DNA from: an uncultured Thermoleophilia bacterium
GTDB taxonomy: Bacteria; Actinomycetota; Thermoleophilia; UBA2241
DNA length: 64,000 nucleotides
Assembly (NCBI GenBank): GCA_963702475.1
Contig: CAVPCT010000006.1
Span: 1 to 64,000 of the forward strand
Direction of reading: 5' to 3'
The notes beneath the pieces are model-generated. The model ran no database searches, was not told the DNA's origin, and saw only the letters and a program-made list of their open reading frames with translations. Position numbers and translations under genes: made by a program. Below are positions 1 through 64,000 of the stretch, piece by piece; the stretch's first letter is position 1, and every line of letters starts with the position of its first letter.

Positions 1-2
1 GC

Positions 3-1439
3 AAGAGCGGCGGCTTCAGGCTCGAGGTGTTCACCGACGACGAGCTGCGCGAGATCCACCTCGCGACGCTGGAGGTCCTCGGAGAGACCGGTGTCTTCGT
101 GGAGGACGCGGAGGCGCAGGACATCTTCGAGGCGGCCGGCGCCGAGGTCGACCGCGACAAGCAGGTGGTGCGCATCCCTGCGCACCTCGTGGAGGACGCG
201 GTCCGCTCGGCGCCGCCCAAGGTCGTGCTGTGCGGCCGCGATCCCGCCCGCGACGTGGTGCTCGAAGACGGGCGCGTCGGCTTCACCAACTTCGGCGAGG
301 GCATCCAGGTCGTCGACCCGTACAGCGGCGAGCTGCACGAGTCGCTGAAGCAGGACGTCGCCGACTGCACGCGCCTCATCGACGCCCTGCCGGAGATCGA
401 CGTCGTGGAACGGCCGCTTGGCGCCCACGACGTGCCGCAAGACGTGGCCGCCCTGCACAACGCTGAGGCCATCTTCAGCAACACGACGAAGCACGCGACG
501 ATCGGGCCGCTGACCGGTTTCTGCGCGAAGAAGATGATCGACATGGCGGCGGCCATCGCCGGCGGGCATGCAGGGCTCCGCCGCCGGCCCATCCTCTCGT
601 TCCTCACCTGCCCGGTGAGCCCGCTCAAGCTGGTCGACGACGTCTGCCGCATCATCATCGAGGGCGCTCGCGCCGGCGTGCCGGTGAACGTGCTCTCCAT
701 GGCCATGGCCGGCGGCTCGTCGCCGGTGAGCCTGGCGGGGACGCTGGTCGGCCACAACGCCGAGGTGCTCGGCGGCATCACGCTGGCGCAGCTCACGAAG
801 CGCGGCGCGCCGGTCATCTACGGGTCGTCCACCACGGCCCTGGACCTGCGCTTCGCCAGCGCCTCCGTCGGCAGCCCCGAGTGCGGCATGATCGGCGCCG
901 GCGTCGCCTGCCTGGCGCGCTACTACCTGCTGCCCAGCTGGGTCGCCGGTGCGTAGGGCGACTCCAAAGTCTCGGACGCCCAATCCGGCCACGAGAAGAC
1001 GATCACCAGCCTGCTGCCGGCATTGGCAGGGGCCAACCTGATCTACGGGCTGGGGATGCTGGAGTCGGGCGTCACGATCGATTACGCGCAGCTCGTCATG
1101 GACGCGGAGTTCGCGCGCATGGTGAAGTACTGCGTGCCGGGCATCCCGGTGACCGACGCCACGCTCTCCGTGGACGTCATCGCCGAGGTGGGGCCGTTCA
1201 GCGACTTCCTCGCGCACCAGGACACCTTCAACGGCATGAGGACGCAGTCCAGCAGCAGGCTCATCGACCGCCGGGTCCGCGAGGAGTGGGCCGCCGACGG
1301 GTCGTCGACGCTGTACGACCGCGCGCTCATGGAGGCGCGCCACATCCTCGAGACGCACCGGCCGACGCCGCTGCCAGACAGCGTCGCTGCAGAACTTAAG
1401 TCGATTATCGCTGCCGCGGAACGAGAAGTCGGCGTGTAA
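3..1439 (+). CDS. mttB: Pyrrolysine-containing trimethylamine:corrinoid methyltransferase (5' end outside window; in-frame TAG at 954-956)
   Basis: ORFs 27-956 and 1023-1439 share a frame separated by one TAG. Readthrough gives LPSWVAGA-O-GDSKVSDAQSGHEKT...GANLIYGLGMLE, matching the Pyl motif of MttB. Frame is open from position 3 and ends in TAA. Confidence 0.93.
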
Positions 1440-1591
1440 GAGGCGCATCATATGGTATAGAGTTCGGTGCGGCGGGCTGTGAAGCGCACATCGCCGCAAC
1501 GGCCGTTGTGCGCCGCCCACGTGTACCGGCGCCGCCGCCGTCCCCCGCGGCGGCGCCGGTGCTACCTCGAGCGACGTACCAGGAGACGACC

Positions 1592-3028
1592 ATGGCAGAG
1601 AGCAGCAGAGAGATCGGCACCGGCTTCGTCTCCTTCCTGAGCGACGAGCAGAAGCGCCGCGTCTACGAGACGGCGCTCGGCATCGTCGCCGACATGGGCA
1701 TGGTCGTCCTGCACGAAGAGGGCGAGCAGGTCATGCTCGACGGCGGCTGCACCAAGGACGCGGACGGTCGCGTGCACGTGACGCGCGCCCTCGTCGAGCA
1801 GGCGCGCGCGTCGGTGCCGTCGAGCTTCGTGGTCTACGACCGCGACGGCGCGCCGGCCATGGACCTCGGCGGCCGGCGCTCCTACTTCGGCAACGGCTCA
1901 GACGTCATGCACCTGCACGACCTGGAGACCGGCGAGCGCCGCCTCGGCCGCCTGTCCGACGTCGCCGAGGCGGCCCGTCTGTGCGACGCGCTGCCCGAGA
2001 TCGACTTCGTCATGTCGGGCAGCTACCCCGACGGCATGGACGCGAAGGAGGCGTACCCGCGCCAGTTCCGCGCCATGATCCCGGCCACCACCAAGCCGCT
2101 GGTCATGACGGCCGGCGGCGTGGAGACCGTGGAGCCCATGTGGCGGATGGCCTGCGAGGTCCGCGGCGGCGAGGCCGCCCTGCGCGAGAAGCCGTACTTC
2201 ATCATGTACAACCAGCCGGTCACGCCGCTCAAGCACCCGTTCGAGACCGTCGACAAGCTGCTCTTCTGCGCCGACAAGGGCGTGCCGAGCACATACTGCC
2301 CGTCACCGGTCGCCGGTGGCACCGCGCCGATCACCACCGCCGGGCAGATCACGCTGGGGGTGGCCGAGGCACTGTTCGGCCTCGTCCTGCACCAGCTGCG
2401 GGCGCCGGGGGCCCCGTTCGTCATCGGGCAGGGCCCCAACACGCTCGACATGGCCACTTCGCAGTCGTCGTACAACTCGCCGGAGTTCGTGCGCGCCTAC
2501 GCCTGCGAGGTGGAGATGGCCAAGTGGCTGGACATCCCCAACTGGGGCTTCGCCGGACACACCGACGCACAGGTGGTGGACGCCCAGGCCGGTATGGAGG
2601 CCGACGAGCTCATCAAGCTCTCCATGCAGCTGGGCGCCAACCTCAACCACGACGTCGGCTACATGGACTTCGGGCTCTCCGGCTCGCTCGCCGAGGTCGT
2701 CCTGGCGGCTGAGTTCATCGCTCGTGACCGGCAGCTGCTCGCCGAGATCGAGGTCTCGGACGAGACGCTGGCCGTGGACGTGATCGCGGCCGTCGGCCCG
2801 GGCGGCGACTTCCTCGGCCAGCGGCACACGCGGCGCCACCTGCGCAGCAGCCAGTGGCGCAGCAAGCTGCTGAACCGCGCCAGCTACGACCGTTGGTACG
2901 CGGGCGGCGCGACCGACGCGACCGAGAAGGCGCGTCTGCGCGCGCTCGAGCTGCTGAAGACCCACGAGGCCCCGGCGCTCGACGCTGGCCTCGTTGCGCG
3001 GCTCGACGCGGTGGTGCCATCGCGCTGA
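1592..3028 (+). CDS. Non-Pyl MttB-family methyltransferase (His at the Pyl-equivalent position)
   Basis: AGGAG RBS before ATG 1592; MttB-like throughout (LCDALPEIDF, GGTAPIT, IPNWGFAGHTDAQVVDAQAG, VGPGGDFL). Confidence 0.88.
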   Translation: MAESSREIGTGFVSFLSDEQKRRVYETALGIVADMGMVVLHEEGEQVMLDGGCTKDADGRVHVTRALVEQARASVPSSFVVYDRDGAPAMDLGGRRSYFGNGSDVMHLHDLETGERRLGRLSDVAEAARLCDALPEIDFVMSGSYPDGMDAKEAYPRQFRAMIPATTKPLVMTAGGVETVEPMWRMACEVRGGEAALREKPYFIMYNQPVTPLKHPFETVDKLLFCADKGVPSTYCPSPVAGGTAPITTAGQITLGVAEALFGLVLHQLRAPGAPFVIGQGPNTLDMATSQSSYNSPEFVRAYACEVEMAKWLDIPNWGFAGHTDAQVVDAQAGMEADELIKLSMQLGANLNHDVGYMDFGLSGSLAEVVLAAEFIARDRQLLAEIEVSDETLAVDVIAAVGPGGDFLGQRHTRRHLRSSQWRSKLLNRASYDRWYAGGATDATEKARLRALELLKTHEAPALDAGLVARLDAVVPSR

Positions 3029-3034
3029 CGGGCG

Positions 3035-3109
3035 GCGCGCGGCGACCTGAGTCGCGCTCGTCAGCGGAGGCGCTCGGCTCGCTCCGTGATGCCGAGCAGC
3101 ATGTGGCGC
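3035..3109. repeat. Imperfect 75-bp direct repeat, copy 1 (duplicate of the 3' end of the gene at 3935-4570)
   Basis: Aligns without gaps to 3909-3983 with about 7 mismatches by eye; minus strand reads RHMLLGITERAERLR* versus RRMLLGIKERAERLR*. Confidence 0.9.
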
Positions 3110-3133
3110 CGTGAGCGGTGCTATCCTCCGACC

Positions 3134-3349
3134 GTGGACCCCAAGCCGCGGCCGAACCGTCAGCTCTATCTCGAGGTGCTTCGCCGGCTGACGCCGGAGC
3201 AGCGCCTGCTCAAGGCCTTGGAGCTCACGGAGCTCTCACGTGAGCTCCTGCGTGCCGGCCTGAGACGACGGTATCCCGAGGCGGGCGAGGCGGAGCTGCA
3301 GAGGCTTTTCCTGGAGCGGCTGGCGAGATGTCGCAGCAGGACCTGCTGA
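3134..3349 (+). CDS. Small helical protein, MenA1 (Rv0078B)-like antitoxin
   Basis: Leaderless TATCCT-N6-GTG; EQRLLKALELTELSRELLRAGLRRRYPEA resembles MenA1; overlaps the downstream nucleotidyltransferase. Confidence 0.65.
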   Translation: MDPKPRPNRQLYLEVLRRLTPEQRLLKALELTELSRELLRAGLRRRYPEAGEAELQRLFLERLARCRSRTC

Positions 3350-3894
3350 CCGGCATCGTCGAAGCGCTGGATGGTGCCGCGATCCCCTATCTGCTCACGG
3401 GGTCGCTCGCTTCCAGCCTGCAGGGCGAGCCCCGGGCGACGCATGACATCGATCTCGTTATCGATGTCAGCCCGGAGGGCGTCCCGCGACTCGCGGAGGT
3501 GCTGACTTCCCTGGCCCTGTTCGTCGACGACCTCGCGGTCGCCGATGCGGTGCGCAGGCGAGGCATGTTCAACGTCATCGATCCCGCGACGGGGGACAAG
3601 GCGGACTTCTGGCTCGTGACGGACGATCCGTTCGACCGCGAGCGGTTCGTGCGACGCACGACGATCGCCGCCCTCGGCGCGCACATCAGCGTGTCGACGG
3701 CGGAGGACACTATCCTGCAGAAGCTGCGGTGGTCGGCGCTTTCGGGGGGCAGCGAGAAGCAGCTGGCCGACGCGGCCGGGGTCTACGACCTCCAGACGGG
3801 CACGCTGGATGAGACGTATCTCGACACCTGGGCCGAGCGGCTCGGCGTCTCGGCGGCGCTGTGCTCGCTGCGCGAACGGGCTGCGCCGGGCTGA
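3328..3894 (+). CDS. Nucleotidyltransferase, MenT1-like toxin
   Basis: GSLASSLQGEPRATHDIDLV (GS...DxD) motif and EDTILQKL...KQLADA C-terminal motif. Confidence 0.75.
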   Translation: MSQQDLLTGIVEALDGAAIPYLLTGSLASSLQGEPRATHDIDLVIDVSPEGVPRLAEVLTSLALFVDDLAVADAVRRRGMFNVIDPATGDKADFWLVTDDPFDRERFVRRTTIAALGAHISVSTAEDTILQKLRWSALSGGSEKQLADAAGVYDLQTGTLDETYLDTWAERLGVSAALCSLRERAAPG

Positions 3895-3908
3895 CGGCCG
3901 CCCGTCTT

Positions 3909-3983
3909 GCGCGCAGCGACCTGAGTCGCGCCTCTCAGCGGAGGCGCTCGGCCCGCTCCTTGATGCCGAGCAGCATGCGGCGC
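3909..3983. repeat. Imperfect 75-bp direct repeat, copy 2
   Basis: Partner of 3035-3109; contains the stop codon of the 3935-4570 gene and a GCGAC-CTGA-GTCGC hairpin. Confidence 0.9.
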
Positions 3984-4570
3984 GCCATCGGCGGGTCGCC
4001 GAGCTCCATGAACAAGGTCCAGAGGAGGTTCGCCGGGCACGCCCTGATGCGCAGCACCAGCCGAGTTCGCCCGTGCTGGTCGGGTGTGAGGAGCCAGGAC
4101 CACGTGCTGTCGGGCTTCTCCCAGAGCAGCCAGGCCGGCTTCTCGAACGCCTTGACCTTGAAGGCGTCGGACTCGTTCAGCGGCAGCTCCACCCACAGGA
4201 GGCCGTTCATGTTGAAGGCCCAGTCTCCCACCGCGATGTCCTGGTACTCCTCAAGGACGGTGTCGGCGCTCGGATACCCCGCGTTGTCGACCACGTCGTA
4301 GGTGTAGAACCCGGCACGGCGGTATCCCATCTGGACGATCCAGGGCCACACGTTCTCGGGCGGGGCGTCGATCGTGATCGCGCGCGTCGCGGTGAAGGAC
4401 GAGCGGGACACGAGATCGTCTCCTGCCATGGGGGCGCTCACCTCGGCGTCGGTGGCGCCCCAGCGCATGTGCCACTGCCGGTAGAGAGGCGCGGTGAGGA
4501 AGAGCGGCAGTGCGCACAGGAGCTCGACGATGCCGCGCCCGATGCAGCGCCGTTCGTTGGTCGTCGACAC
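3935..4570 (-). CDS. SRPBCC-like hypothetical protein
   Basis: WGATDAE...GDDLV...TRAITIDAPPENVWPWIVQMG..RAGFY pattern common in actinobacterial SRPBCC proteins. Confidence 0.7.
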   Translation of the reverse strand: MSTTNERRCIGRGIVELLCALPLFLTAPLYRQWHMRWGATDAEVSAPMAGDDLVSRSSFTATRAITIDAPPENVWPWIVQMGYRRAGFYTYDVVDNAGYPSADTVLEEYQDIAVGDWAFNMNGLLWVELPLNESDAFKVKAFEKPAWLLWEKPDSTWSWLLTPDQHGRTRLVLRIRACPANLLWTLFMELGDPPMARRMLLGIKERAERLR

Positions 4571-4639
4571 GGTGACTCACTTTCTCTGAGGATCGAGGAC
4601 GAGTGACTGGGGTGGCTTGCCGGGGGCGGCCGCCGGGCG

Positions 4640-5581
4640 TCAAACGGGGGTGAGCGGCCGCATCTCGATGGCGTCCGTGCTGCAGCCGGTCGCACACAGG
4701 CCGCAGCCGCGGCACTTCGCCGCCTCGAGCCCGGGGCGACCGTCGCTGCGGCAGACGATTGCCGCGAACGGGCAACGCAGTCCGCAGCGCCCGCAGTCCT
4801 TGCACAGGTCCCTGTCGATGCGGGCGACGTGACGCCGTAGCGGCCACACGTCGCCCGTCTCCAGGCGCTTCGCCGCGAGGTGCGGGTAGCAGCAGTCGGT
4901 GCAGCAGTTGCAGATCGACGTGGCGTCGCCCGGCCGTTCTGCGACGTCCGAGGTGTGTATCAGCCCGGCCTTGTCGGCCTGACGCAGGAGGGCGGCGGCA
5001 CGCTCCCGGGAGATCTCCCAGCCCAGGCCGCGGTCGTTCCTGAAGCGCAGGCAGACGTTCATCGGCTTGCGGCAGCGGGAGACGATGGAGCGACAGTCGC
5101 AGGGCCAGAGGTAGACATGGTCCTGCTCCATGACGATGGCCTCGGCCTGCTCCAGGAGCACGTAGGCATACCGGGCCTCGTACGAGTCGTCCGGGCTGCC
5201 GGCGCACACCGACTGCACGCCGGGACGGATCTTCTCGGCGTAGTAGTCGACGTCCCAGTCCGCCAGCTGCCGGTGGACGGCGAGCGGCACGTCCTTCCAG
5301 CCCTCGAACATGGCCCAGATCTCGAGGCGCTCGTGGAAGGTCGCCGGCGTGTACGCGCCGGCGTCGTCGACGTCGAGCACGGCGCGGCGCACGGCACGCG
5401 CCAGCCGCGCCGCGTCGAAGCCGCCCAGGGCGGCCCGCCAGCCCGCCGTGCCGGCTTCTTCGGCCGCCAGCAGCAGCTCCACGTCGCCCTCGTCGTAGAA
5501 CCTGTCGAGCCACGGCACGATGAAGTCCGGCGCGCCGACGGCCTCTCCGGCTCGCGCCAGGTTCACCTCAGGCCCGGTCAC
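4640..5581 (-). CDS. 4Fe-4S binding protein with extra Cys motifs
   Basis: CDCR...C...C and ICNCCTDCC, plus two C-terminal CxxCxxCxxxC ferredoxin motifs. Confidence 0.8.
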   Translation of the reverse strand: MTGPEVNLARAGEAVGAPDFIVPWLDRFYDEGDVELLLAAEEAGTAGWRAALGGFDAARLARAVRRAVLDVDDAGAYTPATFHERLEIWAMFEGWKDVPLAVHRQLADWDVDYYAEKIRPGVQSVCAGSPDDSYEARYAYVLLEQAEAIVMEQDHVYLWPCDCRSIVSRCRKPMNVCLRFRNDRGLGWEISRERAAALLRQADKAGLIHTSDVAERPGDATSICNCCTDCCYPHLAAKRLETGDVWPLRRHVARIDRDLCKDCGRCGLRCPFAAIVCRSDGRPGLEAAKCRGCGLCATGCSTDAIEMRPLTPV

Positions 5582-5997
5582 TCCTCGAACTCCACGAACG
5601 GCTCGACCTCGAACTCGTCGCCCTCGTCGCCATGGTCGCAGCTCTCGTCGTGCTCGTGTTCGTCATCCGGGAGGATGCTGTACCCGACCGCTTCGTCGTC
5701 CCCGGCCCAGCGCAGCCCTGTGGAGATCGACGCCGTCTCTTCGTGCGGCCAGCTGATCCAGTAGGACATCATGCCGGCCTCCGGCATGGTCCGGACCTCC
5801 ACGCAGCTGTCGAGGTACACCTCCGTGACGCCGACGAGCGTGTCGTCCTCCTCCTTGAGGCGGACGATGAGGGCGCGGAGCTTGTCCAGGGCTGCGTCGA
5901 CGCCCGCGGCCTCGGCGACGCAGGTGAACACGCCGTGCGCGGCGGGATCCTCGTCGGTGGGGGCGGCGCTGAAGGAAAAGTGGCCTAGGTACAGCAT
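5578..5997 (-). CDS. Acidic hypothetical protein, coupled to the Fe-S gene
   Basis: AGGAG RBS before MLYLGHFSF; GTGA overlap with next gene; His/Asp/Glu-rich tail. Confidence 0.65.
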   Translation of the reverse strand: MLYLGHFSFSAAPTDEDPAAHGVFTCVAEAAGVDAALDKLRALIVRLKEEDDTLVGVTEVYLDSCVEVRTMPEAGMMSYWISWPHEETASISTGLRWAGDDEAVGYSILPDDEHEHDESCDHGDEGDEFEVEPFVEFEE

Positions 5998-6125
5998 GGG
6001 CTCGGTCGTCTCCTGTGTCGGTCGTCGGTGCGGCCGTGTCGCTCGGCCATGGCGTCTTGTGGGCCTTCCCGCTCGCCTCCGGCTCGTCTCGTGCGGCAGG
6101 GGCGCTTCCGCATGGTACGACATCC

Positions 6126-6477
6126 GCCGGCGCGGGCGATCCCCACGGGATGCACAACGCCCACGCTCAGTCTGCGGGCATGGGCGGTATGCGGACCGCC
6201 GGAGACCTGGTGGCGCGCATGCAGATGACCCGCGGCTTGAGGTTCCAGGAGGCGAAGGAGTACGTGGCCGGGATGCTCGGAGTCACGCCCCTCGACCTCA
6301 GCGACCCAACGGTGATGACCGACGTGCGCGACGAGCTCGGGCGGGGGAGGATCCACAGCTACGCCATCAGCACGCCGGCTTCAGGCCGACTCTTCCGAGG
6401 CCAGGTCCACGATCGCCCGGGCGCTGGACGTGCCCGCCAACTGCCTGGAGAAGTCCGGGGAGCGGGCCGGGATCTGA
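6126..6477 (+). pseudogene. mtbB: C-terminal remnant of dimethylamine methyltransferase MtbB, frameshifted
   Basis: AGAGDPHGMHNAHAQSAGMGGMRTAGDLVARMQMTRGLRFQEAKEYVAGMLGVTPLDLSDPTVMTDVRDELG matches the post-Pyl part of MtbB; a second frame continues EARSTIARALDVPANCLEKSGERAGI* (TGA 6475-6477). Confidence 0.85.
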
Positions 6478-6515
6478 GCGAGCAGGTGCTCGAGGAGCGG
6501 CACGGACCAGGCGGG

Positions 6516-7622
6516 TCAAGCAGACTCCAGAGGTGGCGCCGCCAGCCCCTCCACGCCCAGCACCTCGCGCAGGCGGTCGTAGCGCCGCCGCTCCACCTTC
6601 TCCACGGCCGGCGTGCCGCTCGTGGAGGCGTAGAAGATGCCGTCGTACGACGGGTCCCCGTCGGCGATCTCGTTGGACGAGGCGATGGCCTTGCGCAGGG
6701 CCGCGAGCATAGGCTGGGGGTCGCGGAGCAGCAGCATGCCTTCGGCGTCCGCCTTTTCGTGGCCGGTGCGCTGCAGGGCGCGGCCCCACACCGTGACGAG
6801 CCAGGTGGCGACCACGATGGCGACCCAGGTCAGCGCCGCCACCAGGGCGACGAACAGGATCACGACGATCGCCCCGGCGCACCCGTCGCTGTCGATGTCC
6901 GAGCATCCGTCGCCGACGTCGGTGCAGCCGTCGGCGGCGAAGCACCCTTGTGCTGCGCATCCGGGATCCAGGGCGCCGGCCGCCTCCTTGGGCGCCTTGC
7001 GCAGCATGCGCAGGTACTTGAGCGGGCCCATCAGGGCGGCCAGCGCGGTGCCGACGAGGATGTCGCCGCGCGTGATGCGCGCCATCAGCATGGCGATCAC
7101 CGCGCGCTGCTCGTCCGGCGTGAAGGTCGTGAGGAACCCGTGCGTCACGCCGATGACCGGCTGCCTGCGGCTGGCGCCGATGGCGCAGGCGTTGACGCTC
7201 GCCACGTCCAGCAGGAGCAGCCGGGGAGGCACCGCCAGCCCGGCGGCGATCGACATCTCCTCCACCGCGCGGGCGAGCGCCGGCTGCTGCCTGGGATCGA
7301 GGTCGGCACCACCGAAGCGGCCGCGCACCCAGTGCTCCGCGTTGAGGATCTGGGCTGCTGCCGCGACGCCCCCGACCAGCAGGAGGAATCCGAACACGAC
7401 CGCCACGACCACGGCCAGCGACGGGTAGTAGCCAGGAGCCGCGACGACCAGCCCGATCAGCGAGCCGGGCACCGCGATGAAGGCGAGGGTCAGGATGAGT
7501 GCGGACCCGGTCACGAAGGCCACGAGGAAGGTGATGTACCGTATGCGGTTGCGGTCCACCCGCACCCACAGCGGCTCCAGGCGGAGCGGACGGTACGGCT
7601 TCGGCGTCGCGGCTGCGCTCAC
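6516..7622 (-). CDS. HtpX/M48-like membrane protein lacking HExxH
   Basis: Two N-terminal TMs, VEEMSIAAGL..P, VNACAIG, GVTHG and EKADAEG motifs; AVIAMLMARITRGD replaces AVxAHExxHxxxGD. Confidence 0.75.
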   Translation of the reverse strand: MSAAATPKPYRPLRLEPLWVRVDRNRIRYITFLVAFVTGSALILTLAFIAVPGSLIGLVVAAPGYYPSLAVVVAVVFGFLLLVGGVAAAAQILNAEHWVRGRFGGADLDPRQQPALARAVEEMSIAAGLAVPPRLLLLDVASVNACAIGASRRQPVIGVTHGFLTTFTPDEQRAVIAMLMARITRGDILVGTALAALMGPLKYLRMLRKAPKEAAGALDPGCAAQGCFAADGCTDVGDGCSDIDSDGCAGAIVVILFVALVAALTWVAIVVATWLVTVWGRALQRTGHEKADAEGMLLLRDPQPMLAALRKAIASSNEIADGDPSYDGIFYASTSGTPAVEKVERRRYDRLREVLGVEGLAAPPLESA

Positions 7623-8860
7623 CGACCCTCGCTGCCGGACGTCGCCCCGACCCAGACCGGCGCCGTCCAGGCCGTCTTCACGTCCAGGAAGAGGACCTTT
7701 GCCCAGACCCGGAGGTAGTAGTAGCGGCCGGGGCGCACCCTTATCCTGGTGGTCCAGTCCAGCGCCGTGCCGTCCCTGGAGCTGGAGGCGACGACCTTGC
7801 CGCCGTTGGTCACCACGTCCAGCCTGCCGATGGTGAGGCCCTTGGCGGCGTCCCTTCCTCGCACGCGCACGGCGATCGTCAGCTTGCCGGTCCTGGCCGG
7901 GATGACGGTGCCCATGACTGCGCCGCCCACGGTGTAGTCCACCAGGAGGCCGTCGAACCTGGTCGCGTAACCCCGCCGCGCCCGCATGGCCTCGTACAGC
8001 GCCTCGGCCGTGAGGTCGGCCGCCAGCAGCGCGGTGCGCTCATCGTTGCCGGTGATCCAGGTCGCGTCGTGCACGTCGCCGTTGGCCGCCGGCATGACGT
8101 GCCAGCCCTTGTCGAGGGCACGTCGGTAGCTGCGCTCGTAGTCGGGGTCGAGGGGGATGCCGCCGTGGTTGACCACCTCGATCATGCTGATGGCGGCGTC
8201 GCGCTCGGCCGTGCGGTGGGCGTAACCGGCGAAGTCCTCGCTGTAGCGCGTGGGGTGGTTCCACTCCGCGATCGCGGCACGTGCGGCGATCCAGTCGTAG
8301 AGCGCCGGGGCGTCCAGGCCGATGGGCGACAGTTCCGTCGTGTCGTAGATGTTGAGGTGGCCGATGGCCGGCTTCACCTCGTAGCCGGGGATGGCCACGA
8401 ACGTGCGGGACGTGGCCGCGGCGGCCGCGCTCTGCGTGCGCGCCCACTCGGCCGCGGTCAGTCCTTCGCGGTGATCGGTGAGCGCCAGGAAGTCGGCGCC
8501 GCCGCGCGCGGCCTGCGCGTAGGCCTTCTCGGGCGTGCCTTTGCCGTCCGAGAAGGCCGTGTGGGCGTGGAGGTCGCCGAAGAAGACGCGGTACACCGGC
8601 GCTGCGGCGCGTACGGGGGCGGCGCCCCGCGAGGCAGCAGCGGGAGAGCCGCCCGCGGCTCGGGTGCCGGCCGGCGCGAGCGCGACGATCAACAGGGCCG
8701 TGGCCAGAGACGTCGTCAGCAGACGGCCGCAGCGCGCGAGCGTCCTGCGGCCGTCTGCGAATCTCAGCGACGCGGCACGACCCTCCACGCCCCCACGATG
8801 AGAGGGCCGCCGTGTCGCGTCAACCTGCCAGGTCGCTTTCACGTGCTCGTCGGCGGCCAC
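7619..8860 (-). CDS. Secreted PHP-type (CehA/McbA-like) metallohydrolase; start uncertain
   Basis: GDLHAHTAFSDG, LTDH, GHLN, WNHP and NGDVH metal motifs; signal-peptide-like hydrophobic stretch; C-terminal AWTAPVW. Confidence 0.8.
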   Translation of the reverse strand: MAADEHVKATWQVDATRRPSHRGGVEGRAASLRFADGRRTLARCGRLLTTSLATALLIVALAPAGTRAAGGSPAAASRGAAPVRAAAPVYRVFFGDLHAHTAFSDGKGTPEKAYAQAARGGADFLALTDHREGLTAAEWARTQSAAAAATSRTFVAIPGYEVKPAIGHLNIYDTTELSPIGLDAPALYDWIAARAAIAEWNHPTRYSEDFAGYAHRTAERDAAISMIEVVNHGGIPLDPDYERSYRRALDKGWHVMPAANGDVHDATWITGNDERTALLAADLTAEALYEAMRARRGYATRFDGLLVDYTVGGAVMGTVIPARTGKLTIAVRVRGRDAAKGLTIGRLDVVTNGGKVVASSSRDGTALDWTTRIRVRPGRYYYLRVWAKVLFLDVKTAWTAPVWVGATSGSEGR

Positions 8861-8887
8861 TCCGAGGAGAGCAGGGCGTGCCGCCGG

Positions 8888-9874
8888 CTACGTGTGGGCG
8901 ATCGCGGCCGAGAGGTGGTCGATGCGCTCGACCTCGGCCGCGGTGAGCCGTAGGTCCATCGCCGCGGCCGCCTCGGCGGCTTGCTCCGGTCGCGAGGCCC
9001 CCGGGATGGCGACGACGGCCTCGCCGTAGTAGGTCACGAGCCACGCCAGCGCCACCTGGGCCGGCGTGGCGCCGTGCGCCTCGCCGACGGCGCGCAGCTC
9101 CGCGATGAGCGGCGCCGAGCGCGCCAGGCCCTCCGGCGTGAGGAAGCGGCTGGAGGGGCTCAGGCGCGAGCGGCGCCCGTAGGGCAGGGCTCGCGCCCGC
9201 GCAGGGTCGTCGTGGTAGCGGCCGGTCAGGACGCCCTGGGCGAGCGGCGAGTAGGCGATGAGGGTCACGCGGTGCTCGCGGGCCAGGTCGAGGACGCCGT
9301 TGGTCTCGATGCTGCGCTCGAGCAGGTTGATGCGCACCTGGTTGGAGGCGAGCGGCAGGCCCTCCGCCTGCAGTGCCGCGCCGGCCTGCGCCATGCGCTT
9401 CGCCGAGAAGTTGCTGACGCCGACGGCGCGCACCTTGCCGGCGCGGACCAGGGCGGCCATTTCGCGCATCTGCGCTGCGATCGGCGAGACGCTCCACGGG
9501 ATGTGGACCTGGTACAGGTCGACCGGGTATGGCGACAGGCACGTCCTGCGGGTCTCGATGTTGCCGCGCAGGTCGCGGGCCGGCTTGAGGATCGGCAGCC
9601 ACTTGGTCGCGACCATGACGTCGGCAGGCCCAACGCCCGCGTGGCGGAGAGCGGCGGCGAGGGCGCACTCCGAGGCGCCGTCGCCGTAGGCCTGTGCGGT
9701 ATCGAACCAGGAGATCCCGCCGCGTAGCGCCGCCGAGACGATCGCGTCCATGGTGCCCTGGTCGAGGACCGACCACATCTTGCCGGTCAGGTTCCTGCCT
9801 TGGGAGAACTGCCAGCAGCCGAGGCCGATGGGCGAGATCGTGAGGTCGGTGCGGCCGAGGGGGCGCGTATCCAT
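8888..9874 (-). CDS. Aldo/keto reductase
   Basis: IGLGCW, FDTAQAYG, VATK, DLYQVH, VGVSNF, AYSPLAQG, IPGAS motifs; leaderless TAGGCT-N6-ATG; ends TAG. Confidence 0.92.
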   Translation of the reverse strand: MDTRPLGRTDLTISPIGLGCWQFSQGRNLTGKMWSVLDQGTMDAIVSAALRGGISWFDTAQAYGDGASECALAAALRHAGVGPADVMVATKWLPILKPARDLRGNIETRRTCLSPYPVDLYQVHIPWSVSPIAAQMREMAALVRAGKVRAVGVSNFSAKRMAQAGAALQAEGLPLASNQVRINLLERSIETNGVLDLAREHRVTLIAYSPLAQGVLTGRYHDDPARARALPYGRRSRLSPSSRFLTPEGLARSAPLIAELRAVGEAHGATPAQVALAWLVTYYGEAVVAIPGASRPEQAAEAAAAMDLRLTAAEVERIDHLSAAIAHT

Positions 9875-10394
9875 GGCCCAAGCCTACACCGCGAGCACGG
9901 TATGGCGGACCTGGGTCTTGACCTGCCCTCTGCGAGTCAGCTCGAACGCCTTGCCGGACACCGCATGCTGATGACGCACATGCGTGCGAGGAGCGCTTGA
10001 TCGAGCAGCGACAAGAGCCCATCCCTTGGGTGCGACCAAATGGTGGGCTGCGCGAGCAAGAACGCCCACACTGCCGCCCCTCTACGTATGACGATAGCAG
10101 CCCGCGAGGACGGCGGCCAAGGCAGTCCGCGTATGGAGCAGCGGGCGTAACGGGGGTTCATCGGGCCAAGCACGCCTTGGACGCCGAGACTGAGCACGTG
10201 AGTGTGGATCACGTCGTGCGGACGTGCTTACGGCCGAGGAGTCCCTGGATGCTGGTTCAGCATCTCGGAAGAGGGACCTCCGGACGACACGAGTGGGTCC
10301 AGTGTCGGTCGTGTGCCCTGGAGTCCGAAGGCGACGGAGATGGTCGCCAGGGAGTGGGCTCTGGGGCCGACCGGCGGTGCGGCCGCGACGTGAC

Positions 10395-10429
10395 GAGGCC
10401 GGCGCCGCCGTCAGGCGGGCGCCGGCCTC
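10395..10429 (-). terminator. GC-rich hairpin downstream of flxA (probable terminator)
   Basis: GAGGCCGGCGCC (10395-10406) pairs with GGCGCCGGCCTC (10418-10429); no U-tract. Confidence 0.6.
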
Positions 10430-10455
10430 ACAGGTCGTGCACGTCCTTCGCCGGC

Positions 10456-11286
10456 TCAGAACTCCGGCGGGAGCTCCTTCATCTGCGTCGCCGTGAAGAC
10501 GGGCCCGTCCTTGCAGACGTACACGGGCCCGATGTTGCAGCGCCCGCACTTGCCCAGGCCGCACTTCATGCGGTTCTCGAGTGTGGTGAAGATGGTGTCC
10601 TCAGCGAAGCCGAGCTTCTCCAACACCGGCAACGTGAGCTTGACCACGATGGGCGGGCCGCAGAGCACGGCCACCGCGTTGTCGGCCTTGGGCGCTGTCT
10701 TCTCGACGACCGGCGTGACGTAGCCGACCTCGCCGGTCCAGTCGTCGGTCTGGCCGCCGGGGTCGACGGTAGTGACCATCTTGACATCGGAGCGCGAGGC
10801 CCACTCCTCCAGCTCGCGCTTGTACACCAGGTCGCCGACGCTGCGCGCTCCGTACACGATGGTGACGTCGCCGAACTCGTCGCGACGGTCCAGCACGTTC
10901 CAGATGACGCAGCGCACCGGCGCCAGGCCGATGCCGCCGGCCACGAACACGACGTCCTTGCCCTTCCAGTCGTCGACCGGGAACCAGTTGCCGTACGGTC
11001 CGCGAAAGCTCACGGTGTCGCCCACGTTGGCCTCGTGCAGGGCCGTGGTGACCTTGCCGATGGACTTGAAGCTGCACTCGATGTAGCCCTCGCGCGTGGG
11101 CGAGCTGGCGATGCAGAAGGTGCTCTCTCCGGCGCCGAAGATGCCGTACTCGCCGAACTGGCCCGCCTTGAAAGTGAAGGACGAGCGGAAGGACTCGTCC
11201 TGGAACTCCAGGCGCAGCGTGCGCGTGTCGGAGGTCTCGTCGATCATCTCGACGACGGTGGCGAGCTGGGGCTGATAGATGTTCAC
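10456..11286 (-). CDS. flxA: FAD/NAD-binding flavin oxidoreductase subunit
   Basis: FKAGQF, RGPYGN, AGGIGLAP, LCGPP and MKCGLGKCGRC...CKDGPVF 2Fe-2S motif; GTGA overlap. Confidence 0.88.
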   Translation of the reverse strand: MNIYQPQLATVVEMIDETSDTRTLRLEFQDESFRSSFTFKAGQFGEYGIFGAGESTFCIASSPTREGYIECSFKSIGKVTTALHEANVGDTVSFRGPYGNWFPVDDWKGKDVVFVAGGIGLAPVRCVIWNVLDRRDEFGDVTIVYGARSVGDLVYKRELEEWASRSDVKMVTTVDPGGQTDDWTGEVGYVTPVVEKTAPKADNAVAVLCGPPIVVKLTLPVLEKLGFAEDTIFTTLENRMKCGLGKCGRCNIGPVYVCKDGPVFTATQMKELPPEF

Positions 11287-12416
11287 GAGGCAGCCTCCGC
11301 GACGCGCGGACGGCGGGCCGCGATGTCGATCTCCTGAAGGATCTCCACCAGGTCCTGGCCGGCGTGGCACACGCGCGTGCAGCGCCCGCAACCGGTACAG
11401 AGGACCTCACCGAACTTGAGCGGGTAGATGGAGAACTTGTGGTTGATGCGCTGGCGATAGCGCACGTGCTGGTTGTCGCGCGGGTTGTGGCCGCTGGCGT
11501 GCAGCGTGAACGTCGGCGCCTGGCAGGTGTCCCAGCAGCGCCGCCGGGAGCCGCTGCCCACGCCCTCGACCTCGTCGATGATGTCGAAGCAGTGGCAGGT
11601 GGGGCACACGCCGGTGCAGGCGCCGCAGCCGTTGCAGCGCATGGCGAGCTGTGCGAGCAGCGGGTCCTCGAAGTGCGTCGCGATCCAGTCGCGCACGGAA
11701 CCCGCGTCGATCTCGAGGTTGGCGGCCACCGTGGCCCGCGCGGTCTCGCGCTGTCCGGTGGCCTGAGCGTCCAGCTCCTTGGCCACCTTGTCCGAGAGGC
11801 GCGCCTTGTGGGCCTCGGCCAGGGCGCGCCCCTTCTCGGTGGTCACCTCGAGCAGGAACCCGCCGTCGACCGGCGTGAGCAGGCCGTCGGCGCCCTTGGT
11901 GTCGTCCGGCGCCGCGCCGACGGCGGTGCAGAAGCAGCTGTCGTCGATCACCGGGCAGGCGAGGTTGATGATGGTGGTGGCCTCGCGACGCCCGTTCCAG
12001 AGCTCGTCCTGGTAGTCCCAGTTCATGACCTGGTCCACGACGGCGAGGCCGGCGGCGTCGCAGGGCTTGGCGCCGACGACGACGCGCGGCGCGAACGTGG
12101 TCGCGACCTCGAACACCTCGATGGTCGTGCCGCGCTGCTTCCACGAGCACAGCACCTCGTGCTCGGGCAGGAAGTAGCCCTTGAGCGACAGCTGCGGCAG
12201 GCCGCGGCTCAGGTCGAGCTGGGCCGCTTCGGTCAACGGGGTGTAGTCGATCTCCACGGCCTCCGCGCGGTCCAGCCGGCAGGCCGAGGCGGCGATCGCC
12301 GACGGCGACTGACAGATGTCGGTGGCGACCGGGGCGATGACCTCAGTGCCCGCGGCCAGCAGGTCTCCTGTGAGGCCGCGCAGGTCTTCCGTGCTGATGA
12401 AGTACCTGTCGCTCAT
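11283..12416 (-). CDS. flxB: AsrA-like 4Fe-4S subunit
   Basis: KPCD, CFC, CNGCGACTGVCPTCHCF, RRRCWDTC and CTGCGRCTRVC motifs; operon position. Confidence 0.85.
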   Translation of the reverse strand: MSDRYFISTEDLRGLTGDLLAAGTEVIAPVATDICQSPSAIAASACRLDRAEAVEIDYTPLTEAAQLDLSRGLPQLSLKGYFLPEHEVLCSWKQRGTTIEVFEVATTFAPRVVVGAKPCDAAGLAVVDQVMNWDYQDELWNGRREATTIINLACPVIDDSCFCTAVGAAPDDTKGADGLLTPVDGGFLLEVTTEKGRALAEAHKARLSDKVAKELDAQATGQRETARATVAANLEIDAGSVRDWIATHFEDPLLAQLAMRCNGCGACTGVCPTCHCFDIIDEVEGVGSGSRRRCWDTCQAPTFTLHASGHNPRDNQHVRYRQRINHKFSIYPLKFGEVLCTGCGRCTRVCHAGQDLVEILQEIDIAARRPRVAEAAS

Positions 12417-13336
12417 TTGATGAACTCCTGCTGGTCGTCGAGACGGTAGTCGCCGATGGGCGCCGGTTTCTCCGGGTCCTCGGACACGACGTAGTCGTAG
12501 CGGTCGCGCACGATGTGCTGCAGCTTGCGGTTCACGAGGCTCAGCGGGATGCCGACCGGGCAGAACCGCTCGCACTCGCCGCAGTCGACGCAGCGTCCCG
12601 CGAGGTGCAGGGCCCGGGTGACGTTCCAGCTGAAGTTGCCGCGGGGGTGGGACGAAGGCTCGATCCACTGGGGCTGCGTCTTCTCCACGATGCAGCGCTC
12701 GCAGATGCAGAGCGGGCAGACCTGCCGGCAGGCGTAGCACCTGACGCACTTGCTGAACTGCTCCGTCCAGAACGCCCAGCGCTCCTCGAGCGGCAGCGCG
12801 TCGAGCTGGGCGACGCGGTCGTCGATGGTCATGACGGGCCGCGGTGGCTCGGGCTGGGTCTCACCGACGATATGGTCCACGTTGTTCGGCTCACGGATGT
12901 CGCAGCCAGAGCACCGAGGCGCCACGTTCTCCTCGGTGAGGGCCAGGGCGGCGGGCAACTCGTTCTCCTCGAGCACGCCGCCGCAGCGCACGCCGATCAA
13001 CACGACGTGGCCCGGTTCGATCTGCTTCTCTCGCAGCAGGCCGGCGACCGCCTTGACGTCGCAGCCCTTGACGACGAGACCGATCTTGCCGAGTTCCTGC
13101 ACGTGGTCGCGACGGGGGTTCAGATAGGTGACCAGGTTGTGCACGCAGCGTGTGTCGAAGATGAGCTTGTCGGCCGCGGCCGGGGACGTGATGAACACCG
13201 GGCGCGCCCCCCTGCGGCCGTCCTCCCAACCGACGATGACGCGCACGTCGCCGGCCTCGAGCAGCTCCCGGGCGATGCGGCGCAGCTCGGCCACGCCGGT
13301 GTACTCCGGCGCCTGGACCATGGTGGCTGCGCTCAT
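12413..13336 (-). CDS. flxC: 4Fe-4S subunit of the Flx complex
   Basis: VKGCD, CVRCYACRQVCPLCICERC and HLAGRCVDCGECERFCP motifs; ATGA overlaps. Confidence 0.82.
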   Translation of the reverse strand: MSAATMVQAPEYTGVAELRRIARELLEAGDVRVIVGWEDGRRGARPVFITSPAAADKLIFDTRCVHNLVTYLNPRRDHVQELGKIGLVVKGCDVKAVAGLLREKQIEPGHVVLIGVRCGGVLEENELPAALALTEENVAPRCSGCDIREPNNVDHIVGETQPEPPRPVMTIDDRVAQLDALPLEERWAFWTEQFSKCVRCYACRQVCPLCICERCIVEKTQPQWIEPSSHPRGNFSWNVTRALHLAGRCVDCGECERFCPVGIPLSLVNRKLQHIVRDRYDYVVSEDPEKPAPIGDYRLDDQQEFIK

Positions 13337-13845
13337 CGGGCCTCCCCTCCGCCGCTCGCGACTGGCGCGGCCGCGGCGGCTTCGGCCGGGGCGGCTTCCG
13401 CCGGCCAGCTCTCGACGGCGTCGGGCGCCAGGGCGCGATAGGCGTCGAACGGGCCGAGTCCGCGCACGTTGGCGACGGTCTCGTTCACCACGTCCTTCCA
13501 CTTGGCGCCCTCGCTGGCAGAGACCCAGCTGAAGGTCATGCGGCCCGGGTCGATGCCCATGAACTCCATGAAGTCGTGGAACACGGCGAAGCGCCGGCGG
13601 GCGTGGTAGTTGCCCGAGGTGTAGTGGCAGTCGGCCGGGTGGCAGCCGCTGACGATGACGCCGTCGGCGCCGCGCTCGAACGCTTTGATGATGAAGAGCG
13701 GGTCGATGCGTCCCGTACAGGGGAGGCGGATGAGTCGTACGTTGCTCGCCATGTGCAGGCGGCTGGTGCCGGCCAGGTCGGCGCCGGTGTAGGTGCACCA
13801 GTTGCAGACGAAGGCCGTGATGCGGGGTTCGAAGTCGTCGCTCAT
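13333..13845 (-). CDS. flxD: MvhD-like 2Fe-2S subunit
   Basis: FVCNWCTYTGADLAG, PCTGRID, GCHPADCHY and WVSASEG motifs. Confidence 0.9.
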   Translation of the reverse strand: MSDDFEPRITAFVCNWCTYTGADLAGTSRLHMASNVRLIRLPCTGRIDPLFIIKAFERGADGVIVSGCHPADCHYTSGNYHARRRFAVFHDFMEFMGIDPGRMTFSWVSASEGAKWKDVVNETVANVRGLGPFDAYRALAPDAVESWPAEAAPAEAAAAAPVASGGGEAR

Positions 13846-13853
13846 GTTGGCCG

Positions 13854-15881
13854 TCACTCCCACGCGCAGAGCGCGTTGATCTCGCTGTAGACCTGGTCGT
13901 CGGTGAACGTCTCGAGCTCCACGCTGTTGCTCAGGCACACCGCCTCACAAGTGCCACAGCCCTGGCACACGCCGGGGTTCACGTAGGCCATGTGGCCGCA
14001 GACCTGGCCGTCCACGGTGCAGACCTCGCGCTGCTCGATGGCGCCGTAGGGGCAGACCAGCGCGCAGCGCATGCAGCCGATGCAGGTCTGCTCGTTGACC
14101 ACGGCCACGGCCGGCTCGCGCTCGAGCTCGTCGGCGCTGAAGAGCGCCATCACCTTGGCGCCGGTGGCGCTGGCCATGGCCACAGCGTCGGGGATGTCGC
14201 GCGGCGCCTGGCAGGCGCCGGCCACGAAGACGCCGGCGGTGTTGGTCTCCACGGGCCGCAGCTTGGGGTGCGCCTCGTTGATGAAGCCGGCCGAGTCGAC
14301 GCTCACGCTGAGCTTCTGGGCCAGCTCCTTGACGCCGTCGTTGGGGCGCATGGCCGTGGCCAGCACCACCATGTCGGCGTCGATCACCACCTGCTCGCCG
14401 GCGATGGTGTCGTAGCCCCACACCTTGACCGTGTCGCCGTCGCGGAAGATGCGGCTCACGCGTCCGCGGACGTACTCGGCGCCGTCCTCCTCGATGGCGC
14501 GCCGGCTGAACTCGTCGTAGCCCTTGCCGTTGGCGCGGATGTCCATGTAGAAGGCCACCGCGCGGCCGTCGTGCACCTTGTGCTTGTAGAGCATGGCGTG
14601 CTTGGCGTTGTACATGCAGCAGATCTTGCTGCAGTACGCCATGCCCTTGTCGGGGTCGCGGGAGCCCACGCAGTGGACGAAGACCACCGTCTTGGGCTCC
14701 TTGCCGTCGGACGGCCTGAGGATGGCGCCCGCCGTCGGCCCGCTGGCCGAAGCCAGGCGCTCGAACTGCAGGCCGTCGATGACGTCCGGCACCTCGCCGT
14801 ACCCGTACTCGCCGTAGCCCTTGAGGCCCTCGGGCTGGTCGCGACCGATGTCGTAGAGCTTGTAGCCGGTCGCCACCACGATGGCCCCGACCTGCTCGGT
14901 GACGAACTCGTCCTCGGTGTCGTAGTCGATGGCGCCCTTGAGGCAGGCCTCCTTGCACTTGCCGCAAGCGTCCTTCTTGAGGCCCTTGCGGCGGCCCTTG
15001 AACAGGGTGCAGTTCTCGCGGTCCAGCACCGGCTGGTTGGGCACGGCCTGCGGGAACGGCACGTAGATGGCCGTGCGGTTGCCCAGACCGGCCTCGAACT
15101 CGCTGGGGATCTTCTTGGAGGGGCAGACGCCGAAGCAGTCGCCGCAGCCATTGCAGAGGTCCTGGTCCACGCTGCGCGCCTTCTTGCGCACCGTGACCTC
15201 GAAGTTGCCGATGTAGCCGTCGACCTTCTCGACCTCGCTCCAGGTGTAGAGCTTGATGTTGGGGTGCTGGTAGGCCTCCACCATGCGGGGCGTGAGGATG
15301 CACTGTGAGCAGTCGAGCGTGGGGAAGGTCTCGCTCAGCTGGCTCATGTGGCCGCCGATGGAGGCCTCCTTCTCCACGAGGATGACCTCGTGCCCGCCGT
15401 CGGCGATGTCCAGCGCCGCCTGGATGCCGGCGATGCCGCCGCCGATGACCAGGGCACGTTTGGTGACGGGGATCTTGATGGTCTCGAGCGGCCGGTTGTG
15501 CTTGACCTTCTCGATGATCGTCCGGCCGATGTCGATGGCCTTGGCGGTGGCTTCTCCGCGGTCCTCGTGGATCCAGGAGCAGTGCTCGCGGACGTTGGCC
15601 ATCTCGCACATGAACTTGTTGAGCCCGGCCTGGTCGCAGGCGCGGCGGAAGGTCTTCTCGTGCATGTGCGGCGAGCAGGCGGCCACGACGACCCCGGTGA
15701 GGTGGTTCTCCTCGATGGCCTTCTTGATGAGCTGCTGGCCCGGGTCCGAGCACATGTACTTGTAGTCCTCGGAGTAGGCCACGCCCGGGTGGTCCTTGAG
15801 GGCCTCGGCGACCGCGGCGCAGTCGACGGTGCGGGCGATGTTCTCGCCGCAGTGGCAGACGAAGACGCCGATGCGGCTCAT
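13854..15881 (-). CDS. hdrA: Heterodisulfide reductase subunit A
   Basis: IGVFVCHCG, YMCSDPGQ, REHCSWIH, GGGIAG, TFPTLDCSQC, CVGSRD and YCSKICCMY motifs plus ferredoxin motifs; all Cys, no Sec. Confidence 0.96.
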   Translation of the reverse strand: MSRIGVFVCHCGENIARTVDCAAVAEALKDHPGVAYSEDYKYMCSDPGQQLIKKAIEENHLTGVVVAACSPHMHEKTFRRACDQAGLNKFMCEMANVREHCSWIHEDRGEATAKAIDIGRTIIEKVKHNRPLETIKIPVTKRALVIGGGIAGIQAALDIADGGHEVILVEKEASIGGHMSQLSETFPTLDCSQCILTPRMVEAYQHPNIKLYTWSEVEKVDGYIGNFEVTVRKKARSVDQDLCNGCGDCFGVCPSKKIPSEFEAGLGNRTAIYVPFPQAVPNQPVLDRENCTLFKGRRKGLKKDACGKCKEACLKGAIDYDTEDEFVTEQVGAIVVATGYKLYDIGRDQPEGLKGYGEYGYGEVPDVIDGLQFERLASASGPTAGAILRPSDGKEPKTVVFVHCVGSRDPDKGMAYCSKICCMYNAKHAMLYKHKVHDGRAVAFYMDIRANGKGYDEFSRRAIEEDGAEYVRGRVSRIFRDGDTVKVWGYDTIAGEQVVIDADMVVLATAMRPNDGVKELAQKLSVSVDSAGFINEAHPKLRPVETNTAGVFVAGACQAPRDIPDAVAMASATGAKVMALFSADELEREPAVAVVNEQTCIGCMRCALVCPYGAIEQREVCTVDGQVCGHMAYVNPGVCQGCGTCEAVCLSNSVELETFTDDQVYSEINALCAWE

Positions 15882-16951
15882 GCGTCACCTCCTGCGTCGG
15901 TGGTAGGTCCGGAGCCGGCGTCGGCGGCCACGGCGGCCGGCTCGGCCTCCTTGGCGGCCGCGGCGGCCTTCTGCTTCTCCGCGCGAGCCGCCGCCTTCGC
16001 CGCGGCCTCTTCCTTGAGCCGCTTCTCCTCGACGGCGCGCGCCTCGGCGCGCCGGAGCAGGGCGGCCAGGAACGGCTCGGTGTCCACGAAGTGGCGGGCC
16101 AGGCCCAGGTCCACCGGCGAGAGGCCGAGCGCCAGGCCAACTACCTGGGTCACGAACAGGATGGGCATGGGCTCGGCCCCGCGCTCGGCCATGGCGGCCT
16201 GGCGCAGGTCGAGGTTGGAGTGGCACAGCGGGCAGGCCACCACGATGGCCTCGGCGCCGTGCAGGCGGGCGTTCTCGATGATGGCGCGGCCCAGCCGCAG
16301 CACGGAGCCGGTGCGACTGATGCTGAATCCACCGCCGCAGCACTCGACCTTGTAGTCCCACTCCACGGCCTCGGCGCCGCAGGCGGCCACGATCTCGTCC
16401 ATCGACATGGGCTGCTCGGGGTCGTCGTAGCCGCAGACCTCCGCGGGGCGCACGAGCAGGCAGCCGTAGTAGCTGGCCAGCTTGACGTCCTTGATGGGGT
16501 TGGGGGGCGAGAGCTCGGCGGCGACGCCCTGCTCGATGTCGGGGATGAAGGACTTCAGCATCGTGAGGGCGTTGTGCACCTCGACGGTGTTCTTGAACGA
16601 GCGCCCGAGGATGTCGGGCATCTGTTCAGCCAGGCCCTCTTCTTCGGCCACGGCGAGGCGCGCCGCCGCCAGTCGGTTGTAGCAGGCGGCGCAGGGGGCG
16701 ATGACGTCGGCGAACCCCTGCGACTCGGCCATGGCCAGGTTACGGGCCGGCAGCGCGACGCCCAGAAGGTGATCTGTGGTGTGGCCGCTGCTGGCGCCGC
16801 AGCAGTTCCAGTCGGTGACCTCGGTGAGGCCCACGCCGAGCTCGGCGGCCACGGCGCGCAGGCTCTCGTCGAACTCCCGCGAGGTGCCGTGCAGCGAGCA
16901 GCCGGGGTAGTAGGCGTAGTCGGTGAGGCGTTCGGTCGCGACGGCGCTCAT
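15878..16951 (-). CDS. hdrB: Heterodisulfide reductase subunit B
   Basis: YYPGCSL, WNCCG, PCAACY, YYGC, ECCG and ACPLC (two CCG domains); Ala/Lys/Glu-rich tail. Confidence 0.94.
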   Translation of the reverse strand: MSAVATERLTDYAYYPGCSLHGTSREFDESLRAVAAELGVGLTEVTDWNCCGASSGHTTDHLLGVALPARNLAMAESQGFADVIAPCAACYNRLAAARLAVAEEEGLAEQMPDILGRSFKNTVEVHNALTMLKSFIPDIEQGVAAELSPPNPIKDVKLASYYGCLLVRPAEVCGYDDPEQPMSMDEIVAACGAEAVEWDYKVECCGGGFSISRTGSVLRLGRAIIENARLHGAEAIVVACPLCHSNLDLRQAAMAERGAEPMPILFVTQVVGLALGLSPVDLGLARHFVDTEPFLAALLRRAEARAVEEKRLKEEAAAKAAARAEKQKAAAAAKEAEPAAVAADAGSGPTTDAGGDA

Positions 16952-17487
16952 GGCGTCACCCCGCACTTCTGGAAGATACGCTGGATCTCGGCGACGCCCT
17001 CGATGCGATCGGGACGCACACCGAGCTTGCCGCGCAGGAACATGGCGGGCGCGTTGGTGACGTCTTTCATGAGCTCACCGCTGCGCAGCTTGTACTGCAT
17101 GACCATGCCGACCTCGTGCAGCCGCCCGTTGGTGCGGATCTGATCGAGGAAAGCCTTGTGGAACGCCGCGATGGAGCGGGGCATGTCGGCGGCGCCGGCC
17201 TCGATGCTGATCTCGCGAAGCTGGTCGATGACGCGCGCCGGATCACAGGCGTTGGGGCAGCGCGCCGAGCAGGTCTCGCAGGTGAGACACAGCCAGATGG
17301 ATTGGTCGTGGAGGGCCTGCTCGCGCCTGTCCTGCATGACCAGGCGCATGACGTTGTGCGGCCGCAGGTCCGACTCGGACGCCATGGGGCATCCGGCCGA
17401 ACACTTGCCGCACTGGTAGCAGGTCGCCGCGTTGACGCCTGTGGCCTCGCGGATCTCCGATACTAGGGTGCGGTGAGATGCGCTCAT
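16948..17487 (-). CDS. hdrC: Heterodisulfide reductase subunit C
   Basis: CYQCGKCSAGCP and IWLCLTCETCSARCP motifs. Confidence 0.94.
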   Translation of the reverse strand: MSASHRTLVSEIREATGVNAATCYQCGKCSAGCPMASESDLRPHNVMRLVMQDRREQALHDQSIWLCLTCETCSARCPNACDPARVIDQLREISIEAGAADMPRSIAAFHKAFLDQIRTNGRLHEVGMVMQYKLRSGELMKDVTNAPAMFLRGKLGVRPDRIEGVAEIQRIFQKCGVTP

Positions 17488-17595
17488 GCTGGTGACGTAC
17501 CTGCCCTTCTGCGCAAAGGGGCGGCCGGAGGCCGCCGCGTGAACAGTGTGGCTCGGGATCGTCCGCGCGTGCGTGCGTATCGGATAACCCGGAGC

Positions 17596-17641
17596 TTGTG
17601 CGTCAGTGCACAGTGTACGGGATGGAAGCTAAAGCGGGCAA
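17596..17641 (-). promoter_or_regulatory. hdr-flx promoter with overlapping Rex-like operator
   Basis: TTGTG-N8-CACAG at 17596-17613 (Rex consensus TTGTG-N8-CACAA); minus strand TTGCCC-N18-TACACT at 17641-17612. Confidence 0.6.
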
Positions 17642-17722
17642 GCTTGGTCTTCATTCTGGGCAATCAGGGTCTCCATAGCCTGAAACGCGTGGCGCGAGGC
17701 TGTGGCGAGGTGAGCGCGGCGC

Positions 17723-19378
17723 TCAGGGGCCCGGTGCAGTGGGCCGGTACGCCGGGCTCAAGGCGCCGCTCACGAGACGGTCGGCGTCCCCCCCCGTCGC
17801 GTCGAGCTGGTACACGTTGCCGGTGTCGTAGTCGTCGCGGTCGTACTCCGCGAACGCGATGGAGGCGCCGTCCGGGGACCACGAGAGATCCTGGACCATG
17901 ATCCCTTTGTACTTGGCGATGGTCCGCGGCTTGCCGCCCAGCGTCCTGTCGAAGACGTAGAAGACGGCCGGGTCGTTCTCGCCGCCGGTGCCCCGGATAG
18001 AGTGGCCGGTGAAGACGACCTTCTGGCCCGCCGGGTCCCAGGCGTACCCGGCGGGGAAGCTGAGCTCCTTGGACCGCATGATGGTGGAGCCGTTGGCGTC
18101 GACGACCGTGTAGCTGGTCCCCACGTCGCTGCCGGCGGCTCGGTAGATGATCGCCTGACCGTCGGGCGAGATGAGCGGCTCGTCGAACCGCCGCGCGTTC
18201 ACGTCGAAGTAGGCCTTACCCGTGCCGAGCTCCGTGACCGACCCGGCGGTGCGGTCCAGCAGCTCGAGCCGCTCGGTGGCGGTCGGCATATCGTAAGCGT
18301 TGGTCTTCTGGTCGGTGTACGTGACGTACGCGACCCTGCTGCCGTCGGCACTGCTGCTGACGGACACGCCGCGCAAGCTCGTCCCCGAGCCGTCTTGTAG
18401 CGGTCCCACGACTGTGGAGCTCCCCGCGTCGTACACGACGAGCTCGGCGACCTCGCCCTGGGCCGTCGGCTTCACGGTGAAGCCGGCCACGAGGAGCTCG
18501 GTGGGGCTGAGCCAGGCGACCGAGTCGACCGCCACCACCGCCGGCGTGGAGATGACGACCTCCGACAGTGATCCGGCGTCGATGTCCGCGATCCAGAGAC
18601 GGGCGCCGTTCCAGGCGCCGGCGACGCAGGCCAGCCGGCGCCCGTCGGGAGACCACGACACCTGGTAGGCCATGTCGCCGAGGGGGTCGCTGAGCGGCGT
18701 GATCTCGCCCTCGGCGCTGAGCAGGGACAGGATGTTGCCCTTGGCGCCGCCGGCGACGGCCATGGGAAAGCCCGGCGCGGTGGTAGGTGAGACGGACGGT
18801 GACGGCGAGGCCGACGCACTGGCCGAGGCGCTCGGGGAGGTGGTCGCAGGGGGCGACGGCGACGTGGATGCATGATCGTCGCCCTCGTCGCCGCCCGAGC
18901 GGATCAGGACCACCGCGACGGCCGCCGCCGCCGCGACGGCGATGACGACGAGCGCCACGATGAGCCATACCGGCAGGCTCCTGCGCGCGCCGCCGCCGGG
19001 CGAAGCGGGAGCCGGCGGCGGCGGGACGGCAGGCGGCGGTCCCTGCGGCGCGCCGGAAGGGGCGCCCGGCGGCGCAGTCGGCGACCGCGGAGTGTCGCCG
19101 GCGACACCTGTCGGCGCGGCGGCCGCGCCCGCGCCGCCGGGGCGGTTGGGGCGCGGCTCGATCTGCGTCTCGTCGACGGCGGACGTAGTGACCGGCGCGG
19201 GAGCGGGTCGGGCCCCGGCCCGGCCCACCATCTTGCCACATCCCAGGCAGAAGACGGCTTCGGGGGAGAGCGTGGCGCCACACGAGGGGCAGCTCCCGGG
19301 GAGCTCAGCGCCGCAGGCGGCGCAGAAGCGGGCGTCGTCGTCGTTGGCGCGCCCGCAGGTGGGGCAGGTGATCGCCAT
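17723..19378 (-). CDS. Double zinc-ribbon / Pro-rich / TM / TolB-like beta-propeller membrane protein
   Basis: Four CxxCG motifs, Pro-Ala linker, one TM, Ser/Pro linker, repeated WSPDG blades. Confidence 0.8.
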   Translation of the reverse strand: MAITCPTCGRANDDDARFCAACGAELPGSCPSCGATLSPEAVFCLGCGKMVGRAGARPAPAPVTTSAVDETQIEPRPNRPGGAGAAAAPTGVAGDTPRSPTAPPGAPSGAPQGPPPAVPPPPAPASPGGGARRSLPVWLIVALVVIAVAAAAAVAVVLIRSGGDEGDDHASTSPSPPATTSPSASASASASPSPSVSPTTAPGFPMAVAGGAKGNILSLLSAEGEITPLSDPLGDMAYQVSWSPDGRRLACVAGAWNGARLWIADIDAGSLSEVVISTPAVVAVDSVAWLSPTELLVAGFTVKPTAQGEVAELVVYDAGSSTVVGPLQDGSGTSLRGVSVSSSADGSRVAYVTYTDQKTNAYDMPTATERLELLDRTAGSVTELGTGKAYFDVNARRFDEPLISPDGQAIIYRAAGSDVGTSYTVVDANGSTIMRSKELSFPAGYAWDPAGQKVVFTGHSIRGTGGENDPAVFYVFDRTLGGKPRTIAKYKGIMVQDLSWSPDGASIAFAEYDRDDYDTGNVYQLDATGGDADRLVSGALSPAYRPTAPGP

Positions 19379-19466
19379 GCGTCCTCCGGGCGAGTCGGGG
19401 CGGTGCTGGCGTCATGGTATCGGCTTCACGGGCGCCCCGACAGGGCGAAGACGGCCGCCGTCCCGC

Positions 19467-20750
19467 CTATGCGGCGGCCGTGCCGCCCCGGGGTGCGGCC
19501 GGGCCGGGGCTCGGCGCGGCCTCAGTAGGGGCCTCGCCCCCCGCTCCCGCCCGCGCGGCCAGAGACCTGCCGACCCCGCCGCTTCCCAGGAGCATGACCG
19601 CGGCGGCCGCCACGGCCGCGACCGCCCCGTACACGAACGTGGCCCACGCCCCGAAGGCGCTCCAGAGCAGGCCGCCGACGGTGCTGGCGGCGAAACCGGC
19701 CAGCCCGGTCGCCGTGGAGTACAGGCCCAGGGCGGAGGCGCGCTGCCCGGAGGGGACGGCGCGCCCGACCAGGGCCTTGCTGGTCCCTTCCGTCGCGGCG
19801 ATGTACAGGCCGTAGGCCGCGAACAGCGCCGCCAGTGACCATCCTGAGCCTGCGACGGCGAAGCCGACGTACACGGCCGCGAACACGGCGTAGCCGGCGA
19901 GCACGAGCCGGTACTGACCCACGCGGTCGCTCAGGCCGCCGAGCGGCAGCGACGCGCCCGCGTACACGACGTTGTACAGCACGTACAGCAGGATCACCAG
20001 GGACGTGCTCAGGCCGGCTTCCTTGGCCCTCAGGAGGATGAACATGTCGCTGGAGTTGCCCAGGGCGAACACGAGCGAGCCCGCGAGCAGCCAGCGGAAG
20101 GCCGGCGAGGCCGGCAGCGCCAGGCGGAACGCCTGCCGGCGCGGCTCGGCGCGGTGCTCCTTCACCCGCCTCGCGATCACGAGCACGCTCAGCAGCGCCG
20201 GGACGACGGCGACGGCGAAGATCCAGCGCAGCGGCACGTCAAGCTCGACCAGCGCCAGCGCGACGAGCGGTCCGGCGACCGCGCCCAGGGTGTCCATGCT
20301 GCGATGCAGACCGAACGCCAGCCCCTGTCGCCCGGGCCGGACGCGCACGGCGATGAGGTCGTCGCGGGACGCCGTGCGCATGCCCTTGCCGAGGCGGTCG
20401 ATGAAACGCCCGGCCAGCGCCACCGGCCACACGAACGACAGAGCCAGGATCAGCTTGCCGGCGGCCGCGAGGCCGTAGCCGCCGAGCACGAACGGCCGGT
20501 GGCGGCCGGTGTAGTCCGCCGCCTGCCCGAAGGGGTACTTGGTGACGCTCGCGGTGGCCTCGGCGACACCCTCGATGAGCCCGAGCAACGCCACGGGCGC
20601 GCCGAGCACCGTCGTCACGAAGATCGGGAAGAGCGGGTAGACGATCTCCGAGCTGAGGTCGGCCAGCAGGCTCACCCAGCCGAGGACACGGATCTGGGGG
20701 TCGAGCCCGCGGAGCCCGTCACGCCGGGGCGCTGGATCCGCTCGCGTCAT
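19467..20750 (-). CDS. MFS transporter
   Basis: About 12 hydrophobic segments; DRLGKGMRT and LSDRVG motifs; leaderless TACCAT-N6-ATG; ends TAG. Confidence 0.9.
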   Translation of the reverse strand: MTRADPAPRRDGLRGLDPQIRVLGWVSLLADLSSEIVYPLFPIFVTTVLGAPVALLGLIEGVAEATASVTKYPFGQAADYTGRHRPFVLGGYGLAAAGKLILALSFVWPVALAGRFIDRLGKGMRTASRDDLIAVRVRPGRQGLAFGLHRSMDTLGAVAGPLVALALVELDVPLRWIFAVAVVPALLSVLVIARRVKEHRAEPRRQAFRLALPASPAFRWLLAGSLVFALGNSSDMFILLRAKEAGLSTSLVILLYVLYNVVYAGASLPLGGLSDRVGQYRLVLAGYAVFAAVYVGFAVAGSGWSLAALFAAYGLYIAATEGTSKALVGRAVPSGQRASALGLYSTATGLAGFAASTVGGLLWSAFGAWATFVYGAVAAVAAAAVMLLGSGGVGRSLAARAGAGGEAPTEAAPSPGPAAPRGGTAAA

Positions 20751-20944
20751 GCCCAGATGGTATCCCTACGCCGCGCAGGCGACCCATTGACTCTCGTTGA
20801 GGCCGGAGTCAGGCTGAGCGACACGGCTGTGTGGACACGCGAGACGTCGTCTGCCACCGCTCGAGATCCGACGGTGGCAGGACCCTGAGTCGTCGTCACT
20901 CGGACACGTCCCCTGCGGCCCGCGTCGATGGATGGAGGGTCGGC

Positions 20945-21469
20945 ATGGACAACGCCCGCAAGTACGCGTTCGCCTGGGACCTGCTCGGCGACATCGAGCT
21001 GGGCCGCCCCAACCTCGGGAACACGACTCGTCTCGAGGTGTACCGCCTCATGCAGTTCTGCTTCCGCGACGTCTTAGAGCAGCGCTACGGCACTGAGGCA
21101 GCCGACGAGGTGTTCTATGAGGCGGGACGCGTCGCCGGGCGTCACTTCGCCGAGCACCTGCTCTCGCGCCCGGACGACCTCGGTGACTACGTCGCCGATC
21201 TCCAGCGTGTGCTGCGTGAGCTCGGCATCGGGATCCTGCGGGTGGAGAAGGCCGACGTCGAGAAGGGGACGTTCGTGGTCACCGTCTCCGAGGACCTGGA
21301 CTGCTCTGGACTGCCGGACACTGGCGATTCGATCTGCACGTACGACGAGGGCTTCATCGCGGCGCTGCTGGAGAGTTACACGGGGCGGTCCTTCAAGGTC
21401 AAGGAAGTGGACTGCTGGTGCACCGGCGACCGCACCTGCCGGTTCACCGCCGAGACCGTCGCGGGGTGA
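20945..21469 (+). CDS. V4R (4-vinyl reductase) domain protein
   Basis: EDLDCSGLP...ICTYDEGF...EVDCWCTGDRTCRF; GGAGG RBS. Confidence 0.85.
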   Translation: MDNARKYAFAWDLLGDIELGRPNLGNTTRLEVYRLMQFCFRDVLEQRYGTEAADEVFYEAGRVAGRHFAEHLLSRPDDLGDYVADLQRVLRELGIGILRVEKADVEKGTFVVTVSEDLDCSGLPDTGDSICTYDEGFIAALLESYTGRSFKVKEVDCWCTGDRTCRFTAETVAG

Positions 21470-22365
21470 GCGGTACGGCGCAGGACGCGCTTCTCGGCGC
21501 CGGCCTCGACGCGGTCGCCGCGACGCTGCGTACCGGCAGACGGCCTGAGTTGCCGCCAGAGCTGGCGCGTCATGCTGAGCTCGAGCGGCTCCTCGACGAG
21601 CTCGTCTCACTCAACCGCTTCGTCCTGGCGGTGAGCAACGGCGACCTCGACGTGGGTCTCGCCCTGCGCGGCAGCGTGGCCGGAGCGCTCAAGAACCTGC
21701 AGGCCTCCTTGCGCCATCTGACCTGGCAGACGCAGCGCGTCGCTCAGGGTGACTTCAGCCAGCGTGTGGAGTTCATGGGCGAGTTCTCGGAAGCGTTCAA
21801 CTCGATGGTGGCCGCGCTGGCTCGTGCCAGAGAGGAGCTCGCCGAGCGGAACGAGCAGCTCCTGGCGCAGGCCTTCAAGCTGGAGGAGCTCGCCACCCAC
21901 GACGCCCTCACCGGTGTGTTCAACCGGCGCAAGCTCAACGAGCTCATCGGCATCGAGCTGGAGCGCGCGGGCAGGTACGGCACGGCCCTTTCGCTGGTAC
22001 TCCTGGACCTCGACCACTTCAAGCGTGTCAACGACACGCTTGGTCACGAGGGGGGCGACCGGGTGCTGGTCGCCGTGGCGGAGCTCCTCCGGAACGGCGT
22101 TCGCGGGGTGGACGGTGTGGCCCGCTGGGGCGGCGAGGAGTTCGTCGTGGTGCTTCCGCAGGTAGATCGCTCCGGAGCGGCGGAACTCGCCGAGCGGTTG
22201 CGCAGAGCTGTGCGTGACCGCCGGCTTGCGGGAGATGTCACGGTGAGTTGCGGCGTGGCGGAGCATCAGCCGCCGGAGACCGCGGACGACCTGTTCACTC
22301 GCGCCGACCGCGCCATGTACCTGGCCAAGGCGCATGGGCGCGACAGGGTCGAGGTAGCGGACTGA
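21466..22365 (+). CDS. Diguanylate cyclase with HAMP-like region
   Basis: HDALTGVFNRR, DLDHFKRVND.LGH..GD, RWGGEEF, ADRAMY.AK..GR; GTGA overlap with the V4R gene. Confidence 0.92.
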   Translation: MSGTAQDALLGAGLDAVAATLRTGRRPELPPELARHAELERLLDELVSLNRFVLAVSNGDLDVGLALRGSVAGALKNLQASLRHLTWQTQRVAQGDFSQRVEFMGEFSEAFNSMVAALARAREELAERNEQLLAQAFKLEELATHDALTGVFNRRKLNELIGIELERAGRYGTALSLVLLDLDHFKRVNDTLGHEGGDRVLVAVAELLRNGVRGVDGVARWGGEEFVVVLPQVDRSGAAELAERLRRAVRDRRLAGDVTVSCGVAEHQPPETADDLFTRADRAMYLAKAHGRDRVEVAD

Positions 22366-22413
22366 TGCGCGGGCGCGGCAAGGGCCGCCTCGCCGCTGCC
22401 CGGGACGTGCCGC

Positions 22414-22812
22414 TCAGAAGGCGCCGGGGCCGATGTACGAATCCAGGTCGGCCCCACACTCCTCGTAGATGCCCCACACCTTCTTCACCGGGCTGAGGTT
22501 CTTCCAGTAGCCCTTGCTGCCCTGGGGCGTGATGAGGATGTCGCCGGGTCCGGCGACCAGGACCTCACCGTCGTCGTCGGTGATCTCCACCTCCCCCTCG
22601 ATGATGTAGGCGATCTCGTGGTAGCCGCGCTCGAAGTGTCTTCGCTGCTCGTCGCGCTGCCACAGACCGAAGCTGAACCTCTCGTCCACGGAGTGGGCCG
22701 CGGTGAACTCCTTGCCCGGCGGCTCCGTCTCGTGCGACGAGCGCATCGCCTCTTCCCAGATAACGTCGTCGGGCTTGATGACGCGGATCTTCGTAGAACG
22801 CGCCGGCACCAT
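22414..22812 (-). CDS. Cupin-domain protein (DUF861-like)
   Basis: GLW...EIAYIIEGEV...GPGDI...P.G.KG.W; GGAGG RBS. Confidence 0.75.
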   Translation of the reverse strand: MVPARSTKIRVIKPDDVIWEEAMRSSHETEPPGKEFTAAHSVDERFSFGLWQRDEQRRHFERGYHEIAYIIEGEVEITDDDGEVLVAGPGDILITPQGSKGYWKNLSPVKKVWGIYEECGADLDSYIGPGAF

Positions 22813-22979
22813 GGGGACCCCTCCGTGTGAGCGACGTGGCCGTGTCGCTCCGAGCCTACAGCCTCGGCGCGGCGCTGTCGCCGTGGCGCGTGCTGCCCAC
22901 CCGGTTTCGTGTACCGTTGCCGCTACGCCTCCACAGCCATCCCGCGGCCGGCCCGGCGGACGAACGAACGGAGCAGGAC

Positions 22980-24371
22980 ATGAGACGTGACAACACGCGG
23001 CTGATCGCCGACCTGAGCGCCGAGCATGCGGCACACTTCCCGATGTCGGGGGAGCTCGCCCCCAGAGCCGAACAGGTGATGGTCGACGGTGGCAGCCACG
23101 GGTTCCGCCTCACGCGTCCTTTCCCCGTGCGCATCACCGGCGCGCGCGGGGCGTACGTCGGCGACGTGGACGGTCACGAGCTCCTGGACTTCTGGCAGGG
23201 CCACTTCGCCAACGTCCTGGGCAACAACCCACCTGTGGTGACGTCGGTGCTGGCCGCGGCTTTCGCCGGCGGTCAGGGTCTGCAGCACGGGCAGACCGAG
23301 GAGCTGCAGATCGAGACGGCCGAGCTCGTGTGCTCCTGCCTGCACGCCGACAAGGTGCGCTTCACCACGAGTGGGTCGCTGTCGACCATGTACGCCATCA
23401 TGCTGGCGCGGGCGTTCACCGGTCGTGACCTGGTGCTCAAGGTGACGACCGGCTGGCACGGCGCCCAGCCGTGGGGCCTGCACGGTGTGTACAACCGCGG
23501 CGGGGACCGGCCCTGGGGGCCGGAGAGCGAGGGCCTGCCCAGAAGTGCCGCCGACGACGTCGTGCTCACCCGCTTCAATGAGCTCGACGCGCTGGAGGAG
23601 GATTTTCGCCGCTACGGCGATCGGCTCGCCTGCTTCATCGTCGAGCCCATGGCGGGCGCGGGGAGCTTCATCTTCGCGCGCCCGGAGTACCTGCGCGCCG
23701 CGCACGAGCTCTGCGAGCGGCACGGCGCGCTGCTGATCTGCGACGAGGTCATCAGCGCCTTCCGCTTCTGCGCCGGCGACCTGGCCTCGCTGTACGGGGT
23801 CCGGCCCGATCTCGTCACGGTCGGCAAGGTCTTCGGCGGCGGCATGCCGGTTGCCGCCGTCGCCGGCCGCGACGACGTGATGGCCTTGTGTGGCGAGGCC
23901 GGCGGGAGCCGCGTGTCCTTCACCGGCGGCACGTACTCCGCGCACCCCGCCGGCATGCTGGCCACGCGCACGATGGTGTCCTACCTGCGCGACCACGAGG
24001 CGGAGGTCTACCCGCGCCTCGCGCAGATCGGCGACGCCATGCGCGCGGCCATCGCCGACGGCTTCGCGGAGGGCGGCGTGACGGCGCACTGCAGCGGCGG
24101 CGCCGGCGAGGCCGGCATCGGCAGCTCGCTGACGGGGATCCACTTCCCGCACGACCCCGATGCCCCGCTCGATCGGCCGCACGTACTCCACGACCCGGAG
24201 CTGAGCGACGTGGAGCTGAGCCACAAGATCCTGCACCTTGCCCTGCTGCTCGAGGACGTGTACGTGCTCTACGGCTGCTGCGCCGCGAGCACCGCGCACA
24301 CCGAGACCGACATGGAGCGTCTGCGGGAGGCCTGCGCCGCCGCAGGGCGGCGCATCAGGCCGTATCTCTGA
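22980..24371 (+). CDS. Class III PLP aminotransferase (GSA-aminomutase-like)
   Basis: GAYVGDVDG, RFTTSG, GWHG, IVEP, LICDEVIS.FR, GKVFGGGMP and GGTYS motifs. Confidence 0.88.
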   Translation: MRRDNTRLIADLSAEHAAHFPMSGELAPRAEQVMVDGGSHGFRLTRPFPVRITGARGAYVGDVDGHELLDFWQGHFANVLGNNPPVVTSVLAAAFAGGQGLQHGQTEELQIETAELVCSCLHADKVRFTTSGSLSTMYAIMLARAFTGRDLVLKVTTGWHGAQPWGLHGVYNRGGDRPWGPESEGLPRSAADDVVLTRFNELDALEEDFRRYGDRLACFIVEPMAGAGSFIFARPEYLRAAHELCERHGALLICDEVISAFRFCAGDLASLYGVRPDLVTVGKVFGGGMPVAAVAGRDDVMALCGEAGGSRVSFTGGTYSAHPAGMLATRTMVSYLRDHEAEVYPRLAQIGDAMRAAIADGFAEGGVTAHCSGGAGEAGIGSSLTGIHFPHDPDAPLDRPHVLHDPELSDVELSHKILHLALLLEDVYVLYGCCAASTAHTETDMERLREACAAAGRRIRPYL

Positions 24372-24395
24372 CGCCACGGCGACGGTCGTCGCCGG

Positions 24396-25658
24396 TCAGG
24401 CCGTTGAGGCGCCGGACAGCAGCATCGTCAGGGCGGTGCCCAGCTGTGGGTCTCCCCGTTTCAGCCCCAGCTTGCGGCGGATGTTGCCACGGTGGAACTC
24501 CACGGCCGAGCGGGAGATGTGGAGCAGCTCCGCGATCTGGTCCGTCGTCTTCCCGACCCGGATGTAGCCGGCCACCTCCAACTCGCGGCGCGTGAGAGCC
24601 GGGCCAGCCTGGCTCGGCGCAGAGAGGCGCGCCGCGAACGGTCGCGTGATCTCGGCCAGGTTGTCGCGGAGCGCCTTCACGACCTCGACCTCGGGCTCGG
24701 CGCGCAGCTGCCGCTGGAGCTGATCCAGGGCCGGAGTTATGAGGAGGTCGAGGTTGGCCGCGATGCGCCTCTCGAGTTCGAGCTTGTCGTCGTTGAGCTG
24801 CTCGAGCACGACCCGCAGTGCGGTGTTCGAATCCTGCAGCCGTTGCTCGAGCAGCTTGTGGCCGGTGATATCCGTGCACAAGCAGAAGAACGAGTCCTCA
24901 TCGCCGATGCGGCAGGGGACGATCGTGACCATGACCGTCCGCGCGGTCCCGCCGACGTCCAGGAGGGCCTCGGCTTCGAGGCGCTCTTCGGAGGAGAAGG
25001 CCTTGGCGACCAGCGCGTGGAGTTCCTCGGGGAAGTCGCGCCAGAAGTCGCTGTCGCCCATGTGGGCCGCGTCCCGGTCCCAGAACGACAGGGCCGCGCC
25101 GTTCGCCTCCAGGTAGCGGCCGTCCCGGTTCACGCGCACCGCCGGGTTGGCGGCGCCGATGAACAGCGTGCGGTGCAGCTCGGCCGCCTGCTCGAGGGCG
25201 AGACGTGCATCGCGCTCCCGCGTCGTGTCGCGGATCGTCCCGATCATCCGTGCGGGGTGCCCGCGTTGGTCGCGGGCGATGACGCCCGTGTCCCGCACCC
25301 AGACGTAGGCGCCGTCCGCGCGTCGCAGGCGGTACTCGTCGTCCCACGTGGAACCCCGGCGAAAGGCGGCCGCCAGCGAGCGCAGGACGCGGTCCTCGTC
25401 GTCGTCGTGCAGCAGCTCCAGCCAGGCGTAGAACCAGCGGCGCGCCGACCCCGCGGGCTGCCCGAGGAGATCGTCGAAGTGCTCCGAGAAATAGTTGTCG
25501 CCGGTCGCGATGTCCCAGTCGTAGTACGCGTCGAACGACACGCCGACGATGGCGCGGAAGCGGGCGTCGTCGGCTGCCAGCTCGCGCAGGGGGGCGCTCG
25601 TGAGCAGCTCGTCCGCCTCGCTCACGAGTGCGTGCCGCCCTGCGTCGTCGTTCCCCAC
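24396..25658 (-). CDS. PAS-PAS-LuxR transcriptional regulator
   Basis: PAS/PAC (LHDDD...EYRLRRADG.Y.WV.D.G) and LTRRELEVA...GKTT.QIA..L.IS...VEFHR.NIRRKLG. Confidence 0.9.
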   Translation of the reverse strand: MGNDDAGRHALVSEADELLTSAPLRELAADDARFRAIVGVSFDAYYDWDIATGDNYFSEHFDDLLGQPAGSARRWFYAWLELLHDDDEDRVLRSLAAAFRRGSTWDDEYRLRRADGAYVWVRDTGVIARDQRGHPARMIGTIRDTTRERDARLALEQAAELHRTLFIGAANPAVRVNRDGRYLEANGAALSFWDRDAAHMGDSDFWRDFPEELHALVAKAFSSEERLEAEALLDVGGTARTVMVTIVPCRIGDEDSFFCLCTDITGHKLLEQRLQDSNTALRVVLEQLNDDKLELERRIAANLDLLITPALDQLQRQLRAEPEVEVVKALRDNLAEITRPFAARLSAPSQAGPALTRRELEVAGYIRVGKTTDQIAELLHISRSAVEFHRGNIRRKLGLKRGDPQLGTALTMLLSGASTA

Positions 25659-25711
25659 GTCATGCGGCTCAGTCTCACAGCATCGCGGCGTCCGGGCAAC
25701 GCCGTGACCCC

Positions 25712-28700
25712 TCAGCGCGCGAGCTCGCTCAGCTCATCGGGAGGCACGAACCCGCGTCGCAGGGTGTTCTCCGTGACGACCCGGGGCTCGAGGTACTGGA
25801 CGAGGTACGACGCTGTGGGGTGTCTCGGCCGGGAGCGGCCGACGTCCGCGACCACGCGCTTGACGCGGTCCCCGGACCGGGCACGCGCGGCCACCGCCGC
25901 CACCTGCTCGGCCGTCGCCCGCGTGCCGGTGAGGGCGATGAGATCGACGCCGGGATGTGCGACGAGCTCGTCGCCGCGGGCCGCCCCCGGCAGCGGCAGG
26001 AAGCCGACGCTCTCGGCCGGGAACCCCGCGGACACCAGGAGGCGCACGAGGAGCGCCACGCACTCCTTGGCCCGGCCCCCCGGCTTGATCACCACGGGAT
26101 CGCCGGCGGCGAGGGCGGAGCCGGCCGTGGTGCAGATGCTGCTCAGCGGCCACTGTGACGAGCCCAGGACCAGCACAAGACCGCGCGGCTGGTAGGAGTA
26201 GTGGTTGAGCTCGCCCGGCTGATGGCCCATGCGCCTGACGCGGTCCACCTGCGGGACGAGCGCCGCGATGCGCTCGAGGCAGTCGGCGGCGTCCCGGACT
26301 TCCTTGGCCGCCCAGTGGACCGCGGCGTCGCTTTCGGCGTCGTCCGATGCTGCGAGCACGCCGGCCCGGAGCTCCCGGCTGTGCCGGCGTACGAGCTCGG
26401 CGGCCCGCGCGAGCCGCACAGCCCTGTCGGCCGCAGACGTTCGCGCGAGCGGGGCGCCGGACGCGGCGGCCCGCACGATGACGGCGTCCGCATCCGGCCC
26501 TGGTGGCCGGCGCGTCTCGCTTCGGGACGCCACAGACTCGGCTTCGGGGCTCGGCGCGCGTTCGCCGTCAGCGGCGGCCCGCCTCGCCTCGCCCATGAAC
26601 TGGGCGAGGTAGTCGGGGCCACCCGCCTTCGAGCCGACGCCGCTCATCTTGAAACCGCCGAAGGCCTGGCGCTCGACCAGCGCTCCCGTCGTCCCGCGGT
26701 TGATGTAGAGGTTGCCGACGAGGAACTCGCGCCGCACGCGCGAGATGGTGGCCGGGCTGCGGCTTATGAGGCCCCCGGTGAGGGCGTACTGCGTGCCGTT
26801 GGCGATGGCCAGCGCCTCGTCCATGTCGCGCGCCTTGATGACGGCGACCACGGGCCCGAAGATCTCCTCCTGGGCGATCACGGCTCCGGGAGCGACGTCG
26901 GCGAAGATGTGCGGGCCCACGTAGTACCCGCCGCCGGGCCAGCCGCCCTCCGGCGGGTCGGTCGTCAGGACCGGCCTGCCCTCCCGCTTGCCCTGGTCGA
27001 TGTAGCGTTCGATGGTCGCCCTGGCCTCGGCGGTGATGACCGGGCCCATGCGGCTGGCCGGGTCCTCGGGCGGGCCCACCACGACGGATCGGGCAGCGTC
27101 GACGAAGCGTGTGAGGAACTCGTCGTAGGCGCTCTCGAGGACCACGATCCGCGAGGCGGCGGAGCACTTCTGTCCCTGGTAGTGGAACGCGCTGACGACG
27201 CTCTCCAGCACCGCCACGTCGAGGTCCGCGTCGGCGTCGACGATCAGCGCGTTCTTGCCCCCCATCTCCGCGATGACCTGCTTCAGGCCACGGCGCGACG
27301 GGTGGCTCGCAGCCTGCTCGATGATGCGCAGACCGACGTCCCTGGAGCCCGTGAAGGCGATCAACTCGACGTCCGGGTGTCGCACGAGCTGCTCCCCCAC
27401 CGTCCCGCCCGGACAGGGCAGGTAGTTGACGGTCCCTGCCGGCGCGCCGGCCTCGTGGAGGATGCGCGCCAGTTGCGCGCCGATCACCGGCGTCGGACCG
27501 GCAGGCTTCACGATGACGGTGTTGCCCGTCACAAGAGCCGCGCCAGTCATGCCGGTGAGGATGGCGAGCGGGAAGTTCCAGGGGGCGACGATGAGCGCCA
27601 CCCCGAGCGGGGACAGCGCGTCCGCGTCGTCTTCGCGGCCCCGGGCGAGCTGCCCGTCGGCGTCGAGCCGGAGGGTCTCGCGGCCGTAGTACTCCAGGAA
27701 GTCGACGGCCTCCCCGACGTCGGCGTCGGCCTCGCGCCACGTCTTGCCCGCCTCGAAGACCTCGAGGGCGGCCAGGTCGAACGACTCCCTGCGCATGAGC
27801 TCGGCCGCGTGGAACAGGACGAGTGCGCGCTCGGCCACCGGCGCCTCGCTCCAGGAGACGAAGGCGGTGCGCGCCGCCTTCACGGCGCGCTCGGCTTCGT
27901 CGGGGCCGGCGACGGCGACCGTGCCCACCGTCTCGGCCGGCCGCGCGGGGTTCACGGAAGTGGTGCGGTCCGCGGTGTCGACCGGCTCGCCTCCGATCCA
28001 CAGGGGCCAGTGTCGGCCCAGGCCTCCGGCGGCCACACCGGACCCGACCCGCTCGAGAGCCGCTGCGAACGCCGCGCGGTTCTCCGGACGGGCGAAGTCG
28101 GCGTGCGGCTGGTTCGCGAACGCGCCGGGGAATGCCGGGTCGGTGGGGGCCGATGCCGGCAGTCGCCGGGCCGCGCTGTCGACGTCCGCGGAGCCCGCGG
28201 GCGCGCGGACGAGCCGGTCCCTGTCGGCCCCGTCCGCGAACGTGAGCCGCAGGAACGACTCGTTCGCCGTGTTCTCCAGCAGGCGGCGGACGAAGTAGGC
28301 CATACCGGGGATCAGCTCGCCGACGGGTGCGTACTCGCGCAGCCGCAGACCGAGGCTCCTGACGGCTGCCTTGATCGGCTCGCCCATGCCGTGCAGCATC
28401 TGCACTTCGTAGGCGTCGGAGGGCAGGCCCAGAGCCTCCGCCACGGCGATGGCGCACGCCAGCGAGCGCACGTTGTGGCTGGCGAAGGCAGAGCGGATCT
28501 GATCGGGGTGCTCGAGCATCAGGCGCGTGATGCGCTCGTAGTTCACGTCGGAATCGGGCTTGTGCGTGAACACCGGCGGCGGCCAGCCTTCCTGCGCCGC
28601 CAGGACGGTCTCGTAGTCCCAGTAGGCGCCCTTGACCAGGCGCACGGTGACGACGCGCCGGTGCGCCCTCGCCCAGGCGATGAGGTCGCGGACATCATCC

Positions 28701-29578
28701 TCGGCGTCCCGCAGGTAGGCCTGCACCACGATGCCGGCCTCGTCGTAGCCGGCGAACTCGTCCTCCTCGAGCAGTTCCTTGAAGACCCCGAAGGTCAGGT
28801 CCCGGTACCGGAACTGCTCCAGGTCGAGGTTGACGAATGCCCCGGTGGTCTGGGCCTTGCGGAAGATCGGCCGCAGCCTGTCCTTGACGGCCTCGACGGA
28901 CCGGCGCGTGCCGAGCGGGTCGATCTGCGAGAACAGCGACGTGATCTTGATGGAGATGTTGACGCGCGGGACGGCGCCCCACGCGGCCCGGTCCAGAGCG
29001 GGGTCCGGTGGCCACGCGGCCACCTCGCCCTGGAGCCCCTCGAGCAGCTCGAGGTAGCGCTGCTGGTACGCGGTGGCCTCGCTCTCTCCCGCCGACGCCT
29101 CTCCGAGCACGTCCAGGGTGAAGCCGAGGCCGCGTCTGCGCAGTGCGCGGAGCTTGGGGAGCGCGGCCGCCGCATCGCTGCCGAGGATGAACCGTCCGGC
29201 GAAGGACAGCATCTGGCGGCGGATCACGGCGGCGGCGACGGGGGCCACCGTCCGCTGCCGCGACGCGGCCAGGGCCACGCGAAGCAGGCGGGGAAGCTGC
29301 AGATCGGGCCGGTCGAAGTACTCGCTCAGGTGCCGGTCGATCTCGTCGCTGCTGCGCAAGGTGGGGAACACGTCGATGAAACGGAAGAGCTCGACCTTGA
29401 GCCGGTCGTCGGCCATCGCCCAGTCCATCAGCTCGCCCTGCCAGCGGTCACCGGAGAGGAACGGGGTCCTGTGGCCGGCGATCAGCCGAAACAGCTCTCT
29501 CGCCCTGGCTTGGATGAGAGGTTCGAGGTCTGCGGCCGGCCTTTCGGTCGCCGTCTTCTCGATGACTACAGCAGTCAT
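25712..29578 (-). CDS. putA: Bifunctional proline dehydrogenase / glutamate-semialdehyde dehydrogenase with extra C-terminal ALDH-like domain
   Basis: FTLDVLGE, RLVKGAYWD, ASHNVRS, YFVRRLLEN (PRODH); PWNFP, FTGS, EMGGKN, GQKCSA, EEIFGP (GSALDH). Confidence 0.95.
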   Translation of the reverse strand: MTAVVIEKTATERPAADLEPLIQARARELFRLIAGHRTPFLSGDRWQGELMDWAMADDRLKVELFRFIDVFPTLRSSDEIDRHLSEYFDRPDLQLPRLLRVALAASRQRTVAPVAAAVIRRQMLSFAGRFILGSDAAAALPKLRALRRRGLGFTLDVLGEASAGESEATAYQQRYLELLEGLQGEVAAWPPDPALDRAAWGAVPRVNISIKITSLFSQIDPLGTRRSVEAVKDRLRPIFRKAQTTGAFVNLDLEQFRYRDLTFGVFKELLEEDEFAGYDEAGIVVQAYLRDAEDDVRDLIAWARAHRRVVTVRLVKGAYWDYETVLAAQEGWPPPVFTHKPDSDVNYERITRLMLEHPDQIRSAFASHNVRSLACAIAVAEALGLPSDAYEVQMLHGMGEPIKAAVRSLGLRLREYAPVGELIPGMAYFVRRLLENTANESFLRLTFADGADRDRLVRAPAGSADVDSAARRLPASAPTDPAFPGAFANQPHADFARPENRAAFAAALERVGSGVAAGGLGRHWPLWIGGEPVDTADRTTSVNPARPAETVGTVAVAGPDEAERAVKAARTAFVSWSEAPVAERALVLFHAAELMRRESFDLAALEVFEAGKTWREADADVGEAVDFLEYYGRETLRLDADGQLARGREDDADALSPLGVALIVAPWNFPLAILTGMTGAALVTGNTVIVKPAGPTPVIGAQLARILHEAGAPAGTVNYLPCPGGTVGEQLVRHPDVELIAFTGSRDVGLRIIEQAASHPSRRGLKQVIAEMGGKNALIVDADADLDVAVLESVVSAFHYQGQKCSAASRIVVLESAYDEFLTRFVDAARSVVVGPPEDPASRMGPVITAEARATIERYIDQGKREGRPVLTTDPPEGGWPGGGYYVGPHIFADVAPGAVIAQEEIFGPVVAVIKARDMDEALAIANGTQYALTGGLISRSPATISRVRREFLVGNLYINRGTTGALVERQAFGGFKMSGVGSKAGGPDYLAQFMGEARRAAADGERAPSPEAESVASRSETRRPPGPDADAVIVRAAASGAPLARTSAADRAVRLARAAELVRRHSRELRAGVLAASDDAESDAAVHWAAKEVRDAADCLERIAALVPQVDRVRRMGHQPGELNHYSYQPRGLVLVLGSSQWPLSSICTTAGSALAAGDPVVIKPGGRAKECVALLVRLLVSAGFPAESVGFLPLPGAARGDELVAHPGVDLIALTGTRATAEQVAAVAARARSGDRVKRVVADVGRSRPRHPTASYLVQYLEPRVVTENTLRRGFVPPDELSELAR

Positions 29579-29682
29579 GGTGTGGCTCCCGCGGATCGCG
29601 TCAGGTCGGATGCTCCGAACAAGGGCTCTCGGCCGCTGGCCGTAGCGTCGGCCCGGATCTTCGCCACCGCAAACCAGTCTTT

Positions 29683-29701
29683 CACCAGGTATGACCTGGT
29701 G
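29683..29701. promoter_or_regulatory. Palindromic operator upstream of putA (GntR/FadR-like)
   Basis: CACCAGGT-ATG-ACCTGGTG, perfect 8-bp arms. Confidence 0.6.
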
Positions 29702-29888
29702 TCAGTACTGTGGTGAACCCTACCGCCGGAGATGAGGACATCGTGCTACGTCGCGGACGTCGGCGTCCCGAGACGTGGTGCTGTCGCGAGAGCGCTGCGG
29801 TTCGCCGCTGTGAGGCTTCTCCTGGCCGCGCCCCGGCCGGACGACCAGGGAGAGCAGCGCTCGACGACGGGAACGGATCGCTGCGCCG

Positions 29889-30671
29889 CTACGCTCGCCT
29901 GTCGATGTAGTCCCGGGCGATGTCCGCGAGCCGGGCGCCGTCGAACCGGTCGCCGTGTCCGGGCAGCACCGCCGTCACCGGCAGTTGCAGCAGCGACTGC
30001 ATCGTCCTGACGTAGGCGTCGATGTCCGCGCCCGGCAGTCCGTCGATCAGGCCGCCTTCGTAGACGGCGTCGCCGGAGAACAGCAGCCCAGTGCGTTCGT
30101 CCCAGAGGCCGATGCTCCCCGGTGAGTGGCCGGGCAGATGCAACACCACGAAGCTGCGGTCGCCCAGGTCGATGGTCTCGCCGCCCTGCAGGATCGCGGT
30201 CGGCTGGGCTGCGGGCGTTGCGAAGCTTCGCGCGTCGAATGCGGCGAACGGCACGCGTGACAGCAGGACCTCGGGCAACGCATCGGCCTCCGCGCGGTAC
30301 TCGGCGCCGAGCTGGGACCTCCAGGACGACGCGAGCAGCGGGGGCGCCGGACCGCCCGCCGCGACCGTTTTGGCCTCCAGGCGATGGACCCGCCGGTCGA
30401 CGGACTCATGGAGGCCTCCGACGTGATCCGCGTGAGCGTGCGAGGCGACGGCCACGATGGGCTTGGCGGCATCGCCGCGGATCCCATTGACGACCGGCAG
30501 GAGCGGAACGATGCCGTTGCCGGTGTCGAAGAGCAGATCTTTCTCCGCCGCCTCGATCAGCCACACGTTGGCGGAGAGCAGCCAGTGGACGTGAGGCTCC
30601 GTGAGGAGGGTGAGTCCCCGTGAGACCCGACCGACGTCGTACCACTCTGCAGCGACAGGGAGAGGAGTCAT
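29889..30671 (-). CDS. MBL-fold metallohydrolase
   Basis: SHAHADHVGG, PGHSPG, FSGD and PGHG motifs; ends TAG. Confidence 0.9.
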   Translation of the reverse strand: MTPLPVAAEWYDVGRVSRGLTLLTEPHVHWLLSANVWLIEAAEKDLLFDTGNGIVPLLPVVNGIRGDAAKPIVAVASHAHADHVGGLHESVDRRVHRLEAKTVAAGGPAPPLLASSWRSQLGAEYRAEADALPEVLLSRVPFAAFDARSFATPAAQPTAILQGGETIDLGDRSFVVLHLPGHSPGSIGLWDERTGLLFSGDAVYEGGLIDGLPGADIDAYVRTMQSLLQLPVTAVLPGHGDRFDGARLADIARDYIDRRA

Positions 30672-30803
30672 CGCGGGGATGGTACCAAGAGCCGGGCGGT
30701 CGAGAAGCGCCTACTGCGACCGGGGGCGTCGAGATCGTGGAGTAGTAGATGCTAGGTATTGTCGCCTCACGCGTTCAGACATAGTGTGTGTTACGTGTAC
30801 ACC

Positions 30804-31703
30804 GTGGACCGGCAGCCTGACTCGATCCCCGCGCGCCTGCGAGAGGTCGCCGCGACATTGCCGCGCGGGGAGCGTAGCGTCGCTCGCGCCCTGTCCAACG
30901 ACTACCCGATCGCCGGACTCGGGACGCTCGCCGAGCTCGCTGCTCGTGCCGGCGTCAGCGCGCCCACGGTGCTCCGCCTGCTGGGCAGGATCGGGTTCGA
31001 CGGTTACACGGAGTTCCAGCGCGCCCTTCACGTCGAGCTCAGCGAGCGGCTCGCTGCCGTGTACGAGGACTATGACCGCGGCGCGTACGACGAACGCGGC
31101 ATCGGGGCGGCATCTCTGACCCGGGCGGCGGCGGCAGTGGAGGCGACGGCGACGGCGTTCGCGGACGACGAGTTCGCCGTGGCCGTACGTCTGCTGGCCG
31201 ATCCGCGCCTCTCGGTGTACGCCCTGGGCGGAGCATTCAGCCAGTCCGTCGCGTTGCTGCTGACGACGCACCTCGGCGTGCTTCGCCCGCGCGTGCGTCA
31301 CCTGCCCTACGGCTCGACCGAGGCGATCGGCGCGCTCGCCCAGGCCGGCAGTCGCGACGTGGTCGTCGTCTACGACTTCCGGCGCTACTCGGATTCCGTC
31401 CTTGCCGTTGCCCGGCACGCGGAACAGAGGGGGGCCGAGATCGTGCTCGTCACCGACCGCTGGCTCTCGCCGGTGGCGACCTTCGCCGACAGCGTGCTCG
31501 TGGCGCGCACGGAATCGGTCTCCCCGTTCGATTCGCTCGCTCCGGCGACGGCGCTGACGGAGGCGCTCCTGGCCGGGGTCAGCGCGCTCCTGGACGAGAC
31601 GGGGCGGGAGAGGGCGCGGGCCATCGCGGAGCTCACCGCGGCGACGACGCGGGAGACCAGCCGGGAGGTCCCGGCTGTCGCGCACCGGCGGGAGGGCTCG
31701 TGA
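30804..31703 (+). CDS. MurR/RpiR-family regulator
   Basis: ELAARAGVSAPTVLR...GFDGYTEFQ HTH plus SIS domain (DFRRY, VTDRWLSP). Confidence 0.9.
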   Translation: MDRQPDSIPARLREVAATLPRGERSVARALSNDYPIAGLGTLAELAARAGVSAPTVLRLLGRIGFDGYTEFQRALHVELSERLAAVYEDYDRGAYDERGIGAASLTRAAAAVEATATAFADDEFAVAVRLLADPRLSVYALGGAFSQSVALLLTTHLGVLRPRVRHLPYGSTEAIGALAQAGSRDVVVVYDFRRYSDSVLAVARHAEQRGAEIVLVTDRWLSPVATFADSVLVARTESVSPFDSLAPATALTEALLAGVSALLDETGRERARAIAELTAATTRETSREVPAVAHRREGS

Positions 31704-32908
31704 CGGTGCCGGCGAGCGCATCGCAGGGCGCGTCGGCGACGGCGGCGTTCGCCGAGCGGCGAAAGGCCGTCGCGCTCGCACGCCTGGAGCGTCTGGTGCG
31801 CATCGACAGCGGGGTCGACGCGCCGGCCGGCCGCGAGGAGGTCGCCGGCCTGCTCGCTGAATGGGCCGCCGCCGCGGGCTGTGCGGTCGAGCTGGTGCCC
31901 GGGAGCGGCGGCAGCACACTCTGCGCGCAGCTGGACGGCGCCGGCGGCCCCCGGGTCGTGCTGCTGGGCCACCACGACACCGTGCACCCGGCCGGCTCGG
32001 CCGAGCGCCTGGGCTTCGCGGTGCGCGGCGCCCGCGCGTACGGGCCGGGCGTGGCCGACATGAAGGGCGGGCTGGTGCTCGCGCTCGCCGTGCTCGAGGC
32101 GCTCGGCGGCGGGGACCGGCCCTTCGGCGCCGTGGAGCTGGTCAGCGTACCGGACGAGGAGACGCGCCCGCACGGCGCCTTCGACGTGCTCGATCGTGTG
32201 CGCGGAGCGGACGCGTGTCTGGTGCTCGAGTGCGCGCGCGAGAACGGGGACCTCGTCTTCGCGCGCAAGGCGCAGGCGTGCTTCGCGCTGGCCGCGCGAG
32301 GGCGCAGCGCCCACGCCGGCACCCACCCGGAGCGCGGGCGCAGCGCTCTCCTGGCCCTGTGCCGCGAGGCCCTGCGCCTGGATGCGCTCAACGGCGTCCG
32401 CCCGGGCCTCACCGTCACCGTCGGCACCATGCACGCCGGCACGCACTTCGCCACGGTGCCCGATGTGGCCGAGGCCGAGGTGGACGTGCGCGCCTGGGCG
32501 CAGGACGACGTCGGCTGGGCACTCGACGAGGCGCGTGCCGTCGGCGCGCACGATGGCGTCGCGATCGCCGTGGAGAGGCTCTCACGCTGGCCGGGGATGA
32601 CCGCGTCGCCGGCCTCTCTCGCGTTGCTGGACGCGGCCGAGGAGCTCGGGCGCCGGCTGGGTACTCCCGTCGGCCGGCGTCGCACCGGCGGCTCCAGCGA
32701 CGGCTGCTGGACGGCCGTCGCCGGCGTCCCGACCGTCGACGGGCTCGGGCCGATAGGGGGCAACGACCACTCCCCGGACGAGTACATCGACCTCGATTCC
32801 TGGCCGGCGCGCTGCGCGCTGCTGGCCGGGGTCATCTGTGCCGTGGCCGAGGCGGAGGGTCCGCCGCGCCGCCGCCCGGCACGAGGCAAGGAGGGGACCC
32901 ATGACTGA
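31700..32908 (+). CDS. M20 metallopeptidase (glutamate carboxypeptidase-like)
   Basis: GHHDTV, GPGVADMKGG, PDEE, GRSAHAG, GGSSDG and GLGP.GG.DHSPDE motifs. Confidence 0.88.
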   Translation: MTVPASASQGASATAAFAERRKAVALARLERLVRIDSGVDAPAGREEVAGLLAEWAAAAGCAVELVPGSGGSTLCAQLDGAGGPRVVLLGHHDTVHPAGSAERLGFAVRGARAYGPGVADMKGGLVLALAVLEALGGGDRPFGAVELVSVPDEETRPHGAFDVLDRVRGADACLVLECARENGDLVFARKAQACFALAARGRSAHAGTHPERGRSALLALCREALRLDALNGVRPGLTVTVGTMHAGTHFATVPDVAEAEVDVRAWAQDDVGWALDEARAVGAHDGVAIAVERLSRWPGMTASPASLALLDAAEELGRRLGTPVGRRRTGGSSDGCWTAVAGVPTVDGLGPIGGNDHSPDEYIDLDSWPARCALLAGVICAVAEAEGPPRRRPARGKEGTHD

Positions 32909-34340
32909 GACCCAGGGCGCGCCGCCCGGCCCGGACGCACGCTCGCGGAGCGGCCCGAGCGCTCCCGCCGGCCCCGTCACCCGCGATGAGCTGCTCCGCC
33001 TGATCGCCTCGGGAGCCGTGGAGACCGTGATTCTCGCCGCACCCGACCGCTACGGCAGGCTGTTCGGCAAACGCGTCCACGGGCCGTTCTTCGCCGAGGA
33101 CCCGGAACAGGGCATGATGACCTGCTCCGTCAACGTGGCCTGGGACCTCGGCCAGGACTTCGTCGGGCACCTCGACTACACCGGCTGGCACACCGGCTAC
33201 CACGACATGCACGGGCGCCCAGACATGGTGACTGCGCGCGTGCTGCCGTGGGCTGACCGGACGGCGCTCATCCTCTGCGACCTCGTCGAGGAGGACGGCA
33301 CCGACATCCCGGTGGCCCCGCGCACGATGCTGCGGCGGCAGCTCGACCGTGCCGCCGCCGCCGGCTTCACCTGCGTGACCGCCTCGGAGCTCGAGTTCCA
33401 CGTGTTCCGCGAGAGCTATGACGAGGCGCGCGCCAAGGGGTACCGCGAGCTCACCGCGGCGCCGGGCTACTGCAACGACTACCTGATCCTCGCGCAGGCG
33501 CAGGTGGAGCCCTTCCTCGCCGACGTGCGGCGCACGCTCACCGACGTCGGCGTGCCCGTGGAGTGCAGCAAGGGGGAGTACGGCTGGGGTCAGACGGAGG
33601 TGAACCTGCGCTACGCCGAAGCCATGGAGTCCGCCGACCGCCACGTGCTGTACAAGGAAGGCGTCAAGGAGTTCGCCCAGCGGCACGGCCTGAGCGTGAC
33701 GTTCATGGCGCTGCCCTTCGCGGGGACGGCGGCGTCGGCGCAGCCTCCGTCCGGCTCGAGCTGCCACATCCACGTCAGCCTGTGGGACGCCGCCGCGGAG
33801 GCGAACCTGTTCGCCGGCGGCGAGACGCAGTCGGAGACGTCGCGGCATTTCCTCGGCGGCCTCATGCGTTGCCTGCCCGAGCTGATGCCGCTGCTGGCGC
33901 CGAACGTGAACTCGTACAAGCGCCTGCGCGGAGAGGATTTCGCGCCGTGCTCCAACGCCTGGGGCCACGATAACCGCTCGGTGGCGTTCCGCCTGGTCGG
34001 CGAGGGCGCCGCCGCGCGTATCGAGAACCGCGTGCCCGGCGCCGACGTGAACCCGTACCTGGCGTACGCGGCCATGATCGGCGCGGGGCTGTACGGCCTC
34101 GAGCATGGCCTGGAGCCGGGACCCTTCGCCGCGGACAACGCCCGCGAGATGCCCGGCGTCGAGCGGCTGCCGCGTTCGCTGGCGGAGGCGCTTGCGCGCT
34201 TCCGCGAGTCCGAGCTGGCGGCGGAGGTCCTCACGGCCGAGGTGGTCCGGTACTGCACCACCTTCATCGAGCACGAGCTGGAGGCCTACGAGAGCGCGGT
34301 CACCGACTGGGAGCGGGCCGTGTTGTACGAGCAGGCGTAG
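32901..34340 (+). CDS. Glutamine synthetase-like gamma-glutamyl-amine ligase (GlnA4/IpuC/PuuA type)
   Basis: GRLFGKR, SELEF, KGE.G.GQ.E, GSSCHIHVSLW, NSYKR, WGHDNR and IENRVPG.D.NPY motifs; ends TAG. Confidence 0.88.
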   Translation: MTETQGAPPGPDARSRSGPSAPAGPVTRDELLRLIASGAVETVILAAPDRYGRLFGKRVHGPFFAEDPEQGMMTCSVNVAWDLGQDFVGHLDYTGWHTGYHDMHGRPDMVTARVLPWADRTALILCDLVEEDGTDIPVAPRTMLRRQLDRAAAAGFTCVTASELEFHVFRESYDEARAKGYRELTAAPGYCNDYLILAQAQVEPFLADVRRTLTDVGVPVECSKGEYGWGQTEVNLRYAEAMESADRHVLYKEGVKEFAQRHGLSVTFMALPFAGTAASAQPPSGSSCHIHVSLWDAAAEANLFAGGETQSETSRHFLGGLMRCLPELMPLLAPNVNSYKRLRGEDFAPCSNAWGHDNRSVAFRLVGEGAAARIENRVPGADVNPYLAYAAMIGAGLYGLEHGLEPGPFAADNAREMPGVERLPRSLAEALARFRESELAAEVLTAEVVRYCTTFIEHELEAYESAVTDWERAVLYEQA

Positions 34341-34397
34341 CGAGACGCGAACGCGCCGGTGGGCGTCGCCGGCCGGCGCACAGACGAGGAGAGGCAC

Positions 34398-35165
34398 ATG
34401 GGAGAGAGGCTGCAGGGCAAGGTCGCGCTGATCACCGGCGCGGGGATGGGCATGGGGCGCGAGGCCTGCGAGGTGTTCGCCGGAGAGGGCGCGCGGATCG
34501 TGGCCCTCGATGTTGACGAGGCGGCGCTGGCGCAGACGGCCGCCGCCGTGACGCAGGCCGCGGGCGAGATCCTGACCGTCGTGACCGACGTGGCCGATGA
34601 AGCCGCGGTCAAGGCCGCCGTGGAGGCGGGTTGCGCCCGTTTCGGCGGCCTGCACATCCTCTACAACAACGCCGGCGTGCTGTGGCGCGACAAGGACTTC
34701 GGCGTGCTCGACACCGATTCGGACGTGTGGGACCGGGTGATGGGCATCAACCTCAAAGGCATGGTCTGGGTGTGCAAGTTCGGCATCCCCAAGCTCATCG
34801 AGGCCGGCGGCGGCGCCGTCGTCAACATCGGCTCGGTGTCGGCACTGCTCGGCGACCCCGTACCGCAGGACGCCTACTCGTGCAGCAAAGGCGCCGTCAT
34901 CTCCTTGACGCGCTCGCTGGCCGTGCAGTTCGCGCCCCACAACGTGCGCGCCAACTGCATCCACCCGGGCTTCGTGATGACGCCGATGCAGGCGGAGAAG
35001 ACGGTCAGCCAGGAGTGGATCGACGGCGCCTGCGAGTACATCCCGCTGGGGCGCCTGGGGCAGCCGCGCGACATCGTCAACGCAGCCCTCTTCCTCGCCG
35101 GCGACGAGGCCGCGTACATCACAGGTGCGGAGCTCGTCGTCGACGGCGGCTCCATGGTGATCTGA
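34398..35165 (+). CDS. Short-chain dehydrogenase/reductase
   Basis: TGAGMGMG, NNAG, YSCSKG and VDGG motifs. Confidence 0.92.
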   Translation: MGERLQGKVALITGAGMGMGREACEVFAGEGARIVALDVDEAALAQTAAAVTQAAGEILTVVTDVADEAAVKAAVEAGCARFGGLHILYNNAGVLWRDKDFGVLDTDSDVWDRVMGINLKGMVWVCKFGIPKLIEAGGGAVVNIGSVSALLGDPVPQDAYSCSKGAVISLTRSLAVQFAPHNVRANCIHPGFVMTPMQAEKTVSQEWIDGACEYIPLGRLGQPRDIVNAALFLAGDEAAYITGAELVVDGGSMVI

Positions 35166-35182
35166 GAAAGGCGGGCAGAGCG

Positions 35183-36694
35183 ATGAGCGAGACGAGTACG
35201 GCGGGCGCCGGGCGCAGCAGCGAGGACGGCCGCCACTACCGCATGTATATCGACGGGTCGTTCGTGGAGGCGGAGAGCGGCGCCCGCGACGAGGTCGAGG
35301 ACCCGTCCGCCGGCGAGGTGTTCGCGACGTGCGCCCGGGCCGGCGCGGCCGACGCCGAGCGCGCCATCCGCGCCGCCAGGCGCGCCTTCGACGACGGTCC
35401 CTGGGGCCGCGCGACGGGACCGGAGCGGGCCGACCTGCTGCGCGCCGTGGCCGCCGGCCTGCGCGAGCGCGCGGAGGAGATCGGCCGTCTCGAGACCCTG
35501 CAGCAGGGGCACCTCATCGCCGAGAGCGTCGATGAGGTGGGCGGCTGCGCGCGGACGTTCGAGTACTTCGCGGGGCTGGCCTGCGACAGGCAGGGCCAGC
35601 CGCTCAAGTTCGAGGGTGACCTCTCGAGCGCCGTGACCCGCGAGCCCGCGGGCGTGGTCGCGGCGATCGTCCCCTGGAACTACCCGATCGACATCGCCGT
35701 GGGCAAGGTGGCGCCGGCGCTGGCGGCCGGCAACACGGTCGTCCTCAAGCCGGCCTCCGTCACCCCGCTGACGGCCCTGCTGCTGGCGGAGGTCTTCCAC
35801 GCCGCCGGCGCGCCGCCCGGCGTCGTGCAGGTCGTCACCGGTCCCGGCGGCGAGGTCGGCGCCGCGCTGGCTGCCTCGCCGTTCGTCGACCTGGTCACGC
35901 TCACCGGCAGCGTCGAGGTCGGCCGGGAGGTGAGGCGCCTCGCCGCCGACACTGTCAAGAAGTGCGTCCTCGAGCTGGGCGGCAAGAGCGCCAACGTGGT
36001 GTTCGCAGACTGCGGCTTCGAGGCGGCGATCCAGGGCCAGATGCTGGCCATGTTCACCACCGCCGGCCAGGTGTGCACCGCCGGCACGAGGCTGATCGTC
36101 GAGCGCGGCCTGCACGACGAGTTCGTGGCCGCCCTCGCGAAGCGCGCCGCAGGACTCGTCATCGGTGCGGCCATCGACCCGGCCACCGAGATGGGCCCGC
36201 TTGTCTCCGCCCAGCAGCTGGCGACAGTGGAGCGCTACGTCGCCAAGGGCCTGGAGGAGGGTGCTCACCTGGTCTGCGGCGGCCGGCGCATCGACCGGCC
36301 CGGCTACTTCTACGAGCCCACGGTCTTCACCGGCGTCACTCCCGACATGACGATCGCCCGCGAGGAGATCTTCGGCCCCGTGCTCGTGGTCATGCCGTTC
36401 GACGACGAGGATGAGGCTGTCGCGCTGGCCAACGACACCGACTACGGTCTCTCCGCCGGCGTCTGGACGACGAATCTGTCGCGCGCGCTGCGCGTGAGCA
36501 GCCGCCTGCGGGCCGGCGCGATCTGGGTCAACACCTGGTTCGCCTCGCTGGCGAGCGCCGCCGGCGGCGGGCGCAAGCTCAGCGGCGTCGGCGTCGAGGG
36601 CGGTCTGCCCGGTTTCGAGGAGTACACGGAGGTGAAGCACGTGGCGATGAACCTGAGTGACGAGCCGAACGGGTACTACCCGGCCAAGGAGTGA
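35183..36694 (+). CDS. Aldehyde dehydrogenase (betaine/aminoaldehyde-type)
   Basis: PWNYP, LTGS, LELGGKS, GQVCTAG and EEIFGPV motifs. Confidence 0.92.
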   Translation: MSETSTAGAGRSSEDGRHYRMYIDGSFVEAESGARDEVEDPSAGEVFATCARAGAADAERAIRAARRAFDDGPWGRATGPERADLLRAVAAGLRERAEEIGRLETLQQGHLIAESVDEVGGCARTFEYFAGLACDRQGQPLKFEGDLSSAVTREPAGVVAAIVPWNYPIDIAVGKVAPALAAGNTVVLKPASVTPLTALLLAEVFHAAGAPPGVVQVVTGPGGEVGAALAASPFVDLVTLTGSVEVGREVRRLAADTVKKCVLELGGKSANVVFADCGFEAAIQGQMLAMFTTAGQVCTAGTRLIVERGLHDEFVAALAKRAAGLVIGAAIDPATEMGPLVSAQQLATVERYVAKGLEEGAHLVCGGRRIDRPGYFYEPTVFTGVTPDMTIAREEIFGPVLVVMPFDDEDEAVALANDTDYGLSAGVWTTNLSRALRVSSRLRAGAIWVNTWFASLASAAGGGRKLSGVGVEGGLPGFEEYTEVKHVAMNLSDEPNGYYPAKE

Positions 36695-36700
36695 CGCGCC

Positions 36701-36982
36701 ATGATCGTGCACCTGTCGATCCACACGCCCGGGCCCGGCAGAGAGAGCGACCTCATCGCGTCCATGCACCGCTTCGGCGCGGCGGCCGCGGGCGCGCCGG
36801 GCCTCATCGACGTGAAGACGCTGCGCGACCGCCGCACGGGTCGTCTGATCGGGATGGCCCGCTGGCAGAATGAAGCCTCCTGGGAGGCCGGCGTCGCGGC
36901 GATGCGTGCGGCCGTCGCGGACGATCCGTTCGACGAGTGGGAGACGCAGGAGCCGGAGAGCTTCCTGCTGGATGAAGTCTGA
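36701..36982 (+). CDS. ABM-like (antibiotic biosynthesis monooxygenase) small protein
   Basis: 93 aa, PG.E...APGL...W pattern; operon position. Confidence 0.65.
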   Translation: MIVHLSIHTPGPGRESDLIASMHRFGAAAAGAPGLIDVKTLRDRRTGRLIGMARWQNEASWEAGVAAMRAAVADDPFDEWETQEPESFLLDEV

Positions 36983-37052
36983 GTGCGGGCGCCGTGAGGG
37001 GTTCGTCTCCCCCCCGGGCCCCCCGGGCGCCGGTGACCAGCTGGAGGTGGGC

Positions 37053-38417
37053 GTGAACGGGCGAGTCTCCAACGGAGAACGTCATGACGTGGTGGTCGTG
37101 GGCGCCGGCGTGTCCGGTCTGGCGACGGCGTGGCACCTGCGCGACCGCGACGTCCTCGTTGTGGAAGAGACGGACCGCCTGGGCGGTCGCATCAAGTCGA
37201 TGCCGCGCGCCGACACCTGGCTGAACTTCGGCGCGCACGTGTACGGCGGCGACGGCACCGCGACCGACCGGCTGCTCCGCGGGCTCGGGGTGCTCGCCCT
37301 GCCATTGCCGGGCAAGCTGGCGGCGCTCGCCTTCGCCGGCAGGACCGTCACGAGCCCGGTGGAGACGTACCCGGCGCTGCTCCCTCTGTCGCCGGCGTCG
37401 CGCGCGGCGCTCGTGCGCGCCGGCCTGCGCCTTCGGGCGGACGTGTGGCGCTACGCGCGCGCGGCGAAGGCGCGCCCGGGGGAGACGCCCGCCGAGCGGC
37501 AGGCGCGGATCCTGCGGTTCATGGACGACGAGTCGTTCACCGCGCACATGGGACCCTTGCCGCACGACGTGGATGCCATGTTCCGCTGCACGCTCACGCG
37601 CTCCTCGGGCGACCCGGAGGAACTCGCCGCCGGCTACGGTATCGGCTACTTCAACCTCGTCTGGGACCGCTCTTCCGGGCTGTCGCGGGGCATCGTCGGC
37701 GGCCCGGGGACGATCGCCGCGCGGCTGGCCACGATGCTGCCGCCGGTCGAGACGGGGTCCCGCGTGACCGGGGTGGAGCAGGATGCCGCCGGCGTGAGGG
37801 TGACGATCCGCCGCGGCGACGACGAACGCGTGGTCGCCGCGGCGGCGGCCGTCGTGGCCGCGCCGGCGCCGGTGGCGGCCGAGGTCGTCGCCGGCCTGCC
37901 GGCCGACACCGAGGCCGCCCTGCGCGCCGTGCGCTACGGTCCCTACGTCGTCGGCGCGTTCCTCGTCGAGGGGGACGATCTGCCGTGGCGGGGTCTCTAC
38001 GCCGTGGCCACGCCGGGGCGCAGCTTCAGCATGGCCTACAACATCGGGAACGTGCAGGAACACCCGGCCGTGCCCAGGCCGCGGCACGGCAGCATCATGG
38101 TGTACACGGCCGCGTCCCAGGGCCGGCGGCTGCTCGAGCAGGATGACGAGACGATCGTCGCCCTGTACCGGCGCGACCTCGCCGAGGTCTTTCCCGGCTG
38201 CGAGGGGCGCATCCGCGACGTGGTCATCCAACGCTGGCCGCGCGGCATCCCGTTCGCGCACGTGGGTCGGGGGCGTCTGCAGGCTGCCCTCATGCGGCCG
38301 CTCGGCCGCGTGCACCTCGTGGGCGACTACCTGGGCACCAGATACGTGGAGACGTGCCTCGAGACCGCCGAGGCGGCGGCGCTGCATGTGAGGGACCAGC
38401 TGCCGGCGCGCGCATGA
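37053..38417 (+). CDS. FAD-dependent oxidoreductase (amine oxidase / HemY family)
   Basis: VVVGAGVSGLATA...EETDRLGGR.KS, NFGAH and LVGDY motifs; GGAGG RBS. Confidence 0.82.
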   Translation: MNGRVSNGERHDVVVVGAGVSGLATAWHLRDRDVLVVEETDRLGGRIKSMPRADTWLNFGAHVYGGDGTATDRLLRGLGVLALPLPGKLAALAFAGRTVTSPVETYPALLPLSPASRAALVRAGLRLRADVWRYARAAKARPGETPAERQARILRFMDDESFTAHMGPLPHDVDAMFRCTLTRSSGDPEELAAGYGIGYFNLVWDRSSGLSRGIVGGPGTIAARLATMLPPVETGSRVTGVEQDAAGVRVTIRRGDDERVVAAAAAVVAAPAPVAAEVVAGLPADTEAALRAVRYGPYVVGAFLVEGDDLPWRGLYAVATPGRSFSMAYNIGNVQEHPAVPRPRHGSIMVYTAASQGRRLLEQDDETIVALYRRDLAEVFPGCEGRIRDVVIQRWPRGIPFAHVGRGRLQAALMRPLGRVHLVGDYLGTRYVETCLETAEAAALHVRDQLPARA

Positions 38418-38561
38418 GTCCGGTGACGTGCCGAGCCCGAGGAGAGATGAGAGGTCGTCGTCGCGGGCGCCGCCGACGGCTCGGAGCCACGCGACTTCTA
38501 CAAGGTTTACGCTGCTTTATGGTTCATTGCTAAACTAGCGTGAGCATCGTACTCTTGCTCT

Positions 38562-39758
38562 GTGGACCCACGCGAGAACCCCTACACTCCCAACGCCGGC
38601 GCCCGGCCTCCTCTTCTGGCGGGCCGGGAGGGCGAGCTCGCCGCGTTCGATCTTCTCGTGTCGAGGCTCGCGCGCGGCCGCCCACAGCAGTCGATGGTGG
38701 TCACCGGACTGAGGGGTGTCGGTAAGACCGTGCTGCTCGGCGAGTTCAGGACGATGACCGAGGCGCACGGGTGGGTGGCGGCGGAGGTGGAGATCACCCG
38801 GCAGACGGCCTTCGCGCAGCGCATGGCCCTGCTCGCGCGGCGGGCGCTGCTCCAGGTCGCGCCGCGCGCGAGGTGGCGCGACCGGGCTCGGCGTGCCGCG
38901 GGAGTCCTCCGTTCGTTCACGCTGACTGTCTCCGCGGAGGGAGCTTGGACGGCGGGTCTCGATCTCGACCCCGTGGAGGGCGAGGGGGACAGCGGCCTGC
39001 TCGCTGAGGATCTCTCGGACGTCTTCGTGACGCTGGGCGAGGCCGCGCAGGAGCACGAGACCGGTGTCGTGTTCCTTCTCGACGAGATGCACTTCCTCGC
39101 CGCCGAGGAGTTCGAGGCGCTCATCGCAGCTCTGCACAAGACGGTGCAGCGTGCCTTGCCGATCACCCTTGCGGGTGCCGGGCTGCCGCTCCTGCCGCGT
39201 CTTGCGGGCGAGGCCAAGTCGTATGCGCAACGCCTCTTCACGTTCCCGGTCATCGGGAGGCTGACTGAAGCGGAGGCCACCGAGGCGCTCGTCGGGCCGG
39301 CTGAGGAAGCCGGCGCGGCGTTCGCGCCGGAGGCCGCGGCCGAGATCGTGGCCTACGCAGACGGCTACCCCTACTTCGTCCAGGAGTACGGGGCGGCGGC
39401 GTGGGACGCATCGCCGTCGCCACGCATGGGCCTGGGCGTCGTGGAAGAGGTCAGGGCACTGGTCGACGCCAAGTTGGACGAGGGGTTCTTCCGCGTCCGC
39501 GCGGAGCGTGCCGCGCCGCACGAGCTCCGGTACCTTCGCGCCATGGCGAGTCTGGGGCCCGGGCCGCACAAGGCGCGTGCCGTGGCGGCCGTGCTCGGGG
39601 TCTCGTCGGCGCGTCTCGCCCCGACGCGGTCGCGCCTGATCGAGAAGGGGCTGCTGTATACGCCCGGCTACGGGCTTGCGGCGTTCACGGTGCCTCAGTT
39701 CGACTGGTACCTGCTGCGCAACTACGCGGAGTCGGGCGAGGGCTCCGCGTCCCACTGA
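38562..39758 (+). CDS. AAA-type ATP-binding protein with C-terminal winged helix
   Basis: NPYTP...LAGRE, Walker A GLRGVGKT, Walker B LLDE, GYPYFVQ; leaderless TACTCT-N6-GTG. Confidence 0.85.
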   Translation: MDPRENPYTPNAGARPPLLAGREGELAAFDLLVSRLARGRPQQSMVVTGLRGVGKTVLLGEFRTMTEAHGWVAAEVEITRQTAFAQRMALLARRALLQVAPRARWRDRARRAAGVLRSFTLTVSAEGAWTAGLDLDPVEGEGDSGLLAEDLSDVFVTLGEAAQEHETGVVFLLDEMHFLAAEEFEALIAALHKTVQRALPITLAGAGLPLLPRLAGEAKSYAQRLFTFPVIGRLTEAEATEALVGPAEEAGAAFAPEAAAEIVAYADGYPYFVQEYGAAAWDASPSPRMGLGVVEEVRALVDAKLDEGFFRVRAERAAPHELRYLRAMASLGPGPHKARAVAAVLGVSSARLAPTRSRLIEKGLLYTPGYGLAAFTVPQFDWYLLRNYAESGEGSASH

Positions 39759-39769
39759 GGGAGGTCGCC

Positions 39770-40528
39770 GTGGAGGGACTCGCCGACAAGGTCGTGCTGG
39801 TCACCGGCGGGTCGTCGGGCATCGGCGAGGCCTGCGCGCGGCGCCTCGCCGTAGAGGGCTGCGCGGTCATGGTGGCCGGCAGGGACGAGGTGAAGACGAA
39901 GGCCGTCGCCGAGAGCCTCCTGCCGGCCGGCAGGCACGGCTGCGTGACCGGGGACGTGCGGGACGTCGGCGAGTGTCGCGCGCTCGTCACCGCGACGATG
40001 GAGCGGTACGGCCAGCTGGACGTGCTCGTGCACTGCGCCGGCGTGTGGGACGAGCGTCCCACGCTGGACGTGAGCGAAGACGACTGGGACGAGGTGCTCG
40101 ACACCTGTCTGAAGGGCGCGTTCTTCACCATGCAGGCCGCGCTCGAGCCGATGATCGAGGCCGGCGGCGGGGTGATCGTCGCGATCGCCAGCGATTCCGG
40201 GCACCACGGCGAGCCCGGCGCCGCGGCCTACGGGGCCGCCAAAGCCGGGCTCATCAGCGTGGTGCGCACGCTGGCGCACGACCACGGCCCGCAGGGCGTG
40301 CGCGTGTGCGCCGTCTCGCCGGGCATCATCGAGACGCCGATGCTCGAGCGGGCCGTGGCGGCCGCCGCAGACCCCCGGATCTACGCCGGCTGGCAGGCCG
40401 ACGGCTACCCCCTGGGGCGGGTCGGCCGGCCCGAGGAGGTGGCCGCCGTGGTCGCGTTCGTGGCCAGCGACGAGGCGAGCTTCGTCACCGGCGACTCCTG
40501 GCTCGTCGACGGCGGCTTCTGCGCCTGA
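39770..40528 (+). CDS. Short-chain dehydrogenase/reductase
   Basis: TGGSSGIG, YGAAKAG and VDGG motifs. Confidence 0.9.
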   Translation: MEGLADKVVLVTGGSSGIGEACARRLAVEGCAVMVAGRDEVKTKAVAESLLPAGRHGCVTGDVRDVGECRALVTATMERYGQLDVLVHCAGVWDERPTLDVSEDDWDEVLDTCLKGAFFTMQAALEPMIEAGGGVIVAIASDSGHHGEPGAAAYGAAKAGLISVVRTLAHDHGPQGVRVCAVSPGIIETPMLERAVAAAADPRIYAGWQADGYPLGRVGRPEEVAAVVAFVASDEASFVTGDSWLVDGGFCA

Positions 40529-40530
40529 CG

Positions 40531-41457
40531 ATGGACCTGCCGCCGCCGGAGGAGCTCGAGGCAGGGTCGCCGCCGGGTCGGCACGCCCCCGGCGCGTCGC
40601 ACCTGAGCCGCAGTCTGCGGCAGCCGCGCACGCGGGAGGACCGCACGGCGGCCCGCGACGCCCGTCGCCGCGCGTTGCGCCGCCGCCGGCTTATCGCCTT
40701 CCTCGTGCTGGCGGCGGCGGTCGTGCTGGTCCTCGTGCTGGTCGCGCGTGCCTGCGGCGGCGCGCCCTCCGGCGCCTCCACCGCCGCGAGCCCGTCGCCG
40801 ACGCCGACCGCTCTGCGCACGCCGACGTCCGCGACGCCGTTGCGCATGGCCGCCTACGGCGACTCCGTGGGCGGCGGCGCCCTGCTCGGCCTCAAGCTCC
40901 TCACCGCCGAACGCAAGGACATCAAGGTCCACCGCTTCGTGAAGGTCGCGACCGGGCTGGCCAGGCCCGACTACTTCGACTGGCCCGCTTACCTCGCGGA
41001 GGACATGGCGAAGCGCAAGCGGCCGTTCGAGGCGGTCCTCGTGATGCTGGGCGCCAACGACGGGCAGAACGTGGTGGCCGATGGCGAGGGACTCGGGTTC
41101 GGCACGCGCTCGTGGAAGAAGATGTACGCGAAGCGCGTCGGCGCGGTCATGGACTTCTACCTGAAGCACGGCGTGAAGAAGGTGTACTGGGCCGGCATGC
41201 CGCGCATGGGTACCACCGGGTTCAGCAAGCGGATGGCCGTGCTGAACGAGATCTACGAGGCCGAGGCGCAGAAGCGCGCACCGCGCGTGGAGTACGTGGA
41301 TGCTTGGACCGCCGTCGACGCGCCGAAGGAAACGTACCAGGCGACCCTGCGGCAGGAGGACGGCGTGCACCTCTCTGTGGACGGCGGCCGCAAGGTCGCG
41401 CGCGAGGTGCTGGACGCCGTCGCGCGCGACTGGCACCTGCCGGCGTTCAAGGAGTGA
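40531..41457 (+). CDS. Membrane-anchored SGNH hydrolase (DUF459-like)
   Basis: TM segment; GDS, TGLARPDYFDW, GAND and DGVH motifs. Confidence 0.85.
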   Translation: MDLPPPEELEAGSPPGRHAPGASHLSRSLRQPRTREDRTAARDARRRALRRRRLIAFLVLAAAVVLVLVLVARACGGAPSGASTAASPSPTPTALRTPTSATPLRMAAYGDSVGGGALLGLKLLTAERKDIKVHRFVKVATGLARPDYFDWPAYLAEDMAKRKRPFEAVLVMLGANDGQNVVADGEGLGFGTRSWKKMYAKRVGAVMDFYLKHGVKKVYWAGMPRMGTTGFSKRMAVLNEIYEAEAQKRAPRVEYVDAWTAVDAPKETYQATLRQEDGVHLSVDGGRKVAREVLDAVARDWHLPAFKE

Positions 41458-41601
41458 CCGACGCAGCAGGATCGGCGAGCGGGCGCGGCGTGCTGACCGC
41501 CGGAGCCCCTGCGTCCGCTGCCCGTCCGGTCGCCCCGGCCGGCGTTCTGGCCCACGGCTCCCCGCGCCGCGCCGTTGTCGCGTTCCGATAGGATGGCCGT
41601 G

Positions 41602-42600
41602 ATGGCGACGCCCCCCGGCAGCACGCATTCCTCGCGCCGACGCGCGCTCGTCGCCGACCTGCTGCTCTTCAGCGTCGCCGTCTTCTGGGGCAGCAACTTC
41701 GTGCTCATCAAAGACGCCGTCGAGCGCACCAGCGTCATCGCCGGCGGCAGCATCGTGGCCGGCACCATGCTCTACCTGCTGTGGCGCTACCTGTTCGCCA
41801 CGGCCGTGTTCTGCGCTGCGCGCCCAAAGGCGTGGCTCACGGCGGCCCGCCGCGATTGGGGCAGGGGCGCCGTGCTGGCGTCCTTCTACCTGGGCGGCCT
41901 CATCGTGCAGACCATCGCGCTGCAGCGCACCTCGCCTGGCGTCTCCGGCTTCATCACCGCACTCAGCGTGGCCATGGTCCCCTTCCTCTACTGGGCGATC
42001 GCCCGGCGCTCGCCGGGGCCGTGGCAGATCATCGGCGCCGTGATCGCCACCGTCGGCCTCACGGCGCTCTCGCTGCAGGGCGACTTCTCGATCCGCTGGG
42101 GCGACGCCCTGACCCTGCTCGGCTCGTTCCTGTACGCGCTGCACATCATCGGCACGGGGTTCTTCGCGCCGAAGATGCAGCCCGCCACGCTGGCGGCGAC
42201 GCAGATGATCGTCTCCGCCGCCGCCATGGTCGTGCTGACGCCGCTGTTCGGGACAGTGACCGCGGACCTGCCCTGGCAGGTCTGGGCGGTGGTCGTGTGG
42301 ACCGCTCTCAGCGGCACGATCTACGCCTTCTTCATCCAGAGCTGGGCGCAGCGCTACACGACGTCCACGCACGCCGCGATCCTGCTGGGGTTCGAGAGCG
42401 TGTTCGCGGCGCTCACCGGCGTGCTGGTGGGCATGGACCAGGTGACCTGGCGGCTGCTCGTGGGCGGCTCGCTGATGCTCACTGGCGTCTTCATCGTCGA
42501 ACTGCTGCCTTCGGGCAAAGGCGTCGTGGCGGAGATAGAGGCGGAGGAAGGGGCGCCGGGCCGGACGGCTGCCGGCGACGGGACCGGGGACGACGCATGA
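41602..42600 (+). CDS. DMT/EamA transporter
   Basis: FWGSNF and FESVFA motifs, about 10 TMs; start chosen from TAGGAT-N7-ATG. Confidence 0.88.
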   Translation: MATPPGSTHSSRRRALVADLLLFSVAVFWGSNFVLIKDAVERTSVIAGGSIVAGTMLYLLWRYLFATAVFCAARPKAWLTAARRDWGRGAVLASFYLGGLIVQTIALQRTSPGVSGFITALSVAMVPFLYWAIARRSPGPWQIIGAVIATVGLTALSLQGDFSIRWGDALTLLGSFLYALHIIGTGFFAPKMQPATLAATQMIVSAAAMVVLTPLFGTVTADLPWQVWAVVVWTALSGTIYAFFIQSWAQRYTTSTHAAILLGFESVFAALTGVLVGMDQVTWRLLVGGSLMLTGVFIVELLPSGKGVVAEIEAEEGAPGRTAAGDGTGDDA

Positions 42601-42865
42601 CGCACGTGGACCACCGGCCGCGAGGGGGCGGCTCGGCCGGCCGGCCAAGCGCGCCACAGGATCTGCCGCCCAGCGCCCGCCGCATCCTGCGCGCCGCGCA
42701 GGACATCCTCGCCGAGCGCGGCTGCGCGGAGCTGACGATGACCGCCATCTCGCAGGTGACCGGCCTGAACCGCGCCCTCGTCTCGTACTCCTTCGGCGGC
42801 AAGGCAGGTCCGCTCAGGGCGCTCGCCGAGACGCTCTTCCACGACTCGGAGGTGGGGCTTGTAGC
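42597..42865 (+). pseudogene. Truncated TetR-family regulator (HTH only)
   Basis: RRILRAAQDILAERG..ELTMTAISQVTGLNRALVSYSFGGK..L, then low-quality sequence; frame runs on to 43058. Confidence 0.6.
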
Positions 42866-43054
42866 TGATGTGGCGAGCTGTGGTCGCGAGCTTCCTCGGG
42901 CTTCCGGGCGCGTGACCCGGGCCACGCGCACGCGCGGCTGGTCACGCTACCCCGGTCGCTTGACAGCCCGCTCTCAACCGGCCATTCAGTTCTGCGTCAC
43001 CGTCGATCAGCGGCCGCGCGGAGCGCTACCGGCCGTCCCGGGAGGAGGAGACCC

Positions 43055-44110
43055 ATGAGTGCAACGTCCCAGAGCGGCCCCGCCTACGCCGTCGACCCGG
43101 CCGCGCTGCCCGGCTTCGCCGCCCTGCGCGGCCGCCACTACTTCACCGACCAGGAGTTCACGCGCGAGGAGCTCCTGGGGCTGCTGGACCTGGCCGTCGC
43201 CCTCAAGGCGCTGTACCGTCGCCGGCCGCTCACGCCATTCCTGCCGGGGCGCACGCTGGCGATGATCTTCGAGCACCCGTCCACGCGCACCCGCATCAGC
43301 TTCGAGGCCGGGATGACCGAGCTGGGCGGCCACGCCCAGTACCTGCGGCCAGGCGAGATCCACCTGGGCGGCCACGAGACGGTCGCCGACACGGCGCGCG
43401 TCATCAACCGCCTGGTCGACGCCATCATGGCGCGCACCGCGTTCCACACGACCCTCGTCGAGCTCGTCGCGAACGCGACGGTGCCGGTCATCAACGGCCT
43501 CACCGACGACTACGACCACCCCGTGCAGTCGCTGACCGACGCGCTCACGATCCTCGAGCACCTCGGCACCGTGCAGGGCCTCACGTGCGCCTTCGTCGGC
43601 AAGTGCGCCGACGCCATGGGCACCTCGGTCGCGCTCACGATGACCAGGCTCGGGAGCAGCATGGTCATGGCCGGTCCGCCCGAAGAGCAGGTGACGCCCG
43701 CGGTGGAGGCGCTCGCACGCGCCAACTGCGCGCTGTCCGGCGCCTCCCTCATCCTCACCGACGACGCCGCTGAGGCGGTCTCTCAGGCCGACGTGGTGTT
43801 CACCGTCGGCTGGTGGTGGATGCAGCCCGAAGACGAGGTGAACGAGCTGCGCCGCATCCTGGGGCCGTACCAGGTGAACGAGCAGCTGTGGGCGCACGCC
43901 AAGCCCGGCGCGAAGTTCATGCATTGCCTGCCGGCGGTGCGCGGCGAGGAGATGACCGACGGAATCCTCGATGCACCGTTCTCGATCGTGCTCGACGAGG
44001 CCGAGAACCGCAAACACCTGCAGAAGGCCCTGTTGCTGGCGCTGATCGGCATCGACGACCTGCCGCCGGATCCGGAGCTGCAGCCCATCGGCCGGACGCT
44101 GCTCCGCTGA
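43055..44110 (+). CDS. Ornithine/putrescine carbamoyltransferase-family enzyme with atypical acceptor motif
   Basis: STRTR.SFE, HPVQ, HCLP.RG.E and AENR motifs; DxxxSMG replaced by VGWWWMQ. Confidence 0.85.
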   Translation: MSATSQSGPAYAVDPAALPGFAALRGRHYFTDQEFTREELLGLLDLAVALKALYRRRPLTPFLPGRTLAMIFEHPSTRTRISFEAGMTELGGHAQYLRPGEIHLGGHETVADTARVINRLVDAIMARTAFHTTLVELVANATVPVINGLTDDYDHPVQSLTDALTILEHLGTVQGLTCAFVGKCADAMGTSVALTMTRLGSSMVMAGPPEEQVTPAVEALARANCALSGASLILTDDAAEAVSQADVVFTVGWWWMQPEDEVNELRRILGPYQVNEQLWAHAKPGAKFMHCLPAVRGEEMTDGILDAPFSIVLDEAENRKHLQKALLLALIGIDDLPPDPELQPIGRTLLR

Positions 44111-44157
44111 TCCGGGCGCGCGTGCCGACCGGACCGTCGACGAAGGGGAGACCGGGC

Positions 44158-44745
44158 ATGCCACTGATCGACCGTGACGATTCGCTGCTGGTCGTGATCG
44201 ACCTGCAGCCCGCGTTCTGGGGGGAGCGTCTGACGGCAGAGGACGGGGAAGCGGTCAGTGCCGCGGCGGCGCGCGCGGCCTGGCTCGCGGCCGCGGCCCG
44301 CGCGCTCGGAGTCCCGGCCGTCGTGACGGAGGAGGATCCGCAGAGAAACGGGCCGACGGACCGGGCGGTCCTGGACGCCGTCGGCCCCGGTTCCCCGGTG
44401 TTCACGAAGCCCGTGTTCGGCCTCGCCGCTTGCGCCGACATCATGGCTGCGCTGGATGCGCGCGGCCGTCGGAGCATCGCTCTCGTGGGGTTCGAGACCG
44501 ACGTCTGCGTGACACACTCCGCCGTCGGGCTTGCTGAGGCGGGCTACCGGCCGGTCGTCGTCGAGGACGCGGTGTACTCGCCCTTCGGGGCTCAGGCACC
44601 CGGTCTGCGACGTCTGCGCGCTCTCGACGTGGAGACCGTCCACTGCAAGGGGCTCTACTACGACTGGGTCCGCACGCTCGAGGCCGCCCTGGCGTTCGAG
44701 CGCCGGAACCCGGGGCTGGCGGCCCCGCCAGGGTTCTCCCTGTAG
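44158..44745 (+). CDS. Isochorismatase-family cysteine hydrolase
   Basis: VIDLQ, K, and GFETDVCV triad; ends TAG. Confidence 0.85.
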   Translation: MPLIDRDDSLLVVIDLQPAFWGERLTAEDGEAVSAAAARAAWLAAAARALGVPAVVTEEDPQRNGPTDRAVLDAVGPGSPVFTKPVFGLAACADIMAALDARGRRSIALVGFETDVCVTHSAVGLAEAGYRPVVVEDAVYSPFGAQAPGLRRLRALDVETVHCKGLYYDWVRTLEAALAFERRNPGLAAPPGFSL

Positions 44746-44828
44746 GATCGCGACAGGGGCGGCCGCTGCGTGTGCCGCCCTTGTGCGCCGCCCGGTAGAC
44801 TGCCCGCACCACGGAGAAGGGAAGCTGT

Positions 44829-45752
44829 ATGACGCGCGAGGTGACGCTGGCGGCGACCCAGTACGCGTGCAGCTGGGACAGAGACGGCAATCTGGACACG
44901 GCCGAGCGCCTCGTGCGTGACGCGGCCGGTACTGGGGCGCAGATCGTCCTGCTGCAGGAGCTCTTCGCGACGCCGTACTTTCCCGTCACGCAGGAGGCGC
45001 GGCACTTCGATCTGGCCGAGCCCGCGCGGGGCGGTCAGCTGGTCGCACGGTTCGCGCGGCTGGCCGGTGAGCTCGGCGTCGTGCTGCCGGTGAGCTTCTT
45101 CGAGCGCGCCGGCCAGACGTTCTTCAATTCGGTCGCCGTCGTCGATGCAGACGGCTCCATGCTCGGTGTCTACCGCAAGAGCCATCTGCCCGACGCGACC
45201 GGCTACCAGGAGAAGTACTACTTCGCGCCTGGCGACACGGGCTTCCGCGTGTGGGACACCGCGTTCGGCCGCATCGGCGTCGGTATCTGCTGGGACCAGT
45301 GGTTTCCCGAGAGCGCTCGCGCGATGGCGTTGCTCGGGGCAGAGGTGCTGCTCTACCCGACGGCGATCGGCAGCGACCCGCCCACGCCCGGCGACGACTC
45401 ACGCGACGCCTGGCGGCTCGTGCAGCGCGGTCACGCGGTCGCCAACGCCGTGCCGCTGGTGGCCGCCAACCGCATCGGGCTGGAGAGGGCGCCGGCCGCC
45501 GGCGACGAGCCGGCCGGCGCCGCAGCTCCCGGCGCCGACATCGCCATCCGCTTCTACGGCTCGTCCTTCATCACCTCGGAGACCGGCGCGCTCCTGGCGG
45601 AGGCGTCACGCGACGGCGAGGAGGTCGTCACGGCCACGGTCGACCTCGACGCAACCCGACGCCACCGCGAGTACTGGACGTTCTTTCGCGACCGCCGGCC
45701 GGACTTGTACGGGCCCCTGCTCACGCTCGACGGCGAGCAGGGTAACCTGTAG
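44829..45752 (+). CDS. aguB: N-carbamoylputrescine amidase
   Basis: LQELF, YRKSH.PD..GYQEKYYF.PGDTGF, GICWDQWFPE.AR, YPTAIGS and RDRRP motifs; ends TAG. Confidence 0.88.
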   Translation: MTREVTLAATQYACSWDRDGNLDTAERLVRDAAGTGAQIVLLQELFATPYFPVTQEARHFDLAEPARGGQLVARFARLAGELGVVLPVSFFERAGQTFFNSVAVVDADGSMLGVYRKSHLPDATGYQEKYYFAPGDTGFRVWDTAFGRIGVGICWDQWFPESARAMALLGAEVLLYPTAIGSDPPTPGDDSRDAWRLVQRGHAVANAVPLVAANRIGLERAPAAGDEPAGAAAPGADIAIRFYGSSFITSETGALLAEASRDGEEVVTATVDLDATRRHREYWTFFRDRRPDLYGPLLTLDGEQGNL

Positions 45753-45785
45753 CGCACAGCCCGCAGCCGTCCAGGGAGGCAGCAC

Positions 45786-46178
45786 ATGACCGCACAAGGA
45801 TCCCCACGGGGCCTCATCGCCTGCCCTCCCCACGAGTTGCACGAGGTGGGACCGCGCCTGCTCGTCGACGCGCTCGAGGCCGACGGTTGGGAGATCGACT
45901 TTTTCGGGGTGAGGACGCCGCTGACGAAGGTCGTCGCGGCGGTCCGCGAGCGTCGCTCACGGTTCATCGGCTTGACGTGCGCCATACCGAGGAACCTCGA
46001 CGGCCTCAGGGACACGATCCGCGACCTGCGCGACGATCTGGGCGCGGCGTGCCCGCCGATCATCGTGGGCGGCAGCGTGTTCCGCGGCGACCCGGACCGG
46101 TGGAAGGAGTCCGGCGCGGACCTGTTCGCGCCGGACCTGGACGCCGCCGTCGAGCTGCTGCGCGCGTACAAGGGGTAG
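45786..46178 (+). CDS. Stand-alone cobalamin-binding domain protein
   Basis: ELHEVG (ExHxxG), FFG..TP and IIVGG motifs; GGAGG RBS; ends TAG. Confidence 0.78.
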   Translation: MTAQGSPRGLIACPPHELHEVGPRLLVDALEADGWEIDFFGVRTPLTKVVAAVRERRSRFIGLTCAIPRNLDGLRDTIRDLRDDLGAACPPIIVGGSVFRGDPDRWKESGADLFAPDLDAAVELLRAYKG

Positions 46179-46327
46179 GCGCCGCGTGTTGTCCCGGGCA
46201 GATGCTGCCACCGGCCTGGGTGCGCGCCCGGTCGAGCCGCGCCTGGCCGAGGGATAGACTCTGGGGCGGGCGGGGCCCGGAGGGCCGATCCCGCCCCACA
46301 CCGCGTTCCGCACCTACGGGAGGCGCC

Positions 46328-47560
46328 ATGCCCGACTTGCCGTACGAGGATGTCCAGATCGAGGGCCACCTCATCGACTCCCTCATGATGCCCCAGATCA
46401 TGGACCGCGTGATGGACCTCGAGGGCGAGTTCGAGATGCTCTCGTTCGAGGTCGGACGCATGAAGAACGACCCGTCCCACGCCGTGATGCGCATCTTCGG
46501 ACGCGACGCCGCGCATCTGGACCAGCTGCTCAACGCCGTCACCGACTACGGCGTCGTGGCCGTGCGGCCGCAGGACGCCGTCCTCGAGCCCTGCGACATC
46601 GACGGCACGTTCCCCGAGCGCTTCTACTCGACCACCAATCTGGTCACGTTCGTGCGTGTGGGCGGGGACTGGATCCGCGTCGAGAACCCCGAGATGGACT
46701 GCGGTATCCGTGTCGACCACCAGGCCCGCCGGGCCGGGACGGTCGCCATGAGCGACGCCACGGCCGGCGACCTCTTCGTCACCGGCCACCGCGGCATCCG
46801 CGTGCTGCCGCTCGAGCGGCCGCGGGAGAGCCAGCCGTTCGAGTTCATGGCCTCCAACGTGAGCAGCGAGAAGCCCAAGGCGCAGATCGTGCACGAGGTG
46901 GCGCACATCCTCCGGCAGGTCAAGGAGGAGGGCCGGCTCACGATCGCCGTCGTCGGCCCGGCGGTGGTACACACCGGGGCGGCGCCGCAGCTGGCCCGCC
47001 TCATCGAGGCGGGCTACATCGGCGCCGTGTTCGGCGGCAACGCCGTCGCCACGCACGACATCGAGTCGTGCCTGTACGGTACCTCGCTCGGCATCCACCT
47101 CGGCGAAGGCCACCCTGTGCAGGGCGGCCACGAGCACCACCTGCGCGCCATCAACACCGTGCGGCGCGCCGGCGGCATCCGCGCCGCCGTGGAGCAGGGC
47201 GTCGTCACCAAGGGCCTGATGCACACGCTGGTCAAGACCGGCACGCCGTTCGTGCTGGCCGGCAGCATCCGCGACGACGGACCCATGCCCGAGGTGATCA
47301 CCGACACCATGGAGGCGCAGCGCGAGATGCGCCGGTACTGCCAGGAGGCCGGCGCCTGCCTCATGCTCAGCACCATGCTGCACAGCATCGCCGTCGGCAA
47401 CATGCTGCCGGCCTCGGTGCGCACGGTGTGCGCGGACATCAATCCCGCGGTCGTGACCAAGCTCGGCGACCGCGGCTCCTTCCAGGCCATCGGGATCGTC
47501 ACCGATGTAGGACTGTTTGTGGAGCAGCTCGCCGACGAGCTGGACCGGCCGGGGGGGTGA
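46328..47560 (+). CDS. TIGR00300-family protein (ArgZ/AgrE C-terminal-like ornithine cyclodeaminase)
   Basis: GHLIDS, FYSTTN, EMDC, FEFMAS.VSSEKP, GNAVATHDIE, LAGSIRDDGP and LHSIAVGN motifs. Confidence 0.88.
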   Translation: MPDLPYEDVQIEGHLIDSLMMPQIMDRVMDLEGEFEMLSFEVGRMKNDPSHAVMRIFGRDAAHLDQLLNAVTDYGVVAVRPQDAVLEPCDIDGTFPERFYSTTNLVTFVRVGGDWIRVENPEMDCGIRVDHQARRAGTVAMSDATAGDLFVTGHRGIRVLPLERPRESQPFEFMASNVSSEKPKAQIVHEVAHILRQVKEEGRLTIAVVGPAVVHTGAAPQLARLIEAGYIGAVFGGNAVATHDIESCLYGTSLGIHLGEGHPVQGGHEHHLRAINTVRRAGGIRAAVEQGVVTKGLMHTLVKTGTPFVLAGSIRDDGPMPEVITDTMEAQREMRRYCQEAGACLMLSTMLHSIAVGNMLPASVRTVCADINPAVVTKLGDRGSFQAIGIVTDVGLFVEQLADELDRPGG

Positions 47561-47565
47561 GGCAC

Positions 47566-49020
47566 GTGCGCCTCTACTCACGACTCGACGACGCACAGTG
47601 CGAGCGCCTGCACGAGGCCACGCTGCGGGTGCTCGCGCGGACCGGGCTCATCGTCGACGAGCCCGAGGCGCTCGAGCTGCTGAAGCGCGCGGGCGCGGAC
47701 GTGGATGGCACGCGGGTGCGCATCCCCGAGCGCCTCGTCGCCTGGGCGCTGGAACTGGCGCCGCGCGAGGTGACGCTGTACGGGCGCGGCGGCGAACCGG
47801 CCCTGACCTGTGGGGGCTACGAGTACTCCTTCGGCGCCGGCAGCGACTGCATCGAGTGCTGGGACCACCGTACCGGCGAGCGGCGCAGGGCGCTCCTCTC
47901 CGACGTCGTCGACGCCGCCCGCGTGCAGGACGCCTGCGAGCACCTCGACTTCGTGATGAGCCTGTTCACGCCGAGCGACGTGACGCCGGAGGCCATGGAC
48001 CGGCACCAGATGGCGGCCATGCTGCGGAACTCGACCAAGCCCGTCGTGTACGTGACCCTCAACGATCTGGACGCCCATCTTGACGTCACGGAGATGGCGG
48101 AGGCGGTGGCGGGCGGGCCGGACGCGCTCGCCGCCCGCCCGCTGGTCGCCTGCTACAAGAACACGCTGTTCCCGCTCGTGCACAACCGGGAGGCCGTGCG
48201 CACGCTGCTCGACCTGGCGGGCAGGAACCTGCCGTGCATCTACAGCCCGGTGAGCACGGCCGGCACGGTGGCGCCGATGACCGTGCTCGGCTCGACCGTG
48301 GTCGTCAACGCCGGCGTGCTCGCCGGCCTCGTGATGGCGCAACTCAAGCGCGCCGGAGCGCCGTACATCGCCATCGGCTGGGCCGGCGAGGCGCTGGACA
48401 TGCGCACCATGGTCGACATCTTCGCGTGGCCCGACCACCGCGCCGTGTACTCGAGCCTGCTGCACTGGTACGGCCTGCCGATGTGGACGCTCGGCGGCGT
48501 GACCGACAGCAAGCTGCCCGACCAACAGGCCGCCGCCGAGGCGGCGCTCACCCTGCTCGCCGACGCCGTGAGCGGCGGCCACATGATCCACGACATCGGC
48601 TTCATGGAATCGGCCTTCACAGGGTCGCTGACGCAGGTCGTGCTGTGCGACGACATCGCCGGCTGGGTGAAGGCCTTCCTGAAGCCGGTGGAGATCACCG
48701 ACGAGGAGCTCGGCCTGGATGTGATCGACGAGGTCGGGCCCGGTGAGCTCTTTTTGAAGCACAAGCACACGCGGGCGCACGCACGCGACCGCTGGCAGCC
48801 GCAGGTGTTCGACCGGCGCTCGCGCGAGGAGTGGCTGGCGGGCGCGGCCGGAGGGCCTGCGGTCGCCGGCCCGACCGGCGGCCTGGACGCCACAGCCGTG
48901 GCCGCCGCCCGCGTGGACCGCATCCTGGCGGAGCACGACGTACCCTCGCTGCCGCCGATGATCGACGCGGCCATCGAGGCCGTGATCGCGCGCGCCGAAG
49001 CGCGCGCCCGCACGGCCTGA
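47566..49020 (+). CDS. Non-Pyl MttB-family methyltransferase (Val at the Pyl-equivalent position)
   Basis: RLHEATLRVL..TG, AGTVAPMT, LDMRT, LPMWTLGGVTDSKLPDQQA, IHDIGFMES and VGPG motifs. Confidence 0.88.
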   Translation: MRLYSRLDDAQCERLHEATLRVLARTGLIVDEPEALELLKRAGADVDGTRVRIPERLVAWALELAPREVTLYGRGGEPALTCGGYEYSFGAGSDCIECWDHRTGERRRALLSDVVDAARVQDACEHLDFVMSLFTPSDVTPEAMDRHQMAAMLRNSTKPVVYVTLNDLDAHLDVTEMAEAVAGGPDALAARPLVACYKNTLFPLVHNREAVRTLLDLAGRNLPCIYSPVSTAGTVAPMTVLGSTVVVNAGVLAGLVMAQLKRAGAPYIAIGWAGEALDMRTMVDIFAWPDHRAVYSSLLHWYGLPMWTLGGVTDSKLPDQQAAAEAALTLLADAVSGGHMIHDIGFMESAFTGSLTQVVLCDDIAGWVKAFLKPVEITDEELGLDVIDEVGPGELFLKHKHTRAHARDRWQPQVFDRRSREEWLAGAAGGPAVAGPTGGLDATAVAAARVDRILAEHDVPSLPPMIDAAIEAVIARAEARARTA

Positions 49021-49053
49021 GCGCCTGAGGCTCGCGCCACGCATCTCAGGCGC
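49021..49053 (+). terminator. Hairpin after the third mttB-family gene
   Basis: GCGCCTGAG ... CTCAGGCGC inverted repeat immediately after TGA. Confidence 0.45.
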
Positions 49054-49071
49054 TACCAAGCGCAGGTCAAG

Positions 49072-50121
49072 TTGCAAAGCCTCACCCGGTCGCTCTCCGG
49101 TGTCGACTACTTCGACTGCGACGACCTCGCCGTGCGGTCGGCGTTGCGCGATCCGATGCCGTTCCTGGCGGGGCTCCGCGGGCGGCGCGTCGTCCTCGAC
49201 GAGGTGCACCGCCTCGACGACCCCAGCACCATCCTCAAGAACGCGGCGGACCATTTCCCTGACGTGCGCATCGTCGCCACAGGCTCGTCGCGGATCTCCG
49301 CCTCGCGCAGGTTCCGTGATGCCCTCACGGGACGCAAGTACGAGCTCCACCTGCGCCCGCTGGCGCTGCCTGACCTGGAGCCCTTCGGCGACCCGAGCCT
49401 GCGGCATCGACTGACGGCAGGAGGACTCCCGGAGCACTTCCTCGCCGACCAGCCCGACGAAGCCTTTCGGGAGTGGCTGGATTCGTTCTGGGCGAAGGAC
49501 ATCCAGGAGTTGTTCCCGATCGAGTCCTTCGGACCGTTCCGCCGCTTCGTGGAGCTCCTTCTGGCCGACAGCGGCGGCGTGTTCGAGGCCACGCGGTTCG
49601 CCGCGGCGTGCGAGCTGAGCCGTCCGACCATCTCCCGGTATCTGGCCATCCTCGAAGCCACGCACGTTGCCAGCGTGGTCCGGCCGTTCACCACGCGCCG
49701 CGCGACAGAGATCGTGGCGGCTCCGCGCGTCTACGGCTTCGACACGGGGTTCGTGACGCACTACCGCGGGTGGCGCGACCTCAGGGACGAGGATCTCGGC
49801 GTTCTCTGGGAGCACTTCGTGCTCAACGAGCTGCTGGTGCGTCTCGACCTGGACCGCGCCCACTACTGGCGCGACAAGCGCGGGCACGAGGTCGACTTCG
49901 TCGTGGCCCGACCGGGCCGCGACCCCATCGCCGTGGAGTGCAAGTGGTCGCGTGCCCGCGCCGACGAGCTCGCCGGCATGGCGGCGTTCCGGCGGGCCTA
50001 CCCTGAGGGGGAGAACTATGTGGTCACCAGCGAGCCCGCGAGCCCGCTGCCGGTGAGCGCGTCGGGAGTTCGCGCGCTGGCGGTCTCGCTCGAAGGACTG
50101 GTCTCGAGGTTGGCCTCGTAA
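49072..50121 (+). pseudogene. AAA_14/DUF4143 ATPase, 5'-truncated (Walker A missing)
   Basis: VLDEVH, ATGSS, LTGR, GGLPE, FDTG, YWRDK...EVDF and VECK present; no GxxxxGKT, no convincing start or RBS. Confidence 0.65.
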
Positions 50122-50291
50122 GAGCCGGCTGCGAGCGCGGGTCTCACTCCGAAGTCGCCCCCCTCCTCCAACTCGGCGCTGGTCGTCTCCCGTCACGCGC
50201 CACCAGGGCCATCGGTGAGCGCGCGGCCGCAGCCGGGCGCGCGAGTATACTTCGAAGAAGACATCCAGACCCGTCATTGCGAGGTCCGCGC

Positions 50292-51503
50292 ATGAAGCCC
50301 CGACTCATCACCGACGACGTGTACCTGCTGGGAGCGGTCGACTGGGACCGCCGCCTGTTCGACGCGCTCATCCCCCTGCCCGACGGCACCAGCTACAACG
50401 CCTACTTCGTCCAGGGCCTCGAGAAGAACGTCCTGATCGACACCGTGGACCCCGCTAAGTGCCGCACCCTCATGGCGCAGCTCGACACCCTGCCGGCGCC
50501 GGACTACCTCGTCATCCATCACGTCGAGCAGGACCACTCCGGCTGTACGCCCGCGTTGCTGGAGCGGTACCCCGACCTCGTCGTGGTCTGCAACGAGAAG
50601 GCACGGGGGATGCTCGTGGATCACCTGCACATCGACGACGCCCGCGTCCGCGTCATCGCCGACGGGGACACGCTCGAGCTCGGCGGCAAGACGCTCACGT
50701 TCCTGTTCACCCCGTGGGTGCACTGGCCGGAGACGATGTGCACCTGGCTGGAGCAGGGCCGCATCCTGTTCAGCTGCGACTTCTTCGGCTCCCACTACGC
50801 CACCAACGACGTGTTCGCCGACAAGCATGAGGTGTACGACGGCGCCAAGCGGTACTACGCGGAGATCATGATGCCGTTCGGCGGCCAGGTGCTGAAGAAC
50901 ATCGACAAGGTCACCAGGTACCCCATCCGCTACATCGGTCCCAGCCACGGCCCGGTGTACGACGACCCGGCGTTCATCATCGAGGCGTACAAGGACTGGG
51001 CCGGCGGCGAACCCCAGAACATCGTGTGTCTGCCGTTCGTCAGCATGCACGACAGCACCCTGCTGATGGTCGACCACCTCACGTCGGCGCTCACCGACCG
51101 CGGCGTCGCCGTGGAGCGCTTCGACCTCACCTCGCTCGACGCCGGCGAGCTGGCGACCTCGCTCGTCCACGCCGGCACCATCGTGCTCGGCACGCCCACG
51201 GTGCTCACGGGGCCACACCCGCTCGCCGCGTACGCGGCGTTCCTCGCCAACGCGCTCAAGCCTCGGACGCGCTACGCCACGGTCATCGGCTCCTACGGCT
51301 GGGCCGGCAAGACGGTGGAGACGCTGGTCGGCATGATGGGCAAGCTCAAGGTCGAGTTTCTCGAGCCGGTGATGGCCAAGGGCCTGCCGCGGGCCGAGGC
51401 CTACGCGGCGCTGGACGCACTGGCCGACACCATCGCCGAGAAGCACAAGGAGCTGGCGCCCCGCAACTTCGCCGACCTCACGGTCTGCGGCACCGAGCGC
51501 TGA
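50292..51503 (+). CDS. fprA: Flavodiiron protein (O2/NO reductase)
   Basis: GTSYNAY, HVEQDHSG, VHWPE, SCDFFG and PSHG motifs plus flavodoxin domain (GTPT, GSYGW). Confidence 0.92.
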   Translation: MKPRLITDDVYLLGAVDWDRRLFDALIPLPDGTSYNAYFVQGLEKNVLIDTVDPAKCRTLMAQLDTLPAPDYLVIHHVEQDHSGCTPALLERYPDLVVVCNEKARGMLVDHLHIDDARVRVIADGDTLELGGKTLTFLFTPWVHWPETMCTWLEQGRILFSCDFFGSHYATNDVFADKHEVYDGAKRYYAEIMMPFGGQVLKNIDKVTRYPIRYIGPSHGPVYDDPAFIIEAYKDWAGGEPQNIVCLPFVSMHDSTLLMVDHLTSALTDRGVAVERFDLTSLDAGELATSLVHAGTIVLGTPTVLTGPHPLAAYAAFLANALKPRTRYATVIGSYGWAGKTVETLVGMMGKLKVEFLEPVMAKGLPRAEAYAALDALADTIAEKHKELAPRNFADLTVCGTER

Positions 51504-51573
51504 GGCCGCGCGGCGCGACGGGGGCGCGGCCCTGCGTAGCGCCTGCCGCGCGGCTGTCCAGTAGAGTCGCTGC

Positions 51574-52449
51574 ATGCTGACGATCCTCTTCGGCCTCGGC
51601 ACGTCGGTCGGGTACGCCCTGCACGACTTCCTCATGGTGAAGGTCGTGCGTGCCGTCTCGGTGTGGACGGGCCTCACCTGGTCGATGGGGACCGCGCTCG
51701 TCATCCTGTTCCCGCTGGCGATGATCCTCGACGGCCCGCCGGCGGGCGGCGCGGAGTGGCGCGCCGCCGGCTTCGGCGTGCTGAGCGGTCTGGCTGAGGC
51801 CGCGGGCCTCGCTGCGCTGCTCCGCGGCCTCGTCGTCGGCCGGCTCTCGCTGGTCACGCCGCTGGCGTCGCTCTCGGGGGGTTTCGTCGCGGCCGTCATG
51901 ATCCTCCGCGGCGAGGCGGTCACCCCGCTGCTCGCCGCGGGCCTCGTGCTCGCCGTGGTCGGCGGCTTGCTGGCCTCCATCGAGCGGGTGCCCAAAGAGG
52001 AGGTGTTCGGGCCCGACGCGCGCCCCACGAGGAGGACGCGCGCCACGGCAGGCGCCGGCTGGGCGCTCTTCTCCGCCGTGCTCTTCAGCGTCGCCATGCT
52101 CGTGCTCGCCGAGGCCGGCGCCATCCGCCCCGTCTCGCTCGCCGCGTTCGGGAGGATCGGCACCGTCGCGGTGATGCTGCCGGTGGCCCTGCTGCTTCGG
52201 CGGCTGCTGCTGCCGCGGCCCTTGGCCAAACGAGCCATGACCGCGGGCTGCTTCGACGCCGCGGCGTTCGTCTGCATGGCCGCGGCGGTCACTATCGGGC
52301 CGGTCGCCGTGGCCTCGGTGATGTCGGCGCAGGGCGGCCTGGCCGCCGCCGTGCTGGGGTTCGTCTTCCTGCACGAGCGGCTGGCACGCGTGCAGTACGC
52401 CGGCGTTGCGCTCACCTGCGTGGCGGTCGCGTTGCTGGCCGCGGGGTGA
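51574..52449 (+). CDS. EamA-family transporter
   Basis: About 10 TMs, LHERL...Q..G; leaderless TAGAGT-N6-ATG. Confidence 0.85.
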   Translation: MLTILFGLGTSVGYALHDFLMVKVVRAVSVWTGLTWSMGTALVILFPLAMILDGPPAGGAEWRAAGFGVLSGLAEAAGLAALLRGLVVGRLSLVTPLASLSGGFVAAVMILRGEAVTPLLAAGLVLAVVGGLLASIERVPKEEVFGPDARPTRRTRATAGAGWALFSAVLFSVAMLVLAEAGAIRPVSLAAFGRIGTVAVMLPVALLLRRLLLPRPLAKRAMTAGCFDAAAFVCMAAAVTIGPVAVASVMSAQGGLAAAVLGFVFLHERLARVQYAGVALTCVAVALLAAG

Positions 52450-52513
52450 CAGCAGGCGCCGGCACGGCGCGGCGGGCTTTCGGGGCGTGAGCCGGCCCGG
52501 ATAGACTCGCACC

Positions 52514-53341
52514 GTGCTCACCGTCCTCGCCGGCCTCCTCACAGCGCTCTCGTACTCGACCAGCGACATGCTGTCGCAGCGCATCACGCGCGCGACACGT
52601 CCGCTCACGCAGATGGTGTGGGTCATGGGGTTCGGAGCGATCGTGCTCATCCCCATCGCCCTCGCCATCCGCGGACTCCCGGGCGACGGTGAGTGGGGCG
52701 ACGCCGGCTTGGCTGCGCTCGCCGGCCTGCTGTACTTCTTCGCCCTCCTCATGCTGTTCAAGGGCCTGAGCACCGGCGACCTCGGCCTGGTCTCGGCCTT
52801 GGCCTCCCTGCAGGCAGCCTACGTCGCCGTGGTCGTGATCGCGCTGGGAGAGCCGGTGACGCCGGTGATGGGTGTCGCCCTTGGCCTCTGCGTCTGCGGC
52901 GGCCTGCTGGCCTCCTTCGAGGGTCGCGCGAGGACGGCACGAGGGGCGGTGTGGGCCCTGCTGTGCGGTCTCACGTTCTCCGGCGTGCTGCTCTGCTACA
53001 ACTACAGCGAGCTCGACTGGCTGTCGGAGGCCGCCCTCTCGCGCAGCGTGTCGCTGGCCGTCGCCGTCCCCATTGCGCTGTTCACCGGGAGCGTCGTCGT
53101 GCCCAGGGCCCTGCGTGTCACGGCGATTGGCGCGGGCGCGTTCGAGGTCTGTGGCCTGCTGCTGCTCACCATCACGTTCAGTCTGGGTCCGGCCACCATA
53201 GCCGGTGTGACCACGTCGCAGTTCGGGACGTTCGGCGTGTTGCTCGGCTACGTGTTCCTGCGCGAGCGGCCCAAACCGAACCAGTGGGCGGGCATCGTCT
53301 GCACCCTCGCCGGGGTGAGCGTGCTCACGGCGCTCGTCTGA
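52514..53341 (+). CDS. EamA-family transporter (tandem paralogue)
   Basis: About 10 TMs, FLRERP...QWAG; leaderless TAGACT-N6-GTG. Confidence 0.85.
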   Translation: MLTVLAGLLTALSYSTSDMLSQRITRATRPLTQMVWVMGFGAIVLIPIALAIRGLPGDGEWGDAGLAALAGLLYFFALLMLFKGLSTGDLGLVSALASLQAAYVAVVVIALGEPVTPVMGVALGLCVCGGLLASFEGRARTARGAVWALLCGLTFSGVLLCYNYSELDWLSEAALSRSVSLAVAVPIALFTGSVVVPRALRVTAIGAGAFEVCGLLLLTITFSLGPATIAGVTTSQFGTFGVLLGYVFLRERPKPNQWAGIVCTLAGVSVLTALV

Positions 53342-53493
53342 GTTGTCGCCGGTCGGCGTCCGGGTGCGAGCCGGCCGCTCGCAGGGCGTGGCCGAGCCAC
53401 GCATCACCGAGATCGATCTGAAGCCCGTGGCGGTCGCCGGGCTCCAGTCCCTGACGCACGCTCTGCGTCGATACGCCGCGCGGGCCGAGAGAG

Positions 53494-54255
53494 TCAGGTC
53501 GGTGGGGCGCCGCCACCGCGCAGCTCAGCGAGCGCTCTCGCGACGATCTGCCGCGTCCAGGCCAGGTGGCTGTGCATGCACGCCCCGGCGCGCTCTGGTT
53601 CGCGGTCGCGGACGGCCGCGAAGACCTCGCCGTGCGCAGCGCGCAGCTCGTCGGCGGGGTGTTCGCGCAGCAACAGGCCGGCGGGCAGGAAGAGTTCCTG
53701 GCGGACCGAGACGACGGCTCGTGCGAGGTGGCTGCTGTGCGCCGCCGCGGCGAGCGCGTCGTGGAATGAGCCGTTCCAGCGCAGCACTGCGGTGTGGCTG
53801 TCCGCGGCGGCGGCGGCCAGGGCGGTCTCGATGGCGGCGAGCTCCTTCGCCGTCCGCCTCTCCGCCGCGAGCCTCGCGACGTGTGACTCGACGATCTCGC
53901 GGAACTCCCACATGTCGTCCACCTCGTCGCCCTTCGCGGCCATCCAGGCGACCCAGATGCGGCTCAGCGTCTCGATGTCCTCGACCCTGGTGCCGCCCCG
54001 TGCCCCGCGGCTGGTGACGAGGTAACCGCTGGTCTCGAGCGATCTGAGGCCCAGGCGCAGCGTGAGCTGGGAGATACCGAGGCGCTCGGCGAGATCGCGG
54101 CTGGGCGGCAGCCAGTCTCCGGGGGAGAGCTCGGCAGAGAAGATGAGCCCGCGGATGAGCCGCGCGACGCCGTCGCTGGCGCTGGGCGTGTCGAGGGGAG
54201 GCACGTGCAACACGCCGCCGGCTTTGAGCGATGCCTGTTGCCGCGGTTCGGTCAT
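53494..54255 (-). CDS. GntR/FadR-family regulator
   Basis: PGDWLP..RDLAERLGIS...LR..L..L...G...RG..GGT.V wHTH plus FCD domain (FH..LA.A). Confidence 0.9.
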   Translation of the reverse strand: MTEPRQQASLKAGGVLHVPPLDTPSASDGVARLIRGLIFSAELSPGDWLPPSRDLAERLGISQLTLRLGLRSLETSGYLVTSRGARGGTRVEDIETLSRIWVAWMAAKGDEVDDMWEFREIVESHVARLAAERRTAKELAAIETALAAAAADSHTAVLRWNGSFHDALAAAAHSSHLARAVVSVRQELFLPAGLLLREHPADELRAAHGEVFAAVRDREPERAGACMHSHLAWTRQIVARALAELRGGGAPPT

Positions 54256-54290
54256 GGCTCCGTGGTCCCGGCGACCGTGCCGGGCGCCTC

Positions 54291-54344
54291 CTTGACCCTA
54301 TTGCGTGAAAGAGTTACGTTTTCATTATATGGGTATATGTCAAG
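54291..54344. promoter_or_regulatory. AT-rich divergent promoter region between the FadR-type regulator and ilvE
   Basis: Plus strand TTGACC-N17-TACGTT; minus strand TTGACA and TATAAT; bounded by CTTGAC/GTCAAG. Confidence 0.65.
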
Positions 54345-54356
54345 AGGAAGGGCATC

Positions 54357-55304
54357 GTGGAAGCGCTCGCGTTCAAGGACGGTGAGTTCGTTCCTTGCGC
54401 CGACGTCAGCGTCGGTATCGGGACGCACGCCCTGCACTACGGCACCAACGTCTTCGAGGGCATTCGCGGGTACTGGAGCGCGCAGCGCTCCGAGCTCCAG
54501 CTCTTCCGTGCACAGGACCATTTCGCGCGCCTCCTGGGGTCGGCGCGATTCTACGGCATGACCCTCCCCTACTCGATCGCTCAGCTGTGCGAGATCGCGC
54601 GGGAGATGCTGGGACGGTCGGACGTGCGCCACGACGTCTACGTGCGGCCGATCCTGTACATCTGCAGTGAAGGGATCGGCCTCTGGAGGGCCGACCTCAG
54701 CGAGAGCTTCGTCATGTTCCACGCGCCCATGGGCAGGTATGTCGGCGATGGCGGTGTCCGCTGCTGCGTGAGCACGTGGCGCCGTCCGCACGGCTCCACG
54801 GCGCCGACACGCGCGAAGATCGGCGGCGTGTACGCCTCGCTGGCCCTGGCGCGCCGCGAGGCCATGCAGGCCGGGTTCGACGAGGCCATCACGCTCACGG
54901 TCGACGGGCGGGTGGCCGAGGGCTCGGCGGAGAACATCTTCCTCGTCATCGACGGCAAGCTGGTCACGCCGTCGCTCGGCAGCGACATCCTCGCCGGGAT
55001 CACGCGCGCCACGATCATCGAGCTGGCCGAGAAGGAGCTGGGCCTGCTCACGGTGGAGCGTGACGTGAACCGCAGCGAGCTGGCGTTCGCGGACGAGGTC
55101 TTCTTCACGGGTACCGCGGCGGAGGTGACGCCGGTCGTGGAGATCGACCGGCGCCCGGTGGGCGACGGCCCGCCCGGGCCCGTGACGCAACGGCTCGGGG
55201 CCATCTACGACGAAGTCGTGCACGGTCTCCGCGAGGAGTACTCCTCGTGGCTGCTGCCGGTCTACGCGAACGGACTCCCGGCGGTGGGCGGGGCGCCGCG
55301 ATGA
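54357..55304 (+). CDS. ilvE: Branched-chain amino acid aminotransferase
   Basis: HALHYG..VFEGIR, YVRP, AKIGG.Y, EGSAEN.F, GITR and TGTAAEV motifs. Confidence 0.9.
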   Translation: MEALAFKDGEFVPCADVSVGIGTHALHYGTNVFEGIRGYWSAQRSELQLFRAQDHFARLLGSARFYGMTLPYSIAQLCEIAREMLGRSDVRHDVYVRPILYICSEGIGLWRADLSESFVMFHAPMGRYVGDGGVRCCVSTWRRPHGSTAPTRAKIGGVYASLALARREAMQAGFDEAITLTVDGRVAEGSAENIFLVIDGKLVTPSLGSDILAGITRATIIELAEKELGLLTVERDVNRSELAFADEVFFTGTAAEVTPVVEIDRRPVGDGPPGPVTQRLGAIYDEVVHGLREEYSSWLLPVYANGLPAVGGAPR

Positions 55305-57574
55305 TCGAGTTCGTCATCCACGGCCGCGGCGGCCGCGGCGGCGTCACACTCGCCAAGCTCATCGCCGGCGCGTACTACCGTCGCGGCCTGCACGTCCAGG
55401 CCTTCGGCATCTACGGCGCCGAGCGCACCGGGGCGCCGGTACAGGCCTTCGTGCGTGTCGACGAAAGCGAGATCGACGTGTACGGCCCCATCTCCACGCC
55501 CGACAACGTGATCATCGTCGACCCTTCGCTGCTGGCCCCCGCGGCGGCCGGCGGGGCGCGCCCCGGCGGGTGGATCGTCGTGAACACGCCGCATGGCCCC
55601 GAGGCGCTGGCCGGCGTGTTTCCCGGGCGCCGGGTGGCGACGGTCGACGCCAACGCGATCGCCGTCGCCAACGGGCTGGGCTCGGCGGCGGTGCCCATCG
55701 TCAACACGGCGCTGCTCGGCGCCGTCGCCCGCGTGCTCGGCTTGGAGGCCGCGGACGCTGAGGGGGCGCTCGCCGCCGCCGGTCTCGGTGGCCCCAATGT
55801 GACGGCGGCGCGGACGGCGTTCGCCCTGGTCGCCGCCGCCCACGAGCCTGGGCAGATCGCACCTCCGGCTTCCCCGGAGCCACACGCGTCCCTCAGCTTC
55901 CTGGACGAGCGCGTGGGAGCCCGGCCCAGCACGCACACGGGCGCCTGGGCCTCCCGGCGGCCGCACGCCCGCGAGCTGCGTCCGCTGTGCAGCGAGGCCT
56001 GTCCCGCCGGCAACGACGTGCGCCGCTTCGTGCAGGCGGCGGCCACCGGAGACGACGACGGGGCTCTGGCGATCCTCCTGGAGACATCACCGTTCCCCGG
56101 TACCTGCGGCCGCGTCTGTCCCGCGCCGTGCATGGTCCTCTGCAACCGCCGTGAGCTCGACGGCGCCGTGGACGTGCGCGACATCGAACGCGCGCTCGCC
56201 GACCGCGCCGCCTGGCCGCGTCCACGGCGCGTGTCCGGCGGCGCCCCCGTAGCCGTGGTGGGCTCGGGGCCGGCGGGGCTCTCGGGTGCGTATCACCTCG
56301 CGCGTCTGGGTCACTGCGTGACCATCCTGGAGGCCGCATCCGAGCTCGGCGGTCTGCTGCGCACGGGCATCCCTGTGTACCGGCTGCCTCGCAGGGTCGT
56401 CGACCGCGAAGTCGCATTCATCCTCGGCCACGGCGTGGAGGCACGCACGGGGCGGAGGGTCGATCGCGCCGCCCTCGAGAGTCTGGCGCGCGAGTATGCC
56501 GCCGTGCTGGTGGCCACGGGGCAGCAGAGCCTGCGGGCCCTGGACATCTCCGCCGCGCCGGCCGGTCTCATTGAGCAGGGTCTCGACTTCCTCACCCGGG
56601 TGCGGAACGGCACCGGGGACCTCAGGGGGGAGACCGTCGTGGTGGCCGGCGGCGGCAACACGGCCATGGACGCCGCCCGCACTGCCCTGCGCCTGGGAGC
56701 GCGCGACGTTCGCGTCGTGTATCGCCGCACGCGCGCCGAGATGCCGGCCATCCCCGAGGAAGTCGACGAAGCGCTGGAGGAAGGCGTCGTCGTCGACGAG
56801 CTGCTGGTACCAGTCGAGCTTTGCGAGCGCGACGGACACAGCGGTCTCGTGTGCCGGCGCATGACGCTCGGTGCCCCGGACGAGAGCGGGCGGCCGCACC
56901 CGGTCGCCGTCGCGGGTGAGGATGCGCTCGTCCTGGTCTCCTGCGATCGGCTGCTGCTCGCCGTCGGCCAGCATGGGGACCTCTCGCTGCTGCCGCCGAC
57001 GACGGAGTCCCCATGCGACCCCGTGTTCGTGGAAGGCGCCGAGGCGCCGGTCTACCTCTGCGGCGATCTCGCCTTCGGCGACGGTACCGTGGCGGCCGCC
57101 GTCGGCAGCGGCCGCCGGGCCGCGCTGGCGATCCATGCCGCGCTCGCCGGCGGCGCGGCTGCGGGAGTTGCAGGGCGACTCACGGACACTGAGCCGGAAG
57201 ACACGTCGCGCGCCGCGGTGCGGGCACAAGACACGCTCCTCGCCGGACCCGACACCGTGCACCTCAGGGCGTTTCCGCCGATCCCCCGGGAGCCGGTCTC
57301 GCTCCTCTCCCCCCGCGCGCGCCGCCGCGGCTTCGCCGAGGTCCGCCGCGGCTTCGAGGGGCGGCCGGGCCACGACCCCGTGAGGGCGGAGGCGGGCCGC
57401 TGTCTCTCGTGCGGCGCCTGCGCGGCCTGCGACCTCTGCCTCATCTCTTGCCCGGAGGGCGTGCTGGAGCGCGCCCCGGGCTGCCCGCCCCAGGCCGACT
57501 ACGACTACTGCAAGGGTTGCGGGCTCTGCGCCGTGGCATGCCCGCGCGGCGTCCTGTTCACCGAGGCGATCTGA
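55301..57574 (+). CDS. Fusion: 2-oxoacid oxidoreductase gamma subunit + GltD-like NAD(P)H flavoprotein + delta-type ferredoxin
   Basis: HGRGG.GG/YGAER.GAPV (PorC); TGAW..RP; C..ACP, GRVCPAPC...CNR, GSGPAG, GGGNTAMD, YRR (GltD); YDYCKGCGLCAVACP (PorD). Confidence 0.88.
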   Translation: MIEFVIHGRGGRGGVTLAKLIAGAYYRRGLHVQAFGIYGAERTGAPVQAFVRVDESEIDVYGPISTPDNVIIVDPSLLAPAAAGGARPGGWIVVNTPHGPEALAGVFPGRRVATVDANAIAVANGLGSAAVPIVNTALLGAVARVLGLEAADAEGALAAAGLGGPNVTAARTAFALVAAAHEPGQIAPPASPEPHASLSFLDERVGARPSTHTGAWASRRPHARELRPLCSEACPAGNDVRRFVQAAATGDDDGALAILLETSPFPGTCGRVCPAPCMVLCNRRELDGAVDVRDIERALADRAAWPRPRRVSGGAPVAVVGSGPAGLSGAYHLARLGHCVTILEAASELGGLLRTGIPVYRLPRRVVDREVAFILGHGVEARTGRRVDRAALESLAREYAAVLVATGQQSLRALDISAAPAGLIEQGLDFLTRVRNGTGDLRGETVVVAGGGNTAMDAARTALRLGARDVRVVYRRTRAEMPAIPEEVDEALEEGVVVDELLVPVELCERDGHSGLVCRRMTLGAPDESGRPHPVAVAGEDALVLVSCDRLLLAVGQHGDLSLLPPTTESPCDPVFVEGAEAPVYLCGDLAFGDGTVAAAVGSGRRAALAIHAALAGGAAAGVAGRLTDTEPEDTSRAAVRAQDTLLAGPDTVHLRAFPPIPREPVSLLSPRARRRGFAEVRRGFEGRPGHDPVRAEAGRCLSCGACAACDLCLISCPEGVLERAPGCPPQADYDYCKGCGLCAVACPRGVLFTEAI

Positions 57575-57585
57575 GGGGGAAGGTC

Positions 57586-58758
57586 ATGCCACGAGCCCTC
57601 CTCACCGGGAACCAGGCCGCGGGGACCATGCTGGCCGCCGCCGGCGAGGCCAACCGCGTCGCCCGCGGCTGCTGCAGCGGCTTGTACCCCATCACGCCGC
57701 AGACGGAGATCATGGAGACGCTCATGGCCTACCCGTTCACCAAGGGCGCCATGGTGCCGGTGGAGTCCGAGCACAGCGCCATGGGCGTCTGCATCGGAGC
57801 GTCCATCGCGGGGGGCCGCGCCTTCACGGCGAGCGCCGCCAACGGGCTGCTCTACATGACCGAGAACGTGTTCGCGGCAGGCTACTACCGCCTGCCCATC
57901 GTGCTCGTCGCCTCCAACCGCACCATCGGCCCGCCCTGGAACATCTGGGTCGACCAGGGAGACAGCCTGGCGCTGCGTGATGCCGCCATGCTGCAGTTCT
58001 ACTGCGAATCGCACCAGGACCTCGTGGATACCATCCTCGTCGCCTTCCGCATCGCCGAGGACCCTCGCGTGCTGCTGCCGGCCCTGGTCGCGCAGGACGG
58101 CTTCGTGCTCTCGCACGCGCTCATGGACCTTGACCTCCCCGACCAGGCCCAGGTCGACGCATACCTCCCGCCGCTCGACCTCCCTCACCGCATCCGCCGC
58201 GACCATCCGCGGATCTACGGCGGCATGACGTGGCCGCGCGACACGATGCGGCAGCGCGCGGAGATCGAGCTCGCCATGCAGACGGTGCCCGAGGTCATGC
58301 GGGAGGCCAACGACGAGTTCGAGCGTGTGTTCGGGCGACGTCCGGCAGACGCCTTCCCGGCGGCGCGCACCGCCGACGCCGAGCTCGTTCTCGTCGCCTG
58401 CAACACCATGGCGCGCACGGCTCTCCACGTGGTCGAGTCACGCCGCGCCCGCGGCGAGCGCGTGGGTCTGGTGCGCGCCCGGCTGTTCCGACCGTTCCTG
58501 CGCGAGGCGTTCGTACGGGCGCTCGGCTCGGCGCGCCGCGTGGCCGTCCTCGACCGCGACCACTCTCCCGGCTCGGGAGGCATCTTCTGGGGCGAGGTGG
58601 CGACCAGCCTCGCGGGGCGTGGCGACGTCCTCGTCCAGGACTACGTGGTGGGACTCGGCGGCACCGACGTCGCGCAGTCGTCGATCGACGCCATCGTCGA
58701 CGACCTCGCTGCGCGCGAGCGGGCCGAACCGCCCGTGTTCTTCGAGGAGGTGCGCTGA
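57586..58758 (+). CDS. porA: 2-oxoacid:acceptor oxidoreductase alpha subunit
   Basis: YPITPQTEI, ESEHSAM, DGFVLSH, LFRPF and GLGG.D motifs. Confidence 0.88.
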   Translation: MPRALLTGNQAAGTMLAAAGEANRVARGCCSGLYPITPQTEIMETLMAYPFTKGAMVPVESEHSAMGVCIGASIAGGRAFTASAANGLLYMTENVFAAGYYRLPIVLVASNRTIGPPWNIWVDQGDSLALRDAAMLQFYCESHQDLVDTILVAFRIAEDPRVLLPALVAQDGFVLSHALMDLDLPDQAQVDAYLPPLDLPHRIRRDHPRIYGGMTWPRDTMRQRAEIELAMQTVPEVMREANDEFERVFGRRPADAFPAARTADAELVLVACNTMARTALHVVESRRARGERVGLVRARLFRPFLREAFVRALGSARRVAVLDRDHSPGSGGIFWGEVATSLAGRGDVLVQDYVVGLGGTDVAQSSIDAIVDDLAARERAEPPVFFEEVR

Positions 58759-59969
58759 TGGCCGAGGACCAGGAGGGTCCCGTCATGGGCGCGGTCGTCA
58801 CGCGCAGCGAGCCGCTCTGGCGCCCCGGCAACAGTGCCTGCGCCGGCTGCGGCATGTCCCTCGGCCTGCAGTGGCTGGACGACGCGCTGCGCGGCGGCAT
58901 GCTCACGCTCGTCGTGCCGGCGTGCTGCGCAGTGGCCACGCCGGGAGCGTTCCCGGACAGCGCCTACGGCGTACCGGCGGTCGGCAGCACGTTCGCCAGC
59001 GCGCCTGCCGTGGCCACCGGCGTCAGCCGCATCCATCTCCTCAACGCCGAGCCTGATCCTACGATCTGCTGGACCGGCGACGGCGGCACCTACGACATCG
59101 GGCTGGCGACGCTTTCGGCGGCGGCCGAGCGCAACGAGGACATCATCTACGTGTGCTACGACAACGAGATCTACGGCAACACCGGCGGTCAGCGCAGCAG
59201 CGCGACCCCCGCCGGCGCGCGTACGACTACCACGCCGGACGGCAAGCGCGAGCCCAAGAAGGACATCATGGCGATCATGGCGGCGCACGGGGTGCCGTAC
59301 GCCGCCACGCTCTCGCTGGCGCACCGCGACGACTTCATGCGCAAGCTGGCCGTGGCGCAGACCACGCGCGGATTCCGCTTTCTCCTGCTGCTCTCGCCGT
59401 GTCCGGCCGGATGGAAATCCGAGCCCGCCGACACCGTGGAGCTCTCCCGGCTCGCCGTCGCCTGCGGCGTCTTCCCGCTCTACGAGGTGTTCAACGGCCG
59501 CCGCTACCGGATCAACGCGCGCGCCGACGGCACCCCGCTTGGGGCCTACTTCGCGCTGCAGAAGAGGTTCACGGGAGCTGCACTCGACGAGCAGGCCATG
59601 CGCCTGGGCATCGAAGAACGCTGGGCGCGGCTCGAGGCGCTGGCTGCGAACTTCCCCACCACCGACCTCTCCGCGGGCCCCGAGACCGGACACCGCTGGC
59701 TGCGCGTGCTGGTAGAGGACAGACCGTCCGTGCTCGCGCACGTCGCCGCCCAGGTCTCGCGCCGCCGCGTCAACATCGAGACGGTGGTCGTCCGCGCGCT
59801 GCCCGATCGGGCGCACACCTACATCTTCCTGGGCATCGACGCCGACGAGCGCACCGCGGAGCGCGTCGCCAAGGGCATCGCCCGCGTCGACGCCGTCATC
59901 GAGGTCGAGTCGTTCGTGGGCGAGTGTCCGGACCAAGCGGCCGCGGCGGGACCCGCCGGCGGCCGGTGA
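58758..59969 (+). CDS. porB: 2-oxoacid:acceptor oxidoreductase beta subunit fused to a C-terminal ACT domain
   Basis: ACAGCG, GDGGTYDIG...YDNEIYGNTGGQ (TPP motif), SPCP.GW; tail LRVLVEDRPSVLAHVA....RRRVNIE. Confidence 0.88.
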   Translation: MAEDQEGPVMGAVVTRSEPLWRPGNSACAGCGMSLGLQWLDDALRGGMLTLVVPACCAVATPGAFPDSAYGVPAVGSTFASAPAVATGVSRIHLLNAEPDPTICWTGDGGTYDIGLATLSAAAERNEDIIYVCYDNEIYGNTGGQRSSATPAGARTTTTPDGKREPKKDIMAIMAAHGVPYAATLSLAHRDDFMRKLAVAQTTRGFRFLLLLSPCPAGWKSEPADTVELSRLAVACGVFPLYEVFNGRRYRINARADGTPLGAYFALQKRFTGAALDEQAMRLGIEERWARLEALAANFPTTDLSAGPETGHRWLRVLVEDRPSVLAHVAAQVSRRRVNIETVVVRALPDRAHTYIFLGIDADERTAERVAKGIARVDAVIEVESFVGECPDQAAAAGPAGGR

Positions 59970-59979
59970 CCGCGAGGGG

Positions 59980-60666
59980 GTGGACGTGACGCTGAACAAG
60001 ATGACCCCGCTCGCCGAGGCCGTCGCCCGGGTCGAGTCCGGCATGACTCTGGCTCTGGCGGGGTTTCTGAGCCAGGGCGTGCCGCTGACCCTGATCAGGG
60101 CGCTGAGAGCGCGCGATGTGCGCGACCTCGAGATCTGGTCCAACGACGGCGGCTACGGCACGGACGGTGTGGTCGAGCTGGTCCTCGCCGGCATGGTCCG
60201 CAGGCTCCACTGCTGCCACATCGGTTACACGCCGGAGCTCGGCAAGGCGGTCGAGGCGGGGCGTTGCGAGCTGGAGTGGGTACCGCAGGGCAACCTCATC
60301 GAGATGCTGCGCTGCGGCGGGGCCGGCCTGGGCGGCTTTCTGACGCCGGTCGGCGTCGGGACCGCCGTGGAGGCCGGCCACGAGGTCGTCGCCGTGGACG
60401 GTGTGCGCTACCTGTGGGAGCGCGCCGTGCGTACCGACGTCTCCTTCGTGCGCGCCCACGCCGGCGACACATACGGCAACCTCTGCTTCCGCGGCACGTC
60501 GCGCAACTACAACACTGTCGTGGCGACGTGTGCCGACTACGTGGTGGCTGAGGTCGAGCACTGCTACAGCATCGGTGAGCTCGACCCTGAGAAGGTCCAC
60601 ACGCCCGGGGTGTTCGTAGACGCCGTCGTGCGCGCTGACGTGACGTACTGCGGGGTGTCCCGATGA
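59980..60666 (+). CDS. Family I CoA-transferase alpha subunit (AtoD/ScoA-like)
   Basis: PQGNL.E.LR.GGAGLGGFLTP.G.GT, D..GNL, RNYN and VHTPG.FVD motifs. Confidence 0.9.
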   Translation: MDVTLNKMTPLAEAVARVESGMTLALAGFLSQGVPLTLIRALRARDVRDLEIWSNDGGYGTDGVVELVLAGMVRRLHCCHIGYTPELGKAVEAGRCELEWVPQGNLIEMLRCGGAGLGGFLTPVGVGTAVEAGHEVVAVDGVRYLWERAVRTDVSFVRAHAGDTYGNLCFRGTSRNYNTVVATCADYVVAEVEHCYSIGELDPEKVHTPGVFVDAVVRADVTYCGVSR

Positions 60667-61334
60667 GCGATTGCCGCTGCGTGATCGCCGCGCGCGCCGC
60701 GCTCGAGCTCGAGGACGGGCAGGTCACGAACCTCGGCGCCGGCATCCCCATGCTGGTCGCCAACTACATCCCCGAGCACATTGACGTCGTCATCCAGGCG
60801 GAGAACGGCATCCTCGGGGTCGGGCCGGTCTCGGCCCCCGGCACTCAGGACCCGGACAGGCGCAACGCAGGCAACCTGTACGTCACGCTCCTCCCGGGTG
60901 GCTGCTATTTCGACACCGCCACGTCGTTTGCCATGATCCGCAGCGGCCGTGTGTCCGCGACGATGCTCGGCACCCTGCAAGTGGACGAAGAAGGGAACAT
61001 CGCCAACTATGAGATGCCGGGGCGCAAGATCGGCATGGGCGGGGCGATGGACCTGGTGGCCGGGGCGCGCACCGTGTACGTGCTCACGGAGCACTGCACG
61101 AAGGAGGGCGCGCCCAAGCTGGTGCGCCGGTGCACGCTGCCGCTCACCGGCGCCGGCGAGTGCGACGTCGTGATCACCGAGCGCGGCGTCTTTCGCCGGT
61201 ACACGGGCCGCGGCTTCGTCCTCGAAGAGGTGGCCCACGGCCACACGCTCGAGGAGATCGCGGCCTGCACCCAGATGGCCCACGCCGTGGCGGACGACGT
61301 GACGCTCGACGCCTACGGCGATCAAGCCACGTAG
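60663..61334 (+). CDS. Family I CoA-transferase beta subunit (AtoA/ScoB-like)
   Basis: NLGAGIP, QAENG (catalytic Glu), GMGGAMDLV and LPLTG motifs; ends TAG. Confidence 0.9.
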   Translation: MSDCRCVIAARAALELEDGQVTNLGAGIPMLVANYIPEHIDVVIQAENGILGVGPVSAPGTQDPDRRNAGNLYVTLLPGGCYFDTATSFAMIRSGRVSATMLGTLQVDEEGNIANYEMPGRKIGMGGAMDLVAGARTVYVLTEHCTKEGAPKLVRRCTLPLTGAGECDVVITERGVFRRYTGRGFVLEEVAHGHTLEEIAACTQMAHAVADDVTLDAYGDQAT

Positions 61335-61469
61335 CGGGCCTGACGTGGGGGGCCGCAGGTACACCCCACACCGACGCGCATCGTTTAGACTGTCCCCACT
61401 TCCCGGGGACCCGGCCCCACAAGGGTGGGTGACCGCGCCGCGCCCGGCAGGATCAAGGAGTCCCGTCTC

Positions 61470-62828
61470 ATGACGTTCATCGACGACAGCCAGCTGGAGA
61501 AGACCCGCGAGCTCTTCGCCAGGTGCCAGGAGGTCATCTCCGGCGGCGAGTCAAGCTACGCCCGCCTCATCGGCACGCGACCTATCGTGATGGAGCGCGG
61601 CGAGGGCGCCTACTTCTTCGACGTCGACGGCAACCGCTACGTGGACTGGTGCATCGGGTACGGGCCCATGATCTTCGGCCACCGGCCCAAGCCGATCCTC
61701 GACGCCATCATCCAGCAGATCGTGCAGGGCGGCATGCTCTACACGTTCCCGCACGAACTGGACTACGAGGTCGGCCGCAAGATCGTGCAGGCCGTGCCGA
61801 GTATCGACCAGGTCCGCTTCGCCAACTCCGGCTCCGAGGCCGTACAGGCCGCCATGCGCCTGGCGCGCGCCTACACCGGCAAGGACAAGATCCTCAAGTG
61901 GGAGGGTGGCTACAACGGCTTCCTCGACAGCGAGGCCTTCTCCCACCAGCCGCCCCTGGACATCGCCGGGTACGAGCGGTTCCCGCGCACCGTCCCCTCC
62001 CTGGGCGGCATCCCCAGCGGCGCCCAGAGTGACGTCATCGTGGGCTGCTTCAACGACCTCGACAGCGCCGAGAAGATCATCAAGCAGCGGCGCGGCGAGC
62101 TTGCCGCCGTCGTCAGCGAGCCCATCCTGGCGGACGCCGGTATCATCCCGCCCGAGGAAGGCTTCCTGGACGGCCTGCGCCGCATCTGCGACGAGAACGG
62201 CGTGCTGCTCATCTTCGACGAGGTCATCACCGGCTTCCGCGTGTCGCTCGGCGGCGCCCAGGAGCTGTACGACGTGACGCCGGACATCACGGTGCTGGCC
62301 AAGGCCATGGGCGGCGGGACGCCCGGCGCGGCGTGCTTCGGCGGCAAGAAGGAGATCATGCAGCTGGAGGCCGACAACGTGGTGCTCCACGGCGGCACCT
62401 ACAGCGGCAACCCGATGGTCCTGGCCGGCGTCAACGCCGCGCTCGATATCCTGATCAACGACCGCGAGCGTGTGTACGGGCATCTCAACGCGATCGCCGA
62501 CGCCATGGTGGGCGGCATGCGCCGGATACTCGCGGAGCACGCGGTGCCGGCGCACATCAACCAGGTGGGCCCGATGTGGCAGGTGTTCTTCGGGCAGGAG
62601 GGCCCGGTCACCCGCTTCCGCCAGGCCCGGGCCAGCGACACGCGCTTCTTCGGCCAGTGGCAGATGGAGTGCCAGGCGCGCGGCGTGTACTTCCACAACT
62701 ACAACTTCGAGCGCTTCTTCGCCTGCACGGCGCACACGCAGGCCGAGGTGGACTACAGCCTCGAGGTCATGGACGAGACCATAAAGCTCGTGAAGACGCG
62801 CATGAGCCTGCTGCCGGCCGGGGTCTGA
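61470..62828 (+). CDS. Class III PLP aminotransferase (GSA-aminomutase-like)
   Basis: DVDGN.Y.D...YGP.IFGH, RFANSGSEA, FDEVITGFR, AKAMGGG and GTYSGNP motifs; AAGGAG RBS. Confidence 0.9.
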   Translation: MTFIDDSQLEKTRELFARCQEVISGGESSYARLIGTRPIVMERGEGAYFFDVDGNRYVDWCIGYGPMIFGHRPKPILDAIIQQIVQGGMLYTFPHELDYEVGRKIVQAVPSIDQVRFANSGSEAVQAAMRLARAYTGKDKILKWEGGYNGFLDSEAFSHQPPLDIAGYERFPRTVPSLGGIPSGAQSDVIVGCFNDLDSAEKIIKQRRGELAAVVSEPILADAGIIPPEEGFLDGLRRICDENGVLLIFDEVITGFRVSLGGAQELYDVTPDITVLAKAMGGGTPGAACFGGKKEIMQLEADNVVLHGGTYSGNPMVLAGVNAALDILINDRERVYGHLNAIADAMVGGMRRILAEHAVPAHINQVGPMWQVFFGQEGPVTRFRQARASDTRFFGQWQMECQARGVYFHNYNFERFFACTAHTQAEVDYSLEVMDETIKLVKTRMSLLPAGV

Positions 62829-62859
62829 CGGCGCGGGACGGGCGAGAGACAGATGGTGT

Positions 62860-62896
62860 GACGCGGACGGGCCGGCTCAGCCGGCCCGTCCGCGTC
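62860..62896. terminator. Long perfect hairpin between convergent genes
   Basis: GACGCGGACGGGCCGGC-TCA-GCCGGCCCGTCCGCGTC (17-bp stem). Confidence 0.75.
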
Positions 62897-62900
62897 CGGG

Positions 62901-63313
62901 TCACTCGACGGGCGCGGCGATCGGGGTGAAACCGTGCTCGGCGAAGTGGGGGTCGAGCCCCAGGTAGTCGTGGATTCCGTGCCGTCGCATCACGGCGAAA
63001 CTGACGCAGTCGACGAGACTCAGCTGTCGCCGGTTGGCGAGCAGGAGCAGGTCGAGGCCATCCTCGGTGGTCGTCCTCCGTGACCCAGAGGACCTCGACC
63101 ATGGGCAGGAGTTCGTCGAACAGGATGCGGACCGCGTCTCATGCCGAGCCGGCGCTGCACCAGCGCCGCCGACTCGAGCACGACGTAGTTGGTGGTGACG
63201 AAGCCGGCGTCCTCGTCGATGCCCCGCCGCCAGATCGGGAACATCGAGCCGTAGCCGGCGTCGTCGGTGTCGAGCAGGGCGAACAGCGCGGAGGTGTCGA
63301 CGAAGACGGTCAC
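62901..63313 (-). pseudogene. vapC: PIN-domain toxin, frameshifted twice
   Basis: VFVDTSA...TTNYVVLE, then ILFDELLPMVEVLWVTEDDH, then LSLVDCVSF.VMR..GI....LD.HF...GF in different frames. Confidence 0.8.
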
Positions 63314-63566
63314 TCGAGGATGGAGTCGGCGAAGTACTCGTCGTGCCGGGCGGAGACGTCGCCGAGGCCGGAGTGGAAGCGCCCGCAGGCGGCAATCGCC
63401 CTGGCCTTCCGCTCCTCCAGCGTGGTGGCCGGAGCCGCCGTGGCCGGGCCATCCGCTCGTCCACCGCCTCGCGGACGACCGCCGAGACGGAGATGTGGCG
63501 CTGCGCCGCTTCTTCCCGCAGCGCCGCAAGCTCCTCGGCGGTGAACTGGATCTGCACGCGTATCAC
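63310..63566 (-). pseudogene. vapB: RHH/CopG antitoxin, frameshifted
   Basis: VIRVQIQFT...LREEA....ISVSAVVREAVD, then in another frame GRFHSGLGDVSARHDEYF; AGGAG RBS; GTGA overlap with vapC. Confidence 0.78.
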
Positions 63567-63582
63567 TGTCGCTCCTGCGGTC

Positions 63583-63612
63583 ATGATGGCAGTTGTACCG
63601 ACTATGATGGCA
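63583..63612. promoter_or_regulatory. Direct-repeat operator of vapBC
   Basis: ATGATGGCA at 63583-63591 and 63604-63612 (21-bp period) just upstream of vapB. Confidence 0.55.
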
Positions 63613-63848
63613 TCCGTCGAGGATGACAATGGGTGCCCGCCCGTGACGCGTCGCGGACCTGGCCCGGCTGGTCCGTCTGTCGCTCGGCCGCGCAGTCCGC
63701 GAGGGCCCCACGCTGCCCGAGGCTCGCCCGTTCTGTATACTGTCCCGACTGTTTCAGCCGAGCGGCGGCGGTCGATGCATCCCCAGGCCCATCGCCCGAG
63801 AACTTATGCGGACGATCGGTGTCGCGCGGCGCCGGCGGAGGTACGAAC

Positions 63849-64000
63849 GTGACCGACGTCTTCCAGCAGATCCTGAACGGCATCAGCCTCGGGAGCACGT
63901 ACGCCCTTCTGGCCCTCGGCCTGGCGATCGTCTTCAGCATCATCGGCCTCGTGAACTTCGCCCACGGCGAGCTCATCACCTTGTGCGGCTACGTGATGCT
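63849..64000 (+). CDS. livH: Branched-chain amino acid ABC transporter permease (partial, runs off window)
   Basis: QQILNGISLGSTYALLALGLAIVFSIIGLVNFAHGE; GGAGG RBS; not in the supplied ORF track. Confidence 0.9.
   Translation, partial: MTDVFQQILNGISLGSTYALLALGLAIVFSIIGLVNFAHGELITLCGYVM

Follow-up and report, generated by a model that had tools for sequence, protein, structure and literature searches.

How can a methyltransferase gene with a stop codon in its reading frame be intact? The window (the whole stretch of 64,000 nucleotides analysed here) is the start of contig C6 of a genome assembly, G000, and it opens with an mttB frame which has no start codon and is cut by a TAG. A preliminary description of this DNA proposed that the TAG encodes pyrrolysine (Pyl) and that the organism uses this residue to demethylate trimethylamine. 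The answer that we find probable as a whole is that the frame encodes a Pyl-containing MttB which demethylates trimethylamine, in a setting of Pyl biosynthesis, corrinoid proteins and the Wood–Ljungdahl pathway. Statements taken from published sources concern the accessible parts of these sources.

The mttB frame and its internal TAG

The frame 3–1439 (+) contains one internal stop, the TAG at 954–956, as the preliminary description had claimed, and it ends with a TAA (1437–1439). The 22 codons between position 957 and the next callable start (TTG, 1023) open with GDSKVSDAQSGHEKT, as also reported. The read-through product has 478 codons inside the window and scores 733.8 bits against TIGR02369, the curated equivalog cut-off of which is 525 bits. 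In the alignment with the MttB of Methanosarcina barkeri (E 1.5e-121, residues 3–474), the TAG falls on residue 334 (written K in 7xcm and X in 7xcl); the conserved Asp follows two residues later. This is the Pyl column, where the TAG had been placed.

A model of the protein, built from a 95-row alignment with Lys in place of Pyl, has a pLDDT of 97.2 and the TIM-barrel fold of MttB; it was used instead of a single-sequence AlphaFold prediction, which was useless (pLDDT 38). The best fold match is M. barkeri MttB (7XCL; TM 0.97, rmsd 1.4, 46% identity). The glycine betaine methyltransferase MtgB from Desulfitobacterium hafniense (2QNE/9YCE; PMC13080624), which is also corrinoid-dependent and has the fold of the MttB superfamily, ranks behind (TM 0.93, rmsd 2.0, 30% identity) and has a Leu at the Pyl column.

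The gene had been called otherwise intact. This is correct in that there is only one TAG, but the gene is incomplete in the window since it runs off the contig at its 5' end. A Shine–Dalgarno-like site, an ATG, ten codons and one base are present on the reverse strand of G000:C4:1-31. These codons match the N-terminus of P0002, a database protein (328 residues) with 97% identity, and mttB continues in frame if the reversed C4 abuts C6 without a gap. From the sequence and the gene order of relatives, we infer that the whole mttB lies across the C4/C6 join and encodes 489 residues. The gene is almost certainly a real, intact Pyl-type mttB, despite its broken look; public protein sets mostly carry it as a truncated protein of 327 residues.

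Table 1. Positions of the features discussed in the text. Bare numbers are positions in the window; other coordinates carry the name of the contig.
Feature	Position	Strand	Basis or remark
mttB, Pyl-type trimethylamine:corrinoid methyltransferase (probable)	3..1439	+	TIGR02369 score, fold, 5' end on C4
In-frame TAG, probable Pyl codon	954..956	+	residue 318 in the window, 329 in the whole gene
Gly98, equivalent to M. barkeri Gly110	294..296	+	alignment to M. barkeri MttB
Met233, equivalent to M. barkeri Met249	699..701	+	alignment to M. barkeri MttB
Trp313, at the carboxylate-binding Arg312 of MtgB	939..941	+	alignment to 9yce, presumed numbering offset of 2
Tyr348, equivalent to M. barkeri Tyr364	1044..1046	+	alignment; MtgB has its carboxylate-binding His here
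Second MttB-family gene, non-Pyl, His at the Pyl column	1592..3028	+	PF06253; TIGR02369 313.5 bits, under cut-off
Lrp/AsnC regulator	C4:1594-2136		
pylB, pylC, pylD	G000:C3:637.8-641.0 kb		
pylT, tRNA-Pyl(CUA)	G000:C3:641046-641118		ARAGORN, 73 nt; 50 bases behind pylD
pylSn	G000:C3:642189-642515		
pylSc	G000:C3:657644-658501		

Conservation of the codon

That the gene is a pseudogene, with a nonsense mutation or a sequencing error at the TAG, is extremely unlikely. Such a reading could build on the indel-type breaks seen in several genes of the assembly, including the adjacent mtbB, and on a corrinoid gene which has an unrelated TAG and a frameshift. However, the sequence past the TAG is conserved, the genome has a full pyl set, and the same codon recurs at the same column. 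Of 68 read-through frames of the MttB family in the genome, 60 reach the Pyl column and 15 have a TAG precisely at this column; 13 of these are intact and 2 carry a frameshift. Any other TAG in these frames is at a C-terminus, precedes the matched part or, in one case, belongs to a copy with a frameshift. In all 31 best-match loci that were fetched (30 from other genomes and one G000 paralogue), this codon reads TAG. Of the 120 best database homologues, 78 stop at the residue just ahead of the Pyl codon, and so do 23 of 149 distant cluster representatives. This conservation across paralogues, loci and database homologues leaves practically no room for a sequencing error or decay, and it bears out the TAG as the identity of the codon.

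None of the sequencing runs contains half of the words searched for (the best fraction is 0.34). Two contigs from RNA libraries, from relatives that are about 94% identical, span the TAG; since only 40 of 186 differences are among those listed and DNA carry-over is possible, no claim on expression, habitat or codon identity is made from them.

The pyrrolysine machinery and the meaning of TAG

The nine contigs of the assembly (93.8% completeness, 6.5% contamination) all have a GC content of 69.5–70.9%. The preliminary description called for a search of the genome for pylT, pylSc, pylSn and pylBCD: all are present, though on contig C3 and not on the contig of mttB. The five proteins pass their curated cut-offs, which are given in parentheses: PylB scores 437.8 bits (348.2), PylC 323.8 (248.3), PylD 209.6 (150.05), PylSn 126.5 (51.15) and PylSc 314.3 (178.15). 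The tRNA-Pyl folds into a cloverleaf (z -2.6) with a 5-base D loop, a long anticodon stem and a short variable loop; we take the short D loop, the long anticodon stem and the short variable loop to be hallmarks of tRNA-Pyl. Rfam gave no tRNA match on the pylT stretch and nothing useful around it. The preliminary description had reasoned that a TAG off the Pyl column, a genome devoid of pyl genes or reads with a sense codon would contradict a Pyl-type MttB; the TAG is on the column and the pyl set is complete. Insertion of Pyl at this UAG can be predicted with high confidence.

A tRNA-Sec is also encoded (G000:C3:167171-167268), and in-frame TGA codons occur in genes at C4:386919 and C6:283914, which, judging from their motifs, are presumably formate-dehydrogenase-like and peroxiredoxin-like. 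The presence of tRNA-Sec besides the Pyl system makes it likely that the organism uses 22 amino acids.

TAG at the Pyl position is found in 15 mttB, 10 mtbB (9 by motif plus one) and 1 mtmB, i.e., about 26 Pyl sites. Together with the possibility that the pyl genes are constitutive, this number could suggest that TAG is recoded genome-wide, either to Pyl, as in the archaeal genetic code 34 (10.1101/2024.09.30.615893), or to a standard residue. We consider this very unlikely, because TAG ends 581 of 3951 called genes (14.7%, a figure from a crude gene caller in which Pyl-truncated frames are counted). It also ends 10 of 34 genes in the S10-spc-alpha cluster, including EF-Tu and SecY; their C-termini look normal, and reading through these TAGs would add tails of up to 337 codons. 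The pylD gene itself ends in TAG. Back-up stops after TAG are not enriched (median tail of 72.5 codons versus 69 for TGA, p 0.07), and tRNA-Pyl is the only CUA tRNA found in the genome. Finally, a comparison of paralogues across TAG junctions, which covers the genes with paralogues in this genome, revealed no convincing Pyl site outside methylamine methyltransferases. In this test, 23 of 491 junctions gave a match: 15 mttB, 1 mtmB and 7 others. TAG in this genome is thus ambiguous (mostly a stop, and Pyl in methylamine methyltransferases) and not recoded. In code 34 TAG is likewise decoded as Pyl but, according to the accessible part of the source, all TAGs are sense codons, in contrast with the situation described here.

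The 7 other matches were rejected as Pyl proteins: they are gene junctions, a duplicated repeat and a frameshifted corrinoid gene. The latter (G000:C9:221584-221958), with an in-frame TAG and a frameshift, is read as a pseudogene or an assembly error. A coding-score scan for TAG read-through was discarded, as it could not tell read-through from in-frame neighbouring genes. A G follows 20 of 22 Pyl codons, compared to 182 of 476 TAG stops; it was not taken as a signal, since the conserved next residues explain it.

Active site and substrate

In M. barkeri MttB (7XCL/7XCM/7XCN), Gly110 and Tyr364 hold a water molecule on the imine of Pyl334, Met249 moves upon binding of MttC, and the Y364F substitution decreases the Vmax from 48 to 1.7 per min (PMC9842639). 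The three residues are kept in the mttB of the window, which differs by a Glu in place of Thr111, next to the glycine. MtgB binds the carboxylate of its substrate with Arg312 and His348 (PMC13080624); this pair is absent here, replaced by Trp313 and Tyr348, and the TAG occupies the Pyl column.

Gly110 is called 100% conserved in the accessible part of PMC9842639. On the contrary, it is kept in only 15 of the 30 Pyl rows of our alignment; Pyl copies without it are encoded at G000:C3:301201 and in the C5:332173 region. Tyr364 is kept in all 30 Pyl rows, compared to 18 of 39 close non-Pyl rows.

Trimethylamine is the likely substrate of this copy, as judged from its residues, its score and its gene context. 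It is rather unlikely that UAG is read as Pyl here but that the enzyme acts on another methylated amine (tertiary or of the diamine type), with the paralogues sharing out substrates. This reading would account for the 15 Pyl-mttB copies, which are 39–70% identical to the present one, for the absence of Gly110 in half of the Pyl rows, and for the location of several copies among amine transporters and dehydrogenases. But the copy at the start of the window keeps Gly110, Met249 and Tyr364, it is one of the best TIGR02369 scorers of the family among the matches listed, and its widespread orthologue usually lies behind mtbB, which is the layout expected for the conversion of trimethylamine to dimethylamine. 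The identities of the Pyl paralogues to this copy (39–70%) are such that trimethylamine use should not be assumed for all of them. The proposal that the organism uses Pyl to demethylate trimethylamine thus stands as regards Pyl, given the column, the pyl genes and tRNA-Pyl, and becomes a likelihood as regards the substrate.

Probable operon and genomic neighbourhood

In relatives, the gene upstream of the mttB orthologue has as its best match the mtbB that opens contig C4. Among 21 mttB orthologues of 83–88% identity, the upstream gene is mtbB in 16 cases, a corrinoid gene in 4 and a regulator in 1. In 7 of 21 close relatives, the gene after the Pyl-mttB is an orthologue of the second MttB-family gene of the window, and this second gene probably shares an operon with mttB. 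The sequence and these relatives point to the order Lrp/AsnC regulator, Pyl-mtbB, Pyl-mttB and non-Pyl mttB across the C4/C6 join. In this assembly, the upstream mtbB is broken by one frameshift. No corrinoid gene is adjacent to this mttB copy.

Several other features of this region deserve mention. An orphan C-terminal piece of mtbB (window 6120-6362, +; PF09505 positions 355–432) starts just past the Pyl site and, without its upstream half, is probably a remnant. The third MttB-family gene of the window (47566-49020, +) is non-Pyl, with a Val at the column, and a lone B12-binding domain is encoded nearby (45837-46178). On the minus strand, window 10456-17487 holds hdrC-hdrB-hdrA-mvhD-like genes, then three Fe–S/flavin genes which we take to resemble flxCBA; they would likely form an electron-bifurcating Hdr–Flx complex. 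The region G000:C4:1-240000, which would directly precede the window, contains about half of the MttB-family genes of the genome, along with genes for transporters and for amine oxidation. The final 1500 bases of C6 are identical (100%) to C7:86-1585, so that these two contigs overlap.

Proposed pathway and fate of the methyl groups

The gene content is consistent with the following scheme. The tRNA-Pyl(CUA) would be charged by the split PylSc and PylSn with Pyl made by PylBCD, and Pyl would be inserted at UAG in competition with termination. Trimethylamine would be bound by the imine of Pyl, assisted by the Gly/Tyr pair, and a corrinoid protein would accept the methyl group on its Co(I), which a RamA-like activator would keep in the reduced state. 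The resulting dimethylamine would be taken by the Pyl-MtbB encoded just upstream (contig C4), and methylamine by a Pyl-MtmB encoded elsewhere in the genome. A pterin-binding methyltransferase would then pass the methyl to tetrahydrofolate, from which it may feed the Wood–Ljungdahl pathway, for acetyl-CoA synthesis, oxidation or both. Both the corrinoid partner and the methyl fate are deductions.

The preliminary description advised a search for upstream corrinoid and ramA genes. The genome has 27 corrinoid-domain matches and RACo/RamA-like genes at three places, but none of them adjoins this mttB. A complete mtmB/mtbB/mttB cluster with corrinoid genes is found at C9:301-318 kb. CODH, ACS, the CoFeSP subunits, two pterin-binding methyltransferases and MetVF are encoded in the genome, and Fhs is present according to an HMM search. 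Motif scans of the genome for Fhs, FolD, Pta and RnfC returned no match; as they missed the Fhs that the HMM detects, they are uninformative. With methyltransferase, corrinoid and Wood–Ljungdahl genes, the degradation of trimethylamine to ammonia, with the methyls entering the pathway, is possible in principle. An hdrA-mvhD-metV-metF-hdrC-hdrB-like cluster occurs at G000:C5:560925-568992; its gene order is presumably the layout of acetogens.

Distribution in the lineage and relation to known systems

Among 25 relatives of PylSc (64–73% identity), 19 are titled Thermoleophilia, 4 Actinomycetota or Actinomycetes, 1 Deltaproteobacteria and 1 Zixibacteria. The title of one of them (67%) names UBA2241, an order of Thermoleophilia (PMC7438021). 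From these record titles, the organism likely belongs to the class Thermoleophilia, and we infer the order UBA2241. The 16S gene is located at G000:C8:615-2165.

In a sample of the class, pylSc was detected in 51 of the 55 genomes from the organism's own family, in 9 of 55 from a second family and in none of 190 from ten others. In a sample of the phylum, it is found in 2 of 401, G000 and one genome of the second family. In a family sample of 61 genomes, an mttB scoring above the TIGR02369 cut-off occurs in 57, and all the best matches listed carry the TAG; pylB is found in 53 and acsB in 38, and these family counts come from kin that are not independent, a miss in an incomplete genome not being an absence. 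Two small, 98%-complete genomes of the genus (G002 and G014) jointly lack pylSc, pylB, mtbB, over-cut-off mttB and acsB. G044 (94% complete) has pylSc and one TAG-containing mtbB (G044:C12:21680-23035), and mttB and pylB were not found in it: it is possibly a Pyl scavenger, or there is a gap in the assembly. G110 (93% complete) has five mttB matches, some with a TAG, and neither pylSc nor pylB was found in it. The two PylSc recorded as Zixibacteria (L095) and Deltaproteobacteria (L086) are 65–71% identical to that of G000, and no mttB over the cut-off was found in the genome behind L095. Their placement may result from transfer, mis-binning or mislabelling.

The preliminary description held that Pyl is little documented in Thermoleophilia-like actinobacteria. 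It is right in that the mentions are brief, two table rows and one sentence in the accessible parts of the sources on the same class or phylum, but PylRS has been listed and expression is in print. Guo et al. counted two actinobacterial PylRS genomes (PMC9630628, 2022; repeated in PMC11764691), and their supplement lists the PylSc of a Thermoleophilia bacterium (MBE0528218.1) and ADurb.BinA094. Ellenbogen et al. (PMC10805028, 2024) reported that some Actinobacteriota MAGs from Stordalen Mire expressed Pyl-mttB and mtbB. They named Bog-752 and RBG-16-64-13 as active methylotrophs, and their supplement places Bog-752 in family UBA2241. The trait is therefore already on record for the lineage and its chemistry is known, so the novelty is modest. 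The count of about 60 genomes with pylSc in two families, versus two actinobacterial PylRS genomes in the accessible part of the 2022 survey, points to bacteria that compete with methylotrophic methanogens and have been overlooked, and to a source of PylRS/tRNA pairs with high GC. Since gene callers cut Pyl genes in two, trimethylamine use by this lineage is easily missed.

Unlike M. barkeri, the host is a bacterium, with a split PylSc and PylSn and 15 Pyl-mttB copies, and the methyl should go to tetrahydrofolate and the Wood–Ljungdahl pathway rather than to CoM and methane. A comparable bacterial system is that of the dichloromethane-fermenting Peptococcaceae bacterium DCMF (PMC6778437), which also has pylT, pylSc, pylSn, pylBCD, the Wood–Ljungdahl pathway and Sec. 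Its MttB family is likewise greatly expanded (82 mttB) and partly of the Pyl type; of its 96 methylamine methyltransferases, 23 have Pyl. DCMF is a Firmicute with 46% GC, whereas the present organism is an actinobacterium with 70% GC. The latter has, in a genome of 4.3 Mb, about 60 genes of the MttB family and about 26 sites for Pyl, and it shares the trait with its whole family.

Paralogues with and without pyrrolysine

Two G000 paralogues (54–56% identity) have a Leu (CTC) at the Pyl column. They are encoded at G000:C4:42524-43951 and C4:59946-61394, each near Pyl copies, and one has a Phe at the Tyr364 column. In 37 full-length database homologues (50–60%), the residue at the Pyl column is Leu (17), Trp (14), Val (2), Ser (2), Ala (1) or Thr (1). 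Trees built with the Pyl column masked (92 and 51 rows) place the Leu and Trp rows inside the Pyl rows, and their well-supported branches force at least three changes at this column. The 92-row tree leaves out 24 of 38 distant paralogues of the genome and all truncated proteins, the 51-row tree a further 41 long, odd or near-duplicate rows. Because one single Pyl clade remains compatible with the data in an AU test (p 0.164) and the trees contain no archaeal or firmicute Pyl-MttB, repeated loss of Pyl to Leu or Trp among MttB paralogues is only suggested.

A wider scenario can be put forward tentatively, as a possibility that we hold to be weaker than its alternatives: Pyl would be near-universal and probably ancestral in this uncultured, anaerobic family of Thermoleophilia, Pyl-MttB would have radiated to substrates other than trimethylamine (half of the Pyl rows being devoid of Gly110), and Pyl would have been replaced repeatedly by Leu or Trp, with Tyr364 relaxed. 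If true, a single genome would supply natural pairs of 55%-identical enzymes, one with Pyl and one without, for testing the role of Pyl.

A literature search, with most subscription papers outside its scope, returned no paper on the family-wide extent, a paralogue survey, the operon or Pyl loss in MttB. The family-wide extent, the divergent Pyl paralogues and the Leu/Trp variants nested among Pyl enzymes (a nesting that is not statistically secured) are possibly new.

A non-Pyl MtmB has recently been reported to act on tetramethylammonium and choline (PMC13044021). Four non-Pyl MtmB homologues are encoded in the genome (G000:C5:571055, C4:65301, C9:248475 and C2:42577), at least three of them beside a corrinoid gene.
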